Below, piece after piece: positions 1-64,000 of a stretch of 64,000 bases of DNA. The stretch spans positions 93,186,001-93,250,000 of the forward strand of contig JAGIQG010000006.1 of assembly GCA_024679065.1 (NCBI GenBank), read 5' to 3'. This DNA comes from Sphyrna mokarran (lineage: Eukaryota). The translations under genes were made by a program, and so were the position numbers. Numbering within the stretch: position 1 is the stretch's first letter; the number at the start of each line of letters is the position of its first letter. The notes under the pieces were generated by a model. That model was not told the DNA's origin and made no database searches. It saw only the letters and a program-made list of their open reading frames with translations.

Positions 1-599
1 ATTTTGTACTCCTTGTTGAAAGCCGTGTGCTGGGACTATTAAATTACGAACGAAGATTACACTTTGACTCAACATGTAACCATATCACTTTAGGTCAATC
101 CATTACATCGAAACCATTGGAATGACCTACCTAGCTGCAGATGACGGGACATTTATAAACACTGGAACAGATGATTAAGTCATTCCCTCCAGCAGACATG
201 TTCCGTCATTGTTTTTGTCAAATTAATCGTGTAACACAATTCGCGATAAGAAACTTCACTTTGTAATAGGGACATTGACACTTCAGTTACAGCGCGCACA
301 ACAATACCGAGATTCTGAGTAGTGCGAGGTGATTATGTTTTGAGAAGCATGTACATGCCACAATTATTAATCTTCAACTGCAGTCAGACTTTTCTACAGC
401 ATTATTCATGCACCAGTGACCAGTGTGTGGATTAATTGGTGTTTAATGCACTTCAACAGTGTAGGCTTCCTCTTTCAATTTGAGCTCCAACCAAGCCGGC
501 CACAAACCAAACTCTAATTTATGCACACCTTCTCATTCAGCGCAGCTTAATTAGATTGCACAACCATGAGCGGAAATTGTGGAGACTTCAATCCACATT

Positions 600-1400
600 T
601 CCACTGAGTAGATGCACGTGTGCTACGGCCTTTTGAATAGACTTCATAAGTTTTTTTAAAAAAATCTGTAAATACAATCACCAGTTACTCAATGGAGTAA
701 AGTAATTAACTAAAGGTCCTTTCGCACAGTATGAAACACGTGCCAGTGGCTTGAATTAAATTATTTTCCCGCATGCGGGACTAGATAAGGTTCCTTATTT
801 TTCGCCACAAAAAGATGTTCCTTATTTTTGGACTGATTGTTGATTTTAAATAATTAAAAACGGCCCCAATCGCTGAGATGATTAGAAATAGTTGCATTAA
901 AATAGCACAATAAGATTACTGATGGCGGCATGCTGATGCACATTTCTGATCTTTTATTGTGGAAAATTATTCCACAAAAACTATAAGCACACTAGCGAGG
1001 TGAAACTTAAACAAGCAATGTAAAAATCTAGCTTGGTTCAAATAATCCCTCTACGTCCTAACTTTAAAATTTTAAACTTTTAACCTTATTTCAGTCGCAC
1101 ATCGTAGCCAGCCGAGGCCACCTGGTCTTTTAAATGTTTTCATTTCCAGTAACTCTAGCTGATAAGTGTGATGATTCTCTGCGTTTGCGAACGCTTCTTT
1201 CTTGACGGTTAATCGACTTTGTATTTATCCTTTATACTTACTTTTCCCCCTGATTTTTTTTTGATGGGCAACATGAATGTTTTAAGTTTTGCTTCACCGG
1301 AAGCGCCACCTTCTTACTCCACCCCCTTCTGCTTCATAATGGCGGGAAATTCAAGCGACAGGTTGACACTTTTGGATGAGTTAAGTGAGCCTTGCCAAAT
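600..1400. promoter_or_regulatory. CpG-retaining promoter-like region, probably bidirectional
   Basis: CpG density is visibly higher than in most of the window and there are no recognisable TEs. Motifs: E-boxes CACGTG (615-620, 737-742), E2F TTTTCCCGC (764-772), ETS ACCGGAAGC (1296-1304), overlapping YY1/E2F ATAATGGCGGGAAA (1336-1349). Minus-strand donor GTAAGT at 1241-1236 and plus-strand donor GTGAGC at 1385. Confidence 0.6.
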
Positions 1401-1539
1401 CTCTCTTTAATGGATGATACTTGAATGATATTAAACCATTCTTCGTGAGATAAATTTTTGGAAGGGTTAAAATTTCACGGATAACGTGTTGGAGCTTACT
1501 AAACGTTGGAAGTTAATTGGACCACTGGAGTTATGATGA

Positions 1540-2100
1540 TTTAATGATTTAATTTATTATTGTCACTTATTAGGACAGTGAAAAGTATTGTTTCTTCTAC
1601 TATACAGACGAAATAGTGTTCATAGAGAAGGAAAGGCAAGAGTGCAGAATATCATGTTATAATTTTGGCTACTTATAAAGAAAATTATAGAAACTACAGT
1701 GCAGAAGGAGGCCATTTGGCCCATCAAGCCTACGACAATCCCACCCAGATCCTATCCCTATAACCCCACATATTTACCCTCCTCATCTCCCTGAAACTAA
1801 GGGACAATTTATCATGGCCAATCAATCTAACCCGCACATCTTTGGACTGTGGAAGAAACTGGAGCACCAAAAGGAAACCCACACAGACAGTGGGAGAATG
1901 TGCAAACTCCACACAGACTGTCACTTGAGGCTGGAATTGAACTTCAATTCCTGTGCTGTGAGGCAGCAGTGCTAACCACCATGCCACCCTGCTGCCCCAA
2001 GGATCATCTAAATATGGTAGGTCCATTCAAAAGTCTGATGGCAGCAGGGAAGAAGGTACTCATGTTGAATAGATAGTTACGGGACAAAGTTCTATGTTTT
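1540..2100 (-). mobile_element. LINE 3' end fragment (Rex1/Babar- or L2-like), interrupted by an HE1 SINE
   Basis: GATTTAATTTATTATTGTCAC...CAGTGAAAAGTATTGTTTCTT before the SINE and GGTAGGTCCATTCAAAAGTCTGATGGCAGCAGGGAAGAAG after it read as one recalled shark LINE 3' terminus. Confidence 0.5.
1686..1998 (-). mobile_element. HE1-type tRNA-derived V-SINE, tail type A (CR1-like tail)
   Basis: Minus strand has head GGTGGTTAGCACTGCTGCCTCACAG, core TGTGTGGAGTTTGCACATTCTCCC...GGGTTTCC and tail GGGCCAAATGGCCTCCTTCTGCACTGTAG. Aligns by eye to 7 other copies in the window. Confidence 0.9.
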
Positions 2101-2981
2101 ATTGCCTATTCTAATTTATTGCTATGTTAAAACATTTAACACAAACTTTCCTCCATTCAGATGAAGTGCAGTTTTGTATTTTTTTTGTGTGTACATATGT
2201 GAACACTTACGGGTCTAGAGAATTTGACAGTATTCATTATTGAATTTGGGCCTGCTGGGCAGTTGTGGCAGTGTGTGTAAGAGAGTTTTGTTAATATAGT
2301 TTGACACAAAGGGTTGTCTTGTTTGGTTTTATTCTGCTTCAATGGGTTAAATGTTGAAGATGGCAACCATTTATCATGTGATGTATGGAATGTGCAGTTT
2401 TAATAAATAGATCAATGTGGATTGAGGATATTATTGAGATCTTACATAATTGTAGTACAATCATGTCAACAGTTTGAAAAATAGTGGCGAATCTTGCTTT
2501 TCCTGTCTTTTTCTAAAATGATAAACTATCCAGATAATACAAAAGCATAATGTAACCATCATTGTTGATATCTAAAGTCCCCTCTACGTAAACCAACAAA
2601 AGCTATACTCTTTTAATACAACAAAAATACATTGTAGGAAGCCCCCAGCTGTGTTGTGTTATGTATCAAATGATGATTCCAGGCAATATGTCTTTACTGT
2701 AATGTTTTTGTAATAAGGTCAATGCATCACAGGCAATAGTGCCCCGTTGAAAGCGAAGCATCGCAAATATGTTGACATCTTTTGAAATGTAGGATTGAAT
2801 TACTCAAAACTGAAAAGCACAACAAAGACCCTGCCACTTCTAAAAGTAATACCAGTGATTGGACAATGCGTATGATTGATGGAGCTCTAAAGCCAACTGG
2901 AAGCAACGTTCTTATTACATGGGGGTTTGAGGAAGTAGTAATGCTGTCAAAAATTCATTTTTTTCTAAGGAAATTAAGTTT

Positions 2982-3265
2982 AAAGTTTATATATTAATAT
3001 CACAAGTCGGCTTACATTGCAGTGTTAATGAAGCTACTGTGAAAATCCCCTAGTTGCCACACTCCGGTGTCTGTTTGGGTACATGAAGGGAGAATTTAGC
3101 GTGGTCAATGCACTTAACCAGCATGTCTTTCAAACTGTGGGACAAAACTGGAGCATGTGGAGGAAACCCCACGCAAACACGAGGAGAATGCGCAGAGTCT
3201 GCAAGTCAAAAATTGAACCTGGGTCCTTGGTGCTGAGGTAGTAGTCCTAGCCACCATGCTGTCCC
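2982..3265 (-). mobile_element. HE1-type V-SINE, tail type B
   Basis: Same head and core as other copies. Tail AAATTCTCCC...GGAGTGTGGCAACTAGGGGATTTTCACAGTAGCTTCATT is shared with the 4961, 17531 and 58949 copies. Confidence 0.85.
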
Positions 3266-4960
3266 ACCTATCGGTTATTAAACCGTTCTATCACTCCTAC
3301 CCCTCTCTTCCCTTGAGGTGATCTTGTGAAACTTACTACTGTGGTCAATTTTTGTTCTTTGTGTCAAACTTTTTTTTTGTAAATTTTTTTGTGTATCACG
3401 TCCTTAAAACACATTGGGACTTTTACTTGGTTAGTGGTGTTATGTAAATACAATTTGTTGTAGTGATTTTGCATTGTCTCCTACTCCCTTCTTTGCATTT
3501 CTAAGTATTGGTGCTGCAGGGAAGCAGATTGAATTTGGGTTAAGTTGATATTTTTGTCCACATTGTTAATCTGAAAACATATAAAAAATGATTGGAAGGA
3601 TTTCAACGAGGTTTGGTGCACAATATGGGTAAGAAAGATTTGATGGATTTTTGCTAAGATTTTTAAAATTTCCATTAATGGAAAGATTCAACAAATTTAC
3701 TTTTTTTAAGGATGTTGCGAGTTTTATTTAGAATGTTGTTTATTATCTTAACTTGAAAATGTGAGCAGATTTTTCAGTGCAGGTTGTTGCGTGTGGATTG
3801 GCCTGAAGCCTTCTTAGTGAGATGGAGCTTCTTAATAAAACATTTTCTCACTTTCAACTTTGTAATAACATTGAGTTGACAAAGCATGAGGGAGGTATAT
3901 GCTCAACTGAGTGCCCTCTTTATCTCATTCTTACTGTATTTTCATTCGTTTCAGGAGCTTTGTTACTTTCTCCAAATGAAGTCCTGATTCTTGTCAGTGG
4001 CTAAAAGCAATTTGTTGTTCTCTCCAATCTAATCAGCTAGTGGTTTGCTAAAGAACTCTCGACATTACTAAAAGGCCTGTCTTAACTGTGCATGTGGTAA
4101 AACTAATACATTTTGGAATGAATGATTTCCTATCTTTAATTGAATCAAACAGTATTTTGTGGATTCTGAGCTAACGCAAAAGATTGTGACAATATGTGCA
4201 CTAATAGTTTGGGATGCAAGACCGTGTAGTTTGCTAACATTTTTCAGGCCCATTCAGTGAGTTACAGAACTAATTTTCAGATCAAATATACAAATTGTTT
4301 CACCTGAAGCAAATGAGGAGGGCACTGCCACCACCATGCCTTGTTAACTCAGTGTTATTACAATTATGCAACTTTTCCTCTAGGCTTTCCCCTGCCTTTA
4401 ACTACAAAGCTTGAAAAAAAATCTTGACATTTAGAAATTCCATCTCACTGAGGTGTCTTCAGGCCAATCCACATCCTGCAAGCTGCTAAGAAAATTACGC
4501 TCGCACTTAAATTTCATTAACAAGCAACATTCCAAAACAATCAACAACATTCTGACCAAAACAACCCCCATTATTTTTAAAAGTCTGTTTGCTCTCTTCC
4601 TCATTTTTATACAGCCTTTAAAAAACAAAATATGCATCCATGTCTTTTTCAAAAGCTAATTGGTTCCTTATGCCACACCCCGTGTACAAAGTTTCATTGA
4701 AATTTAGCCATTAGTTTTTGAGATCTATAGTTTACAGACAAATTAACAAAGAGGAGCATTATCATTGTCCACCTTCAATGGCAGAGGTAAAAAACATTTT
4801 GGCCGCGGGGCACCTTTTAATTGAATTAACAAACTGGCCTAACGTAAAATCAGATTAATGAATAATAAATTTAAGGAAACAAGCAATGCAGATGGATTCC
4901 AGCATTGTCCATCAACAGCAAATGTGCAGGCCACAAGTCAATGCTGTTCAGTTTTTGTTT

Positions 4961-5232
4961 TGTTTATTAGGGTCACAAGTAAGCTTGTATTAACACTAGT
5001 GAAGTTACTGTGAAAATCCCCCTAGTTGCCACAGTCCAGTGCCTGTTGAGGTACACAGAATTTAACATGGTGAATGCACCTACCCAGCACGTCTTTCAGA
5101 CTATGGGAGGAAACCTGTGTAGATACAGAGAATATCTAGACACCGCACAGACAGTGACCTGAGCCAGGAATCAAACCTGGGTCTCTGGCGCTCTGAGGCA
5201 GCAGTGCTAACCACTGTATCATCATGCCACCC
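4961..5232 (-). mobile_element. HE1-type V-SINE, tail type B
   Basis: Minus-strand head CAGTGGTTAGCACTGCTGCCTCAGAGCGCCAGAGACCCAGGTTTGATTCC (A/B boxes) and type B tail. Confidence 0.85.
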
Positions 5233-5929
5233 AATACAGAGCTGCTTGTGCATTGATGTTTACAGAGATCAGTACTCCCTAATCTATAATTTTCTCTGAA
5301 TTCTGAGGTTCAAGTCACATCAGTAACTAAGCTGATTTTTACTGCACATGTATACAGGGTTTATGAAAATGCAGATGAGCAAAGTTTTGTGATTTTTTTT
5401 ATATATATATATCAGTCTCAGCCTATCTGACCTAACAGGTAAACATTGAAGAAGGCAGTTCCTGTTTAATATAATTATAGGCACAAAATTCACAGATCGT
5501 GTTCAAACTTATAGTCTACAAATTAAGATGTATTTATCTCCTTTAGTCACAGAATTGTATGTGTTTTACAAATGCTCCATTTCAGCAGTGCAATTCCAAT
5601 GAAACTAAGAATAACAGGTGTTAGTGTTATAGTGCTTTGTATTGGGATATGGCAGTGTTTCCTACCCCTTTATTTTAATATTAGACTATTCATCTCTTGT
5701 CAAGTAGTACAAGTGACAAAATCAAATGTTGTCCTTAGGTGGAATTGAACCAGGACGTGCAAATATAATTCAGTCCCCAATTTAAAGTCATATTTCTGCT
5801 CTAACTTAAATATTTTTGAGTTTATGTTAATAGTTGAACAGCAGCACTAATGGCAATTTGGGAATCAGAGAATAAAATTGTTTTGAAACGTATAAGTTTC
5901 ACCACTGTACAGGGAAGGTGGCAATAGAT

Positions 5930-6450
5930 AATAGTTGACTACCTGACTTCCCCAAACCCTGACCACCATTTTCTTGGCACAAGTCAGGATTGTGATTGGG
6001 AAAAAAAAAATCACTTGTCTGGACATTAGTGTAGCTACAACAATGATGAAGAAACTCAAAAACATCCAGGCTAAAGAAATTTGCTTGAACGCTATCCCAT
6101 CCATCACCTTAACCATCCACGTGCACAATGTGGTTACAGTGTGTACTATCTACACTGCAGCAATTAATGCTTCTTCAACAGCACCTCTCACATCATGAGC
6201 TCTGCCACCTAGAAAGAACAGGGAGTATCACCACCTCCAAATTATATATCTCCTGACTGGGAAATGTTCATAGTCCTTTTCCTTCATAGTCGCTGGGTCA
6301 ATATTCCAGATCTTAACATAAGAGTGAAAGGTCCAGAAGAACTGTTGCAATTCAAAGACTGCTCACCATCATCACTGCCAGGGCAACTAGGGTTGTGCAA
6401 TAACTGCTGGTCTTGTCAGCAGCACTCCAACTTGTGGAAAACTTGTATCA
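5930..6450 (+). mobile_element. Decayed LINE (CR1/L2 group) ORF2 C-terminus and 3' tail
   Basis: ORF 5974-6198 AQVRIVI...TTMMKKLKNIQAKEICL resembles the YKAQVRSVMEY...TTLKKLDTIQDKAARLI region. Tail GGGCAACTAGGGTTGTGCAATAACTGCTGGTCTTGTCAGC is shared with the SINEs at 40940 and 62125. Confidence 0.65.
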
Positions 6451-6539
6451 AAACGAGTTTAGCAAAAGGGATAGCCTGGAGTAAAGCAAGAAAATTAAAA
6501 TAACCAGATCCCAACAAGGAAAGAAGGATTTTCATTGAA

Positions 6540-6673
6540 GAGGAAGACCACCTTTTACAAATTCCAATCCCTATTCTCTGTCACAATCAATGTGTGAATA
6601 ACTAAAATCTCCTAAATGTGTTTTGTTATTCTGATTCATTTCCCTGCTCCATATACAGTTTTTGCATTTCATT
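6540..6673 (-). repeat. Left arm of an exact 134-bp inverted duplication
   Basis: Reverse complement matches 7974-8107 with no mismatch seen by eye. Confidence 0.95.
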
Positions 6674-6807
6674 GCCTTGAATTTTAAAAATGAAGGAAAA
6701 ATAAATCATGTTAAATATGAACATAAAGTGCATGAATTTCAATCATCAGCATGCCAACTCAACTTGAGAGAATTAGAAATAATTACTGAACAGGTCAATA
6801 TAAGCCC

Positions 6808-7560
6808 AATCATCATCTTGGGGTAGTCCTACAAAGTTTCTTGTGTTCTGAGATGTCTCTGCAGACTCCGTCACGTACAGGGTAGGTGGTGCTTGATAGG
6901 TCAGGATAGATGAGTTGTTTGGAGGTTTGTGTGCTTGCTCCAATATCTCAACTTACTCAATGAAGTCTCTCAATGTGTTCAATGCCTTTCCAAATTAACC
7001 ATATCCATTTTCATTGGTCACAAGTCAGGAGATCACATGGTATTTGACTTCTTGGGTGATTTGAGGACATTCATAGCGTTTCTATTATCTTCCTGGAAAT
7101 GTTCTAGTGATCGTGTTCCAAGGAGAGCAGTTGCTTCAGGAGTCTGGTGTCAACTACAAATGACACGTTACAAATGCAAATTACTGAAGATGCTAGAATC
7201 TGAAACAAAATCAGAAAATGGTGGAAAATCTCAGCAGGTCTGACCAGCACTTTGTTTTGGTAATGATGTGTCCCGTCCAGGGGAGCTTGTTTTAAATGAT
7301 TAATAGCTTGATGCTGGACATATTTGCTTGGGATGCTGCTGTCGGACAGGATTGCTCAACACTGGATTTGGAGGAACTTGCAAAGACACTGCTGGGTAAT
7401 ACACCCCAATATTGAGCTGCAAGTTGTGTATCGAAGTGCCAAGAACACTGCTGCCTGACAAATCATGACCTTTAGTTTCAGGTTTGAGGTGCAGGTTCCC
7501 GAAGACTCTTTCTCGTTGGCATATTGGAGCAAACTGATAACACTTGAAACAGCTGCAAAC
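6808..7560 (-). mobile_element. Decayed RTE-clade LINE 3' portion
   Basis: Minus translations KLKVMICQAAVFLALRY, QQCLCKFLQI, DTRLLKQLL, KWIWLIWKGIEHIE and HLRT match the RTE ORF C-terminus (TKLMVYRAVVL.., HQRCLRKIL, D.RLPKQ.LY, KWR..I.EG, HLRTH). Ends in a short (GAT)n tail. Confidence 0.7.
7165..7252. mobile_element. Short Penelope-associated terminal fragment inserted in the RTE relic
   Basis: TGAAGATGCTAGAATCTGAAACAAAATCAGAAAATGGTGGAAAATCTCAGCAGGTCTG resembles a recalled abundant shark Penelope terminal sequence. Confidence 0.45.
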
Positions 7561-7949
7561 TGCTCAGGAATCGAAAATAAACAATGGGTTATTACATTTT
7601 TAGGAAAGATAGAATAGGAGTGGAGGTTTTGTAGCATGATGGTAGTATCCGTACACTGGGCCAGAAACTCCATGTTCAAGTCCTGCTCCAGGAATTGATA
7701 GTCGCAGATGGTGCATTTATATCATTGCTCCCAGGTTGATTATTAACCTGTAAATCCTTTCAGTACATTCATTGGCAGGTGGTAAGAACAGGTTAGATTC
7801 CTGTCCGCCACAATGCAGAAGGCAACACTTAATCTCCGCAGTATCTTGCCAATCTAATGGAAGTCTATGGTTACCAGCATCCTTTCTGGCACTGTAAATG
7901 GAGGAGGGGAACAGGAGAGAAATGAATGTTCCAGTAAGAACGATTGATA

Positions 7950-8600
7950 TAATAATGGGTATTTTAGGTGGGAAATGAAATGCAAAAACTGTATATGGAG
8001 CAGGGAAATGAATCAGAATAACAAAACACATTTAGGAGATTTTAGTTATTCACACATTGATTGTGACAGAGAATAGGGATTGGAATTTGTAAAAGGTGGT
8101 CTTCCTCCATCAATTCATGCACAAAGGAAAAATCTGAAGAGAATCTCAAAAAATATTGAAGATCATTAAAGTATTCTACAATTTGTAAATATCAGGTGGG
8201 ACCCCTGAGAGGAGAAGATTTTGAAGCTAATTGTTTTTTTGAAATGGGGTTATATTGAGAGTAGGTGTGTGTGACTGAACTGCAGAGAGATCAATACAAA
8301 AACCATTTATGAAAAATGCAAACCCAGATAATTACAAGCCAGTTAATCTAGCATTTGTGGGAGGAAAAATGCTGGATTATTTAATCAAATGTTGTTTTAA
8401 TATTGCAATGGAGAAGGTAACTAGAGACTGGCAGCACATGATTCAGAAAGAAAGAGAGTTCCTAAGAAAATCTGATGATATTCCTTTAACAGGTGCTGGT
8501 AAAATGCAGTCAGTGTAGTGCACATGGACTTTCAGAAAGCCTTTAACAAAGTATTACACAAAACAGTATTCTGGAAAAGATAGCAACTTAGATTGTAAAA
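7950..8600 (+). mobile_element. Ancient, heavily deleted CR1 LINE fragment
   Basis: Endonuclease motif GDFSYSHID, RT motif NPDNYKPVNLAFVGGKMLD (ORF 8309-8518), and MDFQKAFNKV near 8525. Confidence 0.7.
7974..8107 (+). repeat. Right arm of the 134-bp inverted duplication, part of an ancient CR1 endonuclease region
   Basis: Exact inverted match to 6540-6673. Translates as NNKTHLGDFSYSHID, the CR1 APE motif IMGDFNYPxIDW. Confidence 0.9.
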
Positions 8601-8735
8601 ACTGACATGAGTTAAGAGATTCTGAACCAAGGAAAATTTCTCACTGAATTGAAATTAGTGATAGAGACCTACAGCATCCTGGAAATATTTCTATTTGTAT
8701 TCACTGTATACATTGCTTTACATTTTCTTGTACAG

Positions 8736-8863
8736 AGGATTTTCCTTTTTTCCCCAAAAAAGAAGAAATGTCAAACATGAAGGGAGTGCCATCTCAGCAT
8801 AATGAAAATGGACTGTGGCCTTTGGCTACATTTCTCTGTTGTACATCATTTGAAGCTCTTTAG
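8736..8863 (+). other. Candidate internal exon of a spliced, probably non-coding transcript
   Basis: Acceptor TTTTCTTGTACAG and donor TAG|GTAAGG, 128 bp. No recognisable protein in any frame. Confidence 0.35.
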
Positions 8864-9976
8864 GTAAGGATTAATGCAGACTTTGTGCTATATGGATTAA
8901 CAGCAACATCTGGTGCACTTCACAGCTCTATAAACTCTTATTTCAAACTGATCCATCAATGTGCTGTCGACAGTCAATCCATTTTGTAATACTTAATTTT
9001 GCAATATTGTGTAAACCTGCTATTTTCAGCAGCCCTGCACGAATTAAGATGATTTCAAGTTTTGCTTGAACATCAGGCAAGGTCATTATCATGTTGTATT
9101 TTCCACAATCAAAGAACAAATGAAGCCATTTCTGCATCAAATTCATTGCACCAAAGGAAAAATGGCATGCTGAAGACCCAGAGGCACAAGTCATTTACAG
9201 CCAATTCAGAATGATATTATTAACACTGCCTGTTTTTAGGTTCAAAGGTTCCATTTGACTACATAAATTTAATTACTTGCATTCAAGTTACACTTTTCCT
9301 AAAGTCACAGTTCTGCACTTTCAGTAAATAAGATTGCACCTGTTTCAAAAGTAACTTCAAGTTGTCAATTTTTTAAAATACATTAGTGCATTGCTTTTGT
9401 GTCTCCTTTGTGTTTGTCTTTAAGATCTTAACAGAAGTATATTTGTTAGAACATCTTTTATAGATTAGTGATATGCGTACATTATATAATGTATTTATAA
9501 GTTGTACAACTGAATTGCATCTTCCTTCTTACCTGAGAATGATGTAAAATGTGAGGAGACAAATAGCTATGTGACATTAGAAGGGGAAAAAAGTGATCTG
9601 CTCCTAGGTCTTCCCCAAAGCTATTGTTACGGTGGAAGGTGCAAAATGTGTGGAACTATCACAGTTTGAATAGCTTCCCTGTTCTTGCAGATGTACTTAA
9701 TCTCCATGGTATAAGTGTGATTGGTAATTCAGCACTTAAATGATCTCTGCCATATTGTGCTTTTGTTTGCTTGATGTATCATTTAATGTTGTTGTAATAT
9801 ATTTTCCTGTTTAGCAAAAAGGTAGGTGCACATGTGAAGTTGCAGCCCCTACTTTAAAAATAAAAGCTGCTTTATTTGCTAAAATTAGTACGCTAAGGAA
9901 AATTCACTGCTTAATACTTAGTTTCTGGATTACTCACTCATTTCCCTCCTCCTCTCCTCTGACTACCCCCACCTCT

Positions 9977-9994
9977 CCCCCCCCCCCCCCCCCC
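9977..9994. repeat. Poly-C tract
   Basis: Run of about 17 C read directly. Confidence 0.9.
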
Positions 9995-10399
9995 AACACC
10001 ACGCTCTGAGATCATCTGTAGAAAGAGAAATCTATTCCCAGAGAATAGTCAGGGTGTCTGGTAACAACAGTAGGTGTGGAAAGATTTAATAACTGTTGGT
10101 AGATAATAAAAATTCATGATGCAAGTAAAGAGACATCAATCAGTTACTTGTGCATTGATTTATCTTAAGGATTCTGCAGTTGCAAAATATGCGCACTATA
10201 TTGTCCAATGACAAAATGGCTTTCATCACCGAGCTTGTGGTAGAGATAAAACATAGTTGGAATAGTGACAAATAAAGCTATTGCAAGCAAAATTGCTGTT
10301 TAATTACGGTGAGTATGGCATAAAAGTTAAGATAATTGGGTGTGAATATATTAAAAATAATCATAATTAGCTTGATTGTTCAGTATTGAATTCATTGTC

Positions 10400-10600
10400 C
10401 AGTTTCAAGCTGGACCTGTGTCGTTATCTATATCAACACCCCCAGGCTAAGGAGATGATGAATTAGACTGGCTTTCCTCTCCTGATATTACAATCTGACT
10501 CCTGTTGACGGTGAGCACGTGGGAAAGTTGGTTGAAGATGGATTGGTTGCAGCCTGCATTGTTTCCTATAGTAAGCTAGTTGGGTACTTGCAGCAAAGAG
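10400..10600 (+). mobile_element. Ancient SINE-like relic, same family as 59855-60045
   Basis: Collinear blocks GTTATCTATATCA / CCCCAGGCTAAGGAGA / TTCCTCTCCTGA / TGACTCCTG have counterparts in the 59.9-kb copy. Confidence 0.4.
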
Positions 10601-10979
10601 GCAGTGGACTAATGAGAATAACCAGTCAGAAAGCCACTTTCAGGAAAAAAGGGAAATGCTGAGAATAGGGTTTTCTTTATCAAACCCATTTCACTTTCGT
10701 TGTACTTGTACTTTTTAAGTGACACATTTATGTTCAGCAAGACATGCAGCCTCTGAAACAACATAATCAAGGTGTGAGGATTTTAATGTAAATGCATCTG
10801 GCTTCAAAGGAAATGAGTGTGAGATCTTCTTTCATGTAAGCTCTTTTGGTGTGTTGAATTTGCTCCACTCCACTCTCAGCTTGAATAAGCAACCATGACT
10901 GAATAGAGTTGAGAAATAGGAAGGTACATTTTTCATCCAGTTCACAGTTGGTGCTAGCCTTTTCTCAGCTAAGAAATGA

Positions 10980-11260
10980 TGCATATTATTAGGAGAGCAC
11001 TGGGAGAATAAAAATGTTGAGAAGTATTGGCATTATTGGCAAAAGAACCAGAAGGAAAATGAAGAGGTATCTTTTTAGAGGTGATTCTTATGAGCTGAAA
11101 TTCACCACCTAAATGTATGGTGGAAACAGACTCTAGTAACTTGAGTATTGGAAAGGGTAATGTTGCAGGATTATGAACAACAGGCAAAGCACTGGAACTA
11201 AGTAGGCTCAGAATCAGCACACCAAAAATGGGCTAATTAGCCTCCTATTGTGTATGATTT
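10980..11260 (+). mobile_element. Decayed CR1 3' end fragment
   Basis: Degenerate GGAAAATGAAGAGGTATCTTTTTAGAG...TGGTGGAAACAGACTC...GGATTATG...ATGGGCTAATTAGCCTCCTATTGTGTATGATTTTATGA pattern follows the order of CR1 3' ends elsewhere in the window. Confidence 0.5.
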
Positions 11261-12316
11261 TATGAATAATCAACAAGAACGAATGGTTTCCCGACTGCTG
11301 TATCAAGTACTCCAAAATACAGTATTATTAGAGTAAAACATTTACTACGTTGTGTAATATCAATCATGTAATATCTTCCATTTCCCTCACCAACTATGCT
11401 GATCACCAATTAGTTTAGTTTTTATTGATGAGTCATCAGATATTTTGTTAAGACTGCCCAAATAGAGGTTCAATGTTGACAGTGAGGACAATGCATATTT
11501 GTCTTGATTAGATTTGAACCCTGGTCAGAGATGAAAGAACACAAACATAAGTCACTATTCCATCTAGTATTTTCTCTTTTTTTTTGTTCTAAAATATTAA
11601 CCTTTTTGCAATGATTCTTCCGCTGTTTTGTAATGGATACAGTGGAACCAGTACTGTCTGCTTGAAAGGGATGGCATTTTTTGCAATGGTTTCCTTCGGT
11701 AGACTGAAGTTATTTTACCTCCATTTTCTTATTTTTTTTTTCCCTTCCTAGCTGGGCTGTCCATGAATGTCAACCCATATCCACTACACCTCCCACAATA
11801 TGGCCATATTTAAGCCTACATTCTGACATCAATGGGATACTTGGTGACACAAAAGCCTCATCCTGTTTTTGTTTGCTCTGCCTTCCTGTATCACCCCACA
11901 TGCATGAAATGCACGCATGTTTTCAGCACCAGCAACTTGGCAAAGACCATATATCAGACCTGGGATATTAATTCATTTTGTGAAAAAGAAAGTAATTTAT
12001 TACACAATGCACACACATTGAACATCTTCTCTTTGCATATTGTATATTAAGTTTCTGCTCACTTTGCATGATAGATCTGTTGAGTTGATGCATCATTGTT
12101 CTAAATTATAGGGAACCTTTGTGAACATACCTGTGTGCATCCATCTAACTTATCTGTATTTATAAATATATACATTTAGTAACCGTGAAAGTGTAGAGAT
12201 TGGTATGCGTTATTTCCCTTTGATAAAGTTCACAATGTTCTATAATGTTGATATAGAACAATGACATGTCATTCCTGACATCGTCTTGGGTGCTTTTCTC
12301 TTTTCATTCTACACAG

Positions 12317-12383
12317 GTAAAGTGATGACTGTAAAAAGAAACAGGAAAAACAACCCAAATGAAGCAGGCAATTCTGCTGTCCA
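12317..12383 (+). other. Candidate internal exon
   Basis: Long polypyrimidine acceptor TTTTCTCTTTTCATTCTACACAG and donor CCA|GTGAGT, 67 bp. Confidence 0.35.
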
Positions 12384-15300
12384 GTGAGTGGACTCTTGGG
12401 AATAGGGAAAGCAGTTTTAATCTAGCCTGCCTATCAGAGTAATATTGGTCTCCATGATCTCTCATAGAAACATTGTTCTCCCTATACCTGCTCTTTGGTA
12501 AGAAGTTTACTGAAAGAGTAGCAGATATCTGAGAATGACTACATCACCAAAATATGATTTCATGGTCTAGGTAACATATTTGAAGATCAATAGCAAAATT
12601 GGAGATTTTCACACACTTTAGAATATTAATAAATGAACAATGTTGTGATTTCATAAAACCTATATACTATTAACAAGCAATTTTTTGGCAGTTGAATGAA
12701 TTTACACTAATCAGTAAATTCCTGTGTTTAATTCCTCAGTTGTTTTAGTTATCTCAACCAGCATGCTGTTTGAAGTAGGACAAGTGGGCTAAGTTTCTAT
12801 TGGATTAAAATGCTATTGGCAAATATTGACTTCCACTTTGCCAAGTACAGAGATGAGCCCAAAGATGGTCCTTGGGGATGACGTGGTAATGGAAGAGAAA
12901 TTGGTTAGTGAAGTCTAGCTTGGGCAGTCTGAACAGTTGAGGTATTAGAGGCATTGGAGGAGGAGGAGGGAATGTTTAGATTTCCACTTGAGCTGTTTTG
13001 AATAGCCAGCTGGGTGTCCATTTTTGAAACTGGGCCTCATTAAAATGTAGCTGGAATGGTGAGGTGGAAAATTAATGCTCTGTTGCAGGCCTTAATATTT
13101 GGTGACCTGATTTATTCTCTGATGAGATGGGGGCTGATGTGGCAGTGGCTCAGTTTGTTTGTGTGGATCCAAAAGGAGCATTCCTTGTTCTATTCCAATT
13201 AACCTACTTTCTGAACTTTTCTAATCAACATGCATCTCATGGACTTCCTCCAGTAAGTCCTAAATCAGGCAATCAGGTTCCTGTGTACGTCACCAGGCCT
13301 CATTTTAAAGGGCCAATTGCCTGACGTGGGCAATTCTGCTGCCCAATGGTCAATCTTTGTCTACAGAAGTAGTTGTACCTAACCTGCCCCATCAGAGAGT
13401 AATATTGGCTGGGGTTTAAAACTAGTGTTTCACACAATCCACTTGAGTTCTCAACCAGGAATTTAGATTGAGTTAAAATTGCCCCCACTCTCATGGGAAT
13501 GATGTGCTGAATCCTACCTCGCCACTTTCAGGGGGTTAATAAGAATAAACCTGATTCTACCAGACGGGAAGCCTCAAAATCTCCCCGGAGGAAATTCCTG
13601 GCCATTACTTTGAAATGAAAATAAACAGCCTGTATTACACTGACATAGAAAGGATTAAACCTTTTACTTTCTTTGTGGTCTAATTATTCAAGTTGAGTTA
13701 TATAATATGGCAAGAATTGTCCAGCTTTCTTTAGGACTGGTTTTATGTTGGATCATTTGCTGTCATGTCTTTCATGCTAAATGAGCAAGAGGCAGAAGAC
13801 GAACAATTGTCTGGCCGTTCATTTGATAACCTAATATGGCAAGGATAAATCATGTTCAAAGCTAAGGAGTTCAAAGAACAAGGTGCACGAGGTGTAAATC
13901 TTTCACTTCATCATTTTACTCATGCAGAACAGTCTGATGGACTCTGAAAGGTAGTGAATCTGCATGCTGGACTTTGCATTGTCACTCCACATGCACAGCA
14001 AACAAGCTGGGTTCTGAAGTTTGAGCGAAAGACATGGAAAAAACGCTTTTTCAGCTGAAGCTTACTCTTTGTTTAGGAGGCTGGGAATAACCTCCAACCC
14101 CCTCACCTGACAAAAGCAAATATTGAACAACTTGAGCATAATTAATCCATTCAATACAAATGCGGAAGGAAGACGGATATAAGGTGTTTTATTTCTCATA
14201 TCTCTTTTGGTTATAATTGAGGTCTAACAATAAGAGACAAAATGCATGGCATTTATATGGAAACATATATCTTTATTTTCATCAAGTATTTAGCTAATAG
14301 TTTGGATGATTGGATTCCTGCCCAGTGCAATACTGAGATATGCCAACTGCCGCAAGGAGACTTACTGCAACAGTTGATTTGTTTGAAAGTTTTTCAAAAA
14401 TTGCTTGTACACCTTTAGATTGCTTCACTGTACTTTCAGGACACAATGTTAGTCTGTTGTTGCAATTGTGAGGAACTTGAGAGCTGCATACCCTGTGGAG
14501 CCCATTTGATTCAGATTCAGTCAAGTCAGAGATTTCTGTGGTCCTAACTGCACAGCAGGTCTCTAAAGTGTGGATTTTTCACAATCTGGTTGAATGGAAA
14601 ATAGTCCTTTTCCAGGTTGTGACTCTGCTTCAAGTTAAAACAGTTACGTCAGCTGTGATTACAGTTCAGAAAGTACCTTTTGTTGGTGGCGATGAGCTTT
14701 GAGACTAAAGTGCTATATGAATGCAAACTTTTTTTCCCACTTGTTCCTGTCCTGTGGTGCTGCTTAGTTATGTGATTTGAGTGTATGTGGAAACAAAATG
14801 AAGAACTTGCATTTTATATGGTGCCTTTTTATATCCTTTTATTGCCAAAAAGCAGGTTTCTGAAAATAGCCCCAGGTTTCAACGCTGCCACTGGATATTA
14901 CCCATTCTGTTGACCAACCATCCTAAAATATTGCTGCATGAATCCCTGGAGTGGATATCATGCAGTCCAGTGACTGAAACTTCCTTTTGGAAGAATTCAC
15001 TACCCCTCCCTCCGCCTTATTCTTATTTACTACCATGTTTTCTGCTTTGCTTGGCATGGTAACATGTTAACCATCACTATGTGTGTAATATTATTTTGTC
15101 TTGTTTTGGATCAGAAATGGAGTGTGATAGTGTGGTGCTTATGTTGAACTGGTAATCCAAAAAACTAAAGATCCTTGATGCTGTGGATTGGAAATTGTGG
15201 GGGGGCAGGGGTAACATCAAGGCCTCTTGACTCCAATGGTTTAACAATCCAGATTGAGGGATTATAGATGCAGTGCACAATTGAATGTAAATCATTCAGG

Positions 15301-16389
15301 ACAAGTAGGAATAACTTTATTTTTGAAAACAGTTTCTGTGGATCGTACCCACCAGAGTAAATGATTAAAAGGGAGACTACTGGGTGAATTTTTTCCTCAG
15401 CCCCATGGAGACAGGGTGGAGTAGGGGAATGCAGCAAAACAGGGAGAAGCTTTATCAAAACAACTTCTCAACATATTCTGACCTTTTGGAACTTTCCCAG
15501 GGATTGTCTGGGACTAGGGTCAGCTGTTTCTCTTTCTGCACTTAATGAGTTTCATCTGTTCTCATAGCAAATATTTTCCTGGAACAGGTTGCTAGCTGGT
15601 CACCACTCCCAGTGTGGCTGATCAGGAGTATCTCCTGCTCTTACTGCCAGCTATTGGCATGTTTGGGAGGATTGGCAGGTTGGTGTTCAACCTGTTTGTC
15701 TGTGTCTGAATGCACTTTCCTTGGCCATTAAGTCCTGGGGTGGAACTAGTTCTGGCCAGAATGCCACCACTATGCCACACGACACACCCCATCCCCAGTT
15801 GAGCAGCCAACTAAAGCAATTAAGGTCCCATTTGGGGGGTGGGGGCGTCGGTACTTTCAGCTTGAGGCAGTCTCCCAGCATCTGACAAGGCTACCATCAG
15901 AGCTAATGGCTCAACGCTGTGATGCTGGACGAGATCAAAGGCCACATCTTGCAGATGGATTTCTTCTCCCATCTCAATGCCCCTCCCAGCTTTGCATCTT
16001 TGAAATCTTTGAAGGCGACTGAGTTTGCTCCCACTGCCCTGGTGCTCACTTACCTATTCCAGCACCACAAACCTCTCCCAGTCCAGCTGCTATCCTGTTA
16101 TCACTGGGATGTTTTCATTTGGTATCCTGCCTCATGGTTCCACCCTGCGACTTAATAGGATGGTGAATGCAGAGATGGTCAGTGAGTAGCTTGCCTCCTG
16201 GAAGGTTGCCCAGTGGGTATGCTGTGACTTGGGTGGGCTCAGGACATCCATATGGGTGCCCCTGGAAACCTTAGCTCCATATCACTACTTAAGAAAAGAC
16301 CAGAAAGGTGGTTGATCAGAATAAGGATAAAGGAATACTGGAACAGTGTAACTGTGTGGAATAATACTATTCCTCATGCTCTTGTTTAT

Positions 16390-16675
16390 GGGTGACACAG
16401 TGGTTAGCATCACTGCCTCACGGTTCCAGTTCGATTCCCAGCTTGGGTCGCTGTCTGAGTAAAATTTGCACATTCTCCCCATGTTTGCATGGGTTTCCTC
16501 CCACACTCCAAAAATATGCAGGTTGGGTGGATTGGCAATGCTGAATTGCACCTTACTGTCAGGGAGATTAGCGAGGGTAAGTGCTTGAGGTTACGGAGAT
16601 AGAACCTGGATAGGATTGTGGTTGGTGCAGACTCACTGGACTGAATGACCTCCTTCTGCACTGTAGATTCTATGG
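16390..16675 (+). mobile_element. HE1-type V-SINE, tail type A
   Basis: CACAGTGGTTAGCATCACTGCCTCAC, GTTCGATTCC B box, core, and tail TGAATGACCTCCTTCTGCACTGTAGATTCTATG. Confidence 0.9.
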
Positions 16676-17530
16676 TAAAGACCGAATAACCTGATTAAGT
16701 GAAATAGTTTGTTCCAAATTGCAATCTATGTAATTCTAAGTACTTCTCAATGTACAGATACAAGCTAAACTTAAAACATTTTCTTGATTTTTTTTTTCAA
16801 TTCTGTGAATGAAGTAAAATGGGTTTTCCAAAAAAAAATGAAAATATACCGGTTTAGGTGGAACTTGTTTTGTCCCAGAACACTGTTTGGGAAATGAAAA
16901 CAATGAAACAGGAAACAAAATTGCACTAATATCGGACATAATTGGGACTTGACCACAAGTTCGAGGACGTTGTCCAATTTGATGTAAAATATTATTTTTC
17001 AGAATCAAAAAGTAAACATGAGCTAAATAATCCAAAAACTGTTCAATTTCTGTCCTTCAATCCACATTTGTCTCAGCCTGTGCGTGAAATAATGAAAAAA
17101 AAGATGCAAGGGACAGAGGAGCTGGGTTCACATAAGCGACATAGATATTCAGCAGCAAAAGAATGATTGGTTTCTCAGCTAAGCGGAATACAGCAGAGCA
17201 CATCAACAGTTGTGTAGTTAGATGGTAAAGCCAAGCAAATTCATAGGGATGCAATCAGTTTATAAGGATGCTATTGATCCTTCTTTATTTTGTACCCTGT
17301 CAAGCATTTTGTGTGGATGCTTTGCTGAGCAATTTAATTTCAGTTTATTATTTGAGGTACACTGCTTCAATTTCAGCAGTGCTTTTTTTTAAACAAACTG
17401 AGTAACAACTATGAAGGTAGGAACTAAATGGGCTGCATTATCCTACACTGACAGAAAATTGAAAGCATCTCGTACCCAATGAAATGCTTTGAAGAAGCCA
17501 GAAAGAGTAGATCGCGACCTGTTCACGAGA

Positions 17531-17830
17531 GGGGGACACAGTGGCACAGTGGTCAGGGCTACTGCTCACAGCCACAGGGACCGGGGTTCATTTCCTAGCT
17601 TGGCTTGCTGTCTGTGTGGAATTTGCACGTTCTCCCCATTTCTGCATGGGTTTTCTCCAGGTGCTCTGGTTTCTTCCCAAAGTCCCACGTGCTAGTTAGG
17701 AACATTGGCTATGCTACATTCTCCCTCGGTTACCTGAACAGGCACTGGAGTGTGACGACTAGGGGATTTTCACAGTAATTTCATTGCAGGATGAATGTAA
17801 GCCTACTGGTGACTAATAAATAAACTTTAA
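17531..17830 (+). mobile_element. HE1-type V-SINE, tail type B
   Basis: GGCACAGTGG head, GGTTCATTTCC B box, core, and tail ACTAGGGGATTTTCACAGTAATTTCATTGCAG...AATAAATAAACTTT. Confidence 0.9.
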
Positions 17831-19084
17831 AAAATAAATTTTAAAGGCAGGAAGAATGAAGGAGAGGCTGAAATGAACTAAAGAACCTGGCAAAGCAGAA
17901 GTCAAACTTCCTTTAATAAAGGATAAATTTGGAGTTAATAATCAGCTGCTTTTCAACTGCATTGAAGTGTTATCCTTTTTTGTCTCAATAGCTTGTCTAA
18001 AAGGCATGAAATAGACCAAACAAAACCTCTCATATCTTTGGGAACTCTTCTATGGAATTTAGTACCAATTAAAATTGTCAGAACTATCACCAGTATTTCT
18101 GGCTGCAGATTGGGAACTTGGCTGATTCTGTCCTTGTCCTCATTTTGTATGAGGTTTAATGATGAAACTTAACCAAATTGACACAGGGAAGCATGATAGG
18201 AAAATTTATTTGAAAAGTAGCTTTCAGTTTCAAGCAGGTTGTTTTTCTGGGAATCCATTCAGACAGTTTTTACATTTGTTTCACACTGCTAAGAATGTTC
18301 TCAGTGGTTAACAATTTGATCTACTTATATTCATAACCTGCATTTATATAGTGCATTAATGTTCACAAGTTTTTAATAGCTTGTAAAATGTAAATAATTT
18401 CAAGTAACTGTCTCTTATTTTCCTGGACCCTCCAGTCATGACTTCATGAGAAGTCATGAGGTGTGACAGAAGTAATCTGGGTTGTAAATTTTGAAAATAT
18501 AAATTCAAAATTGTGAGTAACTGACTAACTTTGGAGCAGAATTTAATGCAGCAATTATGGATATGTTCTTTTTGTCTTGCGCAATCATTCTTTATCTGGA
18601 TATACTTGCATGAAACTGGCTGTTTGACATTGGAAGGTGGAAGGACATTTTTCATCTCTGCTTAAGCCTCAAGAACCAATTGTGAAGTCCACCTGTGGAA
18701 CTGACTATCCAATCAATCACATTGTTGACAATTCCACAGAAAACGATCCCCTTCAATGTATGGATCCTTAGGGATTAGTCTGTGAAAACGTTTTGATCTT
18801 GACCTTTTGATGCCTGCTTTTGTTACAATCAGTGTCCATTTTCTTCAATCTTAGTCTCCTCAAGGCACTGACACAGTCTGAAATATGGCTCTTTAAGTAT
18901 CTCATCTTCACCTGTGAGCATATTCAGTCAATACTGTCAAGAGGCTAAGTTTCCATTGAAGGCCTTGCAACAAAATCAAACTTGTTCCTACTCTCTCTCT
19001 TGATAACACTGGGAAAACTGTCCAGACCACAATTAGTAGCTAACAGAAATACCCATATAGGTATGAAAATAAAAATGGGGATAA

Positions 19085-19320
19085 GACCAGCATTTATTGT
19101 CAGTCCCTTGCTGAAAGGTTTTCTGGGTCACTTCAGACAGCAGTTAACAGCCAGTCACATCATTGTTGGACTGAGTCACATATAGGCCCAAGAGCAAGTG
19201 AGGGTGATGGAAGTATTTTCTAGGTGGCAAAAACTGTGAATCAGTTGATGTTTTAACAATTACCCAACAACTTTATAGTCAATTTTACTAATAGCTTATT
19301 TTCTAAAACTTAAAGTTCAG
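19085..19320 (-). mobile_element. Decayed fragment of the second tRNA-SINE family (40940 type)
   Basis: CCAGCATTTATTG...CAGTTAACAGCCAGTCACATCATTG...GAGTCACATATAGGCC is collinear with the reverse complement of 40940-41278. Confidence 0.5.
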
Positions 19321-19569
19321 CTAGTTAGGAGGTTAAAATACAAGGAAGCAGGCAATCTGATCCCATTTATACCCTTTTTAAATTGTAAAGTGTGAAATAA
19401 GGCGATAGGTGAGGTGTCCTCAAAGGTCGAGGGCCCTAATTACCATGACAAAGTTGCAATTTTATAATATGGAAAGAGAAGACTTGTGGGATTCTAGCTC
19501 CTGAGCCAAAGCAGAAGCTACCTGTTTCCTGATGTAAATTATTCTTTAAGCACTCCTTATGGTACTCTA

Positions 19570-22500
19570 GTGCCTTAATCATCTTCAAAGTATGGTTTCT
19601 AAAACTGGATGCAGTATTTCAAGTAAGACTTAACTAGTTCTTACACAAGTTCAACATGATCTCCTTACTCTTGTACTCAATGCCCCTATTAATATTACCC
19701 AAGATACTATTTGCTTTATTAGCTGCTCTCTCTCCTGCCATCTTCAATAACATGTATGCATATACCAAGGTCTTGCTGTTCCTGTACCTCCTTTAGAGTT
19801 TCTCCTTAATGTTATACTGTTTGTCCATATTCTTCCTGCCTAAATGAATCACCTCGCACTTCTCTACATTGACCTTTACCTGCCACTTGTCTACCCAATC
19901 CAACATCATGGTGATGTCCCTTTTGAAATTCATGATCAACCTCATCACAGTTGACAATGTTTTCAATCTTATCATCTGCAAATTTTGAAATCATGTCCTG
20001 AACACTACAGTCAGGATCATTAATAATATGAGGAACAGCAAGGGTTCCAATTCTGACCTTTGGGGATCCAACAACAAATTTACCTCCAATCTGGAAAAAC
20101 AATCTTTCATCGCTACTCTCTGCTTCCTTGTCACTCAACCAATTTCTCATCCAAGTGTCTACTTTCACTTTTATTCCATGAGCTAGAATTTTGCCCAGAT
20201 CTGCAGTGTGCACTGTACCAAATGCCTTTTAAAAGCCATATACATCACATCAATAGCATTGCCTTTATCAATTCTGAATAATCTCAGAAAACTCCAAGTT
20301 AGTTAAACATGATTTCACTTAATTCATGTTGGTGTTCTTTCATAATCCTGCACTTGTCTAATTGACTATTGACTTTGTCTCAAACTATAGTTTCCAAAAG
20401 TTCCATTACCTCTGAAATTAAACCGGCTGATCTGTAGTTGTTGGCTTTATCCTTTCTGAACAAGGATGTAACATCTGCAATTCTCAAGTCCTCTGGCACC
20501 ACTCCTGTAGCTAAGGAAGGCTAAAATGTTATCACTTCCATTTTCCTTGACATTTTTGGATGCATTGTGTCTGATCCTGGTTTTTTTATCTCAAGTAAAA
20601 GTAACCTTTCTAATACCACCTTCTCAAAAGTAGATTCTTTCTCATTTTGGCCTGCATAGCATGTTATTCCTTTTATAAAGATGGATGCAAAGTGCTTGAT
20701 AAATGCCTCCACTATTTCTACTGTCTCCATTTGCAAATGCCCTGTTTTTATTCTAATTGCCCTACTTTCTTTTATAATTTTTTTTGTTTATAGAAGAACT
20801 TGGGGTTCCCTTTTATGTTAGCTGCTAATTTATTTTCATGCTTTCTCCTTGCTTTTCTTAGTTTTTTTCACTTCCCCTCTCTGATTCTTCTATTTTCAGC
20901 TTGATTCTCTGTTGCATTTTCTACATGACATCTGTCATATGTGCCTTTTTCTTTATTTCTCTCATCTAGGACACTCTGGATTTATTTATCCTACATTTCC
21001 CCTTCAAGGAAATATACCTTGACATTGTCTAGAAGTTTCTTTGAAGATGACCCATTGTTGAGCTAGCATCTTTTCTGCCAATATTTGATTCTAACTCATT
21101 TAATTCTGGTGCATTTTCATCCGATTGAAGTTGGCTTTCCTCCAATTAATTGTCCCTGCTCTGGTTGTTCATTGTCTTTTTGAACGACCAACCTAAAGCT
21201 TATGATAAAATGGTCTCCCACTGATAATTGACCTATTGGGCCAACTTGTTACCCAGAACTAGGTCCAACTGTGCCTGCCCTCATGAACTGGAAATGTACT
21301 GTTGCAGAAAATTATCTTGAACATATTCCAGGATCTCTTGCCCCTTGTGTCCTTTTGCAATTTTCCGATCCAATCTATATTTGAATAATTGAAGTCCCCC
21401 TGTATAATTTACTGTGTGATTCTTGCACCTGTCTATACTTTTAAAATTTGTTTCTCTACTACCTTTCCATGAGTTGGTGATCTGTGATCAGCCTAGTGTA
21501 ATGTTAATGCACATTTTTCATTCCTTACATCTAGCCAGAGATTCCATCCTTGACCATTCTGGAACAAGCACTTTGTCCATTATTGTAATTCCATCTTTAA
21601 TCAATACTGTCATTCCCCATCCCCTTTTTCTTACTTTCATGTGTCTCCTAAATCCCATCCAAGGTATTTTCCAGCTGTATTCACCCCAATTCAGGAAAAT
21701 CCACTCCATGCTATCCTGATTGGCAGTAGGTGACTAGTGGAATGCCGCAGGAATCAGTGCTGGGGCCTCAACTGTTTATCATTTACATAGATGATCTGGA
21801 GGAGGGGGCTGAGTGTAGGGTAACAAAATTTGCTGATGATACGAAGATGAGTGAAAAAGTGAATTGCGTGGAAGTCGCGGAAAATCTGCAGAGAGATCTG
21901 GATAGGCTGAGTGAGTGAGTGAGGACCTGGCAAATAGAGTATAACGTGAGCAAATGTGAGGTTATCCCGTTTGGTAGAAATAATAGTAGGAGGGATTATT
22001 ATTTAAAGGGCGAAAAGCTGCAGCATGTTACAGTGCAAGAGGGACCTGGGGATCCTTGTGCGCAAATCGCAAAAACCCAGTCTGCAGGTGCAGCAGGTGA
22101 TCAAGAAGGCGAATGGAATGTTGGCCTTTATGGCAAGGGGGATAGAATATAAAAGCAGGGAGATCTTGCTGCAATTGTACGGGATACTGGTGAGGCCACA
22201 ACTAGAGTACTGTGTGCAGTTTTGGTCACCGCACTTGCAAAGGGACATATTGGCCTTGGCGGGAGTACAGAGAAGGTTCACCAGGCTGATACCAGAGATG
22301 AATAGTTAGCCTATGAAGAGAAATTGAATAGACTGGGTCTGTACTCGATAGAGTTTAGAAGGCTGAGAGGGGATCTTGTAGAGACATAAGATAATCGAGG
22401 GGGTAGATAGGGTCGAGGTAGAGAGATTCTTCCCACTTAGGATAGCAGAACTAGAGGGCACAGCCTCAAAATAAGGGAGGGGAGGCAGTTTAAATCAGAG

Positions 22501-23000
22501 TTGAGGAAGAACTTCTTCACTCAGAGTGGTGAGTCTCTGGAATTCTCTGCCCATTGAAGTGGTGGAAGTTACCTTGCTGAATATATTTAAGTCACGGTTA
22601 GATAAATTTCTGATAGACAAGGGAATTAAGGGTTATGGGAAGAAAGTGGGAAAGTGGAACTGATCCACTTCAGACCAGCCATGATCTTGTTGAATGGCAG
22701 AGCAGGCTCGAAGGGCTAGATGGCTACTCTTGCTCCTACTTCTCATGTTCTTATGTCCCACCCACTATGATTCTTATGGAGGAGGGGTGGGACTGAAAAA
22801 ATCCACCCCTTGTATTTAGGAGTATTTAATGCCCTGTCCTGCCCTTCTTTGAACCAGATCTCTGTTCTAGTAATATTCCATTCAGTTTGGCAATCTATGC
22901 ATCTAGTTCACTGATCTTATTAGCCACACTATATGTACATTCCTATATATTAACTCTGATTTAAGTTTTTTTTGCTTCCTTATTTTACTTACTCTGACCC
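19570..23000 (-). mobile_element. Old CR1 (HER1-like) LINE, frameshifted, split by nested insertions at about 21660-22810
   Basis: RT motifs ISKFADD and DWVDKWQVKVNVEKCEVIHLGRKN (ORFs 19793-20213), KPGSDTMHPK (20521-20736), RGWGMTVLIKDGIT (21518-21709). Endonuclease N-terminal motif TEIWFKEGQDRALNTP resumes after 22810. Confidence 0.85.
21720..22757 (+). mobile_element. Younger 5'-truncated CR1 LINE (RT C-half plus 3' UTR)
   Basis: [23 protein letters not shown]...KFADDTK, WQIEYNVSKCEV, RDLGILV...LVRPQLEYCVQFWSPHL. Ends in a (TTCTTATG)-type terminal repeat. Contains stops and frameshifts. Confidence 0.95.
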
Positions 23001-23039
23001 AATCTAATGATACTAAACTTGGTTTAAATAATGGTTTAA

Positions 23040-23310
23040 AAATGAGGGGTATCCCAGTTGAGGTTGAGATAACAACAAGATTTTTTTTCTGATATTACTC
23101 TGGTTATTCTGTGGATTTCTCTGAACAGAGATCTGTAAAAGCAATTGAGATCATTGAATACGCTGAAGGCTGAATGAAACAGATTTTTGATTGACAAGAG
23201 TGCCAAAGGCTATAGAGAACAGAAGGAAGTGGAGTTGACACTACAATCTTATTGAATAGCAGAACAGGCTCAAGTGACCAAATAGCCTGTTCCTGCTTCT
23301 AATCGTCTTC
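23040..23310 (+). mobile_element. Decayed CR1 3' end fragment
   Basis: TTTAAAAATGAGGGG...CAGATTTTTGATTGACAAG...ATCTTATTGAATAGCAGAACAGGCTCAAG...GCCTGTTCCTGCTTCTA is collinear with 22460-22750. Confidence 0.7.
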
Positions 23311-23424
23311 CATAAGACATAACAGCTAACAGCAGAGCCAATCCAGGGAAAAATCTAAATGTAATTTAGACCTTGCTCACAATACAGTCAATTCCCCTGA
23401 ACTTATGCTAGAATATATTGAGGG

Positions 23425-24279
23425 TGTGATGGGTCCTGTAGGACTAGGGTTAATATTATCCTTCTGTTGCTGTTCATACATCCACAAATGTGTTGCAAAA
23501 AGCTATAAACATACAATATTGTTTGGAATTTGGGAAGGTAACAGTTGAACTTGATAACAAAATAACAGACAAGTAAAAGGTTAGCAGATGTCTTGATGAA
23601 TAATGAAATGCAATTTTCCCAGTGATAAAATTAGCAGGCATCTAAAGAAATTGAGGAGCAAATTGCTGTATCAGAAACATTGTTTACCAGAGATTAGTGG
23701 GTTATACAAATGATAACTTCTAAAGACAAGAAATTTGAGAGATGAGAGGATCTGAATCCATAGACTGAAATCAGGGACTGAACAGTTTAACTGCTAGCAC
23801 CTTCACTGGGAAGCAGGCTAGTTTTCCTTAATAGTCAGAGGCCAATTCCATTTATGATCAGAGTCATAAGAGGTTTTATTACGGACATTCTCTTCTAAAA
23901 TATGTAGTTTTGTATCTTTCCTGAACCAGGAAAACACTTTCCCAGACTTGGTCATCTAAGCTAACGATCAACTTTTTGATTTGACTTAGGTTATTGTTTG
24001 GGAAAAGAGTGTCTCTGAGTTCAGGGAGTATGGGTATATTTTGAGAATTGGTATGATTAGTTGTTCATATACTTAAGTGCCCTAGTGTATATTAGTCTTT
24101 CTTGTCATGTGTTTTTTCTTTTACTTTATTAAATACTATAAATTGTTTATACAATGACTGGACTGTTTCCTCACTGGGTTTTGCATTATTCCAAATATAC
24201 ACCATTAAGAACCAGTGTTTCAAGTTAACCTTTGGCATTTGAGGCACTTTCACAGGTAACATCAATTGGGTTCTAAACA
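23425..24279. mobile_element. Possible solo LTR
   Basis: Starts TGTGAT, ends AACA, has an ATTAAA signal near the 3' end and abuts a LINE fragment. No clean TSD was found. Confidence 0.35.
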
Positions 24280-24440
24280 GGTAGTGATTGGCCAGGTTGA
24301 ACTTTGTCTTGCTTTTGTGGACAGGACACAGCTGTGTAATTTTCCACATTGCCAGGTAGATACTATAGTGTTATAATTGTACTGAAGAAGCTTGGTTAGG
24401 GGAGCAGTAAGTTTTTTTTTTGAGCACAAGTCTTTAGTTT
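24280..24440 (-). mobile_element. LINE RT N-terminal fragment (CR1/L2 group)
   Basis: LTAPLTKLLQYNYNT and MWKITQLCPVHK..K.NLANHY correspond to the PLxKLF...W(K)xAxVxPVHKK..P.NYRP motif. Confidence 0.75.
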
Positions 24441-24894
24441 CATTGTCAGGATGTTGTGAAAAGTTTTCAGCATGTCTCCGATGCTTTTTACCAATGACCA
24501 TATCTGTGCCCTTCAGGTTCAACGCATACAAGTTGTCATTGTTAGGAAGTGGCATTTGCCTTGTATCTAGTTATCACAGTACAAAAATAATATTGCAGGT
24601 ATTGAAAGTATTCAAAAGAGAGGAACTAGGGTAATGGTGGGGAGGAGACTGTTGTGATTAACATGATAATGCATTCATATTTCATATAGTTTTCCATGTT
24701 TCTGCAAAAGCATCTTTATCCATGGCCTAACCAATACGATTCACCATCTTGTTTGTGTTCAATGTTATATATACACTCAAAACTGCATGGCCTCTTTTGA
24801 TACTGCCTTTACGTGCAATCTTCCTTTTAAAGATCTATGTATCTACACTTTTAGATCATTGTTACTCCATGTCATATTGGGTGCTACTGTTTTA

Positions 24895-25080
24895 TGGGGG
24901 TCAGTTTAACTCAGTTGGCTGGATGGCTGGTTAGTGATGCAGAGCAATGCCAACAGCATAGGTTCAATTTTGGTACCAGCTGAGGTTATTCATGAAGGCC
25001 TGCCTTCTGAACCTTGTCCCTCACCTGAGATGTGATGATCTTCAAGTTGAATCACCACCAGTCAACTAGGACTTTACTTC
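24895..25080 (+). mobile_element. Third tRNA-derived SINE family
   Basis: A-box-like TAACTCAGTTGG and B-box-like GGTTCAATT, followed by a body unrelated to HE1. Confidence 0.6.
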
Positions 25081-26094
25081 TACTTCATGCCATTACCATA
25101 AATTACTTTTTCTTTCATTCACTCTTCTTCCAAAAATGGGCTTCAAAATTCTTTATTACTGTCTCATTTTAAGGAAGTAAAATGGTCCCCAGGTTTCCAA
25201 TAAGCATTCAATACCTCATTCTTTGAAGTTGAGAGAAATTGAAGTACAAGTAAGGAGCATTCATTCAGTACAAGCTTGGGATATTTAAAAGATCTACTAA
25301 AAATCACTGAAAAAAAACCTCCTCAAGATTGTGGAAGTTTTTTTGTTTTTGCGGCGTCAAGAGTTGGAGCTCTTACAACTCCACAGCTGAATTGTTGTTG
25401 GCCTGGGCTCAAGCTCTCAGGAATTGTCTCTTTTCCACCCTGCTCCTTTTGGAGTCTATGCTGGCCCCAATTGTTGCCGATGGAACCCAAGAACTGCCTT
25501 CCAACGGCTGCTTCAGCCAGTCAGTTATCTGTAGCAATGTGGATGAGACCCTCTACAAAACTTACCTTCAGCTTCTTGCTGCAATGTGATCATTCCACTG
25601 TTTTGCAGCCTGCTATGGTAAGTCCCCATTGTTTCTACAAATTGGGAGCAGGATCTCCTATTTGTATTTTCATTTCACCAAGGAGATCCTGTTGTCCATG
25701 TTATTTGTTAATGCTACAAATTGCTGAATAATTTCATACTTCTGATGAGACAGATGCTGGACTGGAAAAATTTCGCAAAAGAATAGTACATCGGTAGAAT
25801 CCATACTGAAATATTTTCATGTATTTTCTGTACTTCTACTGCATGACCACAAAGCCTATGGAGGAACCTCATTCGTTTTATGGTGCCGCATTGGACACAT
25901 AGGTACTATTGAACTTTTATGAAATGACACATACCAAAGAATTTTGAGCCGATTTTTGGGGAAAAAGTATAGACGGAAGTATCTTGTACAATAATTGTTA
26001 ATGGCATGGAGGAACAATGAACTAGAACTGTAGATACTCGGGCAGACATTTGTCAATTATTAGGATTGTGCCTCTCACCATTTATGTGATCACA

Positions 26095-26270
26095 AGGTAT
26101 TACTGCTGGAGTTTCTCAGGACAGAACCCAGACCCCAGTTATCTTTAGTTGCTTCATCAATAACATTTCCTTCATCATAAGGTCAGAAATAGTTCAAGAA
26201 GGCATCTTGCTATCACCTGCTCAATAGACATCAACATGATCAACAACGCCCATATCTTGGGAATTTTTGT
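26095..26270 (+). mobile_element. Internally deleted LINE RT fragment
   Basis: Translates ITAGVSQDRTQTPVIFSCFINNISFIIRSE, a degenerate GVPQGSVLGP.IFSCFINDL motif. Confidence 0.6.
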
Positions 26271-28520
26271 TCAATGTATTCTCAATCAGCAGAGCTTTCT
26301 GAAACTGCTGTTATTTTAATTCAGATTTTTGAAATCCAATATCAAAGGCAGTTCTAAAAGGTGATTGGCTCCCAGGTCCAATTTAAACAAAATACAAGAT
26401 TAAAAAAAAATGTTAATTAGTCTTTTTCTTTATTATTGCACTGTAACTGTTTTCCTTCTAATCCTGGGTTGCCACCTGCTGTGTTTGCCCCTTCCTCTTT
26501 TATGGCCTTGTAATACTTTGGCCCTCCAGTGCTTTGGTACAAAATCTGTTTAGAATTTTGGCAAGCTAAGGTTTGTGCCTCTGTTTTCTATCATTAAGTT
26601 TTTTTTGTTATTATAATGCAGTGTGGACTATCCAGAGCTGTTAACTTCTTAGCTTAAAGGATGAGACTTTCTTTGGGGTTTTCCCTGATTGGTCACTGTT
26701 GGTGGAAACTTCATTTCAGGAGACTGATTTAAGAGAACCCCTGAGGAAGTTTTCAGTCTTAGCCATTTTAATGCTGTTTCCTTTTTAATATTTTGAGGAA
26801 AGATTATTGACCAGAAACATTACCCAGTGGGAGGATTTTTAGTCACCAATAGGGTGGGTTGGGATATGAAAATTTGTGCCAACCATCCTGTGCAAGTAGC
26901 AGGTAGCCAATTAAATGGTGTTAAAGGCCATTAAAGCTTATTGTTAGAAGCTGACTGTAATTTTTCAATCATCCTTCCAACAGCTTGAAGCACCAGGTCT
27001 AGACCAGCTGCCTGGAAGTAGCAGACACTCCACCAGGGCCCAGGCTGGGTCTATTTTTATTTAACATTTAAAAGAAGTTGGAGAGAGGACATCTCTATGT
27101 TAAGACCCCTTCTTTCTTTTGCCTAAAAAGCAGGTCTGCTACTTCTTCAGTGGTGGAGCACTTTCTATTGGTCTTCCAGTTCTGAGATCCTCCTTGTTGT
27201 CTATCATTGGATGGCATTGGCTCTTTGGTCTCTAATTGGCCAATTCGAGAGTTTCCGCTGCTGGGTGACTGATCGCCAAATATGATTTGTGGCCACCATT
27301 TGACTCTGGCATCAGGGTCCAGCTCTAAAATCTATTTCTCTCCTGATACTGCCTGACTTAAAATATTTCCAACGTTTGTTATTTTTGAATTCCAACACCC
27401 TTATTTTTAATATGAGTATTTTTCTGAAAATCCTACAAACTCTCTCTCTTTTTGCAAATATGGAGGTACAATATTTAAGTAGCTTCAATATACACCCAGC
27501 CTCCACTATTGAGACTGTCTTCTTTATCACTGTTCTCACTTCGTAGACTATCCTGCTTGTCTTGCTGTGTTTACAAAATTCCTTGATTTGACCACCAATC
27601 TTTAAATTTTGTAATCTCCTTTTCTGCTTTTCCTTTTATGTCCTTTGTATTTTGTTGCTGGGTTTGGTCTGTATTGTTAACACTAATTTGATTGTATATC
27701 TTGATTTTATTTTCAAAACTTAATTTTAACCTAACCTAATCTTATCATCTAAGTCTGTTCTATTGTCTCAATTGCTTTACTCCTGATTGAAATGTTTTTA
27801 GCTCGTAGTCTAGCCATGTCACACTTAAACATTTCCCATTGCTTTGCTGTTTTATCTGCCAACATTTCCAGTCAATTAATCAGATGCGTCATGTTGAGTT
27901 GTTCATCTGGAGTAAACCGATGTGGAATGAAAGGGAAAATAGTTGTGACTCATTTAGAGAGCCAAGATCTTTAAATGAACAGCTAATTTTCTTGAATTTT
28001 CTTCAAATAGTGAACAACGTTTATAGTGTCTCCCAGTAATAAGATTTGTCCAGGAGAAATATTATTTTACATTTATAGTGAATTGGCGCATTTACAATGA
28101 GTTCTACATAGGTTTCAGCATGCAGGGTACATGTTTCAATGCAATGGTCAAGATTGGTATATTATTTTCAAGTTGCTAACTCTATGGCTTACCATTAATT
28201 TGGACAAGTTGTGTATGAAATATTGGGGACCAGCTTTTCGTGTTGGAAGCCTGTCTGACATTATAGCCAGGATTGTGGCTGAGCTGCACTTCCCACTGTC
28301 TGAGGAATCTGTGGCCAATGCATCACAGCTAATACTGGCTGCCCCACAGCCATTTAATCATCCAAGGAGTGCTAATTGATTAATCTACTGCCTGTCAGTG
28401 AGGAGGAAGTCCTGCTTCAGAGCTATCATCCAATCCAGTTGGCTAGCAGCTCTGTAGTCACAGTGGGGCCAAAGGCTACAGTGGAAAGGACTGCAACTGC
28501 AAGCAGTTCTCAGAATCTAA

Positions 28521-30200
28521 GGGTGGAATTCTCCCATAGCCTTGCTGGTGGATTCAATGATGGATTGTGGTGGGGACAGGTAAAATTTGATGGGAGTCCA
28601 AAAATTGGTTTCATACCAGTGTGAATTTCCCTTGGGATCTTCTGCTGCTGTCAACTGAGCAAATTGGGAATCCTGCCAGAGGGCAATATGAAATTGATTT
28701 GTAGCCTGCTAATTGGATGCAGATGAAGGCACATTTAGAATCTTTCCCCCCATTCCTGCTTCTCTGTTATGCCAGCTGGAAAACGCATCTGGACCATTCT
28801 GGTGTGCCAAATTCACACTTACCTTTAGGGCCTTGTTCATATCACAGATGTCCAAGGAGAAGATGGAACCTGCAGCTCCTAGATCCTGGAGGAACACACC
28901 ACCTGGAGTGGTGGGTGGATCCTCATGTCTGCTGCATCTCAGAAGATGGGAGAACTCCATGCAGCAGCCTTGATTTTGCTGATGTTGGACATACTTTGGA
29001 ATCTCCGGGGGTCTTTGCTGAGCATTAGTAGCATCTACCATGGTCTTCACTGACTTCTCCACCTTGCTTGATACTTCAGGATCCTCGTCAAGCACTGGTA
29101 GAGATATGACAAAGAGTTGGGTGAAGGAAAGAGGTTTGGGTGAAACTGGGTACTAGATGGAGGGAGGGAGGGAGGTTGCAGGAATGAAGCTGCCTGGGGG
29201 AGGAAGGGGTAGTGGGGGAGAAAGATGCAGCTGTAGGGGAGGATGGAGGAGTGAGGGGTTGAATGTCAGGGGAGTTCAGTGAAGAACTCCTAATCATTTT
29301 CAGAAAATCGAAAGTAATCTCAGTTGTGTGTTGGACAGACACAGGTGCTTTATGGGAGTGGGTGGGTTGGAACACTGGGCAGTGCAAATGGTCAACTGAA
29401 AGAGAATACGAATGAGGCATACTGCAGTCACTGATCCCTGGACCATGATATTTTGGAGTCTTTGTGGATTGTGTGACCATGGATGAGACTTAACCTGGTG
29501 GAGCGAATAACATTCTTCATCTGCTTGTGGCACTGGACTGCTGACCTCCTGTATGCCCCTGTGTATGTCCTTCTGTGCTCATGCTGAGTTTGATTTCCCT
29601 ACTGAGCCATCAGGTTTAAAATATTCCGCCTGACCTCTATTATGGTCAAGGAGAATGTGCAAGGGCAATGTCAATAAACTTGGTGCTGAACAATTACCTC
29701 CTCTTATTGACTTCTTTTCATGGCTAGATGCTGATAATAAGGCCACTGGGCACTCTTAAAGTATGGTACCTGGTATGACAGCGGGGATGCATGTCGTTAA
29801 GCTCTCTCCACGTGGAATACAGCACCGAAACCCCAGATGCATAATAAATAACATTGGGGCTGGAAGGTGTGATGTGTGTTCCTGGCAGGAAACACTCCTG
29901 TCCTTGCTACTGCCATGAGATGTACGGTAGAATTCTCTCACCTGAGACTAGCCCAGGGACAGGTAAATGTGAGGATCTCAGGATGGGGAGAACACAGAGT
30001 CAGGGAGGATAGACAGAGGTGGGTATCTGAAGGGCATGGGGAAGCACCGACAGGCCAATCCTTGTGGGGTGGGGATGGCTGAAGTTGAAAGGAGGCTGTT
30101 GACAGAGGCTCCTCCTTCCTGCTCAAGGTCTGAGTCGGGTCATTCTTCAGGCTTCTAGGTCTGGTGGCTCTGGAAGTTCTCTAGTGAGCTACTGATAAGA
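28521..30200 (-). mobile_element. Decayed PIF/Harbinger element with Myb/SANT-like remnant
   Basis: TIR-like GGGTGGAATTCTCC at 28521. Minus strand 29552-29494 translates RRSAVQCHKQMKNVIRSTR followed by a GT donor, matching the QCRKRMNDL helix and intron position at 43150-43190. Right boundary uncertain. Confidence 0.55.
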
Positions 30201-30308
30201 TTGGTTGACCAATGTGTTGAGGTGTTACGGTTTACCTCATTAAGGAATGTGCTGTACACAGAGTGTTCCCTGCTTTGGGCACATTTCCGTACTTGGCCAA
30301 TTGTCTTT

Positions 30309-30621
30309 CGGTGGCACAGTGGTTAGCACTGCTGCCTGACAGCACTAGGGACCCGGTGCAATTCTGGCCCTGATCACTGTCCGTGTAGAGTTTGCACATC
30401 CTCCTGCGTGGGTTTCCTCTGGGTGTTCTGGTTTCCTATCTCGTTCAGAAGATGTGCGGGTTAGGTTGATTGGCCATGCTAAATTGACCCTAGTGTTTGG
30501 GAGGGGGGGGGTGCCGAGTGGGGTTTGGAAAGATAAATATAGGGGAATAGGGCCTAGATGGGATTCTGGTCAGACATAATGGCTTGAATGGTCTCCTTTT
30601 GCGCCGTAGGAGTTCTATGAT
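30309..30621 (+). mobile_element. HE1-type V-SINE, tail type A
   Basis: CGGTGGCACAGTGGTTAGCACTGCTGCCTGACAG head, core, and tail GAATGGTCTCCTTTTGCGCCGTAGGAGTTCTATGA. Confidence 0.9.
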
Positions 30622-30894
30622 CCACATGTGCTCCAAAGTAATTAGGGATAGTTGGTGTACTTCATGAAGCAACTTCAAGTTCTGAAGCAGAGAATCTATA
30701 AATGTGGTTTGAAACACTCAATGGCAGTAAAGCAAATTGCTATAATTGTCTGCATCTGTTGCATCCAAGAATGCTATTCTCTTGCAGGTAAGATTAGAAT
30801 TTTTCCAAATGAATGATTTATGACTCAGGTCTTTTGTACCTTTTTATTTCAATAATTTACTTATTATTGAAAGTTTCATCTGTGCATACAACTT

Positions 30895-31019
30895 GGATGG
30901 AATTTTTCCGTCCTGTCTGCCAAGAGAATTGTAGTGGGCAGGATATGGACCATGGAAAGGTCGTTGACCTCGGGTGGGAGTTTTGGCATTGAAGCAAGCA
31001 CAGCTGGAAAATCCCACCC
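30895..31019. mobile_element. 125-bp MITE, Harbinger-like
   Basis: Imperfect TIRs GGATGGAATTTTTCC / GGAAAATCCCACCC flanked by the 3-bp direct repeat CTT (30892-30894, 31020-31022). Confidence 0.7.
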
Positions 31020-32235
31020 CTTACTTATAAAATCCAACTTCACCTTCATCAGCCTTTTGTGATAGTTTTTTGTTCAAAACTAAATTCAAATTTATAATGG
31101 AATCTACCTGCGTGCTTTTATCAGACCTCCAATGTGCATTCACATCACAGACTGGTTTATTGTCATCCTGTCAAATTGCTGTCCAGGTATATGAAAATTT
31201 AATTTGTGGTTTCTTTTCACTCATTTATTTGGGATTTTTTTTTAAAAGAATTGTTCATTGTTATAGCAAGGAACCATAAATAATCTTAAAATCATTTGGT
31301 AACAGCTGCCAAAAACTGCAGAGAGCAAGAGGGGAATGTTTTTCCTTATCTTAAATTGAAGTATTTTTTAAAGTTAAAGGCACAAAGTAGTTGAATTATG
31401 TTTTATTAGTAGTTTACAATTAGACTATTTAGAAACGACGAGGTATAGAGGGCAGTCCTTGCCAGCAAGTAAACTTGTTCCTTCATTTCAATTCATGTAA
31501 ATGGGTGTAAAATCACAAGCTGGCAAGTGTAGAAGTGGAAAAACCCAAGTCAGTGATATGTGTCCAAGAATCAGTTGGAAAACACCAAATTTCATGTTTA
31601 GCAATCTCTTATAAAGTTAAGTATCAGTATTGACAGACGTGGAATTTCCCCTTTCAATCTTTCTGTCAGATTCATTGTCTACCTCTCTTCTCACTCACTG
31701 CTGACAGAAACTCAGAATCCACCAGAAAACTAAATCTTGCATTATAAACCCTGCATAATGCATAATAAACATTACAGAAATCTGGCAAACCTCAGGTGAC
31801 CTCTTTCACGTTTATGCAGGAGCAAATCTTCTTTCCTTGATGCTAAGAGACTAAAAGTCCCACACCACCACTGACAACCTGCAGGAGTCCCATCTCATCA
31901 CCTTATCAAGAACCATGAAGTGTTCACACACAATATTGCTAAACACTAGTTATCAACCTCTAGCTGGTGCATGTTTAATAACATCTTGCTGTACATTCTT
32001 AATTATACAGATGGCAAAGTATAAAAATGAAATGCATGTGGATAAAGGGATAAGTAAAAATCTAAGGGATTTATTCAGTTACTCTTAAATCAGTAGTCTG
32101 GATATCATTCACTAGATGACGCAACAACCTTACTTTGAAATAGCCAATCCTCTGCCACGCCAAAAGCAATGTCATTGGAGACAATAAATATGCATTGAGA
32201 ATGTGAACCACCAAACTGTAACAGAGTGGAACATT

Positions 32236-32501
32236 GGGTGGCATAGGGGTGACTGTGTGGAGTTTGCATGTTCTCCCTCTGTGTGGGTTTCCTCTGGGTG
32301 CTCCACAGACCAAAGGTGTGGAGGCTAGCTGGATTGACTATGCTAAATTGTCGCTTAGAGCCCAAAGATATGCGGGATAGGTGGATTAGCCATGGTATGT
32401 GCATGGGGCTATGGGAATAGGGTGAGGTGTGGGCTTGAATAAGATGCTGTTTTGGAGAGCCTGGGCAGAATATCCTCCTGCTGTACTGTAGGGATTCTGA
32501 T
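32236..32501 (+). mobile_element. HE1-type V-SINE with deleted tRNA head, tail type A
   Basis: Core TGTGTGGAGTTTGCATGTTCTCCC...GGGTTTCCTCTGGGTGCTCC and tail GTACTGTAGGGATTCT. Confidence 0.8.
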
Positions 32502-32859
32502 TTAAATATAGCACAACCAAATATTAAGTGCCATGGGACTTTCTTAACATTTCAAAATTAATTTTGGTGGCATAATGTTCAATTTGAAATCATGAAATAT
32601 TTATTTATAAACATCTATCAATTTTTCACAATAAATGAGTATTTGTCCTTGGGTGGATAACTTTCATGTTTGCTGTGAATTCAATCATGAAAGCAAAAGT
32701 CTGAGAACACTATTTAAAATGTCTAACTTAACTTATTCAGTCACTATAAATTTGGATGATCTGAGGTAATATTTAATGATAAATGCATTTAAAGTAAAAT
32801 ATTCAGGTGCAATATTGTAGTTTAGAATTAAACTCCAACCATGGTTTCCTGTAAAGTTT

Positions 32860-34258
32860 CACAAAATCGAATCAGGTTGATACTCTGTTATTTGGATGGG
32901 TAGTAAATGTTGTTCCACTGTTTGAAAAAGGAGGGAGAAAACAGAAAATTACAGACCAGTTAGTCTAATCAGTATTCGGAAAAATACTAGACCATATTAT
33001 TAAAGGATGTGATAAAAGGACAGTTAGAACATATCAACGGAATTTGACAAAGTCAGCATAGATTTTTGAAAGTGAAATCATGTTTGGCAAATCTACTGGA
33101 GTTTCTTTTGAGTTCGTAACTATTGGAGTAGATAAGGGAAAAGAAGTGAGTGTGGTGTACTTAAATTTTCAGAAAGCTTTTGATAAAGTCACAGAAGAGT
33201 TTAGTGTGGAAAAATTAAAGCACATTGGTGTGATTGAGAATTTGTTAGTACAACAACAGTAGACTAAATGGATCTTTTTCAGAGTGACAGGTGGTGACGA
33301 ATGGTGTCCTGCAGTGATCAGTACTTGGGCCCCAACAATTCATAGTATATATCAATGATTTGGATGAGAGAATCAAATGTAATATTTCCAAGTTTTATGA
33401 CTACACAGAATTAAATGGGAATGTGAATGATGAGGACGATGTTAGAAGGCTTCAAGATGATTTAAACAAGTTGAGTGGACAAATACATTGTAGATATAGC
33501 TTAATGTGGAAAAATATGGTATTGTCCACTTTTGAAGGAGAAACCAAATGGCACAGTATTTAAATGGTGAGAGATCAGTAAATGTTAACATCTCTATACA
33601 CCAGTCACTGAAAGCAAGTTTACAGGAACCATACGTAGTTAGGAAAGTAAATGATATATAGACCTGCAATCTAAGATAACTCAAGTACAAGAGCAAGGAT
33701 GTCTGACTGCAGCTGTGAAGGACTTTGATGAGAGCATACCTAGAGCATTGTGTGCAGTTTTGGTCTTACCTAAGAAAGGTTATACTTGCCAGATTGATTC
33801 CTGGGAAGGTAGAATTATCGTATGAGAAGAGATTAGGTCAACTAAGCCTATATTTACTGGAGTTTAGAATGAGGGAGACCTCACTGAATCATATAAATTT
33901 CTGACAGAGCTAGACAGGCATAAATACTGTTTCTTCTGTCTTTGAGTGGGGGGAGAATCAGAACAAGGGGTCACCGCTCAAGACGTTGGGTAGGCCATTT
34001 CAGACAGATATAAGGAGAACCTTCTTCACTCAGAATAGTGGTGAACATGTGGAATCCTCTATCACAAAACTGTGGAGGCCAAGTCAGTGAATATCTTTGA
34101 GAAGAAAATATATAGATTTCTAGACCAAAGATATTAAGGGCATGGGGAGACAGCAGAAGTATGGCTATGAATAGAGGTTCAGCCATGATCATATTGAATG
34201 GCAGACCAGACTCAAGGGGCCAACTGGCCTACTCCTATTCTTATTTTCTATGTTTCTG
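32860..34258 (+). mobile_element. Old 5'-truncated CR1 LINE (RT through 3' UTR)
   Basis: ANVVPLFEKG-like, ENYRPVSL, VDKGKEVSVVYLNFQKAFDKV, ISKFYDYTEL and LEHCVQFWS motifs. 3' UTR is collinear with 22400-22750. Many stops. Confidence 0.9.
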
Positions 34259-34916
34259 CATTAACTTTGTCAACTGAAGTGAAAACTGCACAATGAAGAA
34301 AAATCAGGCAGAGATGCGATGAACAAAATAGCTGTATTCTATGCTGCATGATTTTTATGAATGAAGTCTTCAGGTTGGGGGTTAAGAACAATTTAATTAA
34401 TGTTTCTATTTCCACATATCTATTATGGAATGTGATTTGTATTTAACATGATAAAACTAGAGTAGAAAGATAGAGCAGGTGCGAGGTGCTTTGAAGCAAG
34501 ACTTTCTTTCAAGGCAAATTAAACATTAATTTGATAAGCTTTGAATGGTGTAAAAGGACCATTAAAGGGAATTATAAACACATTGGATACAGGCCTTGGC
34601 TTCTTTTGGTACCAGGGCTATATTTGAGAACAGGGAAATGTCAATGTAAATTAGCAAATTGAAGTACAGAAAAGTACTCATTAAACAATCATTTCTTCAA
34701 TCATCCCAATGAATGAATTCAATTTTCTTTATTTTAGCTGGAATCCCCTAATTTAAATTGCTATTCTTGTGGCAAATTATCTTATGAAGGAACTTGCTAG
34801 GTAAATGGCAAAGCACAATTGTTTCATTGATCCTCAACTATATTTGTTTTTTTAACATTGCAATAGTATGGTTGAGTATAACACCGCAGCTTTTTATATT
34901 GCTCCTGCAAAGCAAA

Positions 34917-34930
34917 TTTGCCATGGCAAC
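34917..34930. promoter_or_regulatory. RFX X-box motif in a TE-free block
   Basis: TTTGCCATGGCAAC is a 13/14 match to the palindromic consensus GTTGCCATGGCAAC. Confidence 0.5.
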
Positions 34931-35399
34931 CGGCATAGGAGATTTTGAAGTGGGTTTTTCAGGAGCTGAGTTAAAAGAACACACACTGAGGGGTTTACGC
35001 CCCTTTTAAACAACCATAATCCGCTTTGAACTAGTTTAGTATGAATGCTCCAATCAGAATGCACAGAGAGACTGTCACTTGTCATTGAGAACGAAACCAG
35101 TTATCACACTATAAACAGCTGGATTGTGGAACCCAATAAAAGATGCTAAATTTTTTGTGAATATTTTTGAACTCTGCTGATGCTTTCCATGTGTATTTTT
35201 TCAATTTTATTGCTAAGAGCATGAAGCAAGAAAAAAAAATTAGCACAACATAGCTGAAACTATTGCTGTAAACATCAGGGACTACTGGTGTGAAACTGAA
35301 TCTTAATTATGTTTGGTGATATTGATAGGATAGATATGCAATAAGTGACTTATTCTTTTACACAAAAGAAAACCCTTGCTACTCTTTTGGATATTCAAT

Positions 35400-36010
35400 C
35401 ATAGGAATAGGAGCAAGCCATTCAGCCATCAAACCTGCACTGCCATTCAATATAATAGTGGCTGATCATGCCTGTTAAACTTTAGTGCCTTTTACACACT
35501 ACCCTCTTTGTTCTTTACGTTATTGTTAATCAGAAATCTATCAATCTCTGCCTTAAGTGTACTCCAGGACTGAGCTTTCACAACTCTCTACAGCAGCAAA
35601 TTCTGAAGATTCACAACATTCTGTATGAAGAATGCTTCCCTCATTTCAGTCCTTTATTTTCAAATTGTGCCCCCTGATTCTAAACTTCCCAGCCAAGGAA
35701 AATATCTTACCTGCATCTATCCTGTCTATTCCTTTAAGTATTTTGTAGGTTTCATGAGATCACATCCCAGTCTTTGAAGTGCTAGAGAATACAGACCCAA
35801 TGTGCCCAATCTGGCTGGTTCCCGGAACAAGTCTGGTGAACCTTTGCACTCTGTCTATGATAATAATGTCCTTTGAAGCAAGAGAATGAAAACTGCATAC
35901 AGTACTCCAGATATGGTCAAACTAAGCTATGTAATTGAAGCAAGACCACCCTGATCCCGTATTCAAATCCCCTTGCAACAAAGGGCAACAGTCCATTCGG
36001 CTTCCTAATG
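35400..36010 (-). mobile_element. Old CR1 3' portion
   Basis: Begins on the plus strand with CATAGGAATAGGAGCAAGCCATTCAGCC (CR1 terminus) and contains AAACTGCATACAGTACTCCAG (LEYCMQF on minus). Confidence 0.85.
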
Positions 36011-38959
36011 GAAGAGAGCTCCTCTTAACCTTCATGGTTCAAATGAAAAGATTTCTCGGTTCTCAGGGTTGCCTTCATAAGTTACGCTTCCCTGGCATCG
36101 TCTTCCTGAATAACATTTCCATGGTTTTGCCATTTTCCTTCATTAAGTCAGCAAAAAAAGTAAAGACAAATCTTGACTGTTTTATTATCAGTTTACCATT
36201 ACCTCTTTGCTTTTCTTTCTCTTTGCCTTCTTTCACTTTCTTTTCTTTACTAGCCCCTTCTAGAATTATTGCTTACATTTGATTTTTGTCTTTACCTGGA
36301 TCTTTTTTATTTTGCTCTCCTCCAGATGTTTCCTCACTTTGCCATGGTTCTGAAGCGTTTGGCCTGAATCAGGTTTATCTAGCTGATAGGTGGGCTAATA
36401 TTAGATATTCACTGTATGAACAAATCAGATGTATGTACCAGCACCACCTCTCACTCAATGCGCACACAACTAGTCTACAGTGGGATTAATGCATGGCTCT
36501 GGAGTATGGAATCTGCTGCTTTTTTAAAAATGATCAAACTTTGGGCTGGTCCATATGGATTTCTGTCTATACGTATCGCTTGGCATTTCTCGTGAATAAT
36601 ATCACTTGTCTTCAGTACACCTATATCCCAGATCAGCATAAATTATTTTGAATACGCCAAAAAGCTTGCAGTAAGGAGCATGCACAACACTATCGGAGTA
36701 TAAGAAGCAAAATTACACTCAGTTCAAAAACTCTAGTTAATAATCGATCTTTTCTCAAGGTATGACTTTGTATTACGTCTAGGCTTCAACTATTTTCACT
36801 TGCATCTTAAGGTAATGCTGTGAAAACATTATCTTAATACATAAGGAAGTAATTCAGATGTTATACAATCATTTGTTTATTTCATATCTGTTTACTATTC
36901 CCAATTTCAATTGAAAAACACTACCCCTTTAGCTTGCAACTCAGTTGCATATGCTAGATTGGCAATGGGAGGGAATTGTCTCACAGCAGATTTGCTTAAG
37001 CACCCCCCCACCATGGTATCTGAGGGCCCTAGTTGGTGGGCAGAGGATTCACCAACCTCACATACCAGAGTCTGCTTCACTTCCGTTTGAATAAAATGGC
37101 AATCCTTCTGGGCTCAGTGGAGAAGCTCTTCAGTTGAGTATTGCTGTTCAAAGAAGCTATTAAAGTTAACGACGTGGAACACACATGGGAGTAGGTAACT
37201 TACACTGAAAACATTATCCCCATGGTCATTTTTCCTTTAATTATGAATTTTTGTTTGGTGTGTGAAATAACCCTAGAGGCCAGTTAGAAGTTACACCCAG
37301 CGTTTGTTTTATATTTTTTTCAAAGAACTGTGCACATATGTCGATTTGCCTCTTAAAGTGGAGCCTGCTATAAAGAGAACAAGCTTAAGTCCAAATTAAA
37401 CGAAACATCAGACATACTTCATTCTGCGTCCTCAAATTACTTGATCATTATCACAGCACTTACTGCAGATTTTTCCACATTTCAACACACTTTGTTGTTG
37501 GGAGGAACATATCCATTTATAAAAACATTGAAAATGTATCTCTCAAAGAATATTGGGCAGAGTAGTAGGTTAGAACACTGTACTTGCACATCAAAAACCA
37601 TGCTCAAGTCTAAGGAATGAAGATCTCTACTTTTTGCTTTCTGTCAAATTCTTTCCCAAATTTAACAATTCTAAGTTATTTCCAGGTGATAGAGGATAAC
37701 AGTGGAAAAAGCCAGATTTTTGTGTTTGGGGAAGAAGAAAATAAGATTTAATGCCACCATTTTTCAGTCCCAATTCTGTCCTGGGACTGCTAGCGCATGT
37801 GTTCTCACCCTACATTGCGTGAAGATGGCACTGCCACCTGAGATGGAAATAGAGACAGGCCCATTTCAGAATGGGCAAATTAAAAACCCTACCTCCGTTC
37901 CCAAAATTCTTCAGCCCAGTGCTCCTGATGCAATTAATAGATCATCTATGAATATTTCTGACAACTAAGTTCTCTCATTCACACTTCCTCCTTCCATACT
38001 TCACCTTCCACACTTTCATCCACCTCATCCTCTCACTTGCTCATCTCCCCACACCCTCATTCCTCTACCTCCTCACTCCCTCAACCTCCCTCACCCTCAC
38101 TTGTCCATTTTATGAATAAAGCTCAAGCTCTCTTATAACAGTTGGAAGCTGTTGGATAGCCCATAACTAAACAAACAGATTTTTTGCATCATCTGTATAA
38201 TCAAACTAAGTGTCTGTAAAAATGATAAGGCAGTTAGATTGTAGCCAAGAGCCCATAAAACACTCCAGTAAACAAGCAAACTTCAGAACTGTTATCTCAA
38301 TAAACATCTAGACAGATTACATAAAAGCAATGGGAACATATATATTTATACATTGTTATCATGGTAGGCTTACCCTTTCAACAGCTTGAAATGCACTGTA
38401 CCATTTTATTATTGAATATTTTTAACTCATCTGCAAATATTCCCACATATAGTGTGTTGATCTTTTTTGTGACAGTTTCTCAGTTGGTTAAAAATAACAA
38501 TGTGAGAAAAACATTCTTCAAAGGGCAATTACATCTTCCAATTTCAGAACTGTTATAACTCAACTTAATGAACATGATATTACTCATGCTGCAACATTTA
38601 ATAATGAACTATCAAGTAGGCAAACCACTTGATTCATCTTACAAACTCCAGCTCCAAACCATGATTCCTCTATATAGTTAGTATAAAACCCAACAGCCTC
38701 TCAAGTTTGGCTGCCTCCGTGATAATTACAAAAATACTGAGACAAACTCTTAATGAGCCCAGAACGCTGTTGGTGGCCTGCTTCATCAGACGTGGTGAGT
38801 TCCAGAGTTCACCCTCCTTCCTGACCTTGTGAAAATGGCTAAGGGCTGAAATGGATGTGGGGTTCTGACCAACTTGCTGTACCCATTTTTATCTATTCTC
38901 ACCCATTTGGTTCAGATCATCAGCAGGAAAATTGAGCCAGAATATCTAATATTCTATTG

Positions 38960-39725
38960 GGCTGGATAGAAGATGGGAATCCCAGCACTCTATGCTGTCA
39001 AGGGAAGTTCACCCATGAACCCAACAGCCACCCCACTGCAATTTCACACTGGAATCAGCGTTAATTGCTTTAAGACAATATTTCTGCCCCCTTTCTTGTT
39101 TTTTACAATTCTTTCACAGATGTAGGCAAGGCCCATTTTATTTGTCCACCCCTAATCACCCTTTAACTGAGTAGCTTAATTCAGAGGACAGTTAAGAGTC
39201 AACCATGCTGCTGTCCCACCTTAGAGAACTGCTGGATAATCTGATGGCTGGTAGCTCTGAAGTCCCAACAGTCTGGGGATGATTACCATGGCTTGGAACT
39301 GTTGGAACTCCCACCACAATGAGGAGCCCAGGCAATACCGGGGTTGAAATTTTGGAGGAAAGTTGGGGTACCCAGAATAAAAAGACAAGGCAAGAAGATA
39401 TCCTGGAAGGATGCCTTGGATGACCTAGAAGGCCTGCAATGGAAGTTCCGCTCCCATCTCCTCACCCTTGCTGAACACCAGCCCATATAGCTAAAAAGTG
39501 GCACACAGATGGGTCACAAACAGAGGACAGTGGGATGAAGCCCTCAAGTGGCCTATAATTGGCCACTTAAGGTTCTCAATTGACCCAAGGGTGGGCAGGC
39601 TCCTTCCCTGTGAGATATTTGAGAGAGATTGGGAGCAGATGGGCAGGCAGCGGTGAGACCATCAACTGCATTTATGTGACCCTCTGCCTTCAAAGTTGCT
39701 GGCAGGGAAGCATAAAATTAGCTGA
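38960..39725. mobile_element. Probable non-autonomous Harbinger-like relic containing a SINE tail fragment (about 39100-39215)
   Basis: Ends GGGCTGGAT... and ...AAAATTAGC with an internal GGCCTATAATTGGCCACTTAAGG motif. Similar degenerate blocks occur near 12830-13605, 26825-27290, 37705-38940 and 55500-56000. Confidence 0.35.
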
Positions 39726-40939
39726 AGGGCCTGTTTCCCATGTTGTTAAAATCCAGACCAATGGTTTGGACTTGAGAATCAGCAGAGAAGTGATAGTACT
39801 TGCCACTGACTTTGGGGCAGCAAAAATGCCCACAGATCTAGTATACCCTTGTCATGTGGATTTCACCTTTCCTAATAATTTGATTTTGGCTTCAGCTCTA
39901 TGGGATCTGCAAAAGTGTCCAGCAAAAGTGATATCATCAAGCAGGCTGTGCAATCAATCACTGTGCAATATGTTCACTTTTTATACTTTTGCAGAAAGCA
40001 AATGAAACATTGGGACATACATGTCAGAAGATGTTAATATGCTGAGAATCTCAAACAATTTTATTTAATTTAATTTTTTGTTAGTTAAAAATCTGTGACT
40101 TGGAGTAATTGGACTTTTAGCAAACGTACAATTAAGTTTACAGGGTGAGAAAGGCTATTCAGTAATATGACTTGGTGAGCCAGTACCTCGGTCAACAAGA
40201 GATTACTTTATCAAGAGATTTTATAGTAAGAATAATAGCATAAAAATGGTAGTTCACGTCAATCCACCTTTTGTACTGTGAGGACTTCAGCAGCACACTC
40301 TGCTCATAGCAATTTCTGAACTTTCATGTTTACCTGTACAGAGATCGCTGTCTGTTCCATCAACTGACAGTCTTGACATCATTACAACCTCAGAATCTGG
40401 ACTGCTATTTCCTGGGCTGCCCGGATAAATAGTGAAAAGATTCAACACAACATGCTTTACATGTAAGCTAGAGAAAGCAAGCAGGACTTAGTAGCAGAGG
40501 GAGAGTGTTGACACTGAAATTTTGTTTGGTGAGCCAGGAAGCAGTTTTGTGGAAATTTCTGAGGAATTGTAGTCAGTTGAATGATGTCCATGTTGGGTAG
40601 ATTGTACATATGATTACTTGTGGAAATAATGTGCTTAATAGAATAAGTACTTGAATGATTGAGCTTTTTTCATATTCTATTTAATCAAGATTCCATTGGC
40701 AATTGCTGAGAAAGTATACTAATGTTTGTTACATTAAATAAGGAATATGCAAATCTGTGTGTGGTAAGATGTCATACTGAAACAACAGGGAGAAATTTGT
40801 TTTTCTATGGTGGTAGTACACTTGTGAAAGTACAGGAAGTGCATTACTTCACGTTTACCTGAAGTAATGTCTGATTTATTAACGTTCATTACTGGCACTG
40901 GCTTTTAAACTGAAAACATTTGATTCCCAACACCAATAA

Positions 40940-41278
40940 GGGAGGTGATGGCCTAATGGTATTATTGCCAGACTATTGATCCAGAAACTGAGGACCTGGG
41001 CTCATATCCTGCCATGGCAGATGGTGGAATTTGAATTCAATGAAGAAAATCTTGAATTAAGAATCTACTGATGATCATGAAACCATTGTCAATTGTTGGA
41101 AAAACCTATCTGGTTCATTAATGTCCTTTAGGAAAGGAAATCTGCCATGCTCATCTAGTCTGGCCAATATATAATTCCAGAAACACAGCAATGTGGTTGA
41201 TTCTCAGCTGCCCTCCAAAGGCACAATAAATGCTGGCCAGCCAGCGACACCCGTGTCCCATGATTGGATTTAAAAAAA
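40940..41278 (+). mobile_element. Second tRNA-derived SINE family, near full length
   Basis: Head GGGAGGTGATGGCCTAATGG (A box), GGCTCATATCC (B box), body GGTTCATTAATGTCCTTTAGGAAAGGAAATCTGCC, tail CAATAAATGCTGGCCAGCCAGCGACACCC then poly-A. Reverse copy at 62125-62500. Confidence 0.85.
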
Positions 41279-41555
41279 CTCAACTGAGATTACAAAATCA
41301 TATTCATAAATACTTGTATTTAAAGAAATCATCTCTATATTTATTTTGCTTTTTGACATTGGCCCCTTTAAGACTTTGCTTTGTTCCCATTTCAATATCA
41401 ATAGAAATGTAAAATCTTATTCAGACATGTAATTAGTTTTTATAACTCCGTGGAGCATCTATGCACTAAAATCACTGCTTCTTTTTGTTGATTTTTTTTA
41501 GCGCTGCGATTACAACTGCAGTTTACTTTGTGATTACAAAGCTAACCTAAACTGA

Positions 41556-41574
41556 TGGAGCCCTCCAGCGGTCA
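41556..41574 (-). promoter_or_regulatory. Candidate CTCF site
   Basis: Minus strand TGACCGCTGGAGGGCTCCA resembles the CTCF core TGGCCASYAGRKGGCRSYA and lies in unique CpG-retaining sequence. Confidence 0.4.
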
Positions 41575-43044
41575 CATCATTTAACAGTTTTCCAGTTACA
41601 TTTTCCATAATGTCTCTTCGTTAACTGAAGCAAATTATCACCACAAATCAACGATCATTTTGATCCTTGATATAATCTCTGATTTTTACTTTCAAGAGTT
41701 AAGGTTTGAGGAAAAAAATCCTGCCGTTCTCCTTTGAAATATGCGATACTGTTTTCCTAAACTGATGTATCTTACGCTAAGAGTATAGCTGTTCGCATAT
41801 TATTAACTTTCCATCCAAAAGTGCTGTTAGCTTCCACAGGACAATAACCATAAAGAGAAACCTAATGTCATCTCCTAGTGTGAATGAGAGAGAAAGATAA
41901 TGCAAGGATCCATTAGATTTCAAACCAGCAAAGGGAAGTTTATGTCTGTTTTTTATTAATCAACTAATGACCCCAAGGCATTCCATATGTATTCATTAAC
42001 ACAGCTGTTGTTGGTCAGGAAATGACAGTAAATGGTACAATTCACATAAGAACATTGATTCCATTGCTGTTACGGATAATGAGATTAGCACAAATAAGCG
42101 CTAACTGCACAGCATGGAGGACACAGCCTTATATTCTCAACTGGGCAGCGACTATAAAAAACATTACTGTATTATACATACAGAGGACGATCTCATAGTA
42201 CCATTCAACATTTGAAGATATCTGGTGAATGCTCTATTAGAGAGCAACAATCAGTAATAGATCAATGACTGCAAGCAATTGCTGTAGTACGTTTGTGACG
42301 CTGGTTAAAGCATTTGCTGGTTGGTGGATAAATTTCAAATGAACTGTTTTGGTAAGATGTAACGGCCTGTAGTTAACGTTAACGAGAATTCAATTAGTGC
42401 AGCCATTACTCGGTTTGATCAATTTTTTTGATCAATAATTTGTGCACATATCTATTTTCATTTTGTGAGGAATTGTGCTCAATGTGATCAATTCTCCATA
42501 AGACCTTTTTGTTTTGCCTCTCTTAGTATGTGAAAATAAAACTTCTGTTGTCAGAGTGGGAAAATCTCCGAATGTTGGCCAAGTTTAAGAGTCCGTGTCT
42601 GTCATAATTCTGTCCAATGATTTGGGCCAGTATGACATCCTATGACAATCTCCATTAATTTCTACGTGTACCATGTGTAACCAGCTTCCTGTAACTTGCA
42701 ACAAATATTCTGGGTATAGTGGGGGTGAGATTAACTCTCGTAACGAGCAGAAGAGGTTCAAGGTGAATGTTGTTTAACGAAAAAGGAAAGGAACTCCCAC
42801 CCAGAGTACGTTTTTCTGACCTTTTGCAGAGCAATGTTTTATACCGATGTCCTGCTCGCAGAGGCAGAGTGGCTCAATACAATTTTTAAAACAGTCTCCA
42901 GCAGCCCAGTTGAAAGCCTGACTTCACTTTAATGGGAATTTTCCTTATTTTACACCAAGTGAGATAGTGGGGTGCGAAATTGTCATTTTCCCGCCACTTG
43001 CAATGGCGAGTTTTTGCACTCCACTTCCTGCCTCACTCATCATG

Positions 43045-43575
43045 CAAAGACCTCTGATTTCACTGTCCTGCCGTCACCTCTGTGCTCCCTCATTTCTGAA
43101 GGAAAGGTTTGGTCATTGGCTGACGGCTTCTCGGCAGTGTTGGCATTCAGTGCAGAAAGAGGATGAAATGATCTGGCTCATGCTGTCAGGTTAAGTCAAC
43201 CACCTCAACACCCTTAACTCTCACTCCTCACACATTCACAAGGATCTCATTCATTGCCAGGTCAAGGGACATCACTCAGTCGCTCATATATTTTTTCATA
43301 TCCTCTGCAGATTGCGCACACATTCTGCCAAGCATCATTCTTATCCAGCATCGACAATATTTTGCTTTTAGCATTCTCATCTGGCTTGGCAGGTGCCTTG
43401 TTCATAGTCTCTCCATCTGTCTTTGTGCTGGACAAGCTCACATACAAGAGGCCCAAGAACAGTGGGTGCTGGAAATCAAAGTCCTCAATGAGTTGGAGAC
43501 CTGAGTGATCATGCTGGCTGGAGAGGATGTTGACCTTGCCTGTGGTGACAGTCAGGTTGGCAGCAAACATGCAGG
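43045..43575 (+). pseudogene. Harbinger Myb/SANT-like DNA-binding protein remnant (spliced)
   Basis: CAGTGCAGAAAGAGGATGAAATGATCTG is QCRKRM(N)DL with a frameshift, followed by donor AG|GTTAAG. Downstream DKL...EIKVLNELET*VIMLAGEDVDLACGDSQVG ends at donor AG|GTGAGA. Confidence 0.65.
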
Positions 43576-44927
43576 TGAGAATCTTGCACCAGTTCATCCC
43601 TCACTCAATGTACCGTGAGTGCATTATCATGATTTTTTTATTTGGTGCAGTGTATAACGAGAGATATGCTCATAATGGAAAGGGTCATATATTGTGCAAC
43701 TCCATCTGCTCTCTGGCAGAGTTTTCATGCTTTGAGACTATTCTCAAAACTTGTGAATGCTGCTGTCAGTCAACTGCATTTTGACTTTGAGAGTACAACT
43801 ACTAAGCTCACCAATACTGTGGCACCTTACTATTTCAAGGTGATGAAGTTTAGGCCCTCTTAGCCACATCATTGTCCTGGCATTCGAATGTCAAACCTTG
43901 AGTGTCTCCCACCCTGCAGTTATAGTTCTGACAGCATTATGGTTCTTTTCACAAGATAGGGATACTGCTGTGCATCCCCTTACCTGAGCACTCACTGAGG
44001 TCATTGATATTAATCCCAAGTAATGATTTCTGGTGTCATGAGAGGCTTTGCACTATTCTAGAAGGACAAGCAGTTGCATTAGACAATGTGGGAGGGGAGC
44101 AATGGCATAGGAGCAAAATGTACCAAAGTTGAAGTGTGTTCTTTATTAGGAATGATACGTGCCCTTGTGGGATTCATGGTGTTAGAGCACTTTGGACTTT
44201 GCAAGATGCATGACTAGCCAGGAGGGCACAATTTTGATGTCTGACCAAAAGATATTTGATGTCGTCATGCCCAGACATCCATATGAAGCTGAGGGTTAAA
44301 GCAGTGAGGGATCTTTGATTGGGAGTGCTGGATATTGGTGTGATTGAAAGAATGCACAACAGCGAACTGAACTATCACTAAATGAATTTACAACAGACAG
44401 CTCAGCCATATCCAAATGGATTCACAACAATGGAATGTCATTGGATATCTTGTGTCAAGTGCAAATCATTTGATTGACCATTGACATTACACAGAATGCA
44501 TAGTTCCATTGCTTCACCTTGAGAAGTCTTGTTGCATTGAAAGTATACAGCAACAAGACCACTGAGGATCGATCGACAGTTCCTGGCTATTGTAGGCTGC
44601 TATTGAGATTGAGATGCTGAAGAGACATTTGAAGAGGCAGCACCTTCTGACATCTGATTCCAGGATTTCCTTCTCTTGGAAGTACTTAATCTCAGCAAGG
44701 ACACAAATCGCTGAGGTTGATCACCCTTCAAAGGATCAGGACAATGTGAACTTGATGTGTCGTCATTCCCTCTTATGTGAGAGTACATGGGAAAAATGAG
44801 AGGAATTGCAATGCTGGTGTTTATGTTGACCCTTGATACAAGCATTTGCCCAAGAAGGGACACACTACAACTCTTCATTCTCCTGGTGGAATCTGGTGAC
44901 TATCAAGGCTTCACGTACACACCTGCC

Positions 44928-46017
44928 TCATCTAGCCCGTGCTATGACCTCATCTTCCTCGAGCTCATCACTCTCATCCCTTTCGAGATCCTCCTCAGCA
45001 GGGGAGATGTGCAGTTCCTCCAAGTTGTCATCTGACAAGTCCTCCTCTTCCTTTTGCAGAGCCAGGGTCAAGCAAGCCACAATGATCAGGGAGATTCTTC
45101 GGGAACGGTCCTGGAGTGATCCACCAATTCTACCCAAGAATCAGAATTGCATCTTTAGGATTCCTGTGGTGTGCTCTATAAATATTCAAAGAGCACCATG
45201 AGCCTTATTGTAACTTCTTTCTGCAGGAGTCTGAGACCGTTGCATTGGATGTCATCTGCCACTTCTTTTATGGGTATCCCTTGTCTGTTTGGTTTCTCGA
45301 AGATATCCAAAATCTGTTGTTTTGTCAAGATGTATGAGTTGTGGACACTTCTTGGGTACCCGGTGCATAATCAGTTTCTTATTGTCGCAGATCAACTGCA
45401 CATTGAGCCAGTGGTAGCCTTTCCAGTTTATGTATAGCAGAGCCTTTTGCCAAGGAGCTTTTAAAGGCACATGAGTGCAGTCAATGACACCTGCATTTGT
45501 GAAAATTGGGTGATTTCAGTAAAGTCCTGAGCTTAGGCATCCTGGTGTGCTTGATCTTTGTTAAAGTTTTTGCCTTGGCAAAAAGGGCATTTGTGGCCTC
45601 ACAAATACATATATGTTTGGATATTTAAGAGATCTCACAAATTCCTATTGGTGCCTGGGAATGAGCCACAGGCATTGAAGTTCAGAGTGGCTGTTAATTT
45701 TCTAGCCATTGAAAATGAATACCCTCCCATGGCATTAATTCCCAGAGTATCCAGAGATCCCTGGACTTGCAGAGCCATTGTGACAATGGCTGTCGCTCAT
45801 CTGCAGATCAATGTTCTGTAGATCCTGAATCTTATGAACCACCTATACATGTCGTCTCTGTGAGTGTCATCCCCTGTGTCCAGAGGAAGTCTTGTCGGCC
45901 CTTGGTCTTGAGGCTCTTGATCCTCCCTTTGGTGATCCAGACGTCTCCATCACAATCTTCTCATTCTTCACTTCTGTCTGAAGCAATCATGCAGCCAGTG
46001 ACAAATCCAACTTCCAT
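44928..46017 (-). pseudogene. Harbinger DDE transposase (HARBI1-like) remnant
   Basis: Minus-strand motifs KLTATLNFNACGSF, GVIDCTHVPLKAP, YINWKGYHWLNVQLICD, LKMQF..GRIGGSLQ...ISLIIVAC and an acidic tail. Multiple stops and frameshifts. Confidence 0.85.
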
Positions 46018-47215
46018 CTTCTTGCAGTATCAATGAGAAACAGACAAGAGTCAGCATTAGACTCCTAAAGTTTTCTTTCTGTCAAAGACTCAACAGTGAA
46101 TGTATGTTTAAGGGAATTGTTTCCATGTCAAGAGTATTCGTCCAGAAATGATGGATGTGCAAGGTATGTTTCAACATGATGGATTTGTATAGCATTGCTT
46201 TGACCAGGTGTTTGAATGTGCTGCATTCAGCCTCATTCACTGCATTCTAATATTACACTTTTGGAAATAAACATGAGGGAAATGTTCATTCAGAAAATGA
46301 GATTAGTTGAGGGGAGGGGCCCTAAGGTTTTTCTTCAGTGAACTGTCCAGCACAAATGTTCTAACAGGCTACTGAAGCTGCCACTTTATTGCCCAATTGT
46401 TTCTGAGTTCATTTTGACCCTGGGGAGTTTCCATGCTGTGAACACAGTGTTAATACAAGGGGATCAATTAAAAAGTCGAAATAGTTTTCATGTGAATGAG
46501 CATCATTGCTTGACTTTGCTGATACCATGTGCTGTCATTGAAATGTTCCTAACATTTCTCAGTTGTGTGTCTCTCTCTCTCTCTCTCCTTGTTTAGGGAT
46601 GCACACAATTTAATTGGATGCTCCTTCATTTGGCCCACTGCAGTGCCTGCCCTCCCATTAGGTTGGAAGATGGTGGTGCTGTACTCTCTCACTTCCGGAC
46701 TGGCTTGGACCCTCCCTGTATGAGCGTGGAAAACACTCCCCATTACCACCACCAACCCCTTCTCCCCATTATTCTGTAGGAGCTTAGTTTTCCAGTTTCC
46801 CTCCTTCACTGAACACTCTATCCACTCCTGTACTCCTTGATTCTATTGTGTTTCTGGTGCATGTTTGTTAACTCCTAAATGTTTTAAAATTGTTGTGCCT
46901 ATGGTTCACATAGACTTCGCCCATCTCCATTTAAAGGCCACTTAAATTGCCTGGCATATACCTACCTGCCTCCCTCACCCTCTTCTCCTGCCAGTCACAT
47001 GTTGGAGTATTACCTTCACCACTTGTTAGCCCCAGTATAGGTCTAACTTGGGAACCGCTTCTCCTATCTGACGCCATTTCAGCCCTTCCCTAGTACAGGC
47101 CCTAGTTTTGCAAGCATTGCTCTGTCAAAGGCCAGTTGTCCCTACTTCTCCAGTTTAGTCCTTGCCCTGCAGTCCATGAAAAGCCTCCCCCGCCTTATCA
47201 TAGATAGGGTCTTGC

Positions 47216-47700
47216 ATAAGAACATAAGAAATAGGAGCAGGAGTAGGCCATCTAGCCCTTTGAGCCTGCCCCGCCATTCAATAATATCATGGCTGATCTG
47301 AAGTGGATCAGTTCCACTTTCCCGCCTGCTCCCCATAACCCTTAATTCCCTTGTCTATCAGAAATCTATCTACCTGTGACTTAAGTATATTCAACGAGGT
47401 AGCCTCCACCACTTCAATGGGCAGAGAATTCCAGAGATTCACCACCCTTTGAATGAAGAAATTACTTCTCAACTCTTTTCTAAACTGCAACCCCCCCCCC
47501 CCACCTTATTTTGAGGCTATGCCCTCTAGTTCTAGTTTCCTTTCTAAGTGGGAAGAATCTCTCTACCTCTACCTATCTAGCCCTTTCATCATCTTGTAAG
47601 TCTCTATAAGATCCCCCCACCCACAACCTTCTAAACTCCAATGAGTACAGACCCAGTCTATTTAATCTCTCTTCATAAGCTAACCCCCTCATCTCCGGTG
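47216..47700 (-). mobile_element. Young CR1 3' fragment, same subfamily as 21720-22757
   Basis: CATAAGAACATAAGAAATAGGAGCAGGAGTAGGCC terminus and FRKELRSNFFIQRVVNLWNSLP. High similarity by eye to the reverse complement of 22300-22757. Confidence 0.92.
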
Positions 47701-50700
47701 TCATGCCTGTGACAAGCCTGGAAAACTGATATTGTGCTGCCTGCAAAGCCTGGCACTGATTCCTGTGAATGCTGCTTGATGCTTGGTAACCAAACTAACC
47801 TCCAAGTGCAAGTTACCAGGTGCATGTCGCTTATGTGCCATTGCAAAACACATTCTAATTGTATGATAATGTGACTGGATGATCCAGTGTGATGATAAGA
47901 TTCTGACAAGGAGACCTCATAATGACCTGCAAAGACATTGAAATGGCATTCCCAATATGCTGCAGCAGGAAATTGTCCCCTTGGAATGATTACTCTGTTC
48001 TGTCAATATCACTTTGCCAATAATTATCTCATCCCTAATCTATGATATTCTGTTCCTCATAACTGTCAAATATATGATGTACGTGATGCCTCATCACCTT
48101 TTATCAATTACTCCGATTCTGAAAGTTTATAATCAATCCTGATTAGCTAAGGTGAATGGATTTTAATAATTCATGTTGTAGAGTTACTATCTTCCCATCA
48201 CACCCATCAGTTTACTAAGACCTTCCCACTCTTTATGATCCTCTCTTTTATAATACGTTTTCTTGGGCATTTTTATGCAATACTTAAAGCACACTGAAAT
48301 TTCTCTTGAGGCTTTTGTGTCTTGAATATTCTTTCCACTGCACATAGGGCATTAAAATGGAACCGAAAAGATATTTCAGGATTCCTCCCATAACACATTG
48401 ATATGGACATAGCCATTCTCTGTGTGGATTTCCCAGGCCAGGGCAGATATTAGCTTGTAATAATTTTGAATCCACAACTGCTATTTTATTTAAATCTTTA
48501 TTAATGGTAATTTACAATAGCCATGAAAGTTTCCTCTAATGTATTTTGCATATATCACATTTGCACTAATCTATCTCTTGAGCTTTTTCAACTATTCCTG
48601 CATCATTTAGTAGAATTTTTAATCTTGACAAGGGGAGTGAGGAACTTGTCAATGGAATTTGAAATCAAATTTATTTTTTTCTCTTGAGCTGTTATCACCT
48701 GAAGCCATTTATTCTTCTTTAACTTTCTGATTAGTGATGTTGGGTTCTGATAATGTAATGACCTGATTGGGAAATCAGTAAATTTGGAATTCAACCAAAG
48801 ACAATTGCCTTATTATATTCCATGCCTAGTTTCATTTGTATTTTTTGCATAAAGACTTCCTCAGCAGCGAAGGTAGCTCATTAGGCACCAAATGTAATAA
48901 AATGGCTTTCTGCAGCTATTTTGCATTTTTGATGACATCAATGTGTCATTGAACCTGAAACTAATAGAACTTTCATATGACTTTCCTTTCAGCCTTACTA
49001 CTGAGTAAACCTATATAGCATTTTAACTAACTCATTCCATATTCTGCCAAGGTGCAACCATTGTTTAACATAACACAATTAAAGGAACTAGTACACTCAT
49101 TAATGGACTGAAACTTCTTTTGGCTATTATAGCTCTCTGAGTAATTAATATCATCATCACCTTCTGAACTTTGAAGACCCTGTGTTCTGTGTTGGGCAAT
49201 TTCAGCTAATATTTTAAGTCACATCTAAAATATCTGCTAATAGTACTCCACGCATTCCAAAGGTTCATTCATCCATTATCATTCCAATCCTGTCATCTGT
49301 CAAATTTACCAAAAATGCCTTCATCCTCATTTTCTCTGCCAGTGATTTGTATCTGAGTGACCTTGAAAGACCATGAAGACTGAGTCTTCATCCTTTGTGA
49401 CATCACAGAATGTCCCATTTATGCCAAAAAGGCTGCTAGAAATAACTGTTCTCCAAGAATTTGTTTGAAAAGTTTCTGACATCTAATCCAAAAGTATGGG
49501 TGAGCTCTTACCAAAGAATGGTAAGAGTGTTGGTTCCAGCAAGAAAAAGTGTATTTCTCTCCAGAGAAACAAGCCATGTTTCTCTCCAGATCTTACCACA
49601 ACAAAAAAGCAGGTGAGTTACATGAAGATCAAGGTGCTATGTTTAAAGATCAATGGCTGAGACATTCCCTCCACCCATGCAGCCTCGAAGTTTGTGAACT
49701 ACCTTAATCTACAGTTGCATGGCACTGCTGCATGTAACCCTGTACGTGAGATCTTGATGGTAAAAGGGAGGACTCCCACATAGAGAACCATTCAGAGTAC
49801 CCCACCACTTCTGTATCTCTCTTTAAAGGTGTTCTAGGTACTTAACAGTATGTTATTTGTGGAATTGTTTAATTAATATCCATCAACATCTACTTTATCC
49901 CCATCTTCTATTCTATTCACTTTCAGTCAAATATGTAACCTTGGTTTATAATTACACCAAATCACTTTAAGGTTGAATTCCCCCATAGTCTCCAAATATG
50001 CCTTCAGTGCAACTTCTTTTCTAATTATGTATGGTGCTGACTTACTAAGTACCTGAACATCATGTACACATGGACCAATCTTTTAAATTGCACAAGTTTT
50101 CTCAAAATCAACATTAAGAATTCCAAAAATCTGTCACAATGCTTTTCTAAACTTCAATAAAATGTAAAAGCTGTCAGCATAATTGTTCTAATTTGTAATG
50201 CGTGAAAACTAAAACCAGCTCAGTTACAGACAATTTTTATTGTAATATTTTTATTTATATCTCCCCAACAGAAGAGGCAGTGGAAAAAGAATGCTCAACA
50301 ACAGGTGTGGAAAAAATGGACCAGAGGTCTTTCATGTGTTTTCAAATTACAAAATGTTGATTTTCAGAATTGGGTCTCATTATGGCCTTGTTGCATCCTA
50401 AAATTGTTGCAACAAAATCTAAATTCTAAACCAATGACTTTCAACATTTGGATATGTCAAAAGGGATAGGATTTCAGAAGGGCCTCTTGATTTGGAGGAG
50501 AAGTGGAAGGAGGCTGGAATAGGAGAGATCAAAATGATCCTTATAGGTCCAAGAGGAACACTTCTGCCCTTGTAAGGGAAGTAGAACTAGATGTTCAAAA
50601 GACATCTCTTTGGGTCTTGTCTCACATTGGCTCCTCTTCCCATTCGACAAGAGGTTTTTGCTTAGGCCCATGGTAAAAGAGGAACTCAAACCTACAACTA

Positions 50701-50732
50701 CAGGTTAAATGTGGTATTTCAGTGATAGAAAA

Positions 50733-52590
50733 AAGTCTCACAACACCAGATTAAAGTCCAATAGGCTTATTTGGTAGCAAACGCCACTAGCTTTCAGGAC
50801 TCTGCCCCTTCATCAGGAGAGTGGGAAGTTCTGATCACAAACAGGCATACGAAGACACACACTCAGTTTACAGAATACTGATTAGAATTTACAACTAATC
50901 AACTCTTAAAGATGCAGACAATGTGAGTGAAGATGGTATTAAGCATGGGTTAAAGAGATGTGTATTGTCTCCAGACAGGACAATCAGTGAGATGTTGCAA
51001 GTTCAGGCATGTCATGGGGATTACAGATAGTGTGACGTGAACCCAAGATCCCAGTTGAGGCCGTCCTTGTTTGCAGAACTTGACTATCAGTCTCTACTCA
51101 GTGACTCTGCACTGTCATGTGTCATGAAGATGGCCTTGGAGAATGCTTACCCAAAGATCAGAGGCCGAATGCCTTTGACCACTGAAGTGTTCACCAGCAG
51201 GAAGAGAACACTCTTGCCTAGTGATTGTCGAGCGGTGTTCATTTATCCGTTGTCGTAGCGTCTGCATAGTGTCCCCAATGTACCGTGCCTCAGGACATCC
51301 TTTCCTGCAGCGTATCAGGTAAACAACATTGGCCAGGTTGCAAGAGTATGTACTGTGTACCTGGTGGATGGTATTATCAAGTGAGATGGTGGCATCTATG
51401 TCAATGATCCAGCATGTCTTGCAGAAGTTGCTGTGGTAGAGTTGTGTGGTGTTGTGGTCACTGTTCTCCTGAAGGCTGGGTAATTTGCTGCAGACAGTGG
51501 TCTGTTTGAGCTTGTGTGGTTGTTTGAAGGCAAGAAGTGAGTGTATGGGGACAGCCTTGGTGAGATGAAAAAGACAATGAATGTTTTCATCAATGACATG
51601 TTGAAGACTCCAGAGAAGATGTCATTGCTTCTCCACTCTGACGAAGACTGGATGATGAAGGGTACTCTGTTCACCGTGTCCCGTATTTGTCTTCTGAGGA
51701 AGTCAGTGCGGTTTTTCACTGTGGCGCGTTGGAATTGTCTGAGTCCAACGCCACATCCTATTTTCATGAGGGCATCTGGAGGTGTCTGTTGTGATCCTTC
51801 TCATCTGAGCAGATTCCTGTATACGCGGAGGGCTTGTCCGTAGGGGATGGCTTTTTAATGTGTTTAGGGTAAAAGCTGAAGAAATGGAGCATCGTGAAGT
51901 TATCAGTGGACGTGCGGTGCAGTGAGGTCTTAAGGTGACTGTCCTTAAGGAGATGTGTGTGTCCAAGAATACAACTGATTCTGTAGAGGAGTTCATAGTG
52001 AGTCTGATGGTGTCATCTTTGTTTATGTCATCATATAGTTGTTTCAGTGATCACCATGAGTCCAAAGGAAGAAAATATCATCGATATTATACACTAGATA
52101 CCTCGGTTGAAGGTCTTGTGTGGTGAAGAAGTCTTGTTCGAACCTGTGCATGAAGATGTTGGCATATTGAGATGCAAATTTGGTCCCCATGGCTGTTCCG
52201 TGTGTCTGGATGAAGAACTGGTTGTTGAAGGTGAAGACATTGTGATCCAGGATGAAGCAGATGAGTAATAAAATTTTATCTGGAAACTGGCGGTTGTCTG
52301 CGTTAAGTACTGAGGCAGTTGCAGCAATGCCATTGTCGTGGGGGATGCTGGCGTAGAGTGCCAAGACATCTATTATGACGAGGAGTGCTTCTGGTTCAAT
52401 TGCTCCATGTGTGCTGAGTTTCTGTAGGAAGTCCGTAGCGTTGTAACAAAACTTGCGACAATGGGTTTCAGGGTGCCCTCAATGTAGCCGGAGAGGTTCT
52501 CGCACCAGGTCCCGTTGCCCGATATGATGGGACAGCCGGGTGTGTTTGCCTTGTGTATTTTTGGGAGGCAGTAGAGATCTCCAACACAGA
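50733..52590 (-). mobile_element. 5'-truncated Penelope-like retroelement (RT plus GIY-YIG endonuclease plus terminal repeat), disrupted
   Basis: RT: LYCLPKIHKANTPGCPIISG, MDVLALYASIPH, QTHGTAMGTKFASQYANIFM, YNIDDIF. GIY-YIG: NVVYLIRCRKGCPEARYIGDTMQTLRQRINEH (about 51340-51230). Terminal repeat at 50733-50830. Confidence 0.93.
50783..50822 (-). ncRNA. Minimal type I hammerhead ribozyme motif in the Penelope terminal repeat (stem I partly degenerate)
   Basis: Minus strand: cuc-CUGAUGA-A-GGGGC-AGA-GUCCU-GAAA-GC-UA-gug. Both core boxes, a stem II and the palindromic AGCU at stem III are present. Confidence 0.7.
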
Positions 52591-53439
52591 GTTTCAGTAA
52601 TCCAGGAGCTTTTCACTGCCTGCCGACCTGGTTATGCTTAGCTTGCTCTTTTTCATCCTCCTGTGTTCCATTAGTTAGAAGATCAAATTGCTGAGTACAA
52701 ACAAGTGCTGTATGTATAATAAGTTGCCTCAACTACGGTTTGTAAACTGTTGCTGAAAGCTAGATTGCAGCAACAAACCAATTAATTATTCCATTGTGTG
52801 AAAACTATGATGCAGTTAACCAGGAAACAAAGCAAGATTGTGCCTTCAGTTATGAGCTTAACAGCGTAAACATACCAAAAATTTAATATAATTTATTTTT
52901 GTTTTGCGGTATCAAAGCTAATATTCTCTCAATGTGCTCTTGATATCTATTGGGACATTTTATGAATTGATTTGTGTGTTATGGAGCATTGTCACCTTCA
53001 GAGACATGCTAAGAATTTGAATCTAGATTTTGCAGTTTTCCAACCATTCATTTTAGTAGGTACAAAATCATTGTACTTATTAATGTGAATTAAAAAAAGT
53101 GAAAAAATGTGTGCCTAATTTCTTCTCCACTACCAGTCTATAACAGTTATTTAATCTCTTTATCTGCCTATTCATCATTATATAAATAATACTGAGACTG
53201 TTGAATTTCTAAACAGGACACAACCTTTGGATAGATGGACATATGATTCAATGGAATATATTTAGTGGGAGCTGGCCTGAACAAAACATTCTCTGTACAC
53301 GTTTTGTTCACTTGAGAAATAGTTGTAAATAGTTCCTTGTAAATAATGTATGTGATTTTAGCTGACAAATCAACCCTCCTCTGACAATAAAAGTCACTGT
53401 GTACCAAGCTGTTAGCTTCATCATGCTAGTGTTGTCACA

Positions 53440-53720
53440 TTAGGCATCTTGACCACTTCCATTGTCTAAAATGTATTATTGGCCATAAGTAGCTAGACAG
53501 GGAGTCTAACATAAATGACCTCAAGCACTGTACTTCAGCTGGAATTGGGGCCATAATCATAGGTGTCTAATTGAATTCGTCTGGACATGCCACTCATATT
53601 CCTGATTGTGGAATTCCCAAATGTGTCTTCTATGCCAACTTGAGGTCCAGATATTGCAGCAGAGATAAGCAGATAAAACTCAGTAAAGACACATTGGGAC
53701 TCATGTTCATGTGTGCTACA
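53440..53720 (+). mobile_element. Ancient RTE-clade LINE C-terminal fragment
   Basis: HFHCLKCII and SGHATHIPDCGIPKCVFYANLRSRYCSRDKQIKLSKDTL match RTE W.GHV.RM.D.R.PK..LY.EL..G.R..GGQ.KR.KD.L. Confidence 0.65.
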
Positions 53721-55549
53721 TTAACCCCACAAACTAAGAAAGTGCAGATCACAATAACAACATGTCTGCCAAATTATTTTTAATGAAATTAAGTGCATGT
53801 GAGATCTGGCTGCTGAGTGACAGGCAGAATACAACTTGATTATTCAATCTGATCGGTTGTACATTAACATTCGGGTTGGGCATTGTTCCCACCAGTGCAT
53901 CCACATTTGCCTTTCAACTTGACGATACACCATCACATATCTGATAAAATAGATGCGTATAAATGTGCAGAGGCTATGCTAATGTATAAAAGTACATGCA
54001 TACATGTCCAAGAGATCCTGTTCCCAATTAGTGTAATTATAGTTTTTGGTAAAGCAGCATGCTCCAATAAGTGAACTTTCTAAGCCAAGCACTTATTATA
54101 GGTCTCTGAACAACAAAACAATCTTCACTGTGGTTTCTCATATATAGTCTCCGAAAGTTTCGCTAGTGAATGGATTGGCTGCATCTGAGGTATGACTTCT
54201 CAATTAGAAGCAAGTCCATTTTGCAGATTGATGTATTGTTTGGGAGTTATGCTTTCCTCTCTTTCCATTCTGTTGCAAATAGGTGGGTAAATATTGCAGC
54301 TGATTTGGCTATTTCCACTGGCAGTGGTGTGCAAGTCCCTGCTCTTAGAGCACTCTGACTGGGCCAAGTGAAAGCCAAGCAGTGATGCTGGAATTCACGT
54401 GTGCACATTTAACATCCTGACATATTAAAGCTATTATGCTTACGTTGTTAAGTACAAATTGCACTGCTCTCAAATTATGATTAAGCTATGCCTGCAGAGA
54501 CTGATGTTTCTGCTTACATTGTTCCTACAATTCCTTGGTCATTATTTCTGCAAAAACCTGTCAGTGAAAATGCCTCGAAGATGTGGCAGCACCTTTGATA
54601 AAAGGGAGTTTTGGAAACCAAAACACATTCATTTTTGAGATCAGTATGAAATAATTGAACTCTAAATTCTAGTTCCCTGCTGGTGGTAAATACGTCATCT
54701 GGGTAGAATATAGGGTACATCCATAGGGCAAAAGGCAAAAGATCTTTCTCGCCCAAATCAATCCCCAAATAAATTAGCTTGGAATTTCTGGGTCCAGAAC
54801 AGGAAATATAGTTCATTTGACAGTTTTACCATTTTTCTCCCCATTGGCAATATTTTCCAATTAGAACATCAATGCTGAAAGGTGCAAAGCATGACTGGCT
54901 TATCCTGAAGGCTTGAACCTGAATAGAAATTAATATAATGGGGAAAAAAGTAATATTGAGCTTTCAAGATAATGTTGCCAAATTGTAATATTTTGCCAAA
55001 ACAAAATGGAGAAAAATTAGTGGAAAAAGCCAGATGGAATACGTAAAAAATTTCTTCTTGTATAGAGAGGGCAAAGCATATAATCCAGACCTCCATCAGT
55101 GCATTTTTCAGTTAGTTGTCAGGAGTTCAGTGAGAGTAACCCAAATGAGTCACTTTCTTTGCTGTGTTCTAACAAAGAAATCCTTGTCTGCTCCAGCTGA
55201 TATTTTCATTGGTTCCTTTATCCTGTGAGGAAATGTTACAAAAATTCTGCCAGCCCAGTGCATTATTACGACAACAGGAAATCTACAGTTAAAAGATAAT
55301 TAACTAAGACAAACCTTTAGTTTTTATAATTGCTTTGTGACAGAAGTGATATGATAGATAAATTACAATGTAGCTAATTTTGACCTGATCGTGCTTGTGT
55401 ATGGGTTGGGGGGGGTGGTGCGGTTGTGGAGTGGTGATGTTGTGGCATGTAGCTAATGTGAGACCATTTGTTAGCCTTAGTTTCAGATTAAGATATTTTA
55501 ATTCTTGGAATCTCAAATACCATTGGTCCACTTCCTGTCAGGAATACAA

Positions 55550-56399
55550 TGGGAAGGGGGCACACAGCAGCTGCCAGCCGGGAAGCATTGGACAGTCAGC
55601 TTGCAGGCAAATGGCAAGCTGCCGGGGTGAGTTGAAGATTGATGCAAGGACAGGGAGGAGTCCAGGATAAAGGAAGCTGAGACTTTGCTTGTGAGGCCTA
55701 GAGGAGCACTACTGCTTTTTCATCCTACAATGGAAATGTTTACGTTTAACATTTAACTTAAGTATCTTGCACCAGTTCCTGACCCCGGCAACTTCCCAAC
55801 TCAAGTTCTTTTTAGAATGTGGCTTGGATTCTATTGATATCATAGGACTATGATTAGCATGAATTCATGAGGTTCCCATTTGAGTTCTGAAATGGTGCCT
55901 AAAGCTGCAGCACTAATATTAGAAATTAGAGGAATGGAGCTGCTCAGTGTGGGCTACTTATCACCACTATTCCTGCCTAGCAGGGAGAGGAAAAATCTGT
56001 TACAGACCCCAGCACTTATAGTGTGTGTGAATTAACACAAATCACTTATCAAAAGCAGTGTACTGTTAAACCAGACTAGGCCGTATCTCCTTTTTGCTGT
56101 AAAAGATGAAGCAAATGAAATTTCCTCAACAGACCAAAATCAAAGAATATTCTGATACAATGAAGTAAATGATAGCCTATGAAAGGAACCATTATTATTG
56201 TGCATTTCTCCCTTAACTCCATTTTTATATCTTTGGCTTCACAATTGGATTCGTCACTTCTCCTAATCTGAAGCCACTAGTTTGGGTTAATTCCAGATAC
56301 GGTGGGAAGGGGGCACAGAGCAGCTGCCACCTGGAAAAGATTGGACAGTCAGCTTGCAAGCAATTGGTAAGCTGCTGGGGTGGGTTGAAGATTGATGCA
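55550..56399 (+). repeat. Diverged direct repeat, about 97 bp x2 (55550-55646 and 56303-56399)
   Basis: TGGGAAGGGGGCACA.AGCAGCTGCCA...TTGGACAGTCAGCTTGCA...GTTGAAGATTGATGCA aligns without gaps, with roughly a dozen substitutions. Confidence 0.9.
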
Positions 56400-57012
56400 G
56401 AAAAGGAAACAGTTCAGACAAAGGAAATTGTGACTTTGCTTGGAGTGTTTTTCTGTCACTTCCTTTTGAATTTTTATTAAATCGTTAAGGTCCCCTTTCC
56501 AATTTTCATGTTTAAACAGGCCATTAAATACTCTTTCCCCAGGATTGAACACTCCTTCTCCACTAAAAATATCGTAGTAAATTGATCCTATTGAATAAAG
56601 CCACTTGCATGTCTGAAGAACATCTTTGTAACGAAAGAGGCTGCACCATCTAATGGTTCCCCTCTGTCAACAAAGAGCCTCGCATCCTCTTAGTTCAACT
56701 CAGCTGCAACTAGCAATTCCCTGGGAGTTTCAGGTATCAATTCATATTTAACAGTTTGTGATGCTGAACATTCTAGACTGAATAATACCTGGTAGCAACA
56801 CTTTTTTGAGTGTTGATGGAGGAGCTGAAGGTCATGAAATGACAACTTTGGAGGAATCCCTTTTTTATTTTACTAAACAATGATCCCCCCCAGCTGAAAG
56901 CGAAGGCTTTGCAACAGAAGGACCTAGAAATTTGACCACACCTGAAATTGGGGTACAGTCTGGATAAGCATTTACTCATGGGAGCAGATGGCAGCACCAC
57001 AGAAAATTGGTA

Positions 57013-57485
57013 TATAGAATTATAAAATCTACAGCATGGAGTCAGGCCCTTCGGCCCAAATTGGGCCATGCTGACCAAAATGCCCATCTAAGCTTAACCC
57101 CATTTATCAAAATATGGCCTATTTCTCTCTAAATCTTTCGTATCCATGTATCTGTCCAAATGCCTTTTAAATGTTGTCCCTGCCTCAACTGCGTCCTTCA
57201 GCAGTTCATTCCACATTTGTACCATCCTCTGTGTAAGAAAAAAAGTTGCTCCTCAGGTTCCTGTTAATTCTTTCCCCTCTTAATTTACACCTATGCCGTC
57301 CAGCTCACGATTCCCCAATTCTGGGAAAAAGCCTGAGTGCATTCACCCTATCATGCCTCTCATGATATTATACACCTCTTGTGAGATTACCCCTCAGTCT
57401 CCAATCTCTCCCTATAACTCAGTCCCTTGAGTCCTGGCAACATTCTTGTAAACCTCTTCTGCACTCTCTCCAATTTAATAACATA
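57013..57485 (-). mobile_element. CR1 (HER1-like) 3' fragment
   Basis: Terminus TATAGAATTATAAAATCTACAGCATGGAGTCAGGCCCTTCGGCCCAA on plus. LERVQKRFTRMLPGL on minus near 57470. Confidence 0.85.
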
Positions 57486-57654
57486 TGGTAGCATTGCTAT
57501 GAGAAACAAATATGTCCAAAGGCTGGGGGGGACAGGTGGGCATCTAATCATTAGGGAAGAGTGGGTGAACCAAGGCTGATAGCTACCTAAAATTTTAATG
57601 TGGAGTCAGGACAACCACTCTCAATCCTCCTGGTACCACATTGGTTGAATCAGA

Positions 57655-57905
57655 GAAACATACTGCACTATAGAAGGCCATTCAGCAATCACACCTGTGC
57701 TGGCTCTTTGAAGTTATCCATGCAGTCCCCTCCACATTATTATACTTTTTATAAAAAAATATATTACTTAACTATATATTCAAAAGTTACGTTTGAATCT
57801 GCTTCATTCATCCTTTCAGGCAGTGCATTGCAGGTCCTAGCAATTCACAATGTAAAAAAATTCTCATCTCCCTTGAACTTTTGTTGTCAACTAATTTAAA
57901 TCTAT
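57655..57905 (-). mobile_element. Decayed CR1-group LINE 3' end
   Basis: AGAAGGCCATTCAGC...TTGAATCTGCTTCATTCATCCTTTCAGGCAGTGCATT...TGTAAAAAAATTCTCATCTCCC pattern. Confidence 0.55.
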
Positions 57906-58948
57906 GAATTGTATGTGGTTCCTGATTAAGTAAGCAAAGAAAGATGTCTTGACATTTTTTTTCTGGCAACATGTAGCAGTCCCTTCAAAGATTGGCTTGT
58001 TTGCCAATCACCTGAGGAAATTGGCACATTGCTATCAAGCAGGAATCATTTTCATGATGGGGCCTGAAATAAGTGTTTAGCCCATGATGTGCATAAGCAA
58101 TGGGCTTAGCCCCAATATGATGTGTAATGTGTACTGAAAATGAGTATACACATGCAGCATGCTCTATTCAAAAAGTAAATTTGTGCAGGCCTACAGGGAA
58201 AGAGCATGGAAGTCAGACTGCTTTGATAGCTCTTAGAAAGAATCAGGACAACCATAATGGACCAAATGGTCTCCATCTGCATGCTATGTTTGTATTGTTC
58301 CATGTCTGAGGATCCAGAATGAGCAAGGGTGCTCCCCCAACTTCACAATAACATTGCAGGCAGATGTTGGAAAGGTCTGCATCATAGGTTGCACCCATTC
58401 CTAGACTGAAACTCATACTTTTTATAACTGGCACCACCATCACCAAATGGCTGAGGCTGGCAAACCTAATCCTGTCAATCAGCCACGAGAGTATGGGCAT
58501 TGCACCTTTAGCACGTCTTTTCCAGCAGAAGAAACAAGCACTGTGCTGTCCAGTTTCTGCCTAATGATTCAGTTAGCTGGTTTGCTGTCTTTTTCTTAAG
58601 TAGACTTTCATTAAATGGGGAAATGACAATGAAAATATTTGTGTTTGCTTCTGAAGTAAAATCTACTCTGAAAATGTTTGTGATGCCAACATTTAGAGGG
58701 TTAGCTACTGCAGGAAATGAATGATTCCCTAAACACAATTAGAAAAAAGAAACAGGAAAAGACTTGTTCTCGCGAGCAAAAGTATTTGTGACCCTGGTTT
58801 TAGTCTTCGCTGGTCTGTCTGTCAAACTGAAAAAAGATAGCAAATTATTGTTTTAATGTAATTTCCCCCCCCGCCCCCACCACCACCACCATCACTTAAG
58901 ATTTCTTCAAATACATGAGAACTTGTAGAAGTGCAAATCTTTTTACAT

Positions 58949-59238
58949 GGGCATCACAGTGGCACAGTGATTAGCAATGCTGCCTTATAGCGCAAGGGAC
59001 CTGGGTTCAATTCCCAACTTGGGCCACTGTCCGTGTGGAGTTTGCACATTCTCCCTATGTTTCATGAGTTTCCTCCGGGTGCACCAATTTCTTTCCACAA
59101 TTCGAAAGACGTACTGATGATGTGCTAAATTCTTTCTCCCTCAGTGCATCCGAACAGGCACTGGAGTGTGGTGGCTTGTTGGAGTGTGGATTTTCACAAT
59201 AACTTCATTCAGTGTTAAACAAGCCTAAATAAACTTTT
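58949..59238 (+). mobile_element. HE1-type V-SINE, tail type B
   Basis: GGCACAGTGATTAGCAATGCTGCC, GGTTCAATTCC, core, and tail CCGAACAGGCACTGGAGTGTGG...GATTTTCACAATAACTTCATT. Confidence 0.9.
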
Positions 59239-59854
59239 ATTTGGAGATTAATATCAAGTGGCATTATAATACTTCTACCAATCACTTCTACAAAATTAGA
59301 AATATAACTTGTTCATAAAATTAGCATTGGAATAATTTGTTCAATAATCTCAAAAATGGAAAAAACAACTGGAAAGAATTTGATCAGTAAATTTCTGTAA
59401 GAAAATCATGGGTTACCTTGGAAATGGAAGACTCCACTAGTATGTTTTATGTATCTCCTCTGCTGGTTGAAATTGTCTTCTGTTATTAATTCTGTTCCTA
59501 AAGGTTGTAATGTTTCTGATCAATTGATAATGTGCTTTACACAGGAACAAGAAAACCATGACTTGAGTATCCAGGTACGATGTTTGGGATTAATTTGGTA
59601 ACATTAGCTGATGGACATATCTTAAATGTGCCTTCAGAACTCGGCAATATTGCTCATAACTGACCATGAACAACACAATGAATAAATGTTTTTGAGAATA
59701 GATGATTTGGGAGTTCCATCTCTGATGAGGAATCAAGAGGTTTTGAGGTCGTCAAGTCCTGCTGGTGCAGAAGAGAAATCGATATAGCATTTTTCTCATC
59801 TGATCACTTGTTGGTGCTGAATCAACATTGCTTTGTCAGCCAATTTTGGGGGTC

Positions 59855-60045
59855 AGTGGATAACTGCACTGTCAGGGGAGCTGAAATCAGAATAGTTCCA
59901 GATTTAATCCTAGGTATATGTTGAGTTAGCTGATATCAGCTGAGAAGATTAGGTTTTGGACCCTTGGGCAAGGGAGGAAAGAAAGGTCAGGCAGGGTTCC
60001 TGCTCCTAACTGCTATTCAGTGAATACTGTCAGAAAGTGAATTTT
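59855..60045 (+). mobile_element. Ancient SINE-like relic
   Basis: GTTGAGTTAGCTGATATCAG...CCCTTGGGCAAGGGAGG...CAGGGTTCCTGCTCCTAACTGCTATTCAGTGA, related to 10400-10600. Confidence 0.45.
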
Positions 60046-61871
60046 AACTAAACACAGGATAATTTCACTATAAAATAATACATAAGCAAGGATGGGCTGT
60101 CATAGCCCCAGTGTGAGTTGGAGCCTGATTGAGAGGAAAAACTTAAAAATATTTTTGCCTTGTTAAACCGTGTTTTATACTCCCGGTTTTTGCTACACAG
60201 AACTGAAACTTGGTCACAAAATTTATGAATATCTTTCATTTAAATTACCAAGGCGGGGGAGGGATTTTAACAAATTAAACTTAAATAAATAAAGTAATAC
60301 ATATTCAATTTAAAATAACTTTAGTTTTCTGTTATAACTGTTCTGTTCTGTTATAAATATTTTGGTGTATTTTTGGACAGGTTAGTTTACACAGTAGTTT
60401 GTGTTTATGCATGAGTTGGGAACTTGCACCCTCTTTATAATCAGTCAGAAGGAAGAAGTATTCCCCTTTTATTAAATCTGAGCATCTGTTTAAGCAACAA
60501 ATGGCTGTAAGGTGTAATTATCTGATCACCACTGACCTCCAGAAAATTCAACATGACCTGTCTTTGAGATGGCTGATAATGATAATGGAGGGGGAGAAAA
60601 GAAAGGCTTGTCAGCCGGCTTCCTGGAGCTTGTTGACTTTGTCTACCAGAATTCCAAAGAGGCTTTTCAGCTTTGGTGTTTATGCCCATATTAAGCAATA
60701 GTTGAATAGTGATGGCAATGAATGTGAATTATTCTGGGTGTGTCAGGTCATGTCAGGTCAATATTATTGTTGAAAGAGTAGCAAGCAAAGAAATAACACC
60801 ATGCATCCGGTCCAGTGTAATAAGCCTAGATTTTTCATCAAAATCCAGGCAGGCGGAAGGTGGCTTCAATTCCTCTGCATGCACCCATTGAGTGTATGCA
60901 GGGTCACGGTTTCTGGGGTCAAATTCTGAGTAAAATAGCTTGGATTAACTCCAACCAGTAGGAAAGCTCTTCAGTCAGAGGGCAGAGGAATTCAGGTAGG
61001 GCTAACATCTGGCATGAAGTCGAAGATGCGTTGAGAGAGGGCGGCTGAAGATGTTGGCCTGAGGTCCAGTTACCGCCTACGTGAAACCATCAAGCTGCGG
61101 ACATTAATTGGCTTACCCGATGCAGCTTACATCATAAGTTCAGTAATAATTGGCTGATTCCAATGCTTAGCTGACCCCATAGCTAAGTCCTGGGTGAGAG
61201 ATGGACTGAAAAGAGTGAGAGAATGCAGGGGGTGATGATGGTGCTGCAGAAGTGGAGGGGGAAGGTGGGAGATTGTGGGGTGGTGTGGTGCAGAGGACTG
61301 GTAAAGGATTGCGGCAGGGACATTTTTGAAAGGGGTGAGGTGGGTAGGGAGCATGGAGATGAGACAATGCTGACAGTGACCTGCTGTGTCTTTGTGAGGC
61401 CAGGAGGGGCACTTCTGCTCTTGATGTACAAGACTTAGTGAGTATGCTCTCACCGCTTCTTTTCACTCCAAAAAGAACTACTTCTCTTTTATGATAGTGA
61501 TGGAAGCTTTTCACATTTAGCTCTTGCTTTCAGATCAGTAAGGTGCCAAAAGAGTGTCTCAGTAAAGTTTTAGAATTTGTTTTCATTGGTTGTTATAACA
61601 TGTGTGCCAAAGCTCAACTTATTCATCTGTGAAGCTGGATAAGCAGATAGGCACCTGAGCTCCTCTTGAACCACTCGATTGTGTTTTAAACCTCTTTGTT
61701 GGTTACCCCTCTTCACAAAAAACCTCAGAAAAAGAGATTTCCAATGTAAAACTCATTAGTGTCTCTGAAAGAATGTCAATAACTGGCATTAAAGCTGAAG
61801 AAAATGCATTCAATAGCGGGCAAAACAAGAAAAATGGTGAAGAAATAGTTGAAATTGACTGTCACCTTTCT

Positions 61872-61972
61872 AATATAGCAGTGACTACACTTCCAAAAGA
61901 AAATTATTTAATTGACTATAAACTGCTTTGAAATGTCCAGCGGACAAGAAACACAGAAATACAAATATTTTT
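61872..61972 (+). mobile_element. SINE/L2-type 3' tail relic (DeuSINE/SacSINE-like tail)
   Basis: CAGTGACTACACTTCCAAAAG...ATTGACTATAAACTGCTTTGAAATGTCC resembles the recalled tail CAGTGACTACACTTCAAAAG..TTGGCTGTAAAGCGCTTTGGGACGTCC. Confidence 0.45.
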
Positions 61973-62124
61973 AAAAATTAATTTGGAAAACAAAGTATTG
62001 GCCTTTTTACCACTAGTCTAGTTTGCAATTATACAGCCTTTTTTAAAATCTGACTGTAATAATCAAAAAAATGGTTTTAGCCCTGTGATTTGATTGACAG
62101 TCTTGACTCCACATTTGTGCTTTA

Positions 62125-62500
62125 AATTTATTCTTACAAGGGTGTGTCATTGGCAAAGCCAGCATTTGTTGCCTATCCCTAATTGCCCTTGAAATGCGTG
62201 GCTTGCTGGTCATTTCAGAGGGAAACTAAATCAACTATATTGATTCCTTGAGGATCTGCAATCATGTATATAGGTCAGACTAGGTAGGGATTGCAGATTT
62301 CTTTCCTTAAAGGATATTAGTAAAGTAGATGGGCCTTAATGACAATTAATGCTAGTTTAATGGTCACCAGTACAAGACAAGCTTTATATTGCAAATTTGT
62401 TGTTTGAATTTAAATCCCACCAGCTCCTGTTTCCAGGGCATTAATTTGGTTTTCTAGATTACTAGGCTAGTGACATGACTACTACATCAACATTTCCCAC
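62125..62500 (-). mobile_element. Second tRNA-SINE family copy
   Basis: GCCAGCATTTGTTGCCTATCCCTAATTGCCCTTGA...GCAGATTTCTTTCCTTAAAGGATATTAGT...GATTACTAG is collinear with the reverse complement of 40940-41278. Confidence 0.8.
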
Positions 62501-62866
62501 AAAGAGAAGTTGAACAAGTGAAACTTGAGTTGAGGATTTTAACCCTTTTTCAGCTCATGATATAATTTGAGTTTCTTAGCATTTGGTTGCACAGTAGAAT
62601 AGTTACTGCAACAGGTTAGCAGCCTGGGAGCTGAAACGTCAGCAAGTGCTATTCTCTGAGCATGAGTATGGAATCAGAATTTCAAAAATTGAAAGTGATC
62701 GTATAATTCCGAATCATCTAATCGCTGTGTGCCTTCAGACAAATCTTTTTTTCATATCATGTGAGCATTATAAATGTATTTTGAGTGGTCATGGTCCTAC
62801 CAGTGGCTTAGATTATTGTTTGGTGATTTCAATGATGCAGACGATGAAGTGCTTCTTTCCGATTTG

Positions 62867-63070
62867 GTAAAGTCTGGCAACACCAATTTTAAATCCAACC
62901 GATTTATTTGATAGTAAATTTGCAAGCTTTCGGCCTTTGTGGCCTTCGTCAGGCGAAGGCCACAAAGGCCGAAAGCTCGCAGATTTACTATCAAATAAAT
63001 CGGTTGGATTTAAAATCGGTGTTGTCAGACTTTACTGAGTTTACCCCGGTCCGACGCCGGCATCTCTACA
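62867..63070. mobile_element. Penelope-derived non-autonomous palindromic insertion (inverted terminal-repeat pair plus tail) with 13-bp TSD
   Basis: 82-bp arms 62867-62948 and 62954-63035 with 4 transition mismatches, a 5-nt loop and a 35-nt tail. TSD TCTTTCYGATTTG at 62854-62866 and 63071-63083. Arms are homologous to the Penelope end at 50733-50817. Confidence 0.88.
62917..62957 (-). ncRNA. Minimal type I hammerhead ribozyme motif
   Basis: Minus strand: uucgc-CUGACGA-A-GGCC-ACAAA-GGCC-GAAA-GC-UU-gcaaa. Confidence 0.7.
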
Positions 63071-63904
63071 TCTTTCTGATTTGAACAATATAGCCTGGAA
63101 TCAGCAGTCAGTCATTGCCATTGACCTCAATGAAAGCTATGCTGAGAGATCTTGTGAGCTTTGTGGCAATAAAGTCACCTTACACTTCACTCCGTTACAT
63201 GGCGAGACTGTTAATGAGGATTTCTAGCCTGGAACTGAAGTGATGTCATCAAACCATCCAAGCAACAAATCAAGTCAAAGAATCCTCACAAATAGTTAAT
63301 CAGGAAATTAAAAACACTAAAAAAATCATTTGAACAAGGTGTAACTACTTTTGAGGTTTGTAACTGAAAAGGGAAAGTATTCGTTCAATTATCCAAGTTC
63401 ACTAATCAGTGGGGTGGTGATATTGATGGGAGTAACCACACTGCAGCTTGGGGCAGAGCAGAGACTGTGATCTCAGAATTTCTGCATTAAGCCAGCTATG
63501 TACTAACTCATAAAGTTACCGTCAGCTTCAGAGAATAAACACAGACAACTCATTTTCAAAAGTCCTCTTAGTCCAATTATTTTCAAATATTGCAATGAAG
63601 TTTCTCATGAGACAAGTTGAAATGGCAGACGTTGGAGATCAGTATGAGATATTTTGTCCAAGAGTCATCCTGATACCTGGAATTTCTATTAAGAAATAAC
63701 TATAAATCATTTGAAATGTCCAGATACAATTTAGATAATGCCTTATAAATTAGGTGTTATTAGTTTTAATAGAGGATTAGGGCAAAAAAATTGAGAAATT
63801 AGAGGATTTTAATGCAAAAACAAAGTTTTGGATTGAGTGAAGAGTTAAAATGTTATATATAAATATAAATATTTATATATAAATGTTATATAAGTGTGAC
63901 AGGC

Positions 63905-64000
63905 AGAGAGAGAGCGAGAGAAGGTGTGAGTGGAACAGAGAGAGAGGGCTGATGGGTTGAACAGAAAAAGAGAGAGAGAGAGGGTCAGCGAGTGGAACAG
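63905..64000 (+). repeat. Purine-rich (GA)n / minisatellite running off the window end
   Basis: Recurring GAGTGGAACAG-like unit separated by (GA)n runs. Confidence 0.8.

Follow-up and report, generated by a model that had tools for sequence, protein, structure and literature searches.

The window, a 64,000-nt stretch of the Sphyrna mokarran genome, carries a 204-nt insert made of two inverted arms of 82 nt, 95% complementary to each other, and an unpaired extension, all enclosed by a short target-site duplication (TSD). The arm-to-arm alignment (E 1e-70) argues against a chance resemblance. The insert is composed of pieces of the pLTR of a Penelope-like element (PLE), and its features are the following:

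62854..62866, plus strand: left copy of the TSD, 13 bp, 12/13 identical to 63071-63083, with an empty site in run X23
62867..62953, minus strand (element sense): inverted, tail-less pLTR piece, which includes the 5-nt loop and ends 35 nt before the element end
62867-62948: left arm of the palindrome, 82 nt
62919..62957, minus strand: candidate minimal type I hammerhead motif, from motif parsing and family pair counts
62945..62957, no strand: junction, a native 4-nt inverted microhomology (TTCG/CGAA) flanking the 5-nt loop
62949-62953: loop, 5 nt, TCAGG on the plus strand
62954..63035, plus strand: sense pLTR piece, 5'-truncated within the hammerhead core and without the CUGA box, matching family copies at 96-97% along the 117 nt of arm and tail, with no core on the plus strand
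63036..63070, plus strand: 35-nt unpaired PLE "tail", which stops just ahead of the first ATG of the element ORF; copies L030 and L120 run from tail into ORF
63071..63083, plus strand: right copy of the TSD, 13 bp

As the tail precedes the first ATG of the ORF in L030 and L120, the right arm has its element sense on the plus strand and the left arm on the minus strand. The left arm corresponds to 87 nt plus a 4-nt overlap, while the right arm and the tail together amount to 117 nt, cut inside the ribozyme core. The arms differ at 4 of their 82 sites, all by transitions, two of which lie at CpG (62885/63017 and 62924/62978). The original prediction of a single insertion with 82-bp arms, four transitions (two of them at CpG), a 35-nt tail and a TSD agrees with these coordinates. 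The 13-bp TSD that it described is present at 62854-62866 and 63071-63083, but its copies agree at 12 of 13 positions, and the single mismatch, a CpG change, had gone unmentioned. The 5-nt loop also has the predicted length; however, ordinary copies (L002-L030) read TTCG, CCTGA, CGAA and then stem II, so the loop is native sequence of the left arm and no new loop was created. Moreover, the plus-strand CAGGCGA, previously taken for an altered mirror core, is the reverse complement of this native loop and not a decayed second core, and the self-complementarity proposed as CCTTCG/CGAAGG shrinks in the native sequence to 4 contiguous nt (TTCG/CGAA), not 6.

The insertion itself can be seen against an empty site. 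A contig of run X23, from another organism whose flanks are approximately 7% different, runs from 62604-62862 straight into 63081-63600. The skipped stretch, judged from alignment coordinates and not from letters, measures 218 nt, where the insert plus one TSD copy predicts 217. Neither the insert nor a second TSD copy is therefore present in the relative, as the check suggested in the original prediction anticipated. X23 was the only informative run in this comparison, since X2, X21, X5, X10 and X17 had little or no flank cover; run X1, which may be the assembly's own sample, supports both insert junctions. The insertion model for the palindrome thus stands.

An origin of the two arms from two different source RNAs was considered and rejected, because the variant pattern of the tail-bearing arm is unique in the genome. 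The single-site haplotype of this arm is likewise rare (2 among the 100 matches listed), and we read the arm differences as probable private changes. The tail has two A-to-G differences from the family, at 63048 and 63053, both making a CpG; their combination is unique in the genome, and one of the two is also present in L045. They may reflect RNA editing of the template or simple mutation.

We then turned to the parent element. The right arm with its tail gave 2422 first-look candidates in the genome, 40 of which were scored and proved 96-100% identical. A 31-nt tail pattern had at least 10,725 genome matches and a subfamily-specific stem II pattern had 1000, with backwards-pattern controls returning 0 matches in each genome pattern search. 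L120 (3430-7271), from a sister subfamily, is a full-length copy with the order pLTR-ORF-pLTR and a frameshifted ORF, and the end of this copy is 88% identical to the window insert. Its 815-bp direct repeats (3430-4244 and 6452-7271) are 96.8% identical, forming the partial tandem by which pLTRs are recognized, and its ORF matches a reverse transcriptase (RT; RVT_1, E 6.3e-10) followed by a C-terminal GIY-YIG endonuclease (E 3.8e-5). Copies L017 and L027, of the same subfamily as the insert, also match RVT_1 and GIY-YIG. Ahead of the GIY-YIG motif, L120 carries CX4CX2C, plus two internal cysteines. A CX2-5CxxC linker motif has been described as a mark of Neptune/Nematis that is missing from Penelope/Poseidon (PMC8557442), and the presence of such a motif in L120 speaks against assignment to Penelope/Poseidon. 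The parent is thus, on these sequence matches, predicted to be an endonuclease-bearing PLE with a Neptune/Nematis-type linker. With an RT and GIY-YIG parent, the tail, the inverted arm and the TSD all found, the Penelope origin proposed earlier is borne out, and it is virtually certain that the locus is a truncated PLE stub.

A few further observations concern the family. In L030 (1461-2360) and L120 (4198-5448) the ORF frame stays open upstream of the first ATG and through the tail, and in L030 it spans the whole hammerhead; the true ORF start may therefore lie further upstream. Within the window, no other close family copy was found besides an older remnant in opposite context 10 kb away (50732-52584, minus strand), which shares 78% identity with L120 along 1.9 kb, has RT and GIY-YIG remnants and stops approximately 37 nt before the tail end, that is, at the inner start site.

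The hammerhead motif was parsed on the minus strand of the insert, where CUGACGA (62952-62946) is followed by one extra A, a 4-bp stem II (62944-62932) and GAAA (62931-62928), and further by a palindromic AGCU with N17 = U at 62924, so that the predicted cut falls after 62924 and the 3' strand of stem I begins at 62923. CUGANGA, GAAA, G10.1-C11.1, a palindromic stem III and NUH are all recognizable on this strand, as expected of a putative hammerhead, and stem I has 4/6 pairs. The same motif parser found no core on the plus strand, in line with the earlier view that only the minus strand has an intact core, and the insert, with one core only, holds no second same-strand motif for a dimeric fold. 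The Rfam scan that had been recommended gave no hammerhead match among 19 hits (E up to 10), those obtained being generic hairpin hits below curated thresholds. In the family, the motif parses in 46 of 88 ends, and stem II pairs 1-3 are kept in 45, 45 and 44 of these 46, counts in which many ends are truncated in the motif and the copies are related, so that the events are not independent. Across loci L064-L093 and L120-L173, stem II occurs in 30 distinct sequences among the 46 motifs with its pairing kept, and stem I pair 2 is G-C or A-U. As a motif of the family, the hammerhead is thus real.

Its activity at this locus is another matter. Minimal motifs of PLEs have been reported to show no cutting as monomers and weak cutting as dimers (PMC4209133). 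In the computed fold, the hairpin reaches -145.4 kcal/mol versus -113.9 kcal/mol with the core forced, a cost of approximately 31 kcal/mol, and the probability of the stem II pairs is around 1e-17. We consider it very likely that the minus-strand motif is inactive here, a prediction that follows from the need for a same-strand partner and from the fact that any transcript would zip into the 82-bp hairpin. A kinetic window would presumably not exist either, as a minus-strand transcript makes the complementary arm first. A hairpin had been suggested to compete with the ribozyme fold; the computed fold points to exclusion rather than competition. Contigs of run X3, whose RNA nature is a guess, fall on the repeat and none on the unique flanks, so that no transcript of the locus was seen among them to back the putative Dicer/ADAR substrate of the original prediction; such contigs cannot show absence.

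The general layout of the locus is already known, as PLE insertions described before combine a 5'-truncated copy in inverted orientation with a tail of 30-40 bp at one of the two ends (PMC3846280, PMC8557442). Its frequency was estimated here from tail matches taken in order along contig C1, giving 84 loci and 88 tail ends; these loci were drawn from approximately the first 90 of the 100 places listed, and were otherwise unselected. An adjacent inverted arm was found in 50 of the 88 tail ends, and in 35 it was bounded by a TSD at its far end. In all 35 TSD-bounded copies the inverted arm ends 24-55 nt before the tail end, all being tail-less. Counting by eye, the two arms end within 12 nt of one another in 20 of these 35 pairs and differ by more than 100 nt in 6, the extreme being 38 versus 1529 nt. 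In the subfamily of the window insert, 56 palindromes have junctions no more than 30 nt from stem II, and 575 palindromes from all subfamilies have junctions near stem III. Exactly one tailed arm was present at 52 of 54 junction loci and two tailed arms at none, and both arms had the same haplotype at 40 of the 41 typable loci (13/54 being untypable), against an expected fraction of 0.545. TSD lengths across the junction loci range from 11 to 16 bp. The locus is hence an ordinary one, one of many hundreds of similar stubs. At one of the loci (L042), a palindromic stub was inserted into an older related element, within the tail end of the latter, and the TSD of the stub consists of that tail sequence.

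The distribution of 5' ends was analyzed in loci L064-L093 and L120-L173, with positions counted from the tail end and truncation points taken from alignment to a 34-copy library, so that they may shift where a subfamily is missing. For tailed arms, the ends per 100 nt were 1.41 at -116..-145, compared with 0.28 at -36..-82 and 0.16 at -251..-500, and for inverted arms the corresponding values were 2.38, 0.13 and 0.23. Overall, ends in the -116..-145 zone are approximately 5-9 times denser per base than in the other two zones. The 5' half of the ribozyme therefore looks like a stopping zone, which possibly marks the transcript start (the RNA 5' end) or a pause of the RT; within the null model, the region's longest microhomology lies in it. 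The earlier proposal that the turn-around lies at the ribozyme, and not at random, is supported by this peak, and its description of a truncation-plus-inversion product fits the 5'-truncated pieces lying head to head inside one TSD. Ribozyme cleavage was considered as the event setting the RNA 5' end and was rejected: ends are denser at -83..-104, yet there is no sharp pile-up at the cut. Among the first 50 of the 575 loci, viewed by eye, no pile-up was seen at the predicted cut (-92), many arms passing it and joining at the stem III palindrome.

The exact junction of the window was found by genome pattern search at 17 loci, and each resolved locus has its own TSD. The loop lies on the tail-less arm at 10 of them, as in the window, and on the tailed arm at 7 (L043, whose tail is mostly deleted, having its polarity and haplotype assigned by eye); haplotypes A and B are divided 5/5 in the first group and 6/1 in the second. 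Two polarities combined with two haplotypes call for at least four origins. Other junction classes likewise occur in both polarities. Among the 17 loci, the short arm ends at -21 to -38 where intact and the tail at +1 to +8, and intact stubs measure 204-223 bp. No non-CpG variant unites the 17 loci, the shared ones being family haplotype markers or scattered pairs. Nevertheless, the junction is over-used: it makes up 13 of the 50 listed nearby junctions versus 2% expected under uniform break pairs (p 2e-11, approximately 13-fold), a count that we prefer over 17/54, as the latter includes 4 loci chosen by their junction pattern. Another 4-nt microhomology only 3 nt away was used at 3 of the 54 loci, versus 17 for the window junction, so microhomology alone does not account for the preference.

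This recurrence bears on whether the insert belongs to a self-propagating non-autonomous family, retrozyme- or MITE-like, in which a master 204-bp palindrome would be transcribed and re-inserted by the PLE enzyme. The 17 distinct insertions and the over-used junction are what such a family would leave, and any tail-bearing copy could in principle be recognized. However, the same junction with different TSDs, which the original prediction had proposed to count, is indeed found but does not discriminate, and on its own is no proof of a family: polarity, haplotype and arm ends are mixed among these very loci, the palindromes near stem II and stem III fall in many junction classes, a head-to-tail array is absent, and the sole core is buried in a hairpin. 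We therefore regard self-propagation as very improbable, and recurrent joining as the reading that is in all likelihood correct, with small clonal bursts inside the 17 being possible, given that 117 nt carry few markers. Even less credible is a later DNA rearrangement, either a deletion between opposite neighbor copies or a replication fold-back, that built the palindrome after insertion. Arms that differ at four sites, two of which also vary among family copies, could be taken in its favor, but the whole unit sits within one TSD, the empty site of the relative contains none of it, the one-TSD layout recurs in 35 of 88 sampled ends, and the variant combination of the tail arm is private (one genome match) and defines no second subfamily.

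Altogether, we interpret the locus as a dead-end, extremely short PLE insertion, in which two element ends lie head to head within one 13-bp TSD (probability approximately 0.8). Given the observed parent family, layout, TSD, empty site in a relative, recurrent junction, single tail per insert and haplotype match of the arms, the following course may be envisaged. The endonuclease would nick both target strands approximately 13 bp apart; one 3' end would prime at the end of the RNA tail and the other some 30-35 nt inside; both cDNAs, copied from one RNA, would preferentially end close to the ribozyme on its 5' side; and the CGAA end of one would anneal to TTCG of the other, with fill-in generating the palindrome. 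Whichever cDNA was extended 9 nt further would carry the loop, which could yield the two polarities. Pairing between target and RNA at priming was considered and rejected, as the overlaps, taken with no formal control, are weak: 38 loci gave a mean of 1.4 nt for the tail end, and 32 loci a mean of 0.75 nt for the end of the short arm.

We favor, by a fair measure, two cDNAs that were copied from a single RNA and paired through their 3' ends. A tail-primed cDNA folding back on itself puts the loop on the tailed arm, and in the window the loop lies on the arm without tail; a simple fold-back of a single cDNA, as originally suggested, thus cannot make this locus. Likewise, a cDNA begun 35 nt inside cannot copy the missing tail, and so either a second cDNA or later staggered trimming is required. 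In addition, the Poseidon protein has been reported to cut and extend both target strands from two start sites whose interval equals the tail, to be a predicted dimer, and not to need ribozyme cleavage (PMC11167929). On the other side, independent strand choice predicts inserts with two tails or none, which are nearly absent, so that the route must postulate a coupling on one RNA. The arm pairs ending within 12 nt of one another are also predicted by fold-back, and arm concordance is equally consistent with one arm having been copied from the other. Moreover, the PLE studied in vitro belongs to the Poseidon clade, and its start site showed no strand difference (PMC11167929), which counts against the extrapolation. 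These points bring in the alternative that a single strand, cDNA or antisense RNA, self-primes at TTCG/CGAA, and that endonuclease or repair trims one hairpin end, of either arm, by 30-35 nt. Self-priming of antisense RNA was proposed by Arkhipova et al. 2013 (PMC3846280), where palindromes at PLE inversion junctions are read in this way, and the tail has been attributed to endonuclease resolution of an intermediate (PMC8557442). The close arm ends and the 40/41 concordance suit this route, and with trimming both polarities become possible; without it, only the loop-on-tailed-arm polarity would arise, opposite to the window and 9 other loci. Arms of 38 and 1529 nt would require loops of more than 1 kb, and two RT start sites now account for the tail (PMC11167929). 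We thus hold self-priming to be doubtful, although it deserves to be kept in view, and retain the two-cDNA route.

There is a slightly better than even chance that the stubs, numbering thousands, are a fossil record of PLE insertion, with a dimeric enzyme making two cDNAs approximately 33 nt apart, one per target strand, annealed at their 3' ends. If so, the one-tail rule (52/54), the 10:7 polarities, the 40/41 arm concordance and the pile-up of ends would represent in vivo evidence against the published self-priming, and the pile-up would show where the RNA begins or where copying pauses at the ribozyme. How PLE inverted repeats form is, according to PMC8557442, an open question. Junction polarity offers a cheap genomic test between self-priming and two cDNAs; the PLE papers covered here gave no count of it. 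The locus itself is of little weight, and the junction counts are modestly useful for the PLE mechanism.

In LINE-1 twin priming, cDNA synthesis on one RNA starts from both strands of the target, and joining by microhomology gives an inversion within one TSD. The proposed PLE route shares with it two-strand priming, the microhomology join and the single TSD; however, the two L1 pieces are copies of separate RNA segments, whereas here the same stretch is copied from starts approximately 35 nt apart, which results in a palindrome. In MITEs, the terminal inverted repeats directly abut the TSD and all copies end alike; the window insert instead has a 35-nt tail beyond one arm, and the 17 loci differ in their ends, polarity and haplotype. 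Animal non-LTR retrozymes, as described in bioRxiv 10.64898/2026.07.22.740005, are likewise non-coding, related to PLE pLTRs and equipped with a type I hammerhead, but they form head-to-tail tandem units with at least two complete same-strand hammerheads, and the window holds one head-to-head unit with one core. With the metazoan PLE hammerheads of Cervera and de la Pena 2014 (PMC4209133), the motif shares the core boxes, an extra base before stem II, G10.1-C11.1 and a loopless palindromic 4-nt stem III. Opposite-strand motif pairs 100-700 bp apart are reported there for PLEs; here the core is present in one arm only, stem I has 4/6 pairs, N17 is U, and the motif lies inside its own antisense hairpin. 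With Poseidon of Anolis carolinensis (Frangieh et al. 2024, PMC11167929), the family would have in common two RT start sites approximately 30-40 nt apart, which set the tail, along with cutting and extension of both target strands, and it shares a hammerhead approximately 110-120 nt upstream of the element end; it differs in its CX4CxxC linker motif, which Penelope/Poseidon are without, and the main text of that paper leaves inverted insertions and junction polarity untreated. Finally, the endonuclease-bearing (EN+) PLE insertions with inverted pLTR and tail (PMC3846280, PMC8557442) share with our locus the head-to-head 5'-truncated copy, the 30-40 bp tail at one end, the single TSD and the palindromic junction, but the pieces in the window measure only 87 and 117 nt and enclose no ORF, and TSDs are 11-16 bp here versus 8-10 bp in rotifer PLEs.
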